Shown here piece after piece: positions 1 through 64,000 of a DNA stretch of 64,000 nucleotides. Position 1 is the stretch's first letter; every line of letters starts with the position of its first letter. The notes under the pieces were generated by a model. That model saw only the letters and a list, made by a program, of their open reading frames with translations. It was not told the DNA's origin and did no database searches. The position numbers and the translations under genes were made by a program. The stretch is from NCBI GenBank assembly GCA_022340305.1, contig JAJDOF010000108.1, positions 4,964 to 68,963 on the forward strand, in the 5' to 3' direction. The stretch is from Gammaproteobacteria bacterium (GTDB taxonomy: Bacteria > Pseudomonadota > Gammaproteobacteria > GCA-001735895).

Positions 1-507
1 AACGAAGAGGTGAGCCGCCTGATACTGACGCGCCCCGCGGTCGAAGCCGGCGAGAAGCTCGGTTTCCTGCCCGGTGACCTGGCGCAAAAGGTCGATCCCT
101 ACCTGCGCCCGGTTTACGACGCGCTGTATGAAATGATTGGCTTCGATAAAGTGGAGAAAATGATCTCGCGCCATGTCATCGAGGTCGCGCCATTGGCCTA
201 TATGCGCGGGCGCACCCTGAATAACGCTTTCGTGATCCTTGACGAGGCGCAGAATACCACGCCGGCGCAGATGAAAATGTTCCTCACCCGCATCGGCTTC
301 GGCTCGCGCGCCGTGGTGACCGGCGACATCACGCAAACCGACCTGCCCGACCAGAAAACCTCCGGGCTGCGCCACAGCATCGAGATCCTGAAGCAGCTCG
401 AGCAAATCGGTTTCACTTATTTCACTTCGCAGGACGTGGTGCGCCATCCGTTGGTGCAATCCATAGTCGAAGCCTACGACAAGTTTGAGAATGGCGATCG
501 TCATTGA
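1..507 (+). CDS. phoH: PhoH-family ATPase (5' truncated by window edge)
   Basis: Motifs [33 protein letters not shown] and VTGD; the frame is open from base 1; it lies upstream of ybeY. Confidence 0.95.
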
Positions 508-940
508 CCTGCAAAACGATGCTGGATGTGCAGATGTGCCTGCGCTGCCTGAATTTGAGCGCTGGGTGACGGCCGCCTTGCAGGCTAGCCATGCGCAGCT
601 CGAGCAGACCATCTGTGTGGTTGACGAGGCCCGGAGTCGTGACCTGAACCATCGTTTTCGTGCTAAGGATACTGCCACCAACGTGCTGGCGTTCCCGGCC
701 GATAACGATTTCCTCGACTACGACTGTCTCGGCGATCTGGTGATTTGTGCGCCACTGGTAGCCACCGAGGCACGACAACAGGGCAAACCGGTGGATGCGC
801 ACTGGGCCCACCTGGTCGTTCACGGGATGCTGCATTTGCAGGGCTTCGACCACCAGGCGGACGCGCAGGCGACCCGCATGGAGACGCTCGAGGTAGAAAT
901 TCTTGATACCCTGGGCTATACAAACCCGTATAATGCTTGA
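491..940 (+). CDS. ybeY: rRNA maturation endoribonuclease YbeY
   Basis: [15 protein letters not shown] metal-binding motif and TNVLAFP; ATG at 491 overlaps the end of phoH. Confidence 0.95.
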
Positions 941-966
941 CGCTAGGATTGCTGACGAGGGCGAAG

Positions 967-1824
967 ATGGCTGACGCTGACAACAGCGGGTCGACAAAGG
1001 GGTGGCTGGATCGTATCTACAGCGTTTTTACCGGCGAGCCCCAGGATCAGAAACAGTTGCTGGAACTGCTGAAAAACCTGCAAGCGGCGGAACTCTTCGG
1101 CGCTGATGAATTAACCATGATCGAAGGCGTGCTGCAGGTTGCCGACATGCAGGTGCGCGACATCATGATACCGCGCGGACAGATGGTGGTCCTCGATCAC
1201 GAAGACAGCTTCACGGAAATCATTGAGAAGATCACCGAATCGGGGCATTCGCGCTTCCCGGTTATCGATGACGACAAGGATGACGTGGTCGGTATTCTGC
1301 TGGCCAAGGACCTGTTATCGGTGTCCCACGAGCAAAGCCAGAATTTCGAAATCAACGAGTACATCCGTTCAGCATCGTTTATCCCGGAAAGCAAACGCCT
1401 GAACGTCCTGCTGAAGGAATTTCGTCTGAATCGCAGTCACATGGCGATGATCGTCGATGAATACGGTGGTGTTTCCGGGCTGATTACCATCGAGGACGTA
1501 CTCGAGCAAATCGTCGGCAAGATCGATGATGAACACGACGATGAAGACGATGAGGTCGATATCCAGCCGCATGGGGTAAATCGCTACAGCGTGCGCGCGC
1601 TGACGCCGTTGCCGAAATTCAACGATTACTTCAATACCGGGTTCGAGATCGAGGATGTCGAAACCATCGGCGGATACCTGCTGCGCCAGATCGGCTATCT
1701 GCCCGAGCGCGGTGAAACGATTACCCTGGATCACCTGACGTTCAAGGTTATGAGTGCCGATAGCCGCCAGGTCCACATGTATCAGGTCATCGATAACGGC
1801 GGGCTTACCGCTGGACACCACTAA
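967..1824 (+). CDS. corC: Mg/Co transport CBS-domain protein CorC (YbeX)
   Basis: VRDIMIPR, SGHSRFPV and VDEYGGVSGLITIEDVLEQIVG motifs; GAGG RBS before ATG 967. Confidence 0.93.
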   Translation: MADADNSGSTKGWLDRIYSVFTGEPQDQKQLLELLKNLQAAELFGADELTMIEGVLQVADMQVRDIMIPRGQMVVLDHEDSFTEIIEKITESGHSRFPVIDDDKDDVVGILLAKDLLSVSHEQSQNFEINEYIRSASFIPESKRLNVLLKEFRLNRSHMAMIVDEYGGVSGLITIEDVLEQIVGKIDDEHDDEDDEVDIQPHGVNRYSVRALTPLPKFNDYFNTGFEIEDVETIGGYLLRQIGYLPERGETITLDHLTFKVMSADSRQVHMYQVIDNGGLTAGHH

Positions 1825-3301
1825 ACTTTTGGACCGCCTTCGTCCGGTCCTGTCGCTGCTATTGGGCGCGCAGCTGGCGCTCGCATTTGCACCGTTTTTC
1901 CTGTGGCCACTGGCGATCCTGATCCCGGCCGTTTTGTTCTGGCTCAATCGCAACGAATCTTCCCTGCGCCGCTTGTTTGCCAGCGGCTGGTTGTTCGGTG
2001 TCGGTTATTTCGGCTGTGGCGTTTACTGGATATATAACAGCCTGCACGATTTCGGCATGGCGCCGCCGATAGTCGCCGGCGCTATCACCGCCTTGATGGT
2101 GGTCTACCTGGCGTTGGCGCCGGGCTCCATTCTGTTGTGCTGGCGGCTGGCGCAAAATTTCCTCGGCAGTGCTGCCATCTGGGTTTTGCCATTACTCTGG
2201 TTCGGTATCGAGTGGCTCAAGGGCTGGATCGGCACCGGCATGCCCTGGCTCAGCCTGGGGTATTCGCAAACGCCGTCGCCACTCGCGGGTTTTGCACCGC
2301 TCGTCGGTGTATACGGGATCGGCGCGCTGTGCATCCTGATGTCAGTGACGCTGGTAGTGCTGCTCGACAAAAGGCGTTATCCATGGGTCGCCCTGCTGTT
2401 GGCAGTACCCACAGCGGGGTATGCATTGCAACAGGTCGACTGGACCGAAGCCATGGCAGCGCCGCTGAAGGTCACCATGGTACAGGGTAATATCCCGCAG
2501 CAGCTGAAGTGGCGACGGGATCAACGCGACAACATATTCAATACTTACTGGCGCGAAACCAGCCAGCACTGGGACAGTGATCTGATCATCTGGCCCGAGA
2601 CGGCGTTGCCGGGTCATTCGCTGCAAATCAGTGACAGCCTGCTGCCGGCGCTGCAGGCGGCGGCGCGCGAGCACGATACCGTGATACTCAGTGGACTGGT
2701 GTACGGCGCCGCTGAAGGCGACAGGTTTCACAACAGTGTGATGCAGTTTGGCAAGCAGCGCGGGCTTTACCACAAGCGTCACCTGGTCATGTTCGGTGAG
2801 TACTACCCGATGCGCTGGTTGCTGGACTCCCTCAGGGGTTTGATCAGTATTCCCTATTCTGACCTTGCGGCAGGACCCGAACAACAGGAATTGATGCAGG
2901 TGGGGGATTATCGACTCGGGGTATCGATCTGTTTCGAGGACGTGTTCAGTCGCGATATTCTGCTGGCATTACCGCAGGCGAACCTGCTGGTCAATGTCAG
3001 CAACGATGCCTGGTTCGGTAATTCGACGGCGCCACATCAGCACATGCAGATCGCGCAGATGCGCAGCCTGGAAAGTGAGCGGGTGATGATGCGCGCTACC
3101 AACACCGGCATCACCGCCTTTATCGATCACAAGGGCCGGGTGCTGTCGGTTAGCGATCAGTTTACCACGCAGTCGATAAGCGAGGTGGTGCAGGGGCGCA
3201 GCGGCGCCACGCCGTTTTACTATTTCGCCAGGATCCAGTGGCTCATTGCACTGCTACCGTTGGCCGTGTTGTTGCTCGGGGTCAGGCGCAGGACAGATTA
3301 A
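1754..3301 (+). CDS. lnt: Apolipoprotein N-acyltransferase (true start uncertain, probably near 1811)
   Basis: N-terminal TM helices; QGNIPQ, WPETA, YHKRHLVMFGEY, ICFED and VSNDAWFG motifs; conserved context after corC. Confidence 0.95.
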   Translation: MPIAARSTCIRSSITAGLPLDTTKLLDRLRPVLSLLLGAQLALAFAPFFLWPLAILIPAVLFWLNRNESSLRRLFASGWLFGVGYFGCGVYWIYNSLHDFGMAPPIVAGAITALMVVYLALAPGSILLCWRLAQNFLGSAAIWVLPLLWFGIEWLKGWIGTGMPWLSLGYSQTPSPLAGFAPLVGVYGIGALCILMSVTLVVLLDKRRYPWVALLLAVPTAGYALQQVDWTEAMAAPLKVTMVQGNIPQQLKWRRDQRDNIFNTYWRETSQHWDSDLIIWPETALPGHSLQISDSLLPALQAAAREHDTVILSGLVYGAAEGDRFHNSVMQFGKQRGLYHKRHLVMFGEYYPMRWLLDSLRGLISIPYSDLAAGPEQQELMQVGDYRLGVSICFEDVFSRDILLALPQANLLVNVSNDAWFGNSTAPHQHMQIAQMRSLESERVMMRATNTGITAFIDHKGRVLSVSDQFTTQSISEVVQGRSGATPFYYFARIQWLIALLPLAVLLLGVRRRTD

Positions 3302-3330
3302 AACGTTCCAGTTCCTCGACCAGATCACTG

Positions 3331-5957
<2,627 letters not shown>

Positions 5958-5961
5958 TTCG

Positions 5962-6483
5962 ATGTTTCGATTCGATACCCGTAACCTTCGCTACCGCAGC
6001 CTGCGAACCTGTCTGCTGGTGTTGCTGGCCAGCTGTTGCCTGTCAGCCTGTGGGTTCAGGCTGGCGGGAACCGCTGAGCTGCCGCCACAGTTGGCATCGA
6101 TATACCTGGTGACCAGCGATTTCAGCGATCCCCAGCGCAACCAGTTGCGCCGCAGTCTGCGCAATGCCGGCGCCAGCCTGGTCGAGCAGCCGGGTTCGAA
6201 AACGGTGCAGCTAAACGTTAGCCTCAAGGCCTCGCCGGACCGGGAAATGGCCAGCAGCGCGAGTACCGGGGCGATCGTCAAGCGCATCAGTCGTAGCCTG
6301 AGTTTCAACGTCAAGGCAGCCGATGGTAAAGTTCTGCTGGAAGCGCGTACCCTGCGTCAGCAAAAAGATGTTTCCCTCGACGATGACAACCTGCTTGCCT
6401 CGGACCGGGAGAAGGAGACGGTAGCCCGGAACCTGGAACAGGCCCTGTTCGATCAACTTATTCGTCAGTTAACGCTGATTTAA
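5962..6483 (+). CDS. lptE: LPS assembly lipoprotein LptE
   Basis: Lipobox LSAC followed by GFRLAG; immediately after leuS. Confidence 0.88.
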   Translation: MFRFDTRNLRYRSLRTCLLVLLASCCLSACGFRLAGTAELPPQLASIYLVTSDFSDPQRNQLRRSLRNAGASLVEQPGSKTVQLNVSLKASPDREMASSASTGAIVKRISRSLSFNVKAADGKVLLEARTLRQQKDVSLDDDNLLASDREKETVARNLEQALFDQLIRQLTLI

Positions 6484-6495
6484 TGACTAGTTAAA

Positions 6496-6524
6496 TTTAC
6501 CCGTTGGCAACAAGTGTTTATAAT
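6496..6524 (+). promoter_or_regulatory. Sigma70-type promoter of the Sel1-vWA-ABC operon
   Basis: TTTACC (6496-6501), 17-bp spacer, then TATAAT (6519-6524). Confidence 0.65.
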
Positions 6525-6628
6525 TCGTCCATCCCGGACATGGTCGGCACGATGTCGGCGGCAATGTTGACATGAAACTGTTGACGTTGAATGAGGGAAT
6601 CGAATCAGCGAGATCATCGAAAACAAAA

Positions 6629-7237
6629 ATGTCAGAACCGAATGAAGCGACACCATCGCCACGCCGTAATCCGTTAATCTGGATCGTGGTGATCGTCGTC
6701 GGCGTGATCCTGGCTATTTTTTTGAGTGGCGAGCGTGGCGAGGTACCGATCGCCGTGCCGAAAGCCAGTCCGGCGGTTGTTACCCTGAGCACGGATGAGG
6801 CAGCGTCGGATATTGTAGTCGGTACGATCGAACGCAGCCTGCTGGTACCGCCTGGTATGCGCGCGCGCCAGTATATCGAGCAGATGCGCGCCGCCGGTAA
6901 GCCCTATCCATTGTCACAGGCCTTTGAAAAAGCACAGCAATTCCGCACTGAAGGCAGCCTCGCGGACGCTCATTTATTGTTTTTCTTTGCTGCCCGTGAA
7001 AATCATTTGCCGGCGATCATGATGATGGGCGAAATGTCTGACCCGATACGGTTTCGTGCGCAGGATTCATTGCTTGATCAGGCCGATGCCATCCAGGCCT
7101 ACAAGTGGTATAACAAGGCCGCCCAACTGGGGCAGCCGAGCGCTACCGAACGACTCGACGAACTCGGCCGCTGGGCGAGTGAAGCTGCTGCCACGGGCAA
7201 TTCCGAAGCCCGGCAACTGCTACTTAACATTCAATAG
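6629..7237 (+). CDS. Membrane-anchored Sel1-like repeat protein
   Basis: Hydrophobic anchor LIWIVVIVVGVILAIFL and C-terminal Sel1 motif DAIQAYKWYNKAAQLGQPSA; alternative start at 6572. Confidence 0.7.
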   Translation: MSEPNEATPSPRRNPLIWIVVIVVGVILAIFLSGERGEVPIAVPKASPAVVTLSTDEAASDIVVGTIERSLLVPPGMRARQYIEQMRAAGKPYPLSQAFEKAQQFRTEGSLADAHLLFFFAARENHLPAIMMMGEMSDPIRFRAQDSLLDQADAIQAYKWYNKAAQLGQPSATERLDELGRWASEAAATGNSEARQLLLNIQ

Positions 7238-7245
7238 GTGACACG

Positions 7246-9243
7246 ATGCAGAGCAACACCAGCCGCGACCATTTCAGCCGCAATAATTCCAGGCGAATAA
7301 GCTCCAGCCTGCTGCTGATGTGTTTGCTGCTGGTGCAGACGACGAGCCTTTATGCCACCGCCAGGCCGCTACTGATGGAAGGCAAGAAGACACTGTATCA
7401 ACGCGTCCTCAGTATCCCCGATGCGCGCCTTTATGAAATCCCGGTTGGCTCGGCTACCTCCAGCGAAATCGTTCCGTTCAGTGTGCTCTACGTATACGAG
7501 AAAAGCACTGACTGGATCAAGGTAGGCTATGACAGTTTCGGCAATACAGCGGGATGGGTCGCCAGCGATAAGGCCATCGTCTGGAACCAGGCGTTGACCG
7601 TCTCCTTCAAGGATCCGCAGGATATTCAGCGGGTTATGATGTTCGCCGAAAAGGATAAATTGCAGCAGCTGGTCGATGACTACGACACCGAGGGTTACCA
7701 GGCGCTTTACGATGCTATCGTCAACAATGAGATCCCGGACGACTCGCCGGTCATCGCGATTCAACCCGAGGCGCATCTCGATATCGGTGAAAGTTTTTAC
7801 CTGGTGCCGATCAAGCAACACGAGGATGTGTTCCTCGGCAACGAACAGGCGCGCCTGCTCCAGATCGCCAGCGTGCCGCTCGACGATAGCTCATCTGAAT
7901 CCAGCCCTGTCACCATGGCGGCAAGCAAACGCAGCTATCGCAGCGGTATCCATTTTGTGATCGATTCAACCCAGTCGATGGAGCCCTATATCGCTCGCAC
8001 CCGCGAAGCGGTCGCCCGGGTTTACTCGGCCATCGAAAAGCAGGGCCTGACTAACCAGGTCAGCTTTGGTCTGACCGCCTATCGCGATAACACGGCCGAG
8101 ATACCGGAACTCGAGTACCTGACGCGTCATTACGTTAGCCTGCAGCAGGGCACCAACGTCGACCAGTTCTTCGAGCGGGTGAATTCGTTGAGTGCGGCGC
8201 AGGTTTCAAGCAGGGACTTCCGCGAGGATGCCTATGCGGGTATCAAGTCGGCTATCGAGGATACCGACTGGACCGATTTCGACGCACGTTACGTGGTGCT
8301 GATTACCGATGCCGGGCCGCGCGACAGTCATGATTCGCTGGGTGCGACCCGGCTTGGTGCCCAGGCATTGCGGCAGTTGGCATTTGATAAGGGCGTTTCG
8401 ATCTGGGTGTTGCATTTGCGCACCCCGGAGGGCTCGGCAGATCACGAATCTGCCGAATCACTCTACAAGCAGTTGTCCTTCTTTCCCGGCATCGGAGATT
8501 TTTACTACGGAGTCAATCTCGGCGAAGTGGACGAGTTCGGTAACGTACTGGAGACGCTGGCCAGGCAGATTACCCAGCAGGTAATGGCGACTACCAATGG
8601 CCTGCCGCCGATACCGCTGCCACAACAGCCAGTTGCAGTTGCAGTTGCAGAGACGCCACTCGAACAACTCCAGGGTCGGGTCGACAAGCTGGGCAATGCG
8701 CTGCGCATGCGTTACCTGCAAAAGAAATCCGGGCAACCCCCTCCGGCAGTATTTGACGCCTGGATGGTGGACCGTGACTTCAGGAATCCCGAGCGTTCGG
8801 CGGTCGATGTACGGGTGCTGCTGACGCGCGACCAGCTCAGCGATCTCAAGCAGGTTATGCAACAGGTTCTCGAACTCGCAGAGGAGGGTGTTCTCAGCCC
8901 GCAAAGCTTCATCGACGACCTGAAAAGCCTGGCGGCCACGGTAAGCCGTGATCCATCGGCGGTAGGTAGCAGCACCTCGGAAGCGGGGACTAACCTTGCC
9001 GACATGGGATACATGCGTGAATACATCGAAGATTTGCCCTATACCGGTGAGGTCATGGGACTGACCCTCGAAACCTGGGAAGAGTGGTCGGCCAAGGTGC
9101 AGATCGAGTTCATGCACCGGCTCGAAAGCAAGATAAATTATTACCAGGCTTTGCACGATCACACCGATCTGTGGGTGACTCCGGGAGGCGGTTCGGTTAA
9201 CGGTAATTCGGTATTCCCCGTTGCCCTCGAACTGCTGCCCTGA
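7246..9243 (+). CDS. Secreted vWA-domain protein resembling the periplasmic region of T6SS kinase PpkA (no kinase domain)
   Basis: Signal-peptide-like N-terminus, PLLMEGKKTLYQRVL, MIDAS-like FVIDSTQSM, GLTAYRD and VLITDAG. Confidence 0.75.
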   Translation: MQSNTSRDHFSRNNSRRISSSLLLMCLLLVQTTSLYATARPLLMEGKKTLYQRVLSIPDARLYEIPVGSATSSEIVPFSVLYVYEKSTDWIKVGYDSFGNTAGWVASDKAIVWNQALTVSFKDPQDIQRVMMFAEKDKLQQLVDDYDTEGYQALYDAIVNNEIPDDSPVIAIQPEAHLDIGESFYLVPIKQHEDVFLGNEQARLLQIASVPLDDSSSESSPVTMAASKRSYRSGIHFVIDSTQSMEPYIARTREAVARVYSAIEKQGLTNQVSFGLTAYRDNTAEIPELEYLTRHYVSLQQGTNVDQFFERVNSLSAAQVSSRDFREDAYAGIKSAIEDTDWTDFDARYVVLITDAGPRDSHDSLGATRLGAQALRQLAFDKGVSIWVLHLRTPEGSADHESAESLYKQLSFFPGIGDFYYGVNLGEVDEFGNVLETLARQITQQVMATTNGLPPIPLPQQPVAVAVAETPLEQLQGRVDKLGNALRMRYLQKKSGQPPPAVFDAWMVDRDFRNPERSAVDVRVLLTRDQLSDLKQVMQQVLELAEEGVLSPQSFIDDLKSLAATVSRDPSAVGSSTSEAGTNLADMGYMREYIEDLPYTGEVMGLTLETWEEWSAKVQIEFMHRLESKINYYQALHDHTDLWVTPGGGSVNGNSVFPVALELLP

Positions 9244-9248
9244 CGTCC

Positions 9249-9974
9249 GTGACGGTCGTCTACTCGCTGAAGAACGTCAGCAAGGAACGCCTCATTGACG
9301 GTGTCGGTTTCCGTCTGTTGGTGCCCAACATTCAAATCCACGCCGAGGAAAATATTGCACTGATCGGGCACAGTGGCTGTGGCAAGAGTACGCTGCTGGA
9401 CATGCTTGCGCTGATACTGCGCCCCGATAAATCGGATAGTATGAATCTGCATCCGGTGCATGGGGATAGCCACGATGTCGCGCGGCTTTGGCAGGGCGAT
9501 CGCTACAGTCAGTTATCGCAGATTCGCAAGCAGCACATCGGTTACGTATTGCAATCCGGTGGCCTGTTGCCTTACCTCACGGTGCGCGAAAACATCGAGC
9601 TTCCGCGTCGACTGCTGGATCTGCCCGATGACGATTCGATCGACTCGATCTCCAAGGTGCTCGGAATCAGTCGTCAACTCGACAAGCTGCCGGGGCTATT
9701 GTCGGCTGGCGAACGCCAGCGCGCGGCCTTTGCGCGCGCGCTTTCGCACCGGCCGTCGATTTTGATTGCCGATGAGCCGACCGCGGCGCTTGACCCGATT
9801 ACCGCGCACAAGATTATGGCGGTGGTAATGGAGGTTATTCGTGGACTCAAAATCACTTTGATTACCGCTAGCCATGACTGGGCCCACGTCTACAAGATGG
9901 AGCTGCGTACCCTGAAGCAGGAAGCGAAAGCGCTCGAAGGCGGCAAGATCTACCAGTCCAGCTTCAGCGATTGA
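9249..9974 (+). CDS. ABC ATPase of LolD/MacB type (TagT-like)
   Basis: Walker A GHSGCGKS, signature LSAGERQR, Walker B ILIADEPT and switch SHD. Confidence 0.88.
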   Translation: MTVVYSLKNVSKERLIDGVGFRLLVPNIQIHAEENIALIGHSGCGKSTLLDMLALILRPDKSDSMNLHPVHGDSHDVARLWQGDRYSQLSQIRKQHIGYVLQSGGLLPYLTVRENIELPRRLLDLPDDDSIDSISKVLGISRQLDKLPGLLSAGERQRAAFARALSHRPSILIADEPTAALDPITAHKIMAVVMEVIRGLKITLITASHDWAHVYKMELRTLKQEAKALEGGKIYQSSFSD

Positions 9975-9984
9975 TGTCTCGATA

Positions 9985-11196
9985 ATGTCCCAGTTCAACA
10001 ATATCGTTCGCCTGAGTTTTCGTGATTACAGCCACGAGTGGCGCATGTCGGGTTGTTTTATCCTGGCACTGGCATCGGTGCTGGCGCCAATGATGATACT
10101 GTTCGGGCTGAAATTCGGGATCGTAACCACGATGGTCAGCGGGTTGATTGAAAATCCGGCAAATCGCGAGATCAGCCCGATCGGCAGCGGGCGCTATGAT
10201 GACACCTGGATTGACGCGCTGCGCGACCGTCGCGATGTGGCATTCATCATTCCAAGAACCCGTGCGCTGGCCGCGACCATCCAGCTCAAGAGTTCGACGG
10301 CTAAGCGTATCCTGTCTACCGAATTACTCGCTACCGCGCCAGGGGATCCATTACTTGCCGGGGTTAGCCGCTTGCCGAAGAATTATTTCGAAGTCATTCT
10401 CAGTCACAGCGCCGCCGATAAACTCAATGCCAAGGTCGGTGATGAAATCGATGCCAGCCTGGCGCGCCAGTTCAAAGGTAAACGCGAGCGCGTACATTTG
10501 CCCCTGGAAGTCATCGGCGTCACCGGCGCCCAGGTCATTTCGCGCAGCGTCGCATTTGTGAATCTCAAATTACTGCTTGCCAGTGAGCAGTTCAAGGACG
10601 GGCGTATGGTGGTAGACCTGGGATGGCGGGGTAATATCGGCACCCCGGATGGGCGGGTATATCCTTCGTTTCGGCTCTACGCGAAGTCCATTTACGATGT
10701 TGCCGGGCTTGTTAGCGTGCTTGAAGAACAAGGTAGCAACGTGAAGGCAAACGTCGCCGAAATTTCGACGGTGCAGTCGATCGACGATAATCTCACCGTC
10801 ATTTTCTGGATTATCGCTTTTGTCGGCGCCACAGGCTTTGCCTTTTCGCTGGGGGCAAGCCTTTGGGCCAACGTAGATCGCAAACGCAAGGAATTGAGCG
10901 TATTGCGCCTGGTAGGTTTCAAGAGCGCACGCATCGTCTTGTTCCCGGTACTGCAGTCCTGTTATACAGCGGTTCTCGGCTGGTTACTCGCGGTGCTGGT
11001 TTACCTCGCTTTCGAATATCTGCTCAACACCTTCCTGGCACCGCGCCTCAATCTCGACCGTACCTTGTGCTTTTTACTGATCGAGCACTTTCTGTGGGCG
11101 CTGGCGTTGACTTTCGTGATTGCGATTTCGGCCGCAATTCTCGGCGGCTTACGAGCCGCCGGAATTGAACCATCCGACGGCCTGCGGGATATTTAA
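9985..11196 (+). CDS. FtsX/MacB-type ABC permease (TagS-like)
   Basis: N-terminal TM helix, large periplasmic loop, C-terminal three TMs with VDRKRKELSVLRLVG and IEPSDGLRD. Confidence 0.8.
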   Translation: MSQFNNIVRLSFRDYSHEWRMSGCFILALASVLAPMMILFGLKFGIVTTMVSGLIENPANREISPIGSGRYDDTWIDALRDRRDVAFIIPRTRALAATIQLKSSTAKRILSTELLATAPGDPLLAGVSRLPKNYFEVILSHSAADKLNAKVGDEIDASLARQFKGKRERVHLPLEVIGVTGAQVISRSVAFVNLKLLLASEQFKDGRMVVDLGWRGNIGTPDGRVYPSFRLYAKSIYDVAGLVSVLEEQGSNVKANVAEISTVQSIDDNLTVIFWIIAFVGATGFAFSLGASLWANVDRKRKELSVLRLVGFKSARIVLFPVLQSCYTAVLGWLLAVLVYLAFEYLLNTFLAPRLNLDRTLCFLLIEHFLWALALTFVIAISAAILGGLRAAGIEPSDGLRDI

Positions 11197-11200
11197 CCAC

Positions 11201-11218
11201 TGTAAGTCTTTTCCTACA
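11201..11218 (+). promoter_or_regulatory. GacA/UvrY-type binding box
   Basis: TGTAAG-TCTTTT-CCTACA has one mismatch to the consensus TGTAAG-N6-CTTACA; a second CCTACA half-site lies at 11235-11240. Confidence 0.65.
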
Positions 11219-11295
11219 AAGAATAGTGCTGCAGCCTACATTAAAAAAAGCCTTGCCGAGTAGGGGAGGCCCGCTGCTACGCATACCATAGAAAT

Positions 11296-11437
11296 CGTGT
11301 GCGGATGGATTCGCAACACGGAGATGTAACCTGGACTCATTCCAGCGCATCGCAGGCAGGATGCCTTGCAGCAAGCTGTGAATGATCAAGCAGGTAATCT
11401 TCGGGTCCTCTTACCTTCGGGTTTGAGGACCCTTTTT
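11296..11437 (+). ncRNA. Putative CsrA/RsmA-sequestering sRNA (RsmY/RsmZ/CsrB-like); 5' end approximate
   Basis: Five GGA motifs in 60 nt, some in hairpin loops (ATGGA, ACGGA, CAGGA); -10-like TACCAT at 11284-11289; upstream GacA-like box; strong intrinsic terminator. Confidence 0.65.
11403..11437 (+). terminator. Rho-independent terminator
   Basis: GGGTCCTC-TTACCTTCGGGTTT-GAGGACCC followed by TTTTT. Confidence 0.85.
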
Positions 11438-11543
11438 ATTGGCAGCGTTTTATGGCATTTACGCTCGCCAGCCAAAAGGCTGCATTGCCAATAATGACGC
11501 GCTGTAATCGCTTGTCGTCAAGACTGTGGTAGCATTGCCGCCC

Positions 11544-12557
11544 ATGCAGGGATCTCAGATCACACAACAGTTAAAGCCGGTTTATTTGCTGGCAAGTGCC
11601 GAGCTGTTATTAACGCGGGACTGGCTTGATGACGCCAGAACTGCGCTACGTGAAGCCGGTTTCGAAGATATTTTGAACCTGCAAAGCGATATCGGATTCG
11701 ACTGGCAATCGTTGTTGCAGGAGGGTGATATGTTGTCACTGTTCTCGAGCTGCAAATGCCGTATCGTGACCTTGCCGAGCGGCAAACCCGGCCAGTTGGG
11801 TAGCAAGGTTATTCAGGAATTGTGTGAAAATCCGGGTGAGGGTAATGTCTATATATTCGTCACCCCGCCACTCGATGGGCAAACTCGCAAAACCAGTTGG
11901 TGCAAGGCGATACAGGCGGCTGGCGCAATCGTCGAAATCAAGCCGGTTTACGATAATCAGCTGGCCGAGTGGTTACGCCAGCGAGCGCAGTACAAGGGTT
12001 TCAGTATCGATAACCAGGCGGCTCAGTTTCTTGCCGTCTGCACCGAGGGTAACCTGTTGGCGGCGGACCAGGAACTGGAAAAGTTGTCGATTCGTTTTGC
12101 GGGCCAGGACAGCATCGATTTTGAAACCATCCAGACTTCGGTCGCGCAGTCGGCACGTTATAGTCATTTTCTGCTGGTTGACGCCTGCCTTGGCGGCCAG
12201 AGCCGTCGTGCCCTGCGTATATTGAAAAGCCTGCAGGCCGAGGGCTATGCCAGTACCCAGCTACGCTGGGCGCTGCAGAATTCGCTGCAACAACTGGATC
12301 GACTCAAGCTGGCAGAATCGGGTGGAACCCTCGGTGATCGCAGCTGGCAGGAACTGCGCATCTGGCAAAGCAAGCAACGGCTTTATCGGCTGGCTTTATC
12401 GCGCCTGAGCGGCGCGCAGATTGAGCGTTTCCTGCAAAGCTGTGCTACATTAGATCGCCTTGGCAAGGGGCAACAGGACAGCGATTTTCCCGACCAGGAA
12501 TGGTTCGAGATCAAATCGCTGGTGATCGAGTTCAGTGGTGCCAATTCAGTGGTGTAA
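11544..12557 (+). CDS. holA: DNA polymerase III delta subunit
   Basis: LKPVYLLAS.E.LL, SLFS and EGNLLAADQELEKL motifs; position between lptE and nadD; alternative start at 11526. Confidence 0.9.
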   Translation: MQGSQITQQLKPVYLLASAELLLTRDWLDDARTALREAGFEDILNLQSDIGFDWQSLLQEGDMLSLFSSCKCRIVTLPSGKPGQLGSKVIQELCENPGEGNVYIFVTPPLDGQTRKTSWCKAIQAAGAIVEIKPVYDNQLAEWLRQRAQYKGFSIDNQAAQFLAVCTEGNLLAADQELEKLSIRFAGQDSIDFETIQTSVAQSARYSHFLLVDACLGGQSRRALRILKSLQAEGYASTQLRWALQNSLQQLDRLKLAESGGTLGDRSWQELRIWQSKQRLYRLALSRLSGAQIERFLQSCATLDRLGKGQQDSDFPDQEWFEIKSLVIEFSGANSVV

Positions 12558-12569
12558 CTGGTAGTTAAT

Positions 12570-13859
12570 ATGAGTGCAGCGTTAAAAGACGGGCTTACGA
12601 CGGATTTGTCACAGTACATGTCCGCACTCGGGATTGCCGCGCGAGCGGCAGCCAGTGAACTTGCCTGCGCCGATCCGCAGCATAAGAACCAGGCATTGCT
12701 TGCGATCGCCGAGGTTCTTGACCAGCGGCGTGAATTTATCCTGGACGAAAATGCCCGGGATCTCGGCGCAGCGACCAAAGACGGCCTCGCGAGCGCAATG
12801 CTTGAACGCCTCGACCTTGGCAAGGATCGTATCGACGCGATGATCGAGGGATTGCAGCAGGTTGCTGCGCTTGCAGACCCGGTCGGAGAAATCAGCGAAT
12901 TACGTTATCGGCCTTCCGGTATCCAGGTCGGTAAAATGCGTGTGCCGCTCGGCGTTATCGGCATCATTTATGAATCGCGTCCGAACGTAACCATCGATGC
13001 CGCGGCCCTGTGCCTGAAGTCGGGCAATGCCAGTATTTTGCGCGGAGGCAAGGAGGCATTGTATTCCAACCAGGCGATATACAGTTGCATCCAGCAGGGG
13101 CTGCAGCAGGCAGGGATGATCGACACCGCGGTGCAGGTGGTCAATACCATCGATCGGGCGGCCGTCGGGCACATGCTGCAAATGCAGGACAGCATCGACA
13201 TTATTATTCCGCGTGGTGGTAAGTCGTTGATTGAGCGAATCAGTGCCGAGTCGCGGATTCCGCTGATCAAGCACCTCGATGGTGTTTGTCACGTTTATAT
13301 CGATGCAGCGGCGGATCAGCAAAAAGCACTCGACATAGCGATCAATGCCAAGACCCGGCGTTACGGTGTCTGTAATGCGATGGAAACCCTGCTACTGTCT
13401 GCTGCTATCGCGGCCGAGCTGTTACCTCGAATTGTCATGGCCATGTCAACCCACGGTGTCGAGCTGAGGGGTTGTGAGCAGAGTTGCCGGATCGACAGCG
13501 AGCACATCAGGCCGGCTGTTGAAGACGACTGGTATACCGAGTATCTCGCCCCGATTCTGTCGGTTCGCATCGTCGATGACCTGCAACAGGCGATCGAGCA
13601 CATCAATCACTACGGTTCAAAGCATACCGATGCCATCGTTACCGAAAATTACAGCCATGCGCGTGAATTTTTGCGCCGTGTCGATTCCAGCTCGGTGATC
13701 GTCAATGCCTCGACCGGATTCGCCGATGGTTTCGAATATGGTCTCGGTGCCGAGATCGGCATCAGCACGGACAAACTGCACGCTCGCGGCCCGGTTGGGC
13801 TGGAAGGACTGACCTCGCAAAAATACGTTGTCTTCGGAGACGGAAACCTGCGCAGTTGA
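12570..13859 (+). CDS. proA: Gamma-glutamyl phosphate reductase
   Basis: [17 protein letters not shown], catalytic CNAMET and [17 protein letters not shown] motifs. Confidence 0.97.
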
Positions 13860-13875
13860 TTAACCCGGTAACAGT

Positions 13876-14496
13876 ATGATAGGAATACTGGGTGGAACTT
13901 TCGATCCGATTCACCTTGGGCACTTGCATATCGCCAGCCAGGTTACGACGCGACTGGGCTTGCAGCAATTGCAGTTCATGCCCTGCGCGCAGCCGGTGCA
14001 TCGTGATCGTCCGCGTGCCAGCGCAGCGCAGCGTTGCTGTATGATAGAACTGGCTATTGAAGATCAGCCTGCATTCGTGTTGAATACCCTCGAGTTGCAA
14101 CGTGGCGGGCCGTCCTACAGCGTCGACAGTTTGCGTGAGATTCGACGACAAAACACGCAGAACCTGGTGCTGATACTCGGCGCTGATGCTTTTAATGGCT
14201 TCGCCGACTGGAAGTCGCCCGGTGAAATCCTCGAACTCGCCCACCTGGTGGTTTGTGGCCGACCCGGCTTTGAAATTGACAAGGCGATATATGGCGATCA
14301 CCGTGTCGAGGCGTCGGGCGAACTCGCCAGCCGCCGTGCGGGTGGCATCCTGGCATTGACAATCGATGCGATCGACTGTTCGTCGAGCAGGGTTCGCGAG
14401 GCACTGGAATTGGGTAATACACCGCGGCAGTACCTGACTGCAAAAGTTGCGGATTACATTGACGAACATCACTTATACCGGAAACCTTGTGACTGA
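13876..14496 (+). CDS. nadD: Nicotinate-nucleotide adenylyltransferase
   Basis: GGTFDPIHLGH, ILGADAF and SSSRVR motifs. Confidence 0.95.
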   Translation: MIGILGGTFDPIHLGHLHIASQVTTRLGLQQLQFMPCAQPVHRDRPRASAAQRCCMIELAIEDQPAFVLNTLELQRGGPSYSVDSLREIRRQNTQNLVLILGADAFNGFADWKSPGEILELAHLVVCGRPGFEIDKAIYGDHRVEASGELASRRAGGILALTIDAIDCSSSRVREALELGNTPRQYLTAKVADYIDEHHLYRKPCD

Positions 14497-14848
14497 TTTA
14501 AAAACCAGCGATTTACAGACAGAAGCAACAAAGAAATTAGCGCTTACCGCGCTGGAAGCACTCAAGGCCGACCAGGTGGAGGTGCTGGATGTGCGTAAGG
14601 TGGCCAGTTTCACCGATTACATGATCTTCGCCAGCGGCAGCTCCAGGCGCCACGTTTGCGCCATCGCGGAATCGGTTGTCGAGGCGGCCGAGGCGGCCGG
14701 GCAAGCGCCGGTTGGTGTTGAAGGCGAAGATATCGGTGAGTGGGTACTGGTTGATCTCGGTGATGTCGTGGTGCACGTCATGTTGCCCGATGTGCGCCGC
14801 TACTATGAGCTGGAAAAGCTCTGGGGCGAAGAACTGGCTGCCTCCTGA
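14489..14848 (+). CDS. rsfS: Ribosome silencing factor RsfS
   Basis: TDYMIFASGSSRRHV, WVLVDLGDVVVHVM and YELEKLW motifs; GTG at 14489. Confidence 0.93.
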   Translation: MTDLKTSDLQTEATKKLALTALEALKADQVEVLDVRKVASFTDYMIFASGSSRRHVCAIAESVVEAAEAAGQAPVGVEGEDIGEWVLVDLGDVVVHVMLPDVRRYYELEKLWGEELAAS

Positions 14849-14861
14849 GATATCTCCTTGC

Positions 14862-15332
14862 ATGCAGATACAGTTGATCAACGTTGCGCAGAAGATGCCG
14901 GCCTGGGTCGACGCCGGTTGTGCGGATTACCTCAAGCGGATGCCCCGCGAGCTGGGCCTGACACTGATTACGGTGCCGTTGGCGGCCTCCGGTTCACGTC
15001 AATCGGCCACTCAGCGCCGCGCGCGTGAAGCCGACTCAATTGCTGCAAAATTACGCCCGGGAAGCCTTAATATCGCCCTTGATGACAAGGGCGAAGACTG
15101 GAGCAGTAGCGACTGGTCGACGCAGTTGCAACGCTGGATGGCGGAATTTACCCATGTGAACCTGATTATCGGTGGACCGGACGGTCTTTCATCACAATGT
15201 CTGCAAGCCTGCCAGCGGCGCGTGTCGATGGGCCGTATGACAATGCCGCACGCCCTGGTAAGGCTGGTTTTGCTGGAACAGTTATACCGTGCCTGGACAA
15301 TTTACCAGGGTCATCCCTACCATCGCGAATAG
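14862..15332 (+). CDS. rlmH: 23S rRNA pseudouridine-1915 N3-methyltransferase
   Basis: IIGGPDGL, MTMPHALVRLVLLEQLYRA and GHPYHRE motifs. Confidence 0.95.
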   Translation: MQIQLINVAQKMPAWVDAGCADYLKRMPRELGLTLITVPLAASGSRQSATQRRAREADSIAAKLRPGSLNIALDDKGEDWSSSDWSTQLQRWMAEFTHVNLIIGGPDGLSSQCLQACQRRVSMGRMTMPHALVRLVLLEQLYRAWTIYQGHPYHRE

Positions 15333-15334
15333 GT

Positions 15335-15590
15335 GGCTTGCGAATTTCGAACTGGCAGCCGGTCGGACCTGGTGAATCGCAGTGAGGTGCGTGGGAAAGC
15401 GAGTCCATTTTTTTTGCGGCGCAGGGCCTGCCCCATGAGCGTAGCGAATGCTTTGGGCATAGTGGAAACGGCGCAACGACAAATCTGCCAGGAGCAGAAT
15501 TGGGCCGCGCAACGACCCCGCGGGGGGGTGTGCGCCAGGGAGGGAGCGCATCAAAAAGATCGGGAAACAGGCTGATTTGCGCCGTCGCAG
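15335..15590. repeat. Hairpin-rich intergenic element (MITE/REP-like); boundaries approximate
   Basis: Hairpins TCTGC-CAGGA-GCAGA (15484-15498) and TGCGC-CAGGGAGGGA-GCGCA (15531-15550) plus a CCCCGCGGGG palindrome; no credible ORF. Confidence 0.45.
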
Positions 15591-15630
15591 TAGATTATCC
15601 CTAAGTCCGACAGGCTGCTATCATGCCGCG

Positions 15631-16206
15631 ATGATTTATCTAGCCTCCCGATCGCCGCGCCGCGCTGAATTACTACGTCAGATCGGTGTCGAATACGTAG
15701 TGTATGCCAGCGACATCGATGAGCGCCAGTTGACTGCGGAATCACCGGAAGACTACGTATCCCGGCTGGCTCAGACCAAGGCCCGGGTGGCCGCCGCCGA
15801 AATTGCACAAAAGCATGCATCCTGGGTGGTACTGGCAGCGGATACTACCATCGCTATCGATGGTGAGATTATCGGTAAGCCGGCCGACTCCAGTCAGTGC
15901 CGGTGTTTTCTGCGTCGGTTGTCTGCCAGGGAGCACCTGGTGTTGACGGCGGTCGCCGTGGCAACAAGCGCAGGCCTTGATTTTCGCCTGACCCGCAATC
16001 GAGTCAAGTTCCGCGAACTGAGCGAAGTCGAGATGGCAAGCTATTGTGAGAGCCCGGAACCCATGGACAAGGCTGGAGCATACGCTATACAGGGTAAGGC
16101 AGCGGTGTTCGTGGAGCGACTGGAAGGCAGCTACTCGGCGGTAATGGGATTACCGCTGTGCGAGACGGCCGAGTTGTTGCGTGCGGCCAATATCGAGATT
16201 TTTTGA
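15631..16206 (+). CDS. maf: Maf/YhdE-family nucleoside triphosphate pyrophosphatase
   Basis: IYLASRSPRRAELL, AADT, DKAGAYAIQG and GSYSAVMGLP motifs. Confidence 0.95.
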   Translation: MIYLASRSPRRAELLRQIGVEYVVYASDIDERQLTAESPEDYVSRLAQTKARVAAAEIAQKHASWVVLAADTTIAIDGEIIGKPADSSQCRCFLRRLSAREHLVLTAVAVATSAGLDFRLTRNRVKFRELSEVEMASYCESPEPMDKAGAYAIQGKAAVFVERLEGSYSAVMGLPLCETAELLRAANIEIF

Positions 16207-16208
16207 AT

Positions 16209-17687
16209 ATGACAATAAATGAAGAAATACTGATCAACATTACCCCCCAGGAAACCCGGGTGGCGATCGTGGAAAATGGCGCTTTGCAGGAAGTCAGTAT
16301 CGAGCGCCAGGCCAGTCGCGGTATTGTCGGCAATATCTATAAGGGTAAGGTCAACCGGGTACTGCCTGGAATGGAGGCCGCTTTTGTCGACATCGGCCTC
16401 GACAAGGCCGGTTTCCTGCATGTATCGGATATCGATACCGTCGCTACCCACAGCAGTGGTGAAGAGAACGCCACGCGGCCGGTGATCAATGAATTGCTGC
16501 ACGAAGGACAAACCCTGCTGGTGCAGGTGGTAAAGGACCCCATGGGTACCAAGGGTGCACGACTCACCACCAGTATTTCGGTACCATCGCGTTACCTGGT
16601 GTATATGCCGAATTCAACCAGTGTTGGCATTTCGGTCAAGATCGAGGACGAGACTGAGCGCGAGCGTCTGAAGACACTGCTGGAGGCCTGCCGTGCCGAA
16701 AACCAGATTGGTGGCTGTATAATTCGTACCGCCGCGGAAGGGGTCGATGAGAGGGAATTGCAGCGTGATATCTCGTTTTTATCCAAGGTTTGGGGCGCAT
16801 TGCTGAAGTCTGTCGACACCATTCCGCCGGGAACCATTGTTCACGAGGACCTCCCATTATCGATTCGAACGCTGCGCGACATGGTTGGCGTCGATACGAA
16901 TGTGGTCAAGGTTGATTCGCGCGAAACATTCCAGAAGATGAGCGATTTTGCCAGGCGCTACATTCCTGACCTGCCGTGCCGAATTGAGCACTATCCCGGT
17001 GAACGGCCACTGTTTGACCTGTACAACATCGATGATGAATTACAGCGTGCGCTGGCACGCCAGGTTGGGCTGAAGTCGGGTGGATACCTGATCATCGATC
17101 AAACCGAGGCAATGACAACCATCGACATCAATACCGGGGCGTATGTTGGCCATCAGAATCTGGAAGAAACCATTTTCAAAACCAACATGGAAGCCTCGCA
17201 GGCAATCGCGCGGCAACTCAGGTTGCGTAACCTGGGCGGCATCATCATTATCGACTTCATCGATATGGAGCGCGAAGACCACAAACGCCAGGTGTTGAAT
17301 TCGCTGCAGAAATATCTCGACAAGGATCACGCCAAAACTCAGGTCTGTGAAGTATCGCCGCTAGGGCTGGTGGAAATGACGCGTAAGCGTACGCGGGAGA
17401 GTCTCGAGCACGTGTTATGTGAAACCTGCAAGACTTGCCATGGTCGAGGATCGCTAAAGACAACGCAAACAGTGTGCTACGAAATATTTCGCGAAATTCT
17501 GCGCGAGGCGCGATTCTACGAGGAAGCCCAGCAGTTGCTGGTGATGGCGAATCAGGATGTGGTCGATCGTCTGCTGGACGAAGAAGCTGCCAATCTCGCG
17601 GAACTGGAAACCTTTATCAAAATTCCAGTCAAATTGCAGGTGGAGGCGCATCTATCGCAGGAGTCTTATGATGTGGTGCCTGTTTAG
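16209..17687 (+). CDS. rng: Ribonuclease G
   Basis: S1 domain GNIYKGKVNRVLPGMEAAFVDIG, IDINTG and GGIIIIDFIDM; ~490 aa; follows maf. Confidence 0.96.
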   Translation: MTINEEILINITPQETRVAIVENGALQEVSIERQASRGIVGNIYKGKVNRVLPGMEAAFVDIGLDKAGFLHVSDIDTVATHSSGEENATRPVINELLHEGQTLLVQVVKDPMGTKGARLTTSISVPSRYLVYMPNSTSVGISVKIEDETERERLKTLLEACRAENQIGGCIIRTAAEGVDERELQRDISFLSKVWGALLKSVDTIPPGTIVHEDLPLSIRTLRDMVGVDTNVVKVDSRETFQKMSDFARRYIPDLPCRIEHYPGERPLFDLYNIDDELQRALARQVGLKSGGYLIIDQTEAMTTIDINTGAYVGHQNLEETIFKTNMEASQAIARQLRLRNLGGIIIIDFIDMEREDHKRQVLNSLQKYLDKDHAKTQVCEVSPLGLVEMTRKRTRESLEHVLCETCKTCHGRGSLKTTQTVCYEIFREILREARFYEEAQQLLVMANQDVVDRLLDEEAANLAELETFIKIPVKLQVEAHLSQESYDVVPV

Positions 17688-17705
17688 CCGTCGCCGGCCA
17701 GCAAA

Positions 17706-20700
17706 ATGGAAGGGTTGAAAAGACTGGGTCTGGCTGTGTTCGTCAGTGCCGTCATCCTGCTGGCCCTGATCATGGGTGGGATGCGCCTGGTGATCAGCAA
17801 TATCGATTTTTTCAAACCCGAAATTGGCTATTTGCTGGAACGCGATGTCAGCAAGGGAATCGTGTTCAATCGTGTCAGCGGATCGATGAATCGCTTCAAT
17901 CCGGTGCTGCTCATCGAAAATGTTTCGCTAAACCTGCCCGACCGCTCGCAGCCGTTGTTCATCGACCGTCTCGAGGTTGAGTTCGATTTTTGGAGTAGCC
18001 TGCGAAACCGTGCTCCCGTGGTACTGGAGGTCAGCGGTAAGCTCGAGAAACTGGAACTGATTCGGGATGTATCTGGATTGTGGTGGCTAAACGAGTATCA
18101 AATCGGTAGCGGTGAGGCTGTTATGCCCGGATTCTCGCAGTTCCTCGAATTGCTGCCGCGCTATTTGCAGCTCGACCTGCGGCGACTGATTATCCGTGAT
18201 GAGACGCATCAGGAAACACATCAACTGTCTGGCCTGAGTGCTCGTATCAATCATCGCAAGGGCAAGTTTTTCACTCAGCTGAGTGTGGGCTTGCCGGCCG
18301 AGTTCGGACGCAGCCTGTTGCTCAAATCGGTAATAGACCCGACCTCCAGTTTGATCTACCTGAATTCATCTGATCTGCAATTATCCCCGGTGGCACGTCT
18401 TTTCGGCATCGATACGCGGGGTCTGAAAAGTGGCGGACTCGACGGCGAAGTGTGGCTCGACATGTCGGAGTATCGAATAACCGCGGTAAAAGGTGATCTC
18501 CTGCTAAGGCAAGGTATCCTGCAGGTCACTGCCGATAAGTCGCCACTGTCGATCGACTACCACGCAAAATTCAACTCCGCGGCGGGTAAACGGCATTGGC
18601 GCGTCAGCAGCAAGATCGATGGCCTGGTAATCGACGGCGACAAGGTGCCGGGGTTTGCTGCGCAGGTGGACATTCCCGTCGCAGCGGGTACCGATAAACT
18701 GTCTGCCTGGATTGACCGATTGCCGATCTCGAGCTTGCCGGTGGTCGCGGGTCAATGGTTACCCAATACGCTCGACAAGCAGATTTCTGATGGCCGGTTG
18801 CAGGGACTGATGCGCAATGTACTGTTCGAGATCAACTTCGATCAGGCCGAAACATTCAGGCTGGCCGCAAGCATTGAGGGCCTCAGTAGCCAGCGCTCCG
18901 CACATGTCCCGGGTGTGACCAATCTGAATGCAGACCTGGTGATGGGCAACAACCGACTTGCAGCGACATTATATGGCGAAGGTGTCAGTCTCGATTTCGG
19001 CGATCAGTTCCGTGGGCCGTTAGAAGCTGATTCGATCAGCATGCAGGCAACACTGGATCGTCAGCCATCGGGCAATTTGTTGCTGGCAGTCGATGACATT
19101 CGGTTGCGCAACCCGGATCTCAGTGCTATCGGTCGCCTGCGCCTGGAGACGGATGGGGATAACGCTCCGTTCATGTACCTGCGTGCCAGCTTTAGTGACG
19201 CAATCGCGAGCAGAACCGGGAAGTATCTTCCCGTCAAGCTGATGTCCGCCAAGATTACCGAATGGCTGGATCGAGGCATAATCGGTGGTTTCGTGCCTGC
19301 CGGAGACTTGCAGTTTCATGGTCGCCTGCGAGACATTCGCAAGCTGGCACGTGAGCGCGCGGTTGAGTTTTTCGTGGATTTCGGCGTTCGCAATGCCGAG
19401 ATATTTTTTGCGCCGGGCTGGTTGCATGCGAAAAATGGGACGGGTCGAATACTGTTCCATAATGTCGGCGTCGAGTTCGATCTCGAGCAGGCCAGCTTCG
19501 ACAATATCCATGGATTGAAGGTCCAGGGCGGGATAGCCAATTTCCAGCAGGCCTCGCTGGATCTGGCCATTCAGGCTGACGCAGCAACCGGGGACGCGGT
19601 GCGGGTGTGGCGCGATACGCCGGTGGGTGCACGCTTTCGAGACGTACTGGACAGGTTGCAGGATTTCAACGGTGAGGTTAGTTGTGCCATCGACATTCGC
19701 CTACCCCTGGGCTCTGGCCAGGACGAACGCAAGGTGAGTGTCGAAGTCGATTTGCAGAACTCCGCTGCGCGCGTACCCGGCTGGGGCCTCGACCTGTCGC
19801 AGATCACGGGTCGGATCAAGGTCACCGATGCCAGCGTTGCCGCGAGTAATATCTCGGCGCGTTTTTTCGGTGATCCGGTCACGATCGACATCGATAGCGA
19901 TGGTCCCGGAGTGAATACACGGGTGGCGGTGCAAGGAAACCTGGCCTCGGCAAACCTGTTGCGGCGTATGCCGCCATACCTGGCCGAGGCAGTATCGGGT
20001 AACAGTGACTGGCAATTGCATCTGGACATTGCCGGAGACGCAGCGCCGCCGGGATCTCCCTATTTACAAATCAAGGCCGCCAGTGACTTAAAGGATACCA
20101 GTGTCGCGATGCCGCTACCCTTTAACATCAACGCTGCAGAGGCGATCAGTATCAGCACCGAGGTGAATTTTTATCCACAACAGATACGATTCAGCAGCAA
20201 ACTGGGAGCCAACATCCTGGGTCGTGGCTCCCTGGCGAGTATCGATGATGGTGAATTCCGTCTTGAGGCGTTAGAAATCGCATTTTTCAGCGAGCTGGCG
20301 GCAGCGCAGACTGCAGGCATCAATCTCCATGGCCAACTTGCCGAGCTAAATATTGACGACTGGCTGGCATTTCTTTCCGGCGGTGGCGCAGACGATCCAG
20401 CATTGCTGCGATCGGTCCGTCTCAGCGTGGATCGGGCGCTAGCCTTCGGTCAAAAAATGGAGTTTCTGGTGTTCGAGTTACAGCAAGTCGAGCAGCGCTT
20501 TACTGGTGTGGTCGATGCATCGATTGTTCAGGGCCGTTTCGACTTCCCGCTTGAAATATCCGCGCAGGATCCGCTGAAAATTGATCTCGATTTCCTGGAT
20601 ATTAAAAAACTGGATCAGGAATCCGAGCAGACGTTCAAGCCTTCCAGTCTTCCCGCTGTGCGTCTCGCCAGTAAGTCGGTTCGCTACGCTGATATGTTAT

Positions 20701-21494
20701 CCAGCGATTTGCTGTTCGAAGCTAGCCCGACCGGGGAGATCCTCAAGGTCACCGGGTTCAGTCTGCGTCACGACGCGCTGCAACTGAAAGGTAGTGGTCA
20801 GTGGCAATACGACCCGCTCACGCACAGGCACCTGTCCAGCGCCAAGGTCAATCTCAAGGGCTCCCAACTCGGAGAGTCGATGGCCAAACTCGGCTTCGGC
20901 AACAGTATGTCGGGCGGCAAGATGGAATTTAATGGAGACTTCAGCTGGCCTGCACCGTTCTTCGACTTCAATCTGGATACGCTGGCAGGTGAGGCGCGCA
21001 TGAAAATTACCGACGGTGTGATGAATAATGTGGAGCCGGGTAGTGGCCGATTTGTTGGTTTGCTGAGTTTGACCGCGTTGCCGCGGCGCCTGGGGCTGGA
21101 TTTTTCTGATGTCCTCATCGGCGGCATGGCCTTCGATGAAATTACCGGTAGCTATCGTATTGGCGCTGGCATCCTGTATACCAAAGACACGCGCGTGGAT
21201 GGTCCTGCGGCCAGGATCAAGATTAGCGGAAAAACCGGTATAATAACCCGCGACTATGACCAGGTTATTCGTATCGTACCCAAAATCAGGCAGACCTTGC
21301 CATTGATCGGTGCGGTTGCCGCCAGCACTACGGTGGGCTGGGGGTTATTGTTGTTACAAAACCTTTTTAAAACAGCTATCGACGACGCCGTCGAGGTAGA
21401 ATATCACGTTACCGGCAGTTGGGATGATCCCGAAATAGAATTGATAAAGGCAGTCGATGAAAAGCAGCGAGCATTACCGAAGATTGACAAATAG
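17706..21494 (+). CDS. yhdP: AsmA-like lipid transport protein YhdP
   Basis: 1262 aa with N-terminal TM helix; LPRRLGLDFSDV and YHVTGSWDDP motifs; rng-yhdP-tldD context. Confidence 0.88.
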   Translation: MEGLKRLGLAVFVSAVILLALIMGGMRLVISNIDFFKPEIGYLLERDVSKGIVFNRVSGSMNRFNPVLLIENVSLNLPDRSQPLFIDRLEVEFDFWSSLRNRAPVVLEVSGKLEKLELIRDVSGLWWLNEYQIGSGEAVMPGFSQFLELLPRYLQLDLRRLIIRDETHQETHQLSGLSARINHRKGKFFTQLSVGLPAEFGRSLLLKSVIDPTSSLIYLNSSDLQLSPVARLFGIDTRGLKSGGLDGEVWLDMSEYRITAVKGDLLLRQGILQVTADKSPLSIDYHAKFNSAAGKRHWRVSSKIDGLVIDGDKVPGFAAQVDIPVAAGTDKLSAWIDRLPISSLPVVAGQWLPNTLDKQISDGRLQGLMRNVLFEINFDQAETFRLAASIEGLSSQRSAHVPGVTNLNADLVMGNNRLAATLYGEGVSLDFGDQFRGPLEADSISMQATLDRQPSGNLLLAVDDIRLRNPDLSAIGRLRLETDGDNAPFMYLRASFSDAIASRTGKYLPVKLMSAKITEWLDRGIIGGFVPAGDLQFHGRLRDIRKLARERAVEFFVDFGVRNAEIFFAPGWLHAKNGTGRILFHNVGVEFDLEQASFDNIHGLKVQGGIANFQQASLDLAIQADAATGDAVRVWRDTPVGARFRDVLDRLQDFNGEVSCAIDIRLPLGSGQDERKVSVEVDLQNSAARVPGWGLDLSQITGRIKVTDASVAASNISARFFGDPVTIDIDSDGPGVNTRVAVQGNLASANLLRRMPPYLAEAVSGNSDWQLHLDIAGDAAPPGSPYLQIKAASDLKDTSVAMPLPFNINAAEAISISTEVNFYPQQIRFSSKLGANILGRGSLASIDDGEFRLEALEIAFFSELAAAQTAGINLHGQLAELNIDDWLAFLSGGGADDPALLRSVRLSVDRALAFGQKMEFLVFELQQVEQRFTGVVDASIVQGRFDFPLEISAQDPLKIDLDFLDIKKLDQESEQTFKPSSLPAVRLASKSVRYADMLSSDLLFEASPTGEILKVTGFSLRHDALQLKGSGQWQYDPLTHRHLSSAKVNLKGSQLGESMAKLGFGNSMSGGKMEFNGDFSWPAPFFDFNLDTLAGEARMKITDGVMNNVEPGSGRFVGLLSLTALPRRLGLDFSDVLIGGMAFDEITGSYRIGAGILYTKDTRVDGPAARIKISGKTGIITRDYDQVIRIVPKIRQTLPLIGAVAASTTVGWGLLLLQNLFKTAIDDAVEVEYHVTGSWDDPEIELIKAVDEKQRALPKIDK

Positions 21495-21837
21495 CCTCTG
21501 CGCTTTTTGCCTGGTGTTTTTTACCCTGGCGGCGCAGGCGAACACCTCGCGTATCTTTGTCCTCAGTGCCGATGAGTGGGCAAGGCCGCGCAGTGGGGCT
21601 GTGATTGCAGAATTCCAGGCGGTACGTGCGGCGGTCAGGTACTGGGACAAGGTCGATAATGCGGTCATCATCGTGCACTATCCTGGCGAAGACAGCGGCG
21701 AACTATGGGCAGCCGAACTGCGTGACTGGTTGATATCCCTGGGTGTGCCCTCAGATTACATTCGTCTGGTCGCGGGTACGCAGGCTGCCGACGAAATCAG
21801 GTTGCTGGTTGGCGACCGCAACGAACTGGAGCAATAG
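21484..21837 (+). CDS. Hypothetical exported protein
   Basis: Signal-peptide-like segment (LCAFCLVFFTLAAQA); fills the yhdP-tldD gap; start uncertain (21457 or 21484). Confidence 0.65.
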   Translation: MTNSLCAFCLVFFTLAAQANTSRIFVLSADEWARPRSGAVIAEFQAVRAAVRYWDKVDNAVIIVHYPGEDSGELWAAELRDWLISLGVPSDYIRLVAGTQAADEIRLLVGDRNELEQ

Positions 21838-21843
21838 CAAAAC

Positions 21844-23286
21844 ATGTCATCAATACTGGAAACCGTTGGTCGAAACATTCTCGAGCCGAGTGAACTGGGG
21901 ATCGATCAACTCGGTGGATATCTCGATGCGCTGCAGGGCAAGTTCATCGATGCCGGCGATCTGTACTTTCAAACCAGTCAGCAAGAGTCCTGGGTAATGG
22001 ATGACGGTATTCTGCGCGAGGGTAGTTTCAATATCGAAAAGGGTGTGGGCATTCGTGCCATGTCTGAAGAAAAAACCGGCTTTGCCTATTGCGATGATCT
22101 GCATGCCAACGCGATTACCCAGGCGGTAAACAATGCCCGTGCGATCGTGCGCCAGGGGCAGTCACGCAGCCACGGAATTTCGCTCGCAAGCCACTCGACC
22201 AGGGCTCTGTATACTTCGGAGAACCCGGTCGATGGTCAGCTCGCAGAGGACAAAGTCGCGCTGCTCAAAAAACTGGACGTTTATACCCGTTCCCTCGATA
22301 CGCGTATCGAACAGGTCATCATATCCCTGTCTGGCGGTATCGATCATATCCTGGTGGCGGCGACCGATAATACCCTGGCTGCCGATATCCGCCCGCTGGT
22401 GCGCCTCAATGTCACCGTGCTGATGTGCCACCAGGAAAGGCGAGAGCAGGGTACTGCCGGCGCTGGTGGGCGACATGCCTATGATATCTTCTTCAATAGC
22501 GATAAACCTTACGAACTGGCGCGCGAGGCGGTGCGCCAGGCATCGACCAATCTGGAATCGGTTGCGACTCCGGCGGGTGCCATGCCCGTGGTACTGGGGC
22601 CGGGTTGGCCGGGTGTGTTACTGCACGAGGCGGTTGGCCACGGGCTGGAGGGCGATTTTAATCGCAAGGGAACCTCTGCATTCAGTAACCGCATCGGCGA
22701 GCAGGTGGCTTCCAGCCTGTGCACGGTAGTTGACGATGGTACTCTGCCGGATCGTCGCGGCTCACTCAGCATCGACGACGAAGGTGTGCCCGCGCAATGC
22801 ACGACCCTGATTGAAAACGGCATTCTCAAAGCCTACATGCAGGACAAGATGAACGCTCGACTGATGGGCACCCACTCAACCTCCAATGGTCGGCGTGAAT
22901 CTTTTGCCCACCTGCCGATGCCACGCATGACCAATACCTACATGTTGCCCGGCGAGAGCGATCCGCAAGAAATCATTCGCTCGGTGAAAAAGGGACTTTA
23001 TGCGGTTAACTTCGGTGGTGGTCAGGTGGATATCACCTCGGGTCGCTTCGTGTTTTCACTGTCCGAGGCTTACCTCATCGAGGACGGCAAAATTACTGCG
23101 CCCGTCAAGGGCGCCACGTTGATCGGGTCGGGCCCTGAAGTCATGGGCAAGATATCGATGGTTGGTAATAACCTCGAACTGGACCAGGGCGTCGGGGTTT
23201 GTGGCAAGGAAGGTCAATCGGTGCCGGTTGGCGTGGGTCAGCCCAGCCTGAAAATCGATGAAATTACCGTCGGTGGCACCGATTAG
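21844..23286 (+). CDS. tldD: Metalloprotease TldD
   Basis: [30 protein letters not shown] and [15 protein letters not shown] motifs. Confidence 0.97.
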
Positions 23287-23334
23287 CCGGGCGCTGCTGC
23301 GTCACGGGCTGCTCGCCGGGCCTGGCGGTGCGCG

Positions 23335-23688
23335 TCAGGTCACCGATAATGCACTGATTTCCATACCGGATTCGCCGCTTTGCAGGGTTAGCAGCCCGAG
23401 AAACTCCCCGGCGTAGCTGGAGCTGGTCAGACGCCATATTATGGTGACCGATTTTTCACGATGAATCGAATCGATAAATTCGAAATCATCCTCGATCGTT
23501 GTCAACAGTGGAAAGTCCTCACAGCTCTCACGGAAGTGATCTTCCGAAAGTTTCGACAGCAGGTCATTGGAAAAGCCGCGCGAAAAACGGGCATAGTCGC
23601 GCTCGCGTGCTGCGGCGATGATGTTTTTCCAGATGGGTTGCGCTACGGAGCGCAATTGTTCCTTTTGCAGGCGCGAAAATTGAGTCAT
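23335..23688 (-). CDS. Hypothetical protein coupled to the RND gene
   Basis: 117-aa ORF with an ATGA overlap with the RND stop codon. Confidence 0.65.
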   Translation of the reverse strand: MTQFSRLQKEQLRSVAQPIWKNIIAAARERDYARFSRGFSNDLLSKLSEDHFRESCEDFPLLTTIEDDFEFIDSIHREKSVTIIWRLTSSSYAGEFLGLLTLQSGESGMEISALSVT

Positions 23689-26600
23689 GTGGTTTCCACA
23701 GGGGTTGAGGTTTCAGACTGTAATGCGGCGTGCGCGTCTTCATAGATCGATAGCATCGCTGGAATGACCAGCAAGATCAACAGGGTGGCGAAGGCAAGGC
23801 CAAAGGCGATCGATACGGCCATCGGAATCAGGAACTGGGCCTGGCGCGAGGTCTCGAAGAGCAATGGTGTCAGCCCGGCGATGGTCGTCATCGAAGTCAG
23901 CAACACCGCACGCAGACGTTGACAGGCTGCTTCCACCAGCGCCTCGTCTATGGCCATACCGCGAGCGCGAATCTGCCGATAAAAGATCACCAGGATAATC
24001 GAGTCATTGACGACGATGCCGGACAGGCCAAAAAAGCCAAACATCGACAGGATAGTCAGGTTCATGTCCAGCAACCAGTGGCCGAGGACCGCACCGGTCA
24101 ATCCCATTGGAATGGTCAGCATGACCAGCAATGGCCAGCCATAGGATGAGAACACCCAGGCCAGCACCAGGTACATCAACACCAGTGCGATCAGCGCGCC
24201 GAGGCGCATGTCGGCAAAGGTCTCACGTTGACTGGCGGAACGTCCCTCGACGCTGATCTGTACGCCGTATTTGCTGGTGAGCGCCGGTAACGTGAACTGT
24301 TGCAGATCGGCGACGATCTCGGCGGTATTGTTAAGCGCTGCGTTAACGTCGGCGGAAACGTCGACCGACAGCATGCCGTTGAAATGACGCAAGGTTTCGA
24401 AACCTTGCGCGGAGCGCCAATCGGCGACGCTTTCAAGGGCGACAAAATCGCCATTGGCGAGCTTGATCGGTAAATGCAACAGGCTGTCCAGACGACGTTG
24501 TTCGGCATCTGGGAGTTGCAGTCTGACCTCGACTTCGTCAGCGCCTTGCTGAAAGCGTTGCAGGATAATGCCATCGTAGGCAGCGCGCAGTTGCCGTCCT
24601 ATGTCGGTAATCGATAGCCCCATGGCTTCGCCCGCCGGACTCAGTTGGTAGATCAACTGTTCCCTGCCATAGGGCAGGTCGTCGTCGATCGCGCTGACTC
24701 CGGAGATGGTCTCCAGTGTTTGCGCGAGATCCAGTGCCGCGGTTTTTAGCCGATGGGCAGACGATCCGGTAAGTCGCAGGTTGAGTTCGCGTCGCGCCGG
24801 ACCAACGGTACGCGAGGTGATCTGGAAACTCTCGACGCCGGGTGGAACCGTAATGCGGGATCGCCAGTTGTGGATGAAGGTTGCGTTGTCGGTACGCCGT
24901 TGATCCGAGCCGACCAGTTCGACGTACAGTGAACCCACCCGTTCACCGTTAATAGCCCTGCCACGCCCCACGGTGGAGGCGTGCGAGCGGTAGTAGGTCG
25001 ATACGACCGTTTCGTCGATCTGCGCAATCGTATTCAGTAACTCGTCCTCTACCTGCTCAACAAAGCGGTCGACAACCGTACTGTCGGTGCCGGAGACAAA
25101 GCGTACATTCGCATAAACCGTGGTCGATTCAGGAGAAGGGAAAAACTGCCAGCCGGTCTTGCCACTGACGAATAGTCCTGCGGCAAGCAGCAGAAAACCG
25201 ATAGCACAGGCGATAGTGGTCCAGCGAAACTCGATGGCAAGGGTGACCAGGTTGCGAAACCAGTGATCGCGCAGGCGGGCAAAGCCGCGATTGAGCCACT
25301 GGCGAATGCGCGATGGCTTTACCTCTCGACCCTTGACAAAGGCATGGCGCAGATGACCGGGCAAAATCAGGAAACTTTCGATCAGCGAGGCCACGATGAC
25401 GCAGATAATGACGATTGGTATCGCAATCATAATACTACCCATACGTCCGCCGATCAGCATTAACGGCAGAAAGGCGGCGATGGTCGTCAGCGATGAGGCG
25501 AGTACCGGGGCGAGCATGCGCCTGGCACCTCCCTCCGAAGCCATCAGTGGGTCCTCTCCCATATCGAAATGCGCCTGGGCGTCCTCGCCGACAACGATTG
25601 CATCATCGACAATAATGCCGAGCGCCATGATCAGGGCAAACAGGCTGATCATATTGATCGACCCACCCACCAGGTACAACACCGCCAACGTCGCCATGAA
25701 CGATACCGGGATACCGACCGCAACCCAGAATGCTACCCGCGTCGACAGGAACAGGTACAGAATAATCAGGACCAGCGCCAGTCCGCTGGCGCCATTTTTT
25801 ACCAGCAAAAGGATGCGATCCTTGATCAGTTGCCAGCTCTCATTGAATACCTGGATTTTAATATTTGCCGGTAACTGTTGGCGGGCATTGTCGAGCCAGT
25901 TCTGCAGGATCTGCGCTGCTTCCAGCGAATCGCCAGTTTCGTTACGCCGCAATACCATCACCAACGCGTTGCTGCCGGCAAGACTAATGGTCGGCGATCC
26001 GGGTAAATGTCGCTGTTCGATGTGCGCGATATCACCGAGGTTTATGCGCTTGTCAGCCTCGCTGATGATCGCGAGGCTGGCGAAGTCCTGGGGAGTTCTG
26101 CGCTGGTTCTGGCTACGGATTTCGCGCGCGCCGTCCTCTTCACCAATCTGGCCAGCGGGCAGATCCTGGCTGTCGGCATCGATTCTGCGCGCCAGTTCGT
26201 CGATCCCGATGCCGAGGCGCTGCATTTGTTCAGCGGCAATTTCGATTTTTATCTGTTGCTGGGGCAGGCCCTGAATGTCGATCTTGTCGATGCCGGCATT
26301 GATCAATTCCTGTTCGAACTGGCGCGCGAGCATGCGCAATTCTTCGATGTGGGTCGGTCCACTGATGAGCAGGCGCGCCACCGATTCGTAACGCACGAGT
26401 TGGACTACCTTTGGCTGTTCGGCATCGTCGGGCAGGTTCTGAAAGTCGTCCACCTGCCTTTTGACTTCATCCAGTGCCAGCGACATATTGGTTTTTTCGT
26501 CGAATTCGAGCGTAATGCCGGAAGACCCGCTGGCCGAGGTCGACGTCATTTCCTTGAGGTGGTCGACGCTGCGTAACCTCTGCTCTAACGGGATGGTTAT

Positions 26601-26792
26601 TCCCGCTTCAATGTCTTCGGCGCTTGCACCGCTCCAGCTGGTACTGACGCTGATCTGGTCGAGTTCAAAGTTAGGAAAGAATTGTACATTCAGTTTTTGC
26701 AGCGCGATGTAACCGGCTAACAGCATCATCGCCATCAACAGGTTGGCAGCCACACGGTGGCGTGCAAACAGACCGAGCAGACTAGTCTGCAT
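23685..26792 (-). CDS. AcrB/AcrD/AcrF-family RND efflux permease
   Basis: FARHRVAANLLM, ALGIIVDDAIVVGE, GIVVNDSIIL and RLRAVLLTSMTT motifs; the ATG at 26792 lies inside the MITE TIR. Confidence 0.93.
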   Translation of the reverse strand: MQTSLLGLFARHRVAANLLMAMMLLAGYIALQKLNVQFFPNFELDQISVSTSWSGASAEDIEAGITIPLEQRLRSVDHLKEMTSTSASGSSGITLEFDEKTNMSLALDEVKRQVDDFQNLPDDAEQPKVVQLVRYESVARLLISGPTHIEELRMLARQFEQELINAGIDKIDIQGLPQQQIKIEIAAEQMQRLGIGIDELARRIDADSQDLPAGQIGEEDGAREIRSQNQRRTPQDFASLAIISEADKRINLGDIAHIEQRHLPGSPTISLAGSNALVMVLRRNETGDSLEAAQILQNWLDNARQQLPANIKIQVFNESWQLIKDRILLLVKNGASGLALVLIILYLFLSTRVAFWVAVGIPVSFMATLAVLYLVGGSINMISLFALIMALGIIVDDAIVVGEDAQAHFDMGEDPLMASEGGARRMLAPVLASSLTTIAAFLPLMLIGGRMGSIMIAIPIVIICVIVASLIESFLILPGHLRHAFVKGREVKPSRIRQWLNRGFARLRDHWFRNLVTLAIEFRWTTIACAIGFLLLAAGLFVSGKTGWQFFPSPESTTVYANVRFVSGTDSTVVDRFVEQVEDELLNTIAQIDETVVSTYYRSHASTVGRGRAINGERVGSLYVELVGSDQRRTDNATFIHNWRSRITVPPGVESFQITSRTVGPARRELNLRLTGSSAHRLKTAALDLAQTLETISGVSAIDDDLPYGREQLIYQLSPAGEAMGLSITDIGRQLRAAYDGIILQRFQQGADEVEVRLQLPDAEQRRLDSLLHLPIKLANGDFVALESVADWRSAQGFETLRHFNGMLSVDVSADVNAALNNTAEIVADLQQFTLPALTSKYGVQISVEGRSASQRETFADMRLGALIALVLMYLVLAWVFSSYGWPLLVMLTIPMGLTGAVLGHWLLDMNLTILSMFGFFGLSGIVVNDSIILVIFYRQIRARGMAIDEALVEAACQRLRAVLLTSMTTIAGLTPLLFETSRQAQFLIPMAVSIAFGLAFATLLILLVIPAMLSIYEDAHAALQSETSTPVETT

Positions 26793-27053
26793 GTTGCACC
26801 AGTATCGCGGCAGATGACACCGGACAGATGCGGCTGAACGCCGGGCTGGACCGAAATCCATAGCTTGAGCTATGGATAGAACCGTGCCGGGAGCGGCGAA
26901 GGCCAAGTTCAGGCGTATCTGGACAAGTCAGAGCCGGCATAGGGCACGGGCCGATGGCTAGTGCTGCGAACCTGGAACGACGAAAATACGATTCAATATT
27001 GCCATTTGAACACTCATGAAATGGGCCGAGCCCGACTGGTGCAACATGCAGGC
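26785..27053. mobile_element. 269-bp MITE with 19-bp terminal inverted repeats and TA target-site duplication
   Basis: Left TIR GTCTGCATGTTGCACCAGT (26785-26803) matches the reverse complement of the right TIR (27035-27053) at 18/19; TA at 26783-26784 and 27054-27055; internal nested hairpins. Confidence 0.82.
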
Positions 27054-28294
27054 TATTGCTCACTATGCTTTACCTTGAGGCCTGATATGGCATTCGGCAG
27101 GTGAGTGGCGGCAATCAGTTCACCGTCGTCGATCTGCTGGCTGCGGATCAGTACCTGGGCCGGCTGGCCTTCAGTCCTTGACTGGCCGATAGTCTCAACG
27201 TCTACGGCCACCAACCGGTCCCCGACAACCTTATAAATTCTCGAATTTCCATATATCGCCTGGTAAGGAACAGCAAACACGTTGCTCTCTGCGGGTAGCT
27301 CGAGGTTTAGCGCCAGTAACTCACCGGGGCGAAATTGTGTGACTGCGCCGTGCAGTGAGAAATAGGCGTCAATTCCCGTGGCTTCGGCTTCACCGGCGAG
27401 GCGCAACAGCGGGAAGCGGCCGAGCTCTGCGCGATTGGCAATGTCGGCAGACAATACCTGTCCGGCAGCGATTGAGCGCTGCACCGATGGGATGTAACTG
27501 GTGGGCAGATGAGCTCGTATTTCGAGTGCGTCGAGTGGAAACAGTGATACCAGTATCTGACCCAGCGAAACACGATCGCCGGCTGCGACAGCGACTTCGC
27601 TGACGATCGCGTCAAACGGGGCGCGCAGATCCGACCGTTCCATCGCCAGCCGGGTCTCTGCCACCATCGCCTGGTTGCGATCGTGCCTTGCCTGCAGAAT
27701 ACGCAACTGTGTCGGATAGCTGTCGACTTCGAACTGGCGCGCAGTGACTTCCAGCTGACGTCTCCCCAGTTCACTGCGTGCGGCATTGAGCGCCGTATCT
27801 GCGCTCAGGTTCTGTTTCTTCAGCTGGACCAGACGTTCCACTTCGGCATCGGCCAGCGATGCCAGTTCGCGTTCGGTCTGCAGTGCCGACTGGTTGGAGC
27901 GATGGCGGATTTCCAGCTCGGCAATCTGACTGTCAATGTCACGCAGATCCGCTTCAGCCTGCAACAATGCAGCGCTGAAGTCACGCCGGTCCATGGTTAC
28001 CAGTGGGTCGCCCCGGCTGACGGCCGCACCATTACGCACGAACACACGTTCGATGATGCCGCCGCCGGGTGCTGCGGATTTCAGTAACTCGGGTGATTCG
28101 ATGCGGCCATACAGTGTCAGGTTGGGCGATAGTGCCTGTCGTCGCGCCGTCATGACATCAATCTGCCAGACTTTTTCAGTCAGTACCGGGCGATCCCGTT
28201 GGGTTTTACTCGAGACCAGCGAATAGTAGACGCCAGCGGATAACAGCAGCACCAGCATCGGCAGCAATAGCCTGACGGTGGACCTTGCAGTCAT
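27053..28294 (-). CDS. RND membrane fusion (periplasmic adaptor) protein
   Basis: N-terminal TM helix, lipoyl-like half-motifs, coiled coil and LRAPFDAIV; upstream of the RND gene. Confidence 0.88.
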   Translation of the reverse strand: MTARSTVRLLLPMLVLLLSAGVYYSLVSSKTQRDRPVLTEKVWQIDVMTARRQALSPNLTLYGRIESPELLKSAAPGGGIIERVFVRNGAAVSRGDPLVTMDRRDFSAALLQAEADLRDIDSQIAELEIRHRSNQSALQTERELASLADAEVERLVQLKKQNLSADTALNAARSELGRRQLEVTARQFEVDSYPTQLRILQARHDRNQAMVAETRLAMERSDLRAPFDAIVSEVAVAAGDRVSLGQILVSLFPLDALEIRAHLPTSYIPSVQRSIAAGQVLSADIANRAELGRFPLLRLAGEAEATGIDAYFSLHGAVTQFRPGELLALNLELPAESNVFAVPYQAIYGNSRIYKVVGDRLVAVDVETIGQSRTEGQPAQVLIRSQQIDDGELIAATHLPNAISGLKVKHSEQ

Positions 28295-28336
28295 TGGTAG
28301 TTGTTACAGGACGATGGTAGGTGCACAGAAATCTTC

Positions 28337-28840
28337 TCAGTCGGACCGCGTGGGCTCGGCAATTTTCTCAAAACGGGCTTCAGCCCGGTTCTTGGTAACT
28401 TCGTCGGGGTCAAAGATTTGACCATTCATTGCGATGTAAATTCCCGCTGGCAGAATTTGTACCGCGGCACTGGCGATGCCGAGATTGAACATGGCGTCGC
28501 TATAACGCATACGTGCCGGCTGCATGGCGCCGAACAGCACGATCGTCTTGTTTTCAATTCCTTGCAGGTCTTTGGCCGTGGCAACCATGGTGTCGGTGCC
28601 GTGGGTGATCAATACCATTGATTCTGTTGCGCGTTGGACGCGACCACGGATCATTGCGCGGTCCTCTGCCGTTATTTCCAGGCTATCTTTGTGCAACAGC
28701 GGTTCGACGCTGTAGGCAAAAGTCACATTGGCCTCCTGGAGTAATTCGCTGACCATCGGATCGCCGATATGGAATTCGCTCAAGGCATCGAAATAGACCT
28801 TGTCAAATGTGCCGCCGGTAGTGAATATCTTGATTGTCAA
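28337..28840 (-). CDS. Short asparaginase-domain protein
   Basis: TTGGTFDK and ITHGTDTM catalytic Thr motifs; N-terminal domain only. Confidence 0.85.
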   Translation of the reverse strand: MTIKIFTTGGTFDKVYFDALSEFHIGDPMVSELLQEANVTFAYSVEPLLHKDSLEITAEDRAMIRGRVQRATESMVLITHGTDTMVATAKDLQGIENKTIVLFGAMQPARMRYSDAMFNLGIASAAVQILPAGIYIAMNGQIFDPDEVTKNRAEARFEKIAEPTRSD

Positions 28841-28932
28841 TGCGTGCTCCCTGGGCAGGTGAAAATTGATCCCTGGCTAAGCAATATATTGTAAACTCAC
28901 CGCGCGCGCTCTACTAATCTGATTCGCCTGAA

Positions 28933-30159
28933 ATGACTAACGATTCACTGGTCCGCTCCAAAATACCGATTTTCGCGATTTCCTGCGCCTGCCTGATTTC
29001 ACTGCTGGCATTCGGCCCACGCTCCGCGATGGGTTTTTTCCAACTGCCGATGCTGCAGGACACCGGTTGGGACCGGACCACCTTCGGCATGGCAATGGCA
29101 TTGCAAAACCTGTGCTGGGGTATCGGCCAACCGCTGTTCGGCATCATCGCGGACAAGTATGGTGCCTGGCGCGTGTTGACGACTGGCGCGCTGTTACAGT
29201 TGCTGGGAATGCTGTTGATGGCGATTGCGCCCAGTCCGCTGTGGTTGCACATCGGCGGTGGTGTGTTGATCGGTCTCGGCGTGGCAGCCTGTTCTTTCGG
29301 CGTTGTGCTCGCCGCGATCGCGCGCCTGGTGAGTCCCGAAAAGCGTTCCTTTGCCTTCGGCCTGGGCACGGCCGCGGGCTCGGCTGGCATGTTCCTGTTT
29401 GCGCCGATTTCACAGGGCTTGATCGATGCCCTCGGCTGGTCTGATGGCCTCGTTACGCTCGGTATATTCATGCTGGCGATTCCATTGCTGGCGATTCCGC
29501 TGCGCGGTAATTCGTCTACCTCGAAGATCGCTGCTGCCGAATTCAAACATAGCGCCGGTGACGCATTGCGCGAGGCCCTTGCTCACAGGAGCTACCTGCT
29601 GTTGATTTCCGGCTTCTTTGTCTGTGGCTTCCAGGTGGCTTTTATTACCGCACATTTCCCGGCCTACATCAGCGACCTGGGCATTGCCGCGCGCTGGGCG
29701 GTGGTCGCCATCAGCCTGATCGGATTCTTCAATATTATCGGCTCGCTCGCCGCCGGTGTTCTCGGCCAGTATTACTCCAAACCGATATTACTGGCACTGA
29801 TCTACATCGCCCGCTCGATACTAGTGACTGCATTTCTGCTGCTGCCGGCCAGTCCGACCACCGTGGTGATATTTGCCAGTGTGATGGGATTGTTGTGGTT
29901 GTCGACGGTAGGGCCGACGAATGCGCTGGTTGCCGTCATGTTTGGTACCCGCTACCTCGGAATGCTCGGCGGCATCGTATTTTTCTCTCACCAGGTAGGT
30001 TCGTTCCTCGGTGTGTGGATGGGCGGATTCCTCTACGACATCTATGGGTCTTACGATGGCGTCTGGTGGCTGGGGGTCGCGCTCGGCCTGTTTGCCGCCG
30101 CCGTGCACTGGCCGATTCGAGAACAGGCCGTGCAGCGTCCTGTGCCACAGGCAATTTAA
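28933..30159 (+). CDS. MFS transporter
   Basis: About 12 hydrophobic segments; GIIADKYGAWRV motif A and FFSHQVGSFLG. Confidence 0.9.
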   Translation: MTNDSLVRSKIPIFAISCACLISLLAFGPRSAMGFFQLPMLQDTGWDRTTFGMAMALQNLCWGIGQPLFGIIADKYGAWRVLTTGALLQLLGMLLMAIAPSPLWLHIGGGVLIGLGVAACSFGVVLAAIARLVSPEKRSFAFGLGTAAGSAGMFLFAPISQGLIDALGWSDGLVTLGIFMLAIPLLAIPLRGNSSTSKIAAAEFKHSAGDALREALAHRSYLLLISGFFVCGFQVAFITAHFPAYISDLGIAARWAVVAISLIGFFNIIGSLAAGVLGQYYSKPILLALIYIARSILVTAFLLLPASPTTVVIFASVMGLLWLSTVGPTNALVAVMFGTRYLGMLGGIVFFSHQVGSFLGVWMGGFLYDIYGSYDGVWWLGVALGLFAAAVHWPIREQAVQRPVPQAI

Positions 30160-30250
30160 GTTCGCACAGACCCAACCCTCGAAGCCAGGAGTCTTACCAG
30201 CTATCGAAGCTGGCGCAAACGGATACGACAATCGATTAAACGAGAGCCGA

Positions 30251-31297
30251 TCAAACCAGCGGCGGTTCGTCGCTCAACTTCTCATCGGTGTTGGGATCGA
30301 GTTCATCGTTGTAGGCGTCGATGTTATCGGCTACCTGGTCGATTTCCTCGTAACCGGCGATATTGAAGATCGCCTCGCCGGCAAACACCAGCGGCAGGTT
30401 GGTTTTACCGATGACGATGCCGGAAACCGGGCTGATCAGCTCTTCCGTGTGCTCACCCAGCGGATTGTTGATATAGGCCAGCACATCACCTTGCTGTACC
30501 TTGTTTCCGGTACCCACCAGCGAGCGCAAAATACCACTTTGTCCGGCACGCACCCAGCGCGCGGTGTTGGCCACCATCGATTCCGTTTTGCGCGGACGCT
30601 TGCTGCGCGGGCGCATGCCGAGCTCGATCATCACCTGCAGTACGCCCCGCGTACCTGCGCGAATAGACACTTCGTCGAAGCGCAGTGCTTCGCCAGCCTC
30701 GTACAGTAAAACACTGATGCCCTTGTCGAAAGCGGCGGCGCGAAACGAATGTTCGAGAAACTCGGCATTGAGGATGACGGGTACGCCGAACGCTTTTGCC
30801 AGTGTTTCAAGTTCCGGGTTGCCGCGCAGCTTGGCACGGATCTGCGGTAGATTTTCACGGTTCACCGCGCCGGTATGCAAATCGATGATGTGCGTGGTGT
30901 GCGGCAGAATCTGGGTCATCAGCACGTGGGCCAGGCGCGAGGCCATGGAGCCATTTTCGGAACCGGGAAAAGAACGGTTCAGGTCACGGCGGTCGGGCAG
31001 ATAGCGCGATTTGGAAACGAAACCGTAGACGTTCACCACCGGAATGGCGATCAGCGTGCCCTCGATGCGGTTGAGTGACCTGTGCGAGAGCAGTCGGCGG
31101 ATGATTTCGACGCCATTGATCTCGTCACCATGTATTGCGGCGCTGACCAGCAGCACGGGTCCGGAACGGCGGCCGTGCACCACGTGTACCGGCATGTTGA
31201 CGCTGCTGTGGGTGTAAAAACTCGGCAGCGCAATATCGATCGATTGCCGGGTACCGGCTTTGATACTTACTCCGGCAATCTCTATTGGCGGTCGCAT
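30251..31297 (-). CDS. Succinylglutamate desuccinylase/aspartoacylase-family protein
   Basis: AAIHGDEINGVE, DLNRSFPG, DLHTG and YEAGE motifs; follows rimK. Confidence 0.9.
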   Translation of the reverse strand: MRPPIEIAGVSIKAGTRQSIDIALPSFYTHSSVNMPVHVVHGRRSGPVLLVSAAIHGDEINGVEIIRRLLSHRSLNRIEGTLIAIPVVNVYGFVSKSRYLPDRRDLNRSFPGSENGSMASRLAHVLMTQILPHTTHIIDLHTGAVNRENLPQIRAKLRGNPELETLAKAFGVPVILNAEFLEHSFRAAAFDKGISVLLYEAGEALRFDEVSIRAGTRGVLQVMIELGMRPRSKRPRKTESMVANTARWVRAGQSGILRSLVGTGNKVQQGDVLAYINNPLGEHTEELISPVSGIVIGKTNLPLVFAGEAIFNIAGYEEIDQVADNIDAYNDELDPNTDEKLSDEPPLV

Positions 31298-31309
31298 GCG
31301 CGGTACTCT

Positions 31310-32212
31310 TTAACCCGCACCACGCGTACTGGTCTGTCCCGGTTTACTTTTTTCGAGGAAAGCGATCATCATTCCGGCGATATCCTTGCCGGTAGCACCC
31401 TCTATGCCTTCAAGACCCGGACTGGAATTGACTTCCATGACCACCGGACCGTGGTTGGAACGCAGCAGGTCGACACCGGCCACGGTCAGGCCCATGATTT
31501 TGGCGGCACGCGCTGCCGTGGAACGCTCTTCGGGCGTAATTCTGATAAGGCTGGAAGCACCGCCACGATGCAGATTGGAGCGAAATTCACCCGGCGCACC
31601 CTGGCGTTTCATCGCTGCGACGACCTTGCCGTCGATGACGAAACAGCGAATATCGGCGCCACCGGCTTCCTTGATGAATTCCTGGATCAGGATATCGGCC
31701 TTGACGCCCATGAAACCCTCGATGACGCTCTCGGCAGCCTTCTGCGTTTCTGCAAGCACCACGCCAATACCCTGGGTACCTTGCAACAGCTTGACCACCA
31801 GCGGTGCGCCACCGACCATCTTGATGACGTCCTTGATGTCATCGGGCTTGCTGGCATATCCGGTCAACGGCATGCCGATGCCCTTGCGCGATAACAGTTG
31901 CAACGAACGCAGTTTGTCGCGCGAGCGGGTGACCGCAACCGATTCGTTGAGTGGGGTTACACCCATCATTTCAAACTGGCGCAGTACCGCCGTTCCGTAG
32001 TGAGTAACCGAAGCCCCGATGCGCGGGATAACGCAATCGAAATCTTCGAGTACCTTGCCACGATAGTGAATCGTAGGCTTGTGGGAGGCGATGTTCATGT
32101 AGGCGCGCAGCACGTCGATGACGACAATTTCGTGTCCACGGGCTTCGGCGGCTTCAATAATTCGATTAGACGAGTACAGTCTGCGATTCCTCGACAGCAG
32201 GGCAATTTTCAT
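31310..32212 (-). CDS. rimK: ATP-grasp alpha-L-glutamate ligase RimK
   Basis: [28 protein letters not shown] and [12 protein letters not shown] motifs. Confidence 0.96.
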
Positions 32213-32224
32213 AGGAGTTCCGGT

Positions 32225-32689
32225 TTACAGTTGGTAAAGCTTACGGGGTCTTAATCTTCCGTTTATGTAAGAGGCGGCTGGATCGACCAGGTAACGGTCT
32301 TCCATGGCGCGACGTCCCAGCAGCATTCGAAACGCCATTGTATCACGATTTGTCAAGGTCATTTCAATTGGCCAGCGAGCATCGCCGATGACAATATCGC
32401 TCTGGATGACGTAGCGCATTTCGCGATGCCCACCGGAATCGGTGACCTCGCGCTGATCGAATACCGGGCAATGGCATTCGACTTCGAGATCCTGGTTGCG
32501 CTGGATTGGATGGATCAGGAAGCGCAACATATCGACGCCATCCTGCTGGTAGGGCTCGATCAGGAAGGCGTGCAGCGCCGATGTTCGGGCGCCGGTGTCG
32601 ACCTTGGCCTTGATCGCGGGCAGCTTCAGGTTGGGCAACGCGACCCATTCGCGCCAGCCGATGCTGGGCAGTTCGGAGTTTATCGTCAT
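32225..32689 (-). CDS. RimK-associated retropepsin-like protease (RimB type)
   Basis: [21 protein letters not shown] and MLLGRRAM motifs. Confidence 0.9.
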
Positions 32690-32714
32690 GTAACCGTGAT
32701 TCAGGGTGATTCAA

Positions 32715-33893
32715 TCAGGCGAATTCTGAGGCCTCGCGGCAGCGTTGTACAAGGTTTTCGATCATTTGATCACAATTGGCGAGTTGTGCACGGCTGACGA
32801 ATTCATCGGGCTTGTGCGCCTGGTCTATGCTGCCCGGGCCGCACACCAGGCAGGCGATGCCGATCTCGTCGAACAGTCCTGCCTCGGTGCCGAAGCTGAC
32901 ATTGTCGCCGATACGATCGATGGGGTTGATCGCACGCGTGTAGGCAATGACAGTCGAAGCCAGGTCGGTACGCAGCCCGGGGTAATAGGAGAGTTCAGCG
33001 AATTCGATCGACGCCTCGGGGTAACGCGTTTGCATCTCGGGGAGCAGCACGTCGTTGGCGTAGTGCTTGATGTCGTGCACCAGCGTTGCGCTATCCTGTT
33101 GTGGCAGATTACGAATCTCGAACTCGAACTGGCATTGTCGTGGCACGATATTGAGGGCGGTACCACCGTTGATGTTGCCGACATGAAAGGTCGAGTAGGG
33201 TACCGAATAACTCTGATCGAGTTGCTGCTGTTGCACGCGGGTATTCATCGCGCGAATAAAAGCGATCAGTTCGGCGGCGTATTCGACGGCGTTTACTCCG
33301 TTGCTGATGTAAGCGGAATGACAGGATAAACCGGTTACCGTGACGCGGTAGGACACCTTGCCCTTGTGTCCCAGCACCATCGCCATCTCGGTCGGCTCGC
33401 CGATCAGGCCGATTCGTGGTTTTACCTCGAAACCTGCCATGGTCTCAACCAGTCGTTTTGCGCCCACGCAACCGATTTCCTCGTCATAGGAGAAAGCAAG
33501 ATGGATTGGCGTTTTCAGCGACTCGGCGCTGATCTGCGGCAACGCCGCCAGCACGCAGGCGATGAATCCTTTCATATCGCAGGCACCACGGCCGATCAGC
33601 TGTTGATCCCCGCTTAGCATCTGGTAGGGGTCGCTATTCCAGTCCTGTCCACTGGTAGGCACGACATCCGTATGCCCGGAAAGCATCACCCCGCCGATAT
33701 TGTCTGGACCGATGGTGGCATAGAGGTTGGCGCGGCTGCGATCGTCGCTGTGTACCAGCTGCGTGGCGATGGCGTGCTCATCCAGCAGGTTGCGCACGAA
33801 GTCGATGAGTTGCAGATTCGACGTGGTGCTGGTGGTGTCGAACGCGATCAGGCGCGCCAGAATCTGTTCACTATTCATGGTGACGCCGTTCAT
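32715..33893 (-). CDS. M20 amidohydrolase, ArgE-like (HinG-like)
   Basis: LSGHTDVVP, GRGACDMKG, SYDEEIGC and QAHKPDE motifs; ATGA overlap with the DUF1028 gene. Confidence 0.88.
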   Translation of the reverse strand: MNGVTMNSEQILARLIAFDTTSTTSNLQLIDFVRNLLDEHAIATQLVHSDDRSRANLYATIGPDNIGGVMLSGHTDVVPTSGQDWNSDPYQMLSGDQQLIGRGACDMKGFIACVLAALPQISAESLKTPIHLAFSYDEEIGCVGAKRLVETMAGFEVKPRIGLIGEPTEMAMVLGHKGKVSYRVTVTGLSCHSAYISNGVNAVEYAAELIAFIRAMNTRVQQQQLDQSYSVPYSTFHVGNINGGTALNIVPRQCQFEFEIRNLPQQDSATLVHDIKHYANDVLLPEMQTRYPEASIEFAELSYYPGLRTDLASTVIAYTRAINPIDRIGDNVSFGTEAGLFDEIGIACLVCGPGSIDQAHKPDEFVSRAQLANCDQMIENLVQRCREASEFA

Positions 33894-34564
33894 CGGGGAT
33901 CCCCGGGAACGCCATAGGCCGGCGCATCTTGCGGATTGTAGGCGCGGGTGACGTAATCCTCGATTTGCGGTTCATAAACGATCCAGCCCGCCTGCATTTT
34001 TGCCACGGGATCGTCGTCCCAGTCGATGCGCAATTCAGCCAGTGGCCAGCTGGGTTTGCCGCCGAGCAGCAACCCTGCCGAATGCACGGGACCGGCTTCG
34101 CCGCCAGCTGCGATTCCGGCTGCCAGCGCCGCCAGCAGGCGTGAGCCGAAACTACCCTGGGCGGCTTCAAGGCCACTCACCATGGCACCGGGAACCGACT
34201 CGTTGGCGAGCAGATTGCCGGCAGCGACGCAATGTCGACCCTCAGCCGAGGCAAAGCAGCCGAGGACACCGGCGCCGGAATACAGTCCGGTATTGCCGCC
34301 AGTATCGATCAGGGCGAGCTGGCGATATCGAATGTAGGGAGTGCTGTGCACCGTGGCATCGAGTGCTGCGTTCACGGCAACACCATCAGCGATCAGGGCC
34401 AGCATGCGCGGGCCGAGGCGTGGGTCGGTGATGTTCTGACTGAGCGCGATGCCAACACCGGGGCGCCAGTGCAGACAGCGGCTGGCAACGCTGGGACTGG
34501 AGGATGCAATGATGGCGCCGAGCTGGCCGGTGGTTTCATCCCAGGCGGCGATGGATAGTGTCAT
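33890..34564 (-). CDS. DUF1028 Ntn-hydrolase-like protein (HinH-like)
   Basis: N-terminal M-T-x-S-I, SQNITDPRLG, AAGNLLAN, GGEAGPVHSAGL and C-terminal YGVPGD. Confidence 0.85.
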   Translation of the reverse strand: MTLSIAAWDETTGQLGAIIASSSPSVASRCLHWRPGVGIALSQNITDPRLGPRMLALIADGVAVNAALDATVHSTPYIRYRQLALIDTGGNTGLYSGAGVLGCFASAEGRHCVAAGNLLANESVPGAMVSGLEAAQGSFGSRLLAALAAGIAAGGEAGPVHSAGLLLGGKPSWPLAELRIDWDDDPVAKMQAGWIVYEPQIEDYVTRAYNPQDAPAYGVPGDPR

Positions 34565-35012
34565 AGGTCGATCTCTGTGTCGGTGTCCAATCTAAATCTG
34601 TCGAGTTGCTGAAAGCGGCCGGTCGTGATGCCCGGATGAACCGCTATGGGGCCACCGGGCAAAGCGCCGGTTATGCTGGTGGCTGGTCGAACCGGTTGGC
34701 GAAGAATAACATGGCTGGCGCTAATGTCATCGGTCATCATGGCTGGTGCGCCGGCGACTTCACGGCTTGTGCTGACGAATTGCTGCGCACTCGTTGCGCC
34801 CTCCATTTGAGGGTCGCCGGGGTATTCAGCTCGTTGCAGAGCTGGGCAATATAGTCTTTTCGTAAGCATTGCCGCAACAATTGCCTGCAATTTGCGGCAG
34901 CGAGGGAATTGAGTCAAGAAAAACGATTCACCGTACCTGAAAAAAATAGTTTACACGATCCAGAATACCACCGAGAATCCAGCTATTCCATCTCCAGGCC
35001 AGGGTTATATCT

Positions 35013-35426
35013 ATGCCAACTCATAAGCGTATTCGCATGTTTAATACCAGGGACACTTACCCCAACCAGGCGCTCGATAACGACCTGTGCCAGGCCGTGA
35101 TTGCGGGAAATACGGTTTACCTGCGTGGTCAAATCGGCACTGATTTCGATGGAAACCTGGTTGGGCTCGGCGATCCCGGCGCCCAGGCCGAGCAGGCCAT
35201 GAAGAACGTCAAGCAACTGCTGGAAGAGGCGGGCAGTGATTTGAGCCATATCGTCAAGACGACGACTTATATTACCGATCCGCGATACCGTGAAGCGGTG
35301 TATCAGGTCGTCGGCAAATGGTTGAAGGGCGTATTTCCGATCTCGACCGGGATCGTGGTAGCCGGTCTCGGTCAGGCCGAGTGGCTGATGGAGATCGATG
35401 TGATTGCCGTGATCCCGCAGGATTAG
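35013..35426 (+). CDS. RidA/Rid-family protein (HinL-like)
   Basis: HKRIRMFNTRDTYPNQALDNDLCQAV, VYLRGQ and WLMEIDVIAV motifs. Confidence 0.88.
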   Translation: MPTHKRIRMFNTRDTYPNQALDNDLCQAVIAGNTVYLRGQIGTDFDGNLVGLGDPGAQAEQAMKNVKQLLEEAGSDLSHIVKTTTYITDPRYREAVYQVVGKWLKGVFPISTGIVVAGLGQAEWLMEIDVIAVIPQD

Positions 35427-35434
35427 CCTGCGCG

Positions 35435-36358
35435 GTGCAATTCACGCTGAAACAGCTCGGCTATTTTGTTGCCACGGGCGAGGCCGGCAGCATCTTGCGA
35501 GCCGCGGAAAATATCCACGTGTCACAGCCTTCGATTTCAAACGCGATAACGCATCTGGAAGACGTTTTCCAGGTCCAGCTTTTCATCCGCCACCATGCCC
35601 GGGGTATGAGCCTGACCACGGCAGGCAGCCAAATCATGGAACAGGCGCAGGCGCTGCTGCGCGATGCGGACGAATTGCGCAGTTTCGCCGGCAAACTGTC
35701 GGATCAGGTATTCGGCTCGATAAACGTGGGGTGTTTCACACCACTTGCCCCCATCGTAACCCCCAAACTGTGTCATGGTTTCATGCAATCGCATGAGGGA
35801 GTCGAGGTCAATGTCAGCGAGGGTAACCAGGCCGAGTTGCTCGGCAAGCTGAAGAAGGGTGCGATCGATCTGGCGCTGACCTATAATCTGCAACTCGAAA
35901 GTGATATCGCTTTTACCACCCTGGTCGAGTTAAAGCCCTACGTGCTGCTGGCCGCGGATCATGCGCTTGCCGGCAAGGCTTCGATAGCGCTGGAGAACCT
36001 GGCTGATGAACGTTTCATCCTGCTGGATTTGCCGCTCAGCGATACCTATTTCATGTCATTGTTCGAAAGTCACAATATCAAGCCGAATATCTACGCGCGT
36101 ACCTGTCATATCGAGGTGCAACGAGCGCTGGTGGCGCAGGGTTACGGCTACAGTCTCGGTAATGTGCGCCCGATCAACCAGCATTCTCTCGACGGTAGTC
36201 GCCTGAGCTATGTTCCCTTATCGGGTTTCAACCCCGGGCTGACCCTCGGTATGGCAACGCTCGCCAATAGCAGAAAGACGATCGTGGTCGATATTTTCAG
36301 CCAGTTTTGCCGCCAGCAGATCAGCCCTGATAAAATTCCGGGCATGGCCAGATTATGA
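35435..36358 (+). CDS. LysR-family regulator (HinK-like)
   Basis: FTLKQLGYFVA...HVSQPSISNAITHLE HTH and LFIRHHARG; GTG at 35435. Confidence 0.9.
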   Translation: MQFTLKQLGYFVATGEAGSILRAAENIHVSQPSISNAITHLEDVFQVQLFIRHHARGMSLTTAGSQIMEQAQALLRDADELRSFAGKLSDQVFGSINVGCFTPLAPIVTPKLCHGFMQSHEGVEVNVSEGNQAELLGKLKKGAIDLALTYNLQLESDIAFTTLVELKPYVLLAADHALAGKASIALENLADERFILLDLPLSDTYFMSLFESHNIKPNIYARTCHIEVQRALVAQGYGYSLGNVRPINQHSLDGSRLSYVPLSGFNPGLTLGMATLANSRKTIVVDIFSQFCRQQISPDKIPGMARL

Positions 36359-36375
36359 GTTTACAGGGAGGGCCA

Positions 36376-38448
36376 ATGGCCAGAGATCCACGTTATGACG
36401 TCTTGTTTGAGTCCGTCAAGATAGGACCGGTTACCGCGAAGAACCGTTTCTACCAGGTGCCGCATTGCAACGGTGGCGGTTATCGTGATCCGTCTGCGGT
36501 CGCGGCGATGCGTCGGGTCAAGGCCGAGGGTGGCTGGGGTGTCGTGTTTACCGAGCAGGTGGAAATGCACCATAGCGGTGAAATCGCGCCGTTCATCGAA
36601 CTGCACCTTTGGGACGATGACGATATCCCGATGCTGGCGAAAATGTCCGACTCTATTCATGAATTCGATACGCTTGCGGGAATTCAACTGGCTTATTCGG
36701 GTGTCAATGGCCCCAATTTATATTCGCGCGAAGTACCCATGGCACCAAGCGCTATGCCGATCCGTGCTTTCGATAACGACCCCTTGAGTGCACGTGCGAT
36801 GAGCAAACGGGATATTCGTGATTTACGTCGCTGGCATCGGAATGCGTTCAAGCGTGCGAAGACCGCTGGTTTCGATCTGGTCTGCCTGTATGGAGCGCAC
36901 GGCTTCGGTATTATCCAGCACTTCCTGTCGCGCGCCACCAATCAGCGCAGCGACGAATATGGCGGCAGCCTCGAGAATCGTTCACGCCTGATGCGCGAAC
37001 TGGTCGAAGAGGGCAAGGATGTCGTCGGTGACAGTTGTGGGATTACCCTGCGCCTATCGCTCGATGAAACCATCGGTGATCTCGGCTTCGCCAACAGTGA
37101 GTTACGCGACCTGATCGAGATGCATGCCGAATTACCCGATCTATGGGATCTTGCGCACGGCGCCTGGGAGGATTGTTCGGGTCCCTCGCGTTTCAAGGAT
37201 GAGGCGGCGCAACGGACTCTGGTCAGCGGTATTCGCGAACTCACGCCAAGGCCGATAGTAGGCGTGGGGCGTTTTACATCACCCGATGTCATGGTTCAGC
37301 AGGTTAAATCGGGCACCCTGGACTTCATCGGTTGCGCGCGCCCGTCGATCGCCGATCCGTTCCTGCCGCGCAAGATCGATGAGGGTCGGGTAGAGGACAT
37401 TCGCGAATGTATCGGCTGCAATATCTGCATCTCCGGTGATTTGACGATGTCGCTATCGCGCTGTACGCAAAACCCGACCTTCATGGAAGAGTGGCGCAAG
37501 GGATGGCACCCTGAAAATATTGCAGTGAAGGGTGGTAGCGATACGGTGTTGATCGTCGGGGCCGGCCCCGCCGGACTGGAAGCGGCGCGAGCGCTCGGCG
37601 AGCGTGGTTACCAGGTGGTTCTGGCGGAAGCGGACACCCGACTGGGTGGGCGCGTTGCGCGCGAACGCGAGCTGCCGGGATTATCGGCCTGGGGACGCGT
37701 TGCGGACTATCGTGTTTACCAACTAAGCCAGATGCCCAATGTCGATATCTACCTGGAAAACGAACTCAGCGCCGATGATATCCTTGAGTCCGGATACGAG
37801 CATGTGGCACTGGCGACCGGTTCGAGCTGGCGTGCAGATGGTGTCTCGCGGCATCATGTAATGCCGATTCCGACTGATGCGTCGTTGCCGGTTTACACGC
37901 CGGACGACCTGATGGCGGGCCGGCTGCCGGCAGGCAGGATCATCCTCTTCGACGATGACCATTATTACATGGGTGGCGTGGTGGCCGAGTTGTTGGCCGC
38001 AAACGGCTGTTCAGTCACCCTGGTGACCCCGGCTGCTTACGTTTCCAGCTGGTCTAACAACACCCTCGAGCAGGCAGCTATTCATGCTCGTCTGCTCGAT
38101 GTCGGGGTCGATATCGTACTGAATCGAGCGCTAACCCGTATCGAGCAGGGTCACATCATCAGCGCATGTGTTTATTCGGGCAGAACCAGCTGCATGTCGG
38201 CGGATGCAGTGGTTATGGTTGCCTCACGCCGTGCAAATGATAACATCTGGCAGCAATTGAGCGCGCGCGAGGCGGAATGGGAAGCCCATGGAATCAAGTC
38301 GATCAAGGTGATTGGCGACGCCCAGTCTCCGGCCCCCATCGCCTGGGCAACCTACGCCGGCCATCGTTACGCGCGCGAACTGGATGAACCTGATATCGGC
38401 GATGCATTGCCTTTTCGGCGCGAAATCGCCCAACTAAAAAATGACTGA
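36376..38448 (+). CDS. Histamine dehydrogenase-like flavoprotein (TMADH/DMADH/HADH family)
   Basis: KNRFYQVPHCNG (covalent FMN Cys), YGAHG, 4Fe-4S motif CIGCNIC-x11-C and GAGPAG; GGAGGG RBS. Confidence 0.82.
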   Translation: MARDPRYDVLFESVKIGPVTAKNRFYQVPHCNGGGYRDPSAVAAMRRVKAEGGWGVVFTEQVEMHHSGEIAPFIELHLWDDDDIPMLAKMSDSIHEFDTLAGIQLAYSGVNGPNLYSREVPMAPSAMPIRAFDNDPLSARAMSKRDIRDLRRWHRNAFKRAKTAGFDLVCLYGAHGFGIIQHFLSRATNQRSDEYGGSLENRSRLMRELVEEGKDVVGDSCGITLRLSLDETIGDLGFANSELRDLIEMHAELPDLWDLAHGAWEDCSGPSRFKDEAAQRTLVSGIRELTPRPIVGVGRFTSPDVMVQQVKSGTLDFIGCARPSIADPFLPRKIDEGRVEDIRECIGCNICISGDLTMSLSRCTQNPTFMEEWRKGWHPENIAVKGGSDTVLIVGAGPAGLEAARALGERGYQVVLAEADTRLGGRVARERELPGLSAWGRVADYRVYQLSQMPNVDIYLENELSADDILESGYEHVALATGSSWRADGVSRHHVMPIPTDASLPVYTPDDLMAGRLPAGRIILFDDDHYYMGGVVAELLAANGCSVTLVTPAAYVSSWSNNTLEQAAIHARLLDVGVDIVLNRALTRIEQGHIISACVYSGRTSCMSADAVVMVASRRANDNIWQQLSAREAEWEAHGIKSIKVIGDAQSPAPIAWATYAGHRYARELDEPDIGDALPFRREIAQLKND

Positions 38449-38818
38449 ACGGAGCAAGCCGATGAGAGCCGTGGCGAAAGGCGAACGACTGATGATCAAT
38501 ATCGATGACGTCGACTTCGAACCCTATATCAGTAGCAATGGAGAAGCCGATGGGCTGGCGTTTCAACTCGATCGCAGCAAACGGCTTGGCACCGGGTTCC
38601 ACCTGTATAAAATGGAACCGGGGTATACGACCATACCGCATCAACACAATGGCAACGAAGAATTTTTCATGATCAGCGGCGAAGCTGTCGATAACGACGG
38701 TACTGTCTATCGGGCGGGGGACCTGGTGTTAATGAAAGACGGCACGGAGCATTGCAGCTATAGCAAGGACGGCTGCGTAATCCTGGTTTACCTCGAGGGC
38801 CCGGAGACCGGCGTCTAG
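38441..38818 (+). CDS. Cupin-domain protein (ChrR-like)
   Basis: PHQHNGNEEFFMISGE and YRAGDLV...GTEH cupin motifs; overlaps the dehydrogenase stop. Confidence 0.8.
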   Translation: MTERSKPMRAVAKGERLMINIDDVDFEPYISSNGEADGLAFQLDRSKRLGTGFHLYKMEPGYTTIPHQHNGNEEFFMISGEAVDNDGTVYRAGDLVLMKDGTEHCSYSKDGCVILVYLEGPETGV

Positions 38819-39057
38819 TCTGAGTGTTGCAGACAGTCGCTGGAGCGAGTATTGCTCGGTTTCCAGGCATGACAACCCGGAGCCGTCAGAATCAGTTTAT
38901 TTACTGGCGATCAAATCAGTATGGTGAAAATGACCATTGAACTTTCCACCTACATCATTCAGACATAATAATTGATATTCTGAATGCCCTTGCTGATTAA
39001 CATGCGTTTCCTTGATAAGCGCTGAAGAACAACCCGATATAGCGGAGCAATAAACCA

Positions 39058-39576
39058 GTGAAAAAAATTGTCGTACTAGTCGCAATTTTCTCCCTGGCCG
39101 GTTCCGCCCCGGCCAATGCAGCTCCTGCGGAAGTCAGGGATACCTACATCGGGCTCCAGTTCGGCAACTCCGATGTCGCTTTTAATGCTGAATCCGACCT
39201 TGATCTCGATTTGACCCTGTTGCAGTTCGGCATCTGGGTGAGCGATGACATCTCGCTGGAAGGCCGCTCAGCACGTGGCGGCAATGCAGACACCATTCAG
39301 GGTGTTGATTACGAGATTGAATCCATTTACGGACTGTACGGTTTGTACCATTTCCATTTCGGCGAATTTGCATCTCTATATGCCAGCGCTGGTATGTCAC
39401 GAGCAGTGCTCAAGACCTCGGTGCCAGGAGTTTCCGAGCAGCAGGAGGAAAGCAGCTTTTCCTATGGTGTCGGTGCGAAATTGTCGGTCTTCAGTATCGA
39501 CTTCATGCGCTATATGGATATTGACGAGATGGAAATCGATGTGGTTTCGGTCGGCCTTCAATATACTTTCAATTGA
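39058..39576 (+). CDS. Small outer-membrane beta-barrel protein
   Basis: Signal peptide MKKIVVLVAIFSLAGSAPANA, alternating beta-strands, SYGVG and C-terminal VGLQYTF. Confidence 0.8.
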   Translation: MKKIVVLVAIFSLAGSAPANAAPAEVRDTYIGLQFGNSDVAFNAESDLDLDLTLLQFGIWVSDDISLEGRSARGGNADTIQGVDYEIESIYGLYGLYHFHFGEFASLYASAGMSRAVLKTSVPGVSEQQEESSFSYGVGAKLSVFSIDFMRYMDIDEMEIDVVSVGLQYTFN

Positions 39577-39689
39577 TGCAATCCCGACGGAGCGGCAGAT
39601 ACGGTATCAGGCGCTGAAGCGGAATTCACCGAACACGGCCAGCTCTTTCTCATTTACGCCGCCGTATGTCCAAAGGCAAAAATTTCCAG

Positions 39690-39929
39690 CTAGGCTTGCT
39701 GGATCATCCGATACAGTTCGTCTTTCAGGCTCAGGCGAATCTTCTTGCGCTCCTCGAGGTATTCGTCTGAAGTGTTCTCGATACCGGTTTCGATACGCCG
39801 CACTTCGTGATCCACCTGGTGATACTCGTCGAACAGGCGGGCAAAGTGATTATTGGTCGTCTTGAGCTTGTGGATCGTATCGCGATGCTCGGGGAGTTCA
39901 TGTACCAGGTCGTGTTTTTCGCTTAGCAT
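39690..39929 (-). CDS. YdcH/DUF465-family protein
   Basis: HDLVHELPEH, HFARLFDEYH and RLSLKDEL motifs. Confidence 0.85.
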   Translation of the reverse strand: MLSEKHDLVHELPEHRDTIHKLKTTNNHFARLFDEYHQVDHEVRRIETGIENTSDEYLEERKKIRLSLKDELYRMIQQA

Positions 39930-39956
39930 TTTCGGGTCTCGTGGTTGGTTGCCTTG

Positions 39957-40301
39957 TCAGCGTTCAGACTTTTCCGCGCAATCGACGCAGTGTGGCGTAA
40001 AGGGCAGCAGGTCCAGGCGCGCGCGCGGAATGGGTTCACCACATTCGGCGCAGGTGAAGTAATTGCCTTCTTCGATGCGCAGCAGGGCGTATTTAATCAT
40101 TGACAGCTCCTCTTCGGAACTAATTCCAAGCGACTCGAGTACTTCATCATTTTCGCGTTCGCTGGCCTGTTCGCTCCAGTCGGCGGACAGGTCTTCGTGG
40201 CGAATGTCGCGATCGATCGACTTGATGCGGCCGCTAAGCTCGCGTTTCCGCTCCAGCAGTAGTTGTCGGTAGTGGTTGGTATCCAAAGCTATAAGCTCCA
40301 T
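39957..40301 (-). CDS. DksA/TraR-family C4 zinc-finger protein
   Basis: Coiled coil with DWSEQA and zinc finger CAECGEPI...CVDC. Confidence 0.88.
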   Translation of the reverse strand: MELIALDTNHYRQLLLERKRELSGRIKSIDRDIRHEDLSADWSEQASERENDEVLESLGISSEEELSMIKYALLRIEEGNYFTCAECGEPIPRARLDLLPFTPHCVDCAEKSER

Positions 40302-40398
40302 AAAGTGTTGTCAGGAGAGTTTAAACCGGGACTGAGTCAGGCACGGCTCGGTATCAGTATTGCCAGCACCGGGCAGAAAATTATTGATCCAGGACAAG

Positions 40399-41364
40399 TT
40401 ATCCCGCGATGTGAGCTTGAAGCCGCGCCTTTTTTCGATCCCGGTTTTCCAGATACATGACCAGCAGGCCGCTACTGATAATCAGGCCGGTGCCGACGAA
40501 AGCGGGCCAGTCCGGCCAGTCGCCCCACAGGTAGTAACCGACGATCAATGCGAACGGCAGCGACGCGTACTCAAAGGGAGCGACGATAGGCGCTTCCCCC
40601 AGTCGGTAGGCCTGGGACATCAGGTAGCCCCCGCAAGCGACGATCAGGCCGCAAATCAGCAATAGCTGAAATTGTATGAAACTGGGCCAGTACCAGGCGC
40701 GCAGTAAAAAATGCAGCGACGGGTTGTCGTAATTATCGAATTTGCCATCACCGGTCACCAGGCCGATCGCCGAGCTGATCAGCAGAAAGGCAACCTGGAT
40801 GTAGAAAGTCAGGGCGCCGCCACTTTCGCGAATACCGAGCTTGCGCGTCATCATGGTCATCGCCGCATAGCACAGGGCTGCCATGATCGGTAACAGGCTG
40901 ACCATGCGAAACAGATCACTGCCCGGGCGCAGCATGACGATGGCGCCGAGCATGCCGACGACGATGACAAACCAGCGTCGCAACCCGACTTTCTCACCGA
41001 GTAGCGGTTGTGAAAGCATGCAGATGAATAAGGGCGCGGTATAAAACAGGACAACGGTTTCTGCCAGTGGCATCGCGGCGAGTCCAACAAAGAAGAACAT
41101 GTTGGCCAGCACCAGCATCGAGCCGCGCAATAAATGCAGTAACGGGCGTTCTGTCTTCAGTCTTGCCAGGCCGCCCTCGAGTCGCACGATCAGCATCACC
41201 GCGAGCATTGCAAAGCAGGAGCGCCAGAAAGTGATCTGGTGCAGCGGCATGTCGTCGCTGACCCACTTGATTATCGAGTCGCTGATGGTCAGGCTGCCGA
41301 GTGCCCCAACCAGGCATAGAATCCCTAACGTATTCGGATTGAGCGAGGTTAGCCGGTTGCGCAA
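40399..41364 (-). CDS. DMT/EamA-family transporter
   Basis: About 10 TM helices; LLGEKVG and VAPFEY motifs; TTG start with GGAG RBS. Confidence 0.88.
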   Translation of the reverse strand: MRNRLTSLNPNTLGILCLVGALGSLTISDSIIKWVSDDMPLHQITFWRSCFAMLAVMLIVRLEGGLARLKTERPLLHLLRGSMLVLANMFFFVGLAAMPLAETVVLFYTAPLFICMLSQPLLGEKVGLRRWFVIVVGMLGAIVMLRPGSDLFRMVSLLPIMAALCYAAMTMMTRKLGIRESGGALTFYIQVAFLLISSAIGLVTGDGKFDNYDNPSLHFLLRAWYWPSFIQFQLLLICGLIVACGGYLMSQAYRLGEAPIVAPFEYASLPFALIVGYYLWGDWPDWPAFVGTGLIISSGLLVMYLENRDRKKARLQAHIAG

Positions 41365-41486
41365 TTTACTGTCTCCACGGGATATTTTCGGCAAGGCTGG
41401 AATCGACTCGATATCAGCCGCGGGTATCCGCGATCACCCGGTATCCACCTGTGGCACGATCAGCACGCGAACCATGTCTGCCCCCA

Positions 41487-42515
41487 CTATCCTGCTTCAT
41501 ATCCCTCGAGAACGTTCACCGCGTTGGTGCCGATCTCCGCGACTGCGTAGCCGCCCTCCATCACAAACAGGGTCGGCAAATTGAGCGCGGCGATAGTCGC
41601 GCCGTAGCGTTTGAAGTCGTCGCTGGTGAGCTTGAAGAATGAAATCGGGTCGTGTTCGAAGGTGTCGACGCCGAGCGATATGACCAGCGCGTCGGGCGCA
41701 TAGCGGCCGATTTTACGGCAGGCATCGGCGAGTGCTTCCCCCCAGGTGCTATAACCGGTACCGGGCCCCATCGGGTAGTTGTGATTAAATCCTTTGCCGT
41801 CGCCTTCACCGGTCTCGTCGGCATAGCCGAGAAAGTGTGGGAAAGCCTCTCTTGGATCACCGTGCAGCGACACAAACATGACATCGGAACGATCGTAGAA
41901 TATCGCCTGGCTGCCGTTTCCGTGATGAAAATCGACGTCGAGCAGGGCGACGCGTGCGGCACCCTGGTCGATGAACGCCTGCGTGGCAACCGCGGCATTG
42001 TTGATGAAGCAGTAGCCGCCGAACATATCCGCTGCGGCGTGATGCCCGGGAGGTCGACACAACGCGAATGCCGCGCCTGCACCATCGCGCAGTGCGGCCT
42101 GTGCGGTCAATGCGACGTCGACGCTGGCGCGTGCCGCTTCCCAGGTGCCGTTGCAGATCGCGGTCTCGGCGGCCAGCGCATAGTAGCCGAGCTTGCCATC
42201 GATCTGATCCGGAATGCGCAGCTGCATGCCCCGCGCCGGCCAGCAGGTGGCGATAGCTTCGCCGTGGTAACCCTCGGCAGACCACTCGCTCCAGCAGGTT
42301 TCCAGGAAGCGAATAAAGTCGGCATCGTGGATGCGGGTGACGTGCTCGATAGCAAACTGCGCGGGCGCGATGATGTTGCCGAGCTTCACCTCGCGAACCC
42401 GCTCTAGTATGTGCTCGGCGCGCGCCGGGCACTCGAAGGGTGCTACCAGTTCGCCGCCGAAGAGTTCGGTTTTGGAATCGCGTAGTGCGTGTTTTTCACT
42501 GAATACAGTTAGCAT
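41487..42515 (-). CDS. aphA: Acetylpolyamine amidohydrolase (HDAC family)
   Basis: FECPARA, RPPGHHA, GGYC, LDVDFHHGNG, SLGVD and MEGGY motifs; GGAG RBS before ATG 42515. Confidence 0.85.
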   Translation of the reverse strand: MLTVFSEKHALRDSKTELFGGELVAPFECPARAEHILERVREVKLGNIIAPAQFAIEHVTRIHDADFIRFLETCWSEWSAEGYHGEAIATCWPARGMQLRIPDQIDGKLGYYALAAETAICNGTWEAARASVDVALTAQAALRDGAGAAFALCRPPGHHAAADMFGGYCFINNAAVATQAFIDQGAARVALLDVDFHHGNGSQAIFYDRSDVMFVSLHGDPREAFPHFLGYADETGEGDGKGFNHNYPMGPGTGYSTWGEALADACRKIGRYAPDALVISLGVDTFEHDPISFFKLTSDDFKRYGATIAALNLPTLFVMEGGYAVAEIGTNAVNVLEGYEAG

Positions 42516-42786
42516 GCCTGGTCTCCCCTGGAAATACGTCAATCAAAGCGCAGCCGGGAGTAGGCGCCGGTGGTGGCCCCCCGAAAGCAGATTTTCGGCT
42601 CGTTCGACGCTGGCGGGAAGCTCCCACCAGCAGGCCAGTGCGTGGCTGCAACGTGCATCATTGACATGATAAAACTCCAGAACCTGCGGCATGAAAGGGC
42701 CAATTCTTATCGATTTCGGTTGGCTTGGCTAGCTTTAAAATATTGAATCGAGCACAATCCGCCGATCACCATATCGATGTAATTCA

Positions 42787-44082
42787 ATGGCTGCATTCCT
42801 GCCACAAGATAACAATGAAAAATCCCTGTGGGTAGATACCGCGATTGCGCCGCCCTGCTGTGAAATTTTGCGCGACAGCCTGCAAACCGATGTGCTGGTG
42901 ATCGGCGCCGGCTTCACCGGGTTATCCAGTGCGCTGCACCTCGCCGAGCAAGGTGTTTCAGTTGTATTGCTGGAAGCCGCTAGCATCGGTTACGGTGGGT
43001 CCGGTCGCAATGCCGGACTGGTTAATGCAGGACTGTGGAAAAATCCCGAGGAGGTGAGTAAACAGCTCGGTGTTGAGGCCGCCGGGCGCCTTAACCAGGC
43101 GCTGCGTGATTCCCCAGCGCTGGTGTTCGACCTGGTTCGGCGTTTCGCGATGCAATGCGAGGCAAAGGCTTGCGGTACGGTGCACATGGCTCATAGCAAG
43201 GCCGGCGGGTCTTACCTCGAAGATCGTTGTCGACAGTTACAGGATCTTGGTGCCGGCGTTGAATTGATCGATGGCGCACGCTCCCGGGCAGTGTCGGGGT
43301 CAGCCGAATACCGTTACGGTGGCATTCTCGACCCGAACGCAGGAACCATCCAGCCGCTCGGATATGTGCGCGAACTTGCTCGTGCCGCTTGCTCCCAGGG
43401 GGTGTCCCTGTTTCAGCAATCGGCGCTCAAAGCCATCAAACGGCGGGACGATCGATGGCTGGCAACTACCGAGTTCGGTCAGGTTTCGGCCGATCAGGTG
43501 ATCATTGCGACCAACGCTTACGCTGACGCCAACAGCCTCGATGTGCGCGAGTCGACCGTACCGGTTTATATTTTCCAGTGTGCGACGCCGCCACTGCCCG
43601 GGCATCTGGCAGCCAGCATCATCCCACAGCGTGAGGGTTTATGGGATACGGATACCCTGCTGACCTCGTCGCGCATCGATGCCGACGGGCGCCTGGTGAT
43701 GAGTTATCCCGGTCATCTACCTGCCGGGCAGCGCGCGTTGCGCCAGGCCTGGGCAACCCGTAAGCGGAACCGCCTTTTTCCCGAACTGCGCGGTATTCCC
43801 TGGGAGTACTACTGGAGCGGACGCGTCGGCGTCACTACCGGCAAGATACTGCGCGTGCAACTGCTGGCACCGGGTTTGTATGCGCCGGCAGGCTTTAATG
43901 GCCGTGGTATCGGCACCGGTAGCGTCATGGGAAAACATCTCGCGCAGACGATTGTCAGCGGCGACCGTGGTGACTTCCCATTCCCGATCGAGGCCCTGTA
44001 CCCTGAAAAGTGGCGTCGTAGCCGCGCCGCCTACTACGACTATGGCACGCTTGCGCTGCAGTTTTTCGATAAACGCTGGTGA
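42787..44082 (+). CDS. FAD-dependent oxidoreductase, L-pipecolate oxidase-like
   Basis: GAGFTG, GSGRNAGLVNAG, GTVHMAHS, AGTIQPLGY and GFNGRGIGTG motifs. Confidence 0.7.
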   Translation: MAAFLPQDNNEKSLWVDTAIAPPCCEILRDSLQTDVLVIGAGFTGLSSALHLAEQGVSVVLLEAASIGYGGSGRNAGLVNAGLWKNPEEVSKQLGVEAAGRLNQALRDSPALVFDLVRRFAMQCEAKACGTVHMAHSKAGGSYLEDRCRQLQDLGAGVELIDGARSRAVSGSAEYRYGGILDPNAGTIQPLGYVRELARAACSQGVSLFQQSALKAIKRRDDRWLATTEFGQVSADQVIIATNAYADANSLDVRESTVPVYIFQCATPPLPGHLAASIIPQREGLWDTDTLLTSSRIDADGRLVMSYPGHLPAGQRALRQAWATRKRNRLFPELRGIPWEYYWSGRVGVTTGKILRVQLLAPGLYAPAGFNGRGIGTGSVMGKHLAQTIVSGDRGDFPFPIEALYPEKWRRSRAAYYDYGTLALQFFDKRW

Positions 44083-44185
44083 AGGCTGGATTGCCCCAGT
44101 TTAACACTACCAAACCGCCTAATTGGCTGGAATTATCCACCAGTGCGGATAAAATGCGCCCACGACTAGCAGCAGAGCAATCTCG

Positions 44186-45370
44186 ATGACACAGGCAAAA
44201 AGAGTTACCTTCGACTGGCAGGACCCGATGTTTCTCGAACTTCAACTCAACGACGAGGAACGTATGATTCGCGATGCCGCGCGCGACTACTGTCAGGATC
44301 GATTGATGCCGCGCGTAAAAATGGCCAACCGCAACGAAGTGTTCGATCGCGAGATCATGAATGAATTCGGTGAGCTCGGTTTGCTGGGCGCGACTATTCC
44401 GGAAAAGTACGGCTGCGCGGGCGCCAATTATGTTTCCTATGGACTTGTTGCCCGTGAAGTGGAGCGCGTCGATAGCGGTTACCGCTCGGCGATGAGTGTT
44501 CAGTCGTCATTGGTGATGCACCCGATTTATGCCTATGGCAGCGAAGCGCAGCGCGAAAAATTTCTGCCCCGGCTGGCCAGTGGTGAGCTGGTCGGCTGCT
44601 TTGGACTGACCGAACCCGATGCCGGGTCGGATCCGGGCAGCATGAAATCAACCGCGACCATAGTCGATGGCGGATTCCGCCTCAAAGGTGCAAAAATGTG
44701 GATTACCAACTCGCCGATCGCCGATGTGGCGGTCGTCTGGGCCAAGCTCGAGGGTGTCATTCGCGGCTTTATTCTGGAACGAGGCATGGAAGGGTTTTCG
44801 ACGCCCAGAATCGAGGGCAAGTTTTCGCTGCGGACCTCGGCTACCGGCGAAATCGTGATGCAGGATGTATTGGTTCCCGAGGAAAACCTGCTGCCGGACG
44901 TCGCCGGACTAAAGGGTCCGTTCGGTTGCCTTAACCGCGCACGCTACGGCATCGCCTGGGGTTCGATGGGTGCCGCTGAATTCTGCTGGCATGCCGCGCG
45001 TCAATATACCCTGGAGCGCATTCAATTCGGTCGGCCGCTGGCCGCAACTCAACTGGTCCAGAAGAAGCTTGCCGACATGCAGACCGAGATCGCGCTTGGG
45101 CTGCAAGGGTGCCTGCAAATGGGCCGCCTGATGGATGCCGACAATTGCCCGGTTGAACTGGTGTCGTTGATGAAACGCAATAACTGCGGCAAGTCGCTGG
45201 ACATCGCCCGGGTGGCACGGGATATGCACGGTGGTAACGGGGTATCTGACGAGTACCACGTGATTCGCCACGTGATGAACCTGGAGGCAGTCAATACTTA
45301 TGAAGGAACTCACGATGTGCATGCACTGATTCTGGGTCGCGCACAAACCGGAATCCAGGCCTTTAACTAG
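44186..45370 (+). CDS. gcdH: Glutaryl-CoA dehydrogenase
   Basis: [23 protein letters not shown] and [15 protein letters not shown] motifs. Confidence 0.95.
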
Positions 45371-45381
45371 ATGGCCAACTA

Positions 45382-46596
45382 GTGGCTGGCCCCCTGCAGG
45401 GATTTAGAGTCCTCGACCTCAGCCGTATTCTGGCCGGGCCCTGGGCCAGTCAGATGCTGGCCGACCTCGGCGCCGAGGTCATCAAGGTCGAACGTCCCGG
45501 AAGCGGTGACGACACGCGCGCCTGGGGGCCTCCCTATATGCCGGATCAATCCGGGGTGGCAACCGGCGAGGCGGCTTATTTCCACAGTGCCAATCGCGGC
45601 AAGCGTTCGGTCAGTATCGATATCGCGCAAGCCCGTGGACAGGATTTGATTCGCAACCTGGTGGAGCATTGCGATGTCTTTATCGAAAACTTCAAAGTCG
45701 GCGGTTTAAAGAAATACGGTCTCGATTACGCTAGCCTGCAAGCGCTCAACCCGAAGTTGGTGTATTGCTCGATTACCGGTTTCGGGCAGGACGGTCCCTA
45801 TGCACAACGTGCGGGTTACGATTTTATGATCCAGGCCATGGGCGGGATGATGAGTATCACCGGTGCGGCGGATGGCGAGCCACAGAAGATCGGTGTTGCA
45901 CTTGCGGATGTGACGACTGGATTGTATGCGGCAAACGCGATCCAGGCAGCGCTGATCCATCAACTGAAATCAGGGCAGGGGCAGTATATCGACATGGCGT
46001 TGCTCGATGTTCAGGTGGCGACGCTCGCTAACCAGGCGATGAATTTTCTGGCGACCGGCAACAACCCCAGGCGCTATGGCAATGCGCATCCCAATATCGT
46101 GCCTTACCAGTCTTTTCAGTGCAGCGATGGCTTCATTATTCTCGCGGTTGGCAATGATGCCCAGTTTACGCGCTTTTGCGCGCTTGCCGGCAAGCCTGAA
46201 CTCGCCGCCGACGAGCGCTACCAGACAAACAGTGGGCGAGTTCGAAATCGCGACAGCCTGCTGCCAATGGTGAGCGAGATCATGCTTTCGAAATCGACTG
46301 CGGACTGGCTCGAGCTATTGAATCAGCGCGGAATTCCCTGCGGTCCAATCAATAACCTCGACCAGGTGTTCGCCGACCCGCAGGTGCGCCACCGCGGTTT
46401 ACAACTCGAGCTTGCGCATCCCACTGCGGGGCGGGCGGCCAGCGTGGCCAACCCGATCAAACTGTCGAAAACAGCGATCGAATACAAGCTCGCGCCACCG
46501 CTGCTCGGGCAGCATACCGACGAGGTGCTGGGGCGTTTGCTGAATCTTGATGACGACGCCCTCGCGACCTTACGCGCCGCGGCTATCATCGCCTGA
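45382..46596 (+). CDS. CaiB/BaiF class III CoA-transferase (probably glutarate-activating)
   Basis: DLSRILAGP, GDDTRAWGPP and GYDFMIQAMGG motifs; directly after gcdH. Confidence 0.88.
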   Translation: MAGPLQGFRVLDLSRILAGPWASQMLADLGAEVIKVERPGSGDDTRAWGPPYMPDQSGVATGEAAYFHSANRGKRSVSIDIAQARGQDLIRNLVEHCDVFIENFKVGGLKKYGLDYASLQALNPKLVYCSITGFGQDGPYAQRAGYDFMIQAMGGMMSITGAADGEPQKIGVALADVTTGLYAANAIQAALIHQLKSGQGQYIDMALLDVQVATLANQAMNFLATGNNPRRYGNAHPNIVPYQSFQCSDGFIILAVGNDAQFTRFCALAGKPELAADERYQTNSGRVRNRDSLLPMVSEIMLSKSTADWLELLNQRGIPCGPINNLDQVFADPQVRHRGLQLELAHPTAGRAASVANPIKLSKTAIEYKLAPPLLGQHTDEVLGRLLNLDDDALATLRAAAIIA

Positions 46597-46644
46597 ATTT
46601 TAACCCGGTTGTGTTATTCGAGTGATCTGCTCGAGCCGGTTTTT

Positions 46645-47676
46645 TCAGGGTTTTAACGGCCAGGTATCGCTGATGCGATATCCACCGGGCCAGGGGTCGT
46701 CCGGGTCGAGCATGAGCTGATGCGTGCCAGTGATCCAGGCGCGGCCCTGGATCGACGGGATGATGGCGGGACGGTCGCCGACACGAGTTTCGGCGACGAT
46801 GCTGCAATCGAAACGAGAATCGATGATCGAGCGGCCACTCATGCGCTCACCGGGTTTCATCAGTCCCTTCGCATGCAGCACCGCCATGCGCGCGGAACAG
46901 CCGGTGCCGGTCGGGGAGCGGTCAATTTTACCGGGATCGATAGCGACCGCGTTGCGACTCACCAGGAGCCCATCCTGGCGACTGATCGGCAGGCCAAATT
47001 GGCAGAATGAAATATGCGCCCAGTCGGGGTTGTCGGGGTGATTGAAGCCGAGTTGCTGGTTGGCTGCGGCGGTAATCCTGGGTCCAAGGCCGGCCAGTTC
47101 ACGCGCTTCTTCAGGCCTGATTTCGTATCCGAGCGCGGCTGCATCAACGATCACAAAACTATCGCCGCCGTACGCGGTATCCACTACCAGGGTGCCGAGC
47201 CCCTCGACCTCCAGCCGGGCGTCCAGGCGGTCGGCAAATGAGGGTACGTTATGAATCTTGATGCTTTGTGCCTTGCCGGCATCACAATAGGCGGTGACGG
47301 CGACCAGGCCACCAGGCGCCTCGAGGACGAACTCGGTAGTCGGTTCCTGCATCTCGATCAATCCGCTGTCGAGCAATACGGTTGCGACGCAGATCGAATT
47401 TGAGCCGGACATCGGCGGGGTGTGTTCCGGTTCCATGATGATGAAGCCGAAACTTGCCTGCGGGTGCTTTGCCGGAACCAGCAGGTTGATGTGCTTGAAC
47501 ACGCCTCCACGCGGCTCGTTCAATACCAGGTTGCGCAAAGTCCTGTCGCTGTCGATCCAGCGCGACTGTTGCCACAGGGTATCTCCCGGAGGTGGGCTGA
47601 CCCCGCCAACGATGACATTGCCTACTTCACCTTCGGCGTGGCAGGACACGATGTGAATGATATTCTTGCTTCTCAT
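46645..47676 (-). CDS. Proline racemase-superfamily protein, Ser/Thr type (probable trans-3-hydroxy-L-proline dehydratase)
   Basis: HAEGE and EPRG motifs; MSGSN and DRSPTGTG replace the canonical MCGH and DRSPCGTG. Confidence 0.8.
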
Positions 47677-47898
47677 GACTGATCAACCTGATGAGCGAAA
47701 TGATATGGCCAGGTGTGCATAAACTCGAAGTACGTCCCAGGCCCCTGAAAAATTCCGCTATCGAGCCGCGAACGATACTTGAAGTCTAGCGCTGACCTGG
47801 CAGCGCTTAACAGGTGACAGGGGACTTAAGCGGATACTTCGTCACAACAGGTGAAGCCTGAAAACAGCCGCTGTGGAACGCGAAGATTTGCTCGCATG

Positions 47899-48306
47899 CT
47901 ACTGATATTCGAATGATTTACTGACTAGAAGGTTGCGTTCATTGTCGAGCACGTTAACCATCCAGATACCCGACCAGGCCGGAATCAGTGTCTTGCTGGT
48001 CCAGATACGCCAACGCGCCGCCCTCACCTCGAAAGTTTTCTCAAACATCACCTGGTCCTGGTACATCCACTGGTGAGTGACCGTTTGCCCTGACATGTCG
48101 TTTACTTCGGTGAAAAAGGTAATCGAGTTGTTGGTGCTGCTGTCGATGCTATCGACTATAGCCACAGGCTCACGATTATCGATGCCAGTGGTAAACAGTG
48201 CCCGGCTAACTTCGCCAGCTGCGGCGGTGCCACCCAGAAACAGAGCGAAGATCAATATGATGCTCGATAATGGGCCAGGCATCCGTGATTTTATGGAAGC
48301 ATGCAT
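47899..48306 (-). CDS. DUF2914-like exported protein
   Basis: Signal peptide, FTTGIDNREP, VTHQW and RWRIWTSK motifs. Confidence 0.8.
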   Translation of the reverse strand: MHASIKSRMPGPLSSIILIFALFLGGTAAAGEVSRALFTTGIDNREPVAIVDSIDSSTNNSITFFTEVNDMSGQTVTHQWMYQDQVMFEKTFEVRAARWRIWTSKTLIPAWSGIWMVNVLDNERNLLVSKSFEYQ

Positions 48307-48375
48307 TTAAGTTTCCTCGGAAAATTGAAATTACTATAGCAATTATAAAGCCCCTTTGCAGCTCTCACGATGGTG

Positions 48376-49272
48376 TTATTGGTGAGTCTTGCCGAGCGCT
48401 TCATTGCGCCCCTGCCGCAACAGATCGATCATCGCGCTGGAGCTCAACGACAGGGTGCGATTCTGGCGCGTGACTATGCCGAGCGGGCGTTTGATATCAA
48501 GGCCGGGTAAATTGTGCCTGACTAGCGTCGAGTCGACCATGCTTTCGGGTAATATACTCCAGCCAAGATTGGCCGAGACCATGACCTTGATGGTCTCGAG
48601 GTAATTGGTTTCCAGGATAATGTTGAGTCGCTGCTCATCGCCTGCGAACAGGTTGTTGATGATTCTGCGGGTGAAGGTGCCTATCGATGGCAGGATTGCT
48701 GCGTGCATGAGCAAGTTGGTGGGCGAAATCTCGTTTTGCATAGCCAGTGGGTGATCCGCTGCCATCACTACTACCAGCCGATCGATCCATACCGGTTCGC
48801 ACAGGAGTCGTTCGTCGGAGTGCTCGGGCAACGTCACGATGGCGAGTTCCAGTTCGCTGTTGGCAATCGCCGCGCAGGCATCCTCTGAATCCATGAAATG
48901 CAGGTCCAGATCGACGCGTGGATAGCGAATCTTGAATTGGCGCAGAGTTTGTGGCAAACGATGCAGGCCGATGTGATGGCTGGTGGCGAAGCTCAGACTG
49001 CCACTGGGTGTTGCCTGTTGCCTGCTCAGACCGGTGCGAAAGGTTTTCAGTTCCTGCAGGATACGCTCTGCATGCGGTTTGAAGGCCCTGCCATTGGGAG
49101 TCAGGATGCTGCGTTTGCCGATGCGGTCGAACAGCGAGGCATTGACAATGGTCTCGAGCTGGTGAATGCGCTTGCTTACCGCCGGCTGGGTGATGTGCAG
49201 CCGCTCGGCGGCGAGAGAGAAAGACTCGAGCTCGGCTATTGCAAGGAAAGCATTGATTTGATTGATTTGCAT
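48376..49272 (-). CDS. LysR-family regulator divergent from leuC
   Basis: SFSLAAERLHITQPAVSKRI HTH and ATSHHIGLHRLP. Confidence 0.92.
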   Translation of the reverse strand: MQINQINAFLAIAELESFSLAAERLHITQPAVSKRIHQLETIVNASLFDRIGKRSILTPNGRAFKPHAERILQELKTFRTGLSRQQATPSGSLSFATSHHIGLHRLPQTLRQFKIRYPRVDLDLHFMDSEDACAAIANSELELAIVTLPEHSDERLLCEPVWIDRLVVVMAADHPLAMQNEISPTNLLMHAAILPSIGTFTRRIINNLFAGDEQRLNIILETNYLETIKVMVSANLGWSILPESMVDSTLVRHNLPGLDIKRPLGIVTRQNRTLSLSSSAMIDLLRQGRNEALGKTHQ

Positions 49273-49290
49273 CAGTGATCCGGGATAGTC

Positions 49291-49305
49291 ATTCCAATAA
49301 GGAAT
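49291..49305. promoter_or_regulatory. LysR-type operator palindrome
   Basis: ATTCC-AATAA-GGAAT (contains T-N11-A) between divergent lysR and leuC; -10-like TAGAAT at 49351-49356. Confidence 0.6.
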
Positions 49306-49384
49306 CAAATAAATGAAAATAATGAATTAGTGTTATTTTAAGCACGAGAGTAGAATCAGACAAGTTTTTTACGGGTAACGACTA

Positions 49385-50803
49385 ATGGCTGGAAAAACCT
49401 TATACGACAAGATCTGGGACTTGCACCAGGTGGATACAAGCGCGGACGGCGCCGGGTTGCTGTACATCGATCGCCACCTGGTGCATGAAGTGACTTCACC
49501 GCAGGCCTTCGAAGGACTCGAGATCGCACAGCGAACTTTATGGCGCAAGCGCTCGATCCTCGCAGTCCCTGATCATAACGTACCCACCACCGGCCTCGAA
49601 GCGGGCATTACCGATCCGGTCGCGCGCCTGCAGGTGGATACTTTAAACGATAATTGCGACAAGTACGCTCTCACTGAATTCAAAATGGGCGATGTGCGCC
49701 AGGGCGTGGTGCACGTGATCGGTCCAGAGCAGGGTGCGACACTGCCGGGGATGACCGTGGTATGTGGCGATTCTCATACCTCGACTCACGGCGCTTTTGC
49801 CGCGCTTGCCTTTGGTATTGGCACCTCGGAAGTCGAGCACGTGATGGCGACGCAATGCCTGATTCAGAAGAAATCAAAAAATATGCGAGTTACCGTAGCC
49901 GGCGAAGTGGCCGAGGGGATCACTGCAAAGGACATCGTGTTGCACATCATTGGTGAAATAGGCACGGCCGGTGGTACCGGTTGCACCATCGAGTTTGCCG
50001 GCGAGGCAATCACCGGACTTTCCATGGAAGGACGTATGACCGTGTGCAATATGACCATCGAGGCGGGTGCTCGCGCTGGTTTGATCGCCTGTGACCAGAC
50101 GACGCTGGATTACATTGCCGGTCGCCCGTTTGCGCCCAGTGGCGAGATGTGGGATCAGGCGGTGGCTTTCTGGGGTGATCTGCATTCCGATGACGACGCT
50201 ATTTTTGACCGTGAGGTGGTTATCGATGCGGCCGATATAGCGCCCCAGGTTACCTGGGGTACGTCGCCGGAGATGGTGTGTTCGATTAACCAGCGGATTC
50301 CCGATCCAGCCGACGAAGTCGACACGATCAAGGCTGGCGGCATGCGCGCGGCACTGGATTACATGGGGTTGAAGGCGAATACGTCGTTCGACCAGATTCA
50401 CGTCGACAAGGTTTTTATCGGTTCCTGCACCAATTCGCGCATCGAAGATTTGCGCGCGGCGGCGGGTGTCGTCAAGGGACGTAAACTGGCCGCGAATATC
50501 AAGCTCGCACTGGTCGTGCCCGGGTCGGGTCTGGTCAAGCAGCAGGCCGAGCTGGAAGGGCTGGACCGAATATTTGTCGATGCCGGTTTCGAGTGGCGCG
50601 AGCCGGGCTGCTCGATGTGCCTGGGCATGAATGCCGACCGGCTAGATCCGGGCGAGCGCTGTGCTTCCACTTCGAACCGAAATTTTGAAGGGCGCCAGGG
50701 TACCGGTGGACGCACTCATCTGGTATCCCCCGCAATGGCCGCGGCTGCCGCTGTGCAGGGCCATTTTGTCGATGTACGTGAGCTGATGAGAGGTGAGCTA
50801 TGA
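49385..50803 (+). CDS. leuC: 3-isopropylmalate dehydratase large subunit
   Basis: [30 protein letters not shown] and [11 protein letters not shown] motifs. Confidence 0.98.
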
Positions 50804-50937
50804 GAGCATTTCTACTGTTAACAATGGTGCTGATGATTCTCGGGTTAAGTGGTTGCGAGACCATGGAAGGACTCGGCAAGGATGTCAAGTCGCTGGGTGA
50901 AACGATCGAAAAGAAGGCGAGTGATTCGAACGAATAG
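50800..50937 (+). CDS. Entericidin EcnA/B-family lipoprotein (45 aa, not in ORF track)
   Basis: [45 protein letters not shown]: lipobox LSGC, then TMEGLGKD; ATGA overlap with leuC. Confidence 0.85.
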
Positions 50938-50966
50938 AGTAATGACTGAACAAGCGGAATAGACTA

Positions 50967-51602
50967 ATGAACAAGTTTGAAAATTTTACCGGCATCGTCG
51001 CAGCCTTCGATCGCTCCAATATCGATACCGATGCGATAATTCCCAAGCAATACCTGAAGTCGATCAAGCGCTCCGGTTTTGGTATTAACCTGTTTGACGA
51101 TTGGCGTTATCTCGATCCGGGTGAGCCCGGGCAGGATAATTCGCAGCGTCGCCTGAATCCGGAATTTCTGCTCAACCGCGAACCCTATAATGCGGCTCAA
51201 ATATTACTGGCGCGTGAAAACTTCGCCTGTGGTTCGTCACGCGAGCATGCGGTCTGGGCGCTGATGGACTTCGGATTCAAGGTCGTCATTGCGCCCAGCT
51301 TCGCCGATATCTTTTACAATAACTCGTTCAAGAATGGCCTGCTGCCGATCGCGCTGGATGAGGAAGTGGTCGATCTGCTGTTTACCGAATTGCAGGGACA
51401 GCCGGATTATCGCCTCAGTGTGGATCTGCAGGGCCAGGTGGTCAGCAATGCCGGCGGTGTCGAATTCCCCTTCGAAATCGACGAGTTTCGCAAGTATTGC
51501 CTGTTGAACGGTTTGGACGACATTGGTCTGACCATGCAGAAATCGGAGCAGATCAAATCCTTCGAGCAACAGTATTATCAGAAGCTACCCTGGTTGCAGT
51601 AG
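50967..51602 (+). CDS. leuD: 3-isopropylmalate dehydratase small subunit
   Basis: [24 protein letters not shown] and [11 protein letters not shown] motifs. Confidence 0.98.
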
Positions 51603-51623
51603 CTGAAATCCCGTGAGTTTATT

Positions 51624-52712
51624 ATGAGTGCAAAAATTGCAGTACTGGCCGGTGATGGTATCGGCCAGGAAATTATCGCCGCTACGCTTGGCGTGCTGGA
51701 ATGCCTGCAGCAGGAATTCGGTTTTGCTGCGGAACTGGAGCACGCGGCTATCGGCGGAGCGGGCTACGATGCATATGGTCAACCACTCCCCGAGCAAACG
51801 CTGGCTGTTTGCCAGCAGGCCGACGCCATATTGTTTGGCGCAATCGGTGGCCCACAATACGACGGCCTGGAGCGCGATCTGCGTCCGGAGAAGGGGCTGC
51901 TTAAACTGCGCTCCTCCCTGTCGTTGTTTGCGAATCTGCGCCCGGCGATTCTGTATCCCCAGCTTGCCGATGCCTCGAGCCTGAAGTCCGAACTGGTGGC
52001 GGGGCTCGACCTGATGATCGTGCGTGAGTTGACCGGCGGAATTTATTTTGGTGAGCCGCGTGGCATTCGCGTGCTCGAAAATGGTGAGCGCCAGGGGTTT
52101 AATACACTGGTCTATGCAGAGCATGAAATCGAGCGTATTGCGCGCTCGGCCTTCGATATCGCCATGCTCAGGGAGCGTCGCCTGTGCTCGGTCGACAAAG
52201 CCAATGTGCTCGAGGTTTCCGAGCTCTGGCGTGAAGTCGTGAGCCGGGTAGGGCTGGATTATCCCGAGGTCGAATTGAATCACATGTACGTCGATAATGC
52301 TTCGATGCAGCTGGTGCGCGCACCCAGGCAATTTGACGTGATGGTGACCAGTAATCTGTTTGGCGATATTTTGTCGGATACCGCGGCAATGTTAACCGGG
52401 TCGATTGGTATGTTGCCGTCGGCTTCGCTGGATGCAAATGCCAGGGGAATGTACGAACCGGTGCACGGTTCGGCGCCGGATATCGCCGGCAAAAACCTGG
52501 CTAATCCGTTGGCGACGATACTGTCGCTGGCAATGTTATTGCGTTACAGCCTGCGCGAACTGGAACTTGCCGAGCGCATCGAAACAGCGGTTGGTGAGGT
52601 CCTCGACCGGGGGATACGCACTGCAGACATTGCCGGTGCAGCAGCAAGTGTCGGAACCAGCGAAATGGGGATGGCGGTAGTGACGGCGCTGCGTAGCGCC
52701 GCTAGTCGCTAG
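51624..52712 (+). CDS. leuB: 3-isopropylmalate dehydrogenase
   Basis: [24 protein letters not shown] and [12 protein letters not shown] motifs. Confidence 0.98.
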
Positions 52713-52728
52713 ACGAATGGGAGTCAGC

Positions 52729-53844
52729 ATGAAAAGGGTCGGTTTTGTTGGTTGGCGTGGCATGGTTGGATCGGTGTTGATGCAGCGTATGCTCGACGAA
52801 GGGGATTTTTCCAGGATCGAAGAGCCGGTTTTTTTCACGACCTCGCAGGCGGGTGGGGTGGGCCCCGATATCGGCAGGGAGATCCCGGCTTTGCGGGACG
52901 CCCATGATCTGCAGCAGTTGAGCGCAATGGATGCCATCGTCAGTTGCCAGGGTGGTGACTACACGACACAGATACACGCTGCATTGCGCAGTAGCGGATG
53001 GCAGGGTTACTGGATAGATGCGGCCTCAGCGCTGCGCATGCACGATGACAGCGTCATCATACTGGATCCGGTAAATCGCTCGGTCATCGACAATGCCCTG
53101 GTTGCAGGCAAGCGTGATTTTATCGGTGGTAATTGCACGGTAAGCCTGATGATGATGGCGATGGGTGGTTTGTTCGATCACGATCTGGTCGAGTGGATGA
53201 GCGTGATGACTTACCAGGCAGCCTCCGGCGGTGGTGCCCGCCACATGCGCGAATTGATTGCCGGGATGGGTAGTTTGCATCAGAGCGTGGCAGAATTACT
53301 CGATGATCCGGCATCGGCGATACTTGAAATTGATCGCCTGGTGACCGCGCGTTTGCGTTCGGCCGATTATCCCAGTGAACAATTTGGGGTGCCCCTGGCC
53401 GGTAGCCTGATCCCATGGATCGATACCCAACTCGACAATGGGCAGAGTCGCGAAGAGTGGAAGGCTGGTGTCGAGGCCAACAAGATTCTGGGGCGCACCA
53501 CTGACCTGATCCCCATCGATGGACTCTGTGTGCGGGTTGGTGCGATGCGTTGTCATTCGCAGGCGCTAACCGTGAAGCTCAGGCGCAATATCCCCGTCGA
53601 TGAAATTCGGCAAATGCTGGCCGAGTCGAACGACTGGGTTCAGGTTTTAGCAAACGACCGGCAGATTTCGATGGAGCATTTGACCCCGGCCGCGGTGACC
53701 GGTTCGCTTGATATTCCGGTAGGCAGGTTACGTAAACTGAATATGGGTGACGATTATCTCGCCGCATTCACGGTCGGTGATCAGCTGTTGTGGGGAGCAG
53801 CGGAACCTCTGCGGCGTATGTTAAACATCTTGCACGAGTATTAG
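52729..53844 (+). CDS. asd: Aspartate-semialdehyde dehydrogenase
   Basis: [19 protein letters not shown] and [11 protein letters not shown] motifs. Confidence 0.97.
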
Positions 53845-53845
53845 C

Positions 53846-54793
53846 ATGACACATCGCATTGCGCTTTCTCACGCCAGTAGTGTCGCCGCCGAAGCCATAC
53901 TCGAAAAACTTCCCGAATCCGGCATAGCGTCGGATTCGCTGGTTTTACTGGATCATCAAACCAACCTCGGCAAACGCATTGCCTATGGCGGCACTCATCT
54001 GGCGTTGCTGGATCAGCAGCAGCACGATTTATCGGGTTGTTCGCTGTTGTTGATGCCGCAGGCCGAACCTGAACTCGAATCGTCCGCGTTGCAGCAAGGG
54101 TGTCTGTTGGTGAGTCATTCCATTGTGGATGAGCGCGCGCCAGTTTTTGTCGGGGTTGGTGATATGCCGTCGATCTCCTATAGTGAAACACGGCTGCGAC
54201 TCGCTGGCCCCGAATTGACGTGCCTGTTGCCGGCGCTGATTGAGCTCGAACAGCTGGCTGGTATCACGCAGTTGCACGTTACGCTGATGCGCAGCGCCGA
54301 GTTTCGCGGTAAGGCTGGAATCGATGAATTGGCGTCGCAAACGGTGAACCTGCTGAGTTCACGCGATATCGAACCCGTAGTCTATTCGCAACAGATCGCC
54401 TTCAACCTGTTACCCGAAGCGACAAGCCCACAGGTAGAAGCCGATTTCAGGCATTTTTTAGGAAATAGTTCCTGTTCGATTGCGCTGCAAACCGTTAATG
54501 TGCCGGTATTCCATGGATTTGCCGCGGCAGTGCAGATCGGGTTTGACGTCGATGTACCATTGAAGGACTGCGAAAGGCGATTGTCCGCCCTTGATAAGGT
54601 GACGATAAAAAATACCGATTCGAGTCCGATTGCCGACTGTAATCAGTCGTTTGGCTGTGTTATCAGCCAACTGAAACAGACCTCGAATCAACCCGCCAAC
54701 CTGCAATTTTGGATGGTTGCAGATCCCATGAGATACGGATTGGCAAATAATTACGTGAATGTTGCAGACTTTTTGCTAAAATCTTTTTTGTAA
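53846..54793 (+). CDS. usg: Usg / Asd-like protein (divergent)
   Basis: GKAGIDELASQT, QIAFNLLP and VPVFHG motifs; position between asd and fimV. Confidence 0.75.
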   Translation: MTHRIALSHASSVAAEAILEKLPESGIASDSLVLLDHQTNLGKRIAYGGTHLALLDQQQHDLSGCSLLLMPQAEPELESSALQQGCLLVSHSIVDERAPVFVGVGDMPSISYSETRLRLAGPELTCLLPALIELEQLAGITQLHVTLMRSAEFRGKAGIDELASQTVNLLSSRDIEPVVYSQQIAFNLLPEATSPQVEADFRHFLGNSSCSIALQTVNVPVFHGFAAAVQIGFDVDVPLKDCERRLSALDKVTIKNTDSSPIADCNQSFGCVISQLKQTSNQPANLQFWMVADPMRYGLANNYVNVADFLLKSFL

Positions 54794-54917
54794 TCTATAG
54801 TTACATCTACTTGTGAAAGTGCTTTCTTTAAAGTAAATTCTCTGGCTATCATCATAGGTGCATGGATTTAATGCACTTTTAAATAAGAAATAAGTTAGGG
54901 AGCTGGGAGACTAAAAC

Positions 54918-57900
54918 GTGCGTAATCTGGGACTAATAGTAGCATTGTGGTTGACGGTTTTTTTGCCGATAAACAGTTTTGCCCTGGGTCTTGGCGAGAT
55001 TGAAGTCAATTCATTTCTGAACCAGCCACTGAATGCGGAGATCCAGGTTATTTCCGCGCGCCCGGGTGAGATCGATGATCTTCTGGTTAGCCTGGCATCT
55101 CGCGAAGCCTTTAGCCGTGCCGGCCTCGAGCGTCCACTTCACCTGTCTGATCTCAAGTTCACAGTCAGGAGAAATGAATCAGGTGATAGCGCCGTGATCG
55201 TCGTAACCACGCGCGACTCCATAAAAGAGCCATTTCTTAATTTTCTTATCGAAGCAGACTGGTCCAAGGGTCGCCTGTTGCGTGAATTTACCGTTTTGCT
55301 GGATCCTCCCTTTTATGCTGATCAGCCCGCGGCTGCCGAAACGCTGGGACAAAGCAGTCTACCTGCGGCCACCGACGATGCCACGGCTAGCGATAGCATG
55401 TCGTCATCCGGTGCTGACCTGGCTTCCGATGAAGCTGCTGCGGATGGTTCCATTACCGAGCCGATTGCGCTATCCGGGGATGGTTCGAGATCGCAGGCAT
55501 CCACCACTATCTCGCAAACATCGAGTCCACCCTCCAGTAGCGAATACGTTACTGACGAAACTCAAAACATCATCCAGGGTGATGTTTTAGTCGTTAAGGG
55601 GGATACCTTGTGGAGTATCGCGTCGCGCTTCAAGGATGACGCCCACAGTATGGCCCAGGTGATGCTCGCTTTTCAGCGCACTAATCCGAACGCCTTCAAC
55701 GATGGCAATATCAACAACATGAAAGTGGGCGCGGTATTGCGCGCGCCGAGTGCCAATGAACTTGATGCCCTCTCGAAGCAGGCTGCCTATGCCGAAACCC
55801 TGGTGCAAAATGGTCTGTGGGATGAATATGTCGCCCGCGTCACCGGAGTTTCTCCAGCGCCTGGTGCCGCTGCTGCAGGCGATTCACAGTCAACCTCTGC
55901 AGGTGAATCTGAACCGCAGGGTGAACTGAGCCTGTTATTGCCGGGCGAGGGCGATAGCAGCTCGACGGGCACCGGTGAAAGTACCAATATCGGGCAGTTA
56001 CGGACCAAACTGGCGTTAGCTGAGGAAGAGCTGGAAGCTTCCCGTATTGAGAATAAAGATCTGGAATCCCGAATATCGGAGCTGCAGGCGCGACTTTCCA
56101 AGGTCGAAGAATTGCGGAAGATGGTCGAAATCCAGGACGATAGCCTCGCGCAGTTACAGGCCGGGCTGAGCGACAGTCAAACACAGGATATTGTCGATGG
56201 CGAAAGCGAAGACAGCATGGTTGAAGACGCTACGAGTAGTGGCGCAGCGGGTGCAAATACCGTTGAAGATACGATAAAGGCCGACGAAGAGGCATTGCTC
56301 GAAGAATTACTCGCCGAGGAAGCCACGGCGCAAGCCGAAGAGCAGGCCGCGCTGCAGAAAGGTGACATGCCCGATGGCGAGAGCGAGTCGGCCGTAGAGG
56401 ATGAAATTGTAAAAGTGCAGCCGATGGCCGACGGAACCGAGCAGATGGTCGACGACGAGGCGAGGCCAGCGGTGGCGGTTCCTCCTCCGGCACCCGTGAT
56501 TATTACCGAACCGACGAGCAGTAGCGGTGGCTCGATGCTTGACGGCATATTACCGCAGGAAGTCGTCGACATGCTCCCGTCGATGGGTGGTATTTTCAGT
56601 AATCCAATTATTCTTGCTGCGCTCGGTGGTGTCATTGTTCTGTTGTTGGTCCTGGTCGTAATCAAGCGTAGAAAAGCCGCGGAGGATGATGATTTTGGCC
56701 TTGGTAGCGATACTGGTAATGATGATTTGTTCGCCAACGATGACGAAGATGAGTTGACGCCGATCCATCTGGCTGAAGTCGAAGATCAGCTAGAAACCGA
56801 TATAGAAGTCCCCGCTGCGGAGGATAAGGTAACTGCGGAAATATCTGCCGGGCCTGCAGAGGAAGTCGAGGACGAATTCGCTGCGACCGCAATTATTTCA
56901 GCGGCCGACATGCCCCAGTCCCCGGCACCGGCGACTCCGGTTGCTGAACAGGATGACGTGCTGAATGAAGTCGACGTCTATCTCGCCTATGGTTTGTACG
57001 ACAACGCTGAAGATCTGTTGAAGAATAGTCTGGTTGAGAATCCCGATCGAGCGGATTATCGTTCGAAACTGCTGGATACCTATTTTGCGACCAGGAAGGT
57101 GGATGACTTTGTTAAGGAAGCTGAAAACCTCAAGGGGATGGGCGACCTGGGAAGCGCGTACTGGAATCGCGTGCAAATCATGGGTTATGAGCTGGCGCCA
57201 GATAACGCATTATTTTCCGCCGCCAAGGATAGCGGGCTTAGCGCCGCCGACCTCGAGATAGCCAAACCCCAGGAGGCCGATTTTGACCTCGGTGCGGCCG
57301 AAGACGAAGACGTCAGTTTCTCCACTACGGACTTTAATCTCGGAGAGGAAGATGGCGGTAGTGATTTCGGTGGTGCCACAAACCTGACTGCGGGCGGCGA
57401 ACTGGAGTCTACCCAGCAGATTCCCACCAAGGCGGGTAAATCGCCAGCGCTAGATGATGATAGCGATGCCGCAGATGACTCGTTTGAACTGCCAGACGAC
57501 ATAGGCGATGAACTCGAATTCTCAATGGACGATGATGCCGCGGGCGCTGAGTTACCGGCTGGTTCGGAATTAGCGGATGACGAAACCGGTGAATTTGGCA
57601 TGCTGGACGATCTTGATCTCGAAGATTTCGGCGCAGACGAAGTCGACCAGGCTGCTGATGATGACGAAGTCGCACTTGATTTTGGCATGGAGGATGAGGA
57701 GGACGGCGACGACCAGGTGGGGGCCAAAACGGAAATAATCACTCCTAACTACGATGAAACTGCAGTTCTCGAGATGGAGGATGACGACGAAGACGTTACT
57801 GCTGATGACTTCACGGATGGAGACGAAGACGGCATAGACCTGGGGATGGAAGACACGGCATTGAAGACTTCCGAGGACCACATCGAAGATACCGGTGAAC

Positions 57901-58313
57901 TGGTGCTCGATGTCCAGGACGGCACCGAGGATATCTCGATCATAGATTTTGGTGGAAACGACTTCGAAGAACCGACAGATAAAGTCCCGTCAATTTCCGA
58001 TTCTGAGCTCGATATTGATGATGATGACTTTGTGCTCGATGACGAAGACGATAAAGACGCCAGAACGGGCACTTTTGCGCCGGGTGATTTTGACGAACCG
58101 ACCGCCGTCGTCGACTCGCTGGCTAATCTTGATGATATGGATGATCTCATGCTGCCGGACGATGTGGACGAAGTATCGACCAAGCTCGATCTGGCGCGCG
58201 CTTTTATCGATATGGGCGATACCGAGGGTGCCCGCGGTAGTCTCGAAGAGGTAATGTCGGAAGGTAATGCTGAACAGAAGGCCGAAGCCAGGACCTTGCT
58301 GGATCAGATTTAA
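54918..58313 (+). CDS. fimV: Polar hub protein FimV/HubP
   Basis: ALGLGEIEVNSFLNQPL, LysM VVKGDTLWSIA, coiled coil, TM helix, EVDVYLAYG, acidic region and C-terminal TKLDLARAFIDMGD. Confidence 0.93.
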   Translation: MRNLGLIVALWLTVFLPINSFALGLGEIEVNSFLNQPLNAEIQVISARPGEIDDLLVSLASREAFSRAGLERPLHLSDLKFTVRRNESGDSAVIVVTTRDSIKEPFLNFLIEADWSKGRLLREFTVLLDPPFYADQPAAAETLGQSSLPAATDDATASDSMSSSGADLASDEAAADGSITEPIALSGDGSRSQASTTISQTSSPPSSSEYVTDETQNIIQGDVLVVKGDTLWSIASRFKDDAHSMAQVMLAFQRTNPNAFNDGNINNMKVGAVLRAPSANELDALSKQAAYAETLVQNGLWDEYVARVTGVSPAPGAAAAGDSQSTSAGESEPQGELSLLLPGEGDSSSTGTGESTNIGQLRTKLALAEEELEASRIENKDLESRISELQARLSKVEELRKMVEIQDDSLAQLQAGLSDSQTQDIVDGESEDSMVEDATSSGAAGANTVEDTIKADEEALLEELLAEEATAQAEEQAALQKGDMPDGESESAVEDEIVKVQPMADGTEQMVDDEARPAVAVPPPAPVIITEPTSSSGGSMLDGILPQEVVDMLPSMGGIFSNPIILAALGGVIVLLLVLVVIKRRKAAEDDDFGLGSDTGNDDLFANDDEDELTPIHLAEVEDQLETDIEVPAAEDKVTAEISAGPAEEVEDEFAATAIISAADMPQSPAPATPVAEQDDVLNEVDVYLAYGLYDNAEDLLKNSLVENPDRADYRSKLLDTYFATRKVDDFVKEAENLKGMGDLGSAYWNRVQIMGYELAPDNALFSAAKDSGLSAADLEIAKPQEADFDLGAAEDEDVSFSTTDFNLGEEDGGSDFGGATNLTAGGELESTQQIPTKAGKSPALDDDSDAADDSFELPDDIGDELEFSMDDDAAGAELPAGSELADDETGEFGMLDDLDLEDFGADEVDQAADDDEVALDFGMEDEEDGDDQVGAKTEIITPNYDETAVLEMEDDDEDVTADDFTDGDEDGIDLGMEDTALKTSEDHIEDTGELVLDVQDGTEDISIIDFGGNDFEEPTDKVPSISDSELDIDDDDFVLDDEDDKDARTGTFAPGDFDEPTAVVDSLANLDDMDDLMLPDDVDEVSTKLDLARAFIDMGDTEGARGSLEEVMSEGNAEQKAEARTLLDQI

Positions 58314-58352
58314 TAGTCGTCGCGGGGTGTCTGACCCCGCGCCAGATTGACG

Positions 58353-58382
58353 GCCTGTGGCGTAAGCTGCAGGCTTTTTTTT
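58353..58382 (+). terminator. Rho-independent terminator after fimV
   Basis: GCCTGTGGC-GTAA-GCTGCAGGC followed by T8; a second hairpin CGCGGGGT-GTCTG-ACCCCGCG lies at 58321-58341. Confidence 0.75.
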
Positions 58383-58551
58383 GCATCGACTGCAGGAATT
58401 TTGGCATCCTCGTGCCCTTAACATTCCGTCTGGGATGCCTGCTGCGTCGCTACTCTGTGATAGGGAATATGCGCATAGGCTTGTTTTTCGTACCGAGGGA
58501 ACCAAATATGCGAACTTTAGATTGTAAACTAACAAAATCGTGGTCGGATTA

Positions 58552-59331
58552 GTGAAATATGCCGTGGGCGTCGAGTACCGTGGCTCGGCCTATTGTGGCT
58601 GGCAGCGTCAGCCGCATTGTGATTCCGTTCAGCAAAACCTTGAGCAGGCGCTCAGTTTTGTCGCCGATCACGCGATCGAACTGGTCTGTGCGGGGCGTAC
58701 CGATAGCGGTGTGCATGCAGTAGAGCAGGTCGCTCATTTCAATAGCATGTCCAAACGCAGTGAGCGCGCCTGGTTGATGGGGGCAAATTGCCGCTTGCCA
58801 CGCGATATTCGAATTAAATGGGTGGTGCCGGTATCGGATGATTTTCATGCCCGTTTTGGCGCACAGGCCCGCGCTTATCGCTACCTTATTCTTAATAATA
58901 CGGTTCCCAGTGCCTTATTCCATGATCTCAGCGCCTGGGAGTTTCGTGATCTCGACCACCACAAGATGCATGAATGCGCTCAGATCTTACTCGGTGAGCA
59001 CGATTTCAGCAGTTTTCGCGCGGTTGGTTGCCAGGCGAAATCGGCGAGTCGCAATGTGCAGGATATTTCGGTTTCACGCCGTGGTGAGCTGGTGATGCTG
59101 GATATCAGGGCGAATGCCTTTCTTTATCACATGGTGCGTAATATCGCCGGCAGCCTGATATCGATTGGACGAGGTGAACATGATATTGACTGGTTCATCG
59201 GATTGCTCGATGCTCGCGATCGGAATCTGGCCCCAGCCACAGCGCCGGCGGCCGGATTGTACTTTGTCCACGCCAGCTACGAAGCGCAATTTAAGCTCCC
59301 CATTGGTGATAAAAAACCCGTATTATTCTGA
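58552..59331 (+). CDS. truA: tRNA pseudouridine(38-40) synthase
   Basis: GWQRQ, AGRTDSGVHA, FHARF and AFLYHMVRNI motifs. Confidence 0.96.
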   Translation: MKYAVGVEYRGSAYCGWQRQPHCDSVQQNLEQALSFVADHAIELVCAGRTDSGVHAVEQVAHFNSMSKRSERAWLMGANCRLPRDIRIKWVVPVSDDFHARFGAQARAYRYLILNNTVPSALFHDLSAWEFRDLDHHKMHECAQILLGEHDFSSFRAVGCQAKSASRNVQDISVSRRGELVMLDIRANAFLYHMVRNIAGSLISIGRGEHDIDWFIGLLDARDRNLAPATAPAAGLYFVHASYEAQFKLPIGDKKPVLF

Positions 59332-59332
59332 T

Positions 59333-59995
59333 ATGCAAAGTCGAACACGAATCAAGGTTTGCGGGATTACCCGTCTGCAGGATGCACTGCAGGCAAGCGA
59401 TTGTGGCGCCGATTCCATCGGCCTGGTGTTTCATCCTCCGAGTCCGCGCTTTATCGACCCGGAGGCTGCGCTGGAGATTAGTCGTGCGCTGCCGCCCTTT
59501 GTTACGGTTACGGCCCTGTTTCTGGATGAAAAAGAAGACTGGGTAGCGGAGGTTGTGCAGCGCCTGCAACCTGATTGCCTGCAGTTTCATGGTAATGAGC
59601 CGCCCGAATTTTGCGAAATCTGGGGTCGACCCTATATCAAGTCCATACCGATGGGCAGTATCGTGGATCCCTGTGCCTATGCTCAGCTGCATGAAAACGC
59701 GCAGGGTTTCCTATTCGACAGTAACGTTGCTGGACGTCAGGGCGGATCAGGTGATACATTTGACTGGTTAAAAATCCCCCCAGCTTTCGAACATCGGTTG
59801 ATCCTGGCCGGAGGTATCAATCCGTCGAATGTAGCTGACGCAATAATCCAGGTGAAGCCCTGGGCTGTTGATGTCAGTAGTGGCGTGGAAGCGTCTCGGG
59901 GTGTCAAGAACAGCGATTTAATCGAACAATTTTTTCACGGGGTGAAATGTGGTGACGCCAGAAAATCAGAGCAAGATAGCGTTGTGCCACGATGA
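59333..59995 (+). CDS. trpF: Phosphoribosylanthranilate isomerase
   Basis: IKVCGIT, LQFHGNE, ILAGGI and VDVSSGVE motifs. Confidence 0.95.
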   Translation: MQSRTRIKVCGITRLQDALQASDCGADSIGLVFHPPSPRFIDPEAALEISRALPPFVTVTALFLDEKEDWVAEVVQRLQPDCLQFHGNEPPEFCEIWGRPYIKSIPMGSIVDPCAYAQLHENAQGFLFDSNVAGRQGGSGDTFDWLKIPPAFEHRLILAGGINPSNVADAIIQVKPWAVDVSSGVEASRGVKNSDLIEQFFHGVKCGDARKSEQDSVVPR

Positions 59996-60020
59996 TTAAC
60001 CAGACAGAACGGGGCATCGT

Positions 60021-60884
60021 ATGAACTGGTTCGAAAAACTGATGCCATCGAAGATACGTACTTCGGGCGCCAACGATAAGAAGAATGTACCCGAAGGCCT
60101 TTGGGCCAAGTGCAGTAATTGCGATGCGATTATTTATCGTGCCGAACTGGAACGTAACCAGGAAGTTTGCACCAAGTGCGATTTTCACATGCGCATCGGA
60201 GCGCGGCGTCGACTTGAATACTTTTTTGACGAGGACGGGCCGGTAGAAATTGCGCCGGACCTTGAAGCCGAGGATGTCCTCAAGTTCAAGGACGACAAGC
60301 GTTATCGTGACCGTCTGCTGCAGGCACAGAAACAAACCGGCGAGAAGGATGCCTTGCTGGCGATGCGCGGGACTGTACTGGGAATCGAAATGGTTGCAGT
60401 CGCGTTTGAGTTTCGTTTCATGGGTGGTTCCATGGGTTCCGTGGTTGGCGAAAAATTTGTACGTGCGGTGAATATTTGCATCGAACAGGGTTTGCCGCTG
60501 GTCTGTTTTACCGCAAGTGGTGGAGCGCGCATGCAGGAGGCGCTGTTTTCCCTGCTACAGATGGCGAAGACCAGCGCCGCATTGACGCGCCTGGCGAAGC
60601 GGGGTTTGCCGTATATTTGTGTGCTGACCGATCCCACCATGGGCGGTGTCTCTGCCAGTTTTGCGATGCTGGGTGATATTCATATTGCCGAGCCCGGCGC
60701 GTTGATCGGTTTCGCCGGCCCGCGCGTCATCGAACAAACAGTGCGCGAAACACTGCCGGAGACATTTCAGCGCAGTGAGTTCCTGCTTGAGCATGGCGCG
60801 ATCGACATGATCGTCGATCGGCGCGAGTTGCGTGACAAGATCAGCTCGCTATGCGCCATGCTGACGGGGCAAACGGTACCCTAA
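60021..60884 (+). CDS. accD: Acetyl-CoA carboxylase carboxyltransferase beta subunit
   Basis: C4 zinc finger, [20 protein letters not shown] and [11 protein letters not shown] motifs. Confidence 0.97.
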
Positions 60885-60918
60885 GCACGTTTCTCATATC
60901 TCTTTAAAATCACAATCC

Positions 60919-62199
60919 ATGCGCTTAGATACGCTCGACCAATGGCTGGAATGGCAGACCGTTCTGCACGATAAGGCGATAGACCTGGGTCTTGATCGGG
61001 TGCGCGAAGTTGCCGATCGATTGGGAATCGACAAGATTGCAGAGCGGGTGATTACCGTCGCAGGCACCAATGGCAAGGGCTCAACCGTTGCCGCCTATGA
61101 AAACTGGTTACATCGGGCCGGGTATTCGGTTGCTAGCTACACTTCACCGCATTTGCTGGTTTACAACGAACGAATCCGCCATAACCTCAGGCTTGCTTCT
61201 GATGATGAGCTTTGCGCAGCTTTTGCCGCGGTCGAAGATGCCCGTGCGGAAACGGCCCTGACCTATTTTGAGTTTGGTACCCTGGCTGCCCTGTATTTCA
61301 TGCAACAGCGACTTCCGGATTTTGCGATCCTTGAAGTTGGGCTTGGCGGTCGCCTGGATGCGGTTAACATCATCGACGCGGACCTGGTGCATTTGACTCC
61401 CATTGGACTGGATCATCAGTCCTACCTGGGCGACGACAGGGAATCGATTGGCTTCGAAAAAGCGGGCGTACTGCGCGCGGGTGTAGCGGTGGTGTTGAAC
61501 GATGCGCAACCCCCACAGTCGGTGCTCGCTGAAATCGATCGCCTCGATTGCAGATGTTTGCAACTCGGCCGCGATTATCGGTTTACCCTGCAACAAGACG
61601 ATCAATTTCTATGGTACGGCAAGGATCGCGAATATCGACTGGACAATGTGTTATGTGGTGCTCACCAGGCACAAAATCTGGCCGGTGTAGTTGCCGGCTT
61701 ATCCCTGTTGCTGTCCCTGGATGACTTCGGCCCGGATCAGGTGCGTAGCGGATTTCACGGTACGCGGATCGCCGGGCGCCTGCAGTTACTGCAGAGTCCG
61801 TTGGCTTGCCAATTGATGGCCGACGTAGGGCATAACCAGGATGCGGCGCGGGCGTTGGCAGAAAGCCTGCTCAGGCTGCGCCATGACAAGGGCCGTGTCG
61901 TGGTTTTGCTCGGGATGCTTAAGGATAAGCAACCGGATTTGTTTGTTGAAGCTTTGCAACCTGTCGTTGACTACTGGTGGTTTATCACGCTGGACACGGA
62001 ACGAGGTCTCGATGCAGCCGCCCTGGCGGCAAGAGTCGGTTCCCAGGTAGAGGCAAAACAGCACTTCGAGCGAATCGACAACGCGCTCGATCATGCGCTG
62101 TCATCTTTGACCAATCAGGATATAATGTTGGTTACCGGCTCTTTCGTAACCGTCGAATTGTTACTCCGCGCACTATCCGCTTCAGGCGAATTTAACTAA
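60919..62199 (+). CDS. folC: Folylpolyglutamate synthase/dihydrofolate synthase
   Basis: VAGTNGKGS, YTSPHL, LEVGLGGRLDAVN and DVGHN motifs. Confidence 0.96.
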   Translation: MRLDTLDQWLEWQTVLHDKAIDLGLDRVREVADRLGIDKIAERVITVAGTNGKGSTVAAYENWLHRAGYSVASYTSPHLLVYNERIRHNLRLASDDELCAAFAAVEDARAETALTYFEFGTLAALYFMQQRLPDFAILEVGLGGRLDAVNIIDADLVHLTPIGLDHQSYLGDDRESIGFEKAGVLRAGVAVVLNDAQPPQSVLAEIDRLDCRCLQLGRDYRFTLQQDDQFLWYGKDREYRLDNVLCGAHQAQNLAGVVAGLSLLLSLDDFGPDQVRSGFHGTRIAGRLQLLQSPLACQLMADVGHNQDAARALAESLLRLRHDKGRVVVLLGMLKDKQPDLFVEALQPVVDYWWFITLDTERGLDAAALAARVGSQVEAKQHFERIDNALDHALSSLTNQDIMLVTGSFVTVELLLRALSASGEFN

Positions 62200-62201
62200 G
62201 T

Positions 62202-62798
62202 ATGGAACAAAATATTAAGAACCGCCTGGTTGGGATTATTGTTGTTTTTGCGTTGGCGGTAATCTTCCTGCCCATGATTCTGGATGGATCAGGGATGCGC
62301 AAGGAGAAATTCGAGATTGTGATTCCACCGCCACCGGCGGTTGACTCGAATGCGCAATTTGACAGTAAAATTATCGAACTCAATGACAAGGCAGACGCTA
62401 TCCCCGAGCTTGAGCAGCGCTTCGTCGATGAAGTCAGCAGTGAAAATCAGGTCAAGCGAACTGCGGTCACTGATGAAACGCCAGAAGAACAGGAGAATGC
62501 AGCCGAACCGGCTTCGGCGCCGGCGACTGGCATGGCCGAACCGGCCCGGGTCGGGGGTACCAGCTGGGTCCTGCAAGTTGGCAGTTTTCAGGATCGCAAC
62601 AAGGCGCTGATACAGCGCGATAAGCTGCGTAAATCCAATATCGCCGCCGTTTTTATCGAACAATTCAATGTCAATAACAAACCCAGTTACCGTGTTCGCC
62701 TTGGTCCATTTGTCAACCGTGAGCAGACCCGGGTGGCGCAAAACAAGATCAAGGCCAAGCATGACATCGATGGCATAATCATGAAGTATGAAAGATAA
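62202..62798 (+). CDS. dedD: SPOR-domain cell division protein DedD
   Basis: NRLVGIIVVFALAVIFLPMILDG anchor and SPOR domain WVLQVGSF...YRVRLGP. Confidence 0.85.
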   Translation: MEQNIKNRLVGIIVVFALAVIFLPMILDGSGMRKEKFEIVIPPPPAVDSNAQFDSKIIELNDKADAIPELEQRFVDEVSSENQVKRTAVTDETPEEQENAAEPASAPATGMAEPARVGGTSWVLQVGSFQDRNKALIQRDKLRKSNIAAVFIEQFNVNNKPSYRVRLGPFVNREQTRVAQNKIKAKHDIDGIIMKYER

Positions 62799-62887
62799 TC
62801 ACGTCTTTCCCAGGGCAACAGACAGGTTAATGGTCGATTTTTTTCTCTCAGGTATTCAATTCGCTCGATGGTACAACGAGGTGCATC

Positions 62888-63376
62888 ATGGCCTGGGTTG
62901 ATCTCGTCATCATCGGGGTGATCGGGTTATCCGCGCTGATCAGTCTGATTCGAGGTTTCGTCAAGGAGTCGATCTCACTGGTGACCTGGGTGGCTGCCGG
63001 ATTGATTGCCCTGCGTTATTACGCGCCGATGGCCGACTTGCTGGAACCTTTCGTCAGCTCGGCCCCCCTGCGCCAATGGGTTGGTGGCGGTATCCTGTTT
63101 GTGGTCACGCTGATCGTTGGCGCCATCGTCAATTTCATCATCAGTCAGTTGGTTTCAAAAACTGGCCTGAGTGGTACCGATAAAGCTCTGGGTGTCGTTT
63201 TCGGGGCAGCTCGCGGAGTGCTTATCGTTACCATGGTTGTGTTGCTTGCGAGCCTGACGCCGATGCCAGAGGCTTCCTGGTGGCAGGAATCTGCAACGAT
63301 AGGGTTTTTTCAGCAATTGGCTGTATGGATCAAAGGGGTTATTCCCGCGGATGCGGTTGGTCAATTCAACTTTTAA
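62888..63376 (+). CDS. cvpA: Colicin V production protein CvpA
   Basis: RGFVKESISL and LSGTDKALGVVFGAARG motifs; upstream of purF. Confidence 0.92.
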   Translation: MAWVDLVIIGVIGLSALISLIRGFVKESISLVTWVAAGLIALRYYAPMADLLEPFVSSAPLRQWVGGGILFVVTLIVGAIVNFIISQLVSKTGLSGTDKALGVVFGAARGVLIVTMVVLLASLTPMPEASWWQESATIGFFQQLAVWIKGVIPADAVGQFNF

Positions 63377-63404
63377 TCAGGCCTAACTCGCCGGGTTGTA
63401 TTTT

Positions 63405-64000
63405 ATGTGCGGAATAGTCGGAACAGTGAGCCAGGGTCCAGTGGCCCAGGTGATCTATGATGCCCTGCTGGTATTACAACATCGGGGCCAGGATGCGGCT
63501 GGAATCGTGGTCTGTGACGGGAACCACCTGAATCTGCGCAAGGATAATGGGCAGGTCAGCGATGTTTTTCGAACCCGGCACATGCTGAAACTGATCGGCA
63601 ACATGGGTATCGGTCATGTGCGATACCCCACTGCCGGTTGTTCGTCTTCGGCTGAGGCGCAGCCGTTTTATGTCAATTCTCCCTACGGCATTACCCTGGC
63701 GCACAACGGCAACCTGACTAATGTCGACAAGCTGAACACCGAGCTGTATCAGTCCGATTTGCGCCATATAAATACCGCCTCCGACTCGGAAGTACTGCTC
63801 AACGTGTTTGCCCATGAATTGCAGAGTAGCGGTAGCCTGAATCTTACCGCCGAGCAAATCTTTACCGCAGTTACCGAAACTCATAAGCGTGTAGAAGGTG
63901 CTTATGCAGTGGTCGCCATGCTAACCGGCAAGGGGATTGTCGGATTTCGCGACCCGCATGGTATTCGTCCTCTGGTTTACGGTAAGCGTGAAACCGACAG
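63405..64000 (+). CDS. purF: Amidophosphoribosyltransferase (3' truncated, not in ORF track)
   Basis: ATG 63405 gives [25 protein letters not shown] and LAHNGNL. Confidence 0.96.

Follow-up and report, generated by a model that had tools for sequence, protein, structure and literature searches.

A candidate GacA-activated, CsrA-sequestering small RNA between an FtsX-type permease gene and holA in an uncultured gammaproteobacterial order

The closest described systems to the locus considered here are the Csr and Rsm regulatory RNAs. The Rsm RNAs of Pseudomonas carry multiple unpaired GGA motifs, several of which are needed to sequester RsmA (PMC2375449). The CsrB/CsrC and CsrB1/CsrB2 RNAs are described as being under BarA/UvrY control (PMC1488887, PMC3171408), and the sequence TGTAAG-N6-CTTACA is quoted as the UvrY/GacA box (PMC3171408). 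What such a gene should look like was set out by Kulkarni et al. in 2006: among the criteria given there are an intergenic location, a Rho-independent terminator and GGA motifs repeated in loops or free regions, and a conserved upstream 18-bp site of the UvrY/GacA type is also one of them (PMC1488887). This article describes a gammaproteobacterial locus built on a comparable plan, with particular attention paid to how its conservation among relatives bears on the role proposed for it.

The locus occupies positions 11201-11437 of the window, that is, of the whole stretch of 64,000 nucleotides that was analysed, and is most likely a self-contained gene on the + strand, predicted to encode a small RNA (sRNA) of about 142 nt. 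It is intergenic, lying between a gene for an FtsX-type permease (9985-11196) and holA (from about 11526-11544), and the sole open reading frame that overlaps the gap, a 113-aa frame on the minus strand, is without support. The 5′-end of the RNA is predicted at 11296, the position (query base 107) from which the best DNA match in a relative starts. The gene is made up of the following parts:

11201..11218, no strand assigned: GacA/UvrY-type palindrome TGTAAGTCTTTTCCTACA, TGTAAG-N6-CCTACA; candidate upstream activating sequence
11235..11240, + strand: extra half-site-like CCTACA, 17 nt past the palindrome; conserved
11284..11289, + strand: -10 hexamer TACCAT; most relatives have TATAAT or TATACT
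11296..11437, + strand: putative sRNA body, about 142 nt, from the predicted start to the T run of the terminator
11297..11319, + strand: hairpin 1, with UGGA in its loop (GGA at 11307-11309); from fold and covariation
11320..11327, + strand: A-N-GGAGAUGU, a Shine-Dalgarno-like GGA (GGAGAUG at 11320-11326) and then the 5′ arm of helix 2
11331..11345, + strand: variable hairpin 2, CUGGA-CUCAU-UCCAG, within helix 2 (CUGGA at 11331-11335)
11354..11366, + strand: hairpin 3, AGGC-AGGAU-GCCU, with its GGA in the loop (11359-11361); GGC-AGGAU-GCC at 11355-11365
11389..11401, + strand: near-invariant 13-nt AGCAGGUAAUCUU, directly 5′ of the terminator; from the alignment
11403..11437, + strand: intrinsic terminator, a stem of eight pairs plus three inner pairs (11403-11432) followed by UUUUU (11433-11437)

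Much of this anatomy had already been proposed in a sequence-only reading of the same DNA. The palindrome, the -10 hexamer and the terminator all lie at the coordinates given there (11201-11218, 11284-11289 and 11403-11437), the hairpin with its looped UGGA, the GGAGAUG, the CUGGA and the GGC-AGGAU-GCC are present where it had put them, and the five GGA motifs that it had counted within 60 nt were found between 11303 and 11361 (59 nt), a sixth being part of the terminator stem (11427-11429). That reading had also placed a "T6SS-regulator-like module" beside the sRNA. This finds no support: no type VI secretion family was matched, and the neighbours encode a VWA-domain protein, an ABC ATPase and the FtsX-type permease. 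The full gene order 5′ of the sRNA is phoH, ybeY, corC, lnt, leuS, lptE, a gene for a 221-aa unknown protein, then those for the VWA-domain protein, the ABC ATPase and the permease; 3′ of it come holA, an aldehyde-dehydrogenase-family gene and a nucleotidyltransferase gene. The VWA, ABC and FtsX genes are an insertion within the housekeeping cluster phoH-ybeY-corC-lnt-leuS-lptE / holA-nadD.

Taken alone, the single sequence is suggestive, not compelling, because its GGA density, the generic scans of the locus and the box itself all stay close to what chance would give. At least five GGA per 110 nt are reached in 1.15% of all genome windows, so that GGA density alone is not beyond chance, and when the genome was ranked by GGA density in the manner of Kulkarni et al. 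the sRNA was not an outlier. Three of the four GGA-richest windows proved to be tandem repeats (C131:29581, C6:10240, C140:17514), and no Csr-like RNA was seen among the eight GGA-rich windows inspected. A generic promoter scan of the locus returned no sigma-70 site, because the -35 element is absent, and a generic terminator scan picked up just the inner terminator (11419-11432 and the T run), of a kind that shuffled sequences yield 1.3 times per 900 nt. As for the palindrome, the strict box pattern (TGTA[AG]G-N6-C[CT]TACA, scored out of 12 positions) is matched twice in the 4.35-Mb assembly, TGTAAGTCTTTTCCTACA being one of the two, against a chance expectation of about one per genome by simple arithmetic. 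It is conservation that lifts the feature above chance.

A DNA-level search of 60 relatives matched the sRNA body in 16 of the 36 genomes of the same genus, and gave a single 22-nt match of chance level in 24 genomes drawn from other families of the class. In the 16 relatives as in the window, a palindrome closely follows the upstream gene, and a -10-like hexamer and a terminated, GGA-rich body are also shared. The covariance model, named R1 and covering 11296-11437, finds a single match in the window genome (11296-11436, 118.7 bits, E = 7e-28), scoring below most R1 matches of the genus. Within the order, R1 is present in single copy in 55 of 79 genomes, with representatives in all four genera; this includes 28 of the 38 high-quality genomes, and 44 of 61 genomes are matched in the genus. 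The other 24 of the 79, ten of the 38 high-quality genomes among them, are unmatched. Outside the order the search was made at the DNA level and covered the 24 other-family genomes together with 185,579 species genomes that were scanned by pattern. The scan recovered the sRNA core in 25 records: 21 metagenome-assembled Gammaproteobacteria, two "Proteobacteria", one mislabelled Polaribacter and the Gamma 3 endosymbiont of Olavius algarvensis, filed under unclassified Gammaproteobacteria in NCBI. R1 also matches a scaffold of this symbiont, at G061:C1:788131-788277.

The order permease-sRNA-holA is kept across the taxonomic order. In four extra loci that were inspected, holA was confirmed 3′ of the sRNA in three, while at the g28 locus the permease gene stands upstream and a partial reading frame without a Pfam match downstream. 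The idea that the g27 copies sit in another gene neighbourhood was rejected, as the permease gene and holA flank the sRNA at each of the three loci of genus g27 that were checked. Contigs of a marine sediment metatranscriptome (0.06 of words shared) contributed two pieces within the permease gene, at 10741-10784 and 10847-11096 (85-93% alike), and no piece over 11140-12000.

Upstream of the RNA, what is conserved is narrowly confined. The box was counted in 48 of the 50 homologues, those with an upstream flank of 120 nt or more; the other two have shorter ones. All 12 positions match in 35 of these 48, at least 11 in 43 and at least 10 in 46. Measured from its first base, the box lies 93-97 nt (mode 95) ahead of the start of the sRNA model, with one exception at 72 nt. 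In the promoter alignment of 17 sequences (16 relatives and the window), the palindrome columns TGTA.G and C.TAC are invariant, as is the TAC of the half-site about 34 nt past the box start, the flanks of which vary, and the -10-like hexamer occupies an identical aligned position in all 17. No -35 element is conserved in this alignment, and a -10 lacking a -35 would fit an activator-dependent promoter. Conservation being limited to the palindrome, one half-site and the -10, with variable sequence in between, the pattern is the phylogenetic footprint of a putative regulated promoter devoid of a -35 element.

The usual form of the box in this lineage is TGTAGG-N6-CCTACA; the window copy reads TGTAAG...CCTACA, and the exact canonical TGTAAG-N6-CTTACA occurs in one homologue. 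Since the predominant form departs from the canonical box at two symmetric positions, the protein that would bind it is a presumed one. Over the 79 genomes of the order, the strict box was found 157 times, against 18 for a reversed-pattern control. In three genomes (G067, G030 and G009) it stands some 50 nt 5′ of the gacA-like gene, which ties the motif to that regulator; 5′ of the window genome's own gacA-like gene there is no strict box, the best match being 9/12.

The RNA body appears to be strongly structured. Folding of 11290-11440 gives -65.2 kcal/mol (z = -6.0), and none of 200 shuffled sequences is as stable. With 17 sequences, RNAalifold gave four hairpins and a long-range helix, with compensatory changes in 14 of 26 pairs. 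Among 50 homologues, 95.6% of the pair cells hold standard pairs and 23 of the 26 pairs have changed on both sides, in an alignment that was fitted to R1 and so favours structure; as controls, 500 shuffles all fall short of the observed values, and slid partners give 30-48% pairing. The helix of hairpin 1 has compensatory changes in all four pairs and 93% of its cells paired. Helix 2, whose 5′ arm in GGAGAUGU pairs with GCAUC at 11347-11351, has them in five of five pairs (96.2% of cells paired), the helix of hairpin 3 in four of five (93.2%), and the outer helix of the terminator in six of seven (99.7%). A further hairpin, CUGCU/AGCAG around UGGAUGA, was rejected by eye: its 3′ arm is invariant and its 5′ arm varies without compensation. 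A conserved peptide was also judged unlikely, as the loop of hairpin 1 has an ATG in just 6 of 17 sequences and the GGAGATG of the window copy runs straight into TAA, so that no peptide is encoded there.

It is on this scaffold that the GGA motifs are displayed. Six sites recur at fixed places in the family, with the following occurrence:

GGA of the hairpin 1 loop: 49 of 50 homologues
GGA of the A-N-GGAGAUG junction: 49 of 50 homologues
at least one GGA in the variable insert: 43 of 50 homologues
GGA of the hairpin 3 loop: 45 of 50 homologues
GGA of the GC-AGGAN-GC mini-hairpin: 49 of 50 homologues
GGA of UGGAUGA before the terminator: 38 of 50 homologues

Outside the terminator, the family median is six GGA, with a range of 3-8. 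The window copy retains four of the six family sites (hairpin 1 loop, GGAGAUG junction, hairpin 2 and hairpin 3 loop) and has lost two, which now read GCAGCAAGC and UGAAUGA. Counted in another way, it has one strict AGGA/ARGGA, three A(N)GGA and five GGA in 110 nt, of which about three are predicted to be unpaired; the GGA of hairpin 2, a region of variable length among homologues, is predicted to be paired. With two GGA sites lost, a weaker -10 and a model score under most of its genus, the window copy is a somewhat eroded member of the family, and of all copies it looks the weakest.

The 13-nt AGCAGGUAAUCUU is better conserved than some of the GGA sites. Its alignment columns A97-A102 and C104 are invariant, and GCA[AG]GTA is kept in 38 of 50 homologues. 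The element is able to pair with the conserved GGAGAU, and such a long-range helix, GGAGAU/AUCUU(C/U), does appear in the single-sequence fold; among the homologues it is 87.8% paired, against 86.5% in shuffles, and its pairing competes with that of helix 2, which is well supported. AGCAGGUAAUCUU could be a turnover switch, or a base-pairing module gating the number of exposed GGA sites. An antisense search of the genome with the 13-mer returned 105 matches at up to two mismatches, mostly within coding sequences and without pattern. One 12/13 antisense match falls just past the ATG of a lipoprotein-like reading frame on C32.

The protein partners of a Csr/Rsm sponge, CsrA and a GacS/GacA-type system, are both encoded in the genome that carries the sRNA. 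CsrA is of canonical type, a 72-aa reading frame scoring 90.6 bits, above the Pfam cut-off. A GacA/UvrY-like regulator (C135) scores 260 bits with the NCBIfam UvrY/SirA/GacA model as against 147 for the next family, a value below the curated cut-off of 280; 3′ of its gene lie a uracil-DNA glycosylase gene and then, two genes downstream, uvrC. A BarA/GacS-like hybrid kinase (C123) aligns with the BarA model over the full length of that model, at 530 bits for a cut-off of 890. Both proteins stand out as the best matches, though under the equivalog cut-offs of NCBIfam. CsrA is found in 68 of the 79 genomes of the order and in all 38 of high quality, and a GacA-like gene in 70 of 79 and 37 of 38, respectively; the curated GacA cut-off is passed in none of the 79.

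No known RNA family accounts for the locus. With Rfam 15, the whole window has no match at the gathering score, the RsmY, PrrB_RsmZ, RsmX, RsmV, CsrB and CsrC models included, and no Csr/Rsm model appears in 11000-11700 at E-values up to 10. When the Csr/Rsm models were run against 19 relatives, the sole row was RsmV (RF04320) at 12.6 bits for a gathering score of 100, which is noise. The sRNA therefore does not belong to a known family.

The strict boxes led to a second RNA gene. The other strict box of the window genome, at C139, 4131-4148, has a -10 of sequence TATACT. It might have been taken for a mere site before pip, a reading that was rejected once an RNA gene was found on the other strand: a terminated sRNA with four GGA at C139, 3903-4050, on the minus strand. 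Both strict boxes of the window genome thus stand in front of a GGA-rich, terminated sRNA. Five high-quality or single-contig genomes without R1 have one to three strict boxes each, and in three of the five a box separates pip from another kind of GGA-rich, terminated RNA, which is encoded on the opposite strand. For this second family, a covariance model made from four sequences and named R2 matches 48 of the 79 genomes of the order and 45 of 60 in the genus, including 12 of the 17 genus genomes without R1; in the genomes listed, the R2 matches are preceded by a strict box at a distance of about 98 nt. The half-site also has its counterpart here, CTGAC being found at the same offset in all four loci and CTGACA in three. 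Pseudomonas has its own pair, RsmY and RsmZ, which act alongside each other, a parallel to the two sRNAs described here. The C139 sRNA would probably work beside the R1 sRNA in the manner of that pair.

From these elements a cascade can be proposed. The BarA/GacS-type kinase (C123) would feed a phosphorylated GacA/UvrY-type regulator (C135), which would bind the palindrome at about -95 to -78. Once bound, this regulator would switch on a sigma-70 promoter having a -10 and no -35, transcription starting near 11296 and stopping at the intrinsic terminator. The resulting sRNA would expose its GGA motifs both in the loops of its hairpins and in unpaired stretches, where CsrA dimers would occupy them and so be titrated off mRNA leaders, relieving CsrA-dependent translational control. 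What the analysis shows is the anatomy of the sequence, its conservation with covariation and constant spacing, and the presence of the three partner genes; transcription, GacA binding and CsrA sequestration we infer. That the RNA is probably a GacA-activated, CsrA-sequestering one is nevertheless the reading we hold with good confidence. The sequence-only reading had likewise proposed a probably new CsrA-sponge-type sRNA, to be checked with the Rfam Csr/Rsm models, by looking for csrA and gacS/gacA in the genome, and by covariation among relatives. The computational checks favour it on each count: zero Rfam matches, in line with a new family; csrA, gacA/uvrY-like and barA/gacS-like genes all found; and strong covariation, with box, -10 and GGA sites conserved. 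A more elaborate picture, in which GacA directly controls little beyond a few sRNA genes, the box has drifted symmetrically and the sRNA is bifunctional, is as a whole rather doubtful.

Other explanations share part of this evidence. The palindrome might drive a real sRNA that acts mainly by base-pairing with mRNA, or on another protein through AGCAGGUAAUCUU, and not by sequestering CsrA. The stricter conservation of these 13 nt than of several GGA sites speaks for such a function, as do the reduction of the window copy to four of six sites and the precedent of RgsA, a Gac-dependent sRNA with a single GGA that is described as not sequestering RsmA (PMC2375449). RgsA, however, is reported to have no palindromic upstream sequence, unlike the present sRNA (PMC2375449), the scattered antisense matches of the 13-mer, mostly in coding sequences, give little to a base-pairing mode, and GGA kept at six positions, in loops or unpaired stretches, is a sponge signature; we consider this explanation unlikely. 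It is quite unlikely, too, that a CsrA-binding sRNA is controlled through a palindrome recognised by a regulator other than the GacA/UvrY orthologue. The departure of the lineage consensus from TGTAAG-N6-CTTACA and the GacA-like protein's score under the curated cut-off would both suit another regulator. Against it stand the variation of the box within the family itself, where position 5 is A or G and position 14 C or T, the window copy and one canonical copy included, the near universality of the GacA-like gene in the order, and the strict box 5′ of that gene in the three genomes named above.

Two further explanations would deny the RNA a gene of its own or a role in trans. The region could belong to the VWA-ABC-FtsX operon, as its 3′ UTR and terminator, with fragments arising by read-through or processing. 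TGTAAGTCTTTTCCTACA begins 5 nt past the permease stop codon (11194-11196) with no terminator in between, so operon transcripts must enter the region, and the conserved permease-RNA-holA order is also what such a 3′ UTR would show. But the -10 at its fixed position (17 of 17), a box held at 95 nt, and a palindrome kept while its flanks vary all point to promoter function, and four of the seven g27 loci have a terminator-like hairpin of their own, T run included, immediately 5′ of the box, so that the sRNA there needs its own promoter; an operon 3′ UTR is thus very unlikely. Most improbable of all is a cis-acting leader or attenuator of holA, because holA has its own conserved extended -10, TGnTAGCAT, about 9 nt before its ATG. 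The position of the sRNA upstream of holA in the genomes examined (confirmed in three of the four extra loci) would suit a leader; the strong terminator, for which no conserved alternative anti-terminator was found, would not. Moreover, we know of no attenuation role for a GacA box joined to multiple GGA loops.

As a putative GacA-activated, CsrA-sequestering sRNA, the R1 RNA would extend the Gac/Csr cascade to an uncultured gammaproteobacterial order by way of a concrete RNA gene, a covariance model and a promoter anatomy. To this order, which is made up of uncultured, partly symbiotic Gammaproteobacteria of the sulfur cycle, belong the Gamma 3 symbiont of the gutless worm Olavius algarvensis and numerous genomes from sediment. 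A full-text literature search, taken at the level of abstracts, turned up no paper joining the Olavius algarvensis Gamma 3 symbiont with CsrA. Once the R1 sRNA and its C139 partner are annotated, metatranscriptomes could report the state of the Gac/Csr switch, and spurious reading-frame calls would be cleared from the gap between the permease gene and holA. The find is solid but expected, since gammaproteobacteria with CsrA and GacA are expected to carry such RNAs.

How, then, does the sRNA compare with its described counterparts? The RsmX, RsmY and RsmZ RNAs of Pseudomonas are one to two hundred nucleotides long, a size comparable with that of the sRNA described here. The likeness extends to a palindrome of the TGTAAG-N6-CTTACA type, to several GGA in loops or free stretches, to the terminator, and to the presence of more than one such gene per genome (PMC2375449, PMC3171408). 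The present sRNA differs in having no Rfam match and a box that is mostly TGTAGG...CCTACA, as well as an extra half-site, the near-invariant AGCAGGUAAUCUU and a fixed location between the FtsX-type permease gene and holA. With CsrB and CsrC of E. coli and CsrB1 and CsrB2 of Vibrio and Shewanella it shares a promoter of the UvrY-box type, looped AGGA/ARGGA motifs and a terminator (PMC1488887, PMC3171408). These RNAs are, however, far longer, at about 416-421 nt as against about 142 nt here, and richer in motifs, each member of the Vibrio fischeri CsrB pair having 21 as against 4-6 sites here (PMC3171408, PMC1488887); by covariance model, CsrB/CsrC show no homology with the sRNA. RgsA of Pseudomonas resembles it as a small terminated RNA under Gac control, which is predicted in our case, with an unpaired GGA (PMC2375449). 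It is described as having that single GGA, no palindrome and no sequestration of RsmA, whereas the sRNA here has a palindrome and several GGA sites (PMC2375449). Of the five Kulkarni criteria, four are found at this locus, namely an intergenic position, a terminator, looped or free GGA motifs and the upstream 18-bp site, and the assignment of this predicted RNA to a sequence family that is new, within a class of regulators that is familiar, is well supported.

The window RNA has a counterpart elsewhere in its own genome, where a further small RNA gene preceded by a GacA box is predicted outside the window (locus L114), divergent from pip, a prolyl-aminopeptidase-like gene:

C139:3903-4148, minus strand: predicted second small RNA gene
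C139:4131-4148: its strict box, the GacA/UvrY-type palindrome TGTA[AG]G-N6-C[CT]TACA

The gene has TATACT as its -10, and the RNA carries four GGA motifs, a terminator and the conserved stretch UUCUCUCCUCGAGA. Searches with a model of this family (R2), built from 4 sequences, matched C139-type RNAs in 48 of the 79 genomes of the order. Three other places, C131:29581, C6:10240 and C140:17514, head the GGA-density ranking of the same genome; these GGA-rich stretches, with repeat units such as GGAATTCG or of ~47 nt, appear to be tandem repeats instead of Csr RNAs.

Strict GacA-type boxes are also found ~50 nt upstream of a gacA-like gene in three relatives:

G067, contig C90:27536-27553
G030, contig C188:1446-1463
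G009, contig C168:3936-3953

These three sequences hint that the gacA-like gene might be autoregulated. Upstream of the gacA-like gene in the window's own genome, the best box match reaches only 9/12.

Around the window RNA itself, which lies between an FtsX-type permease gene and holA, the following features stand out, the last of them in another genus of the order (g27):

Window 6572-11196: four-gene module, inserted between lptE and holA
Window 11525-11546: extended -10 TGnTAGCAT at 11527-11535, just ~9 nt 5' of the likely holA ATG at 11544
Loci L089, L092 and L094, each 1-150: structured element of ~130 nt with its own terminator, 5' of the box

The g27 element follows the permease gene and precedes the box; against the model of the PyrR binding site, two of its copies scored weakly and below threshold, at 29-31 bits vs 54. 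As for holA, TGnTAGCAT or a near variant, soon followed by an ATG, occupies the matching place in the flanks of several relatives, a pattern suggesting that this gene could be transcribed from a promoter of its own into a leaderless mRNA; if so, the listed GTG start at 11526 is wrong.

Record JBLHID010000111.1 (L030 / L016) carries this gammaproteobacterial permease-RNA locus on a contig deposited as a Polaribacter sp. MAG, a label that probably reflects a binning or labelling error. Genome G020, which belongs to the window's genus, holds two near-identical matches to the window RNA's model (R1) on two contigs, C448:29043-29191 and C430:7407-7555, which could be due to duplication, strain mixture or assembly redundancy.

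The module consists of a 221-aa protein to which no family was assigned, a 665-aa VWA-domain protein, an ABC ATPase and the FtsX-type permease, for which there was no NCBIfam match; the cluster hosting it is otherwise the classical leuS-lptE-holA-nadD.
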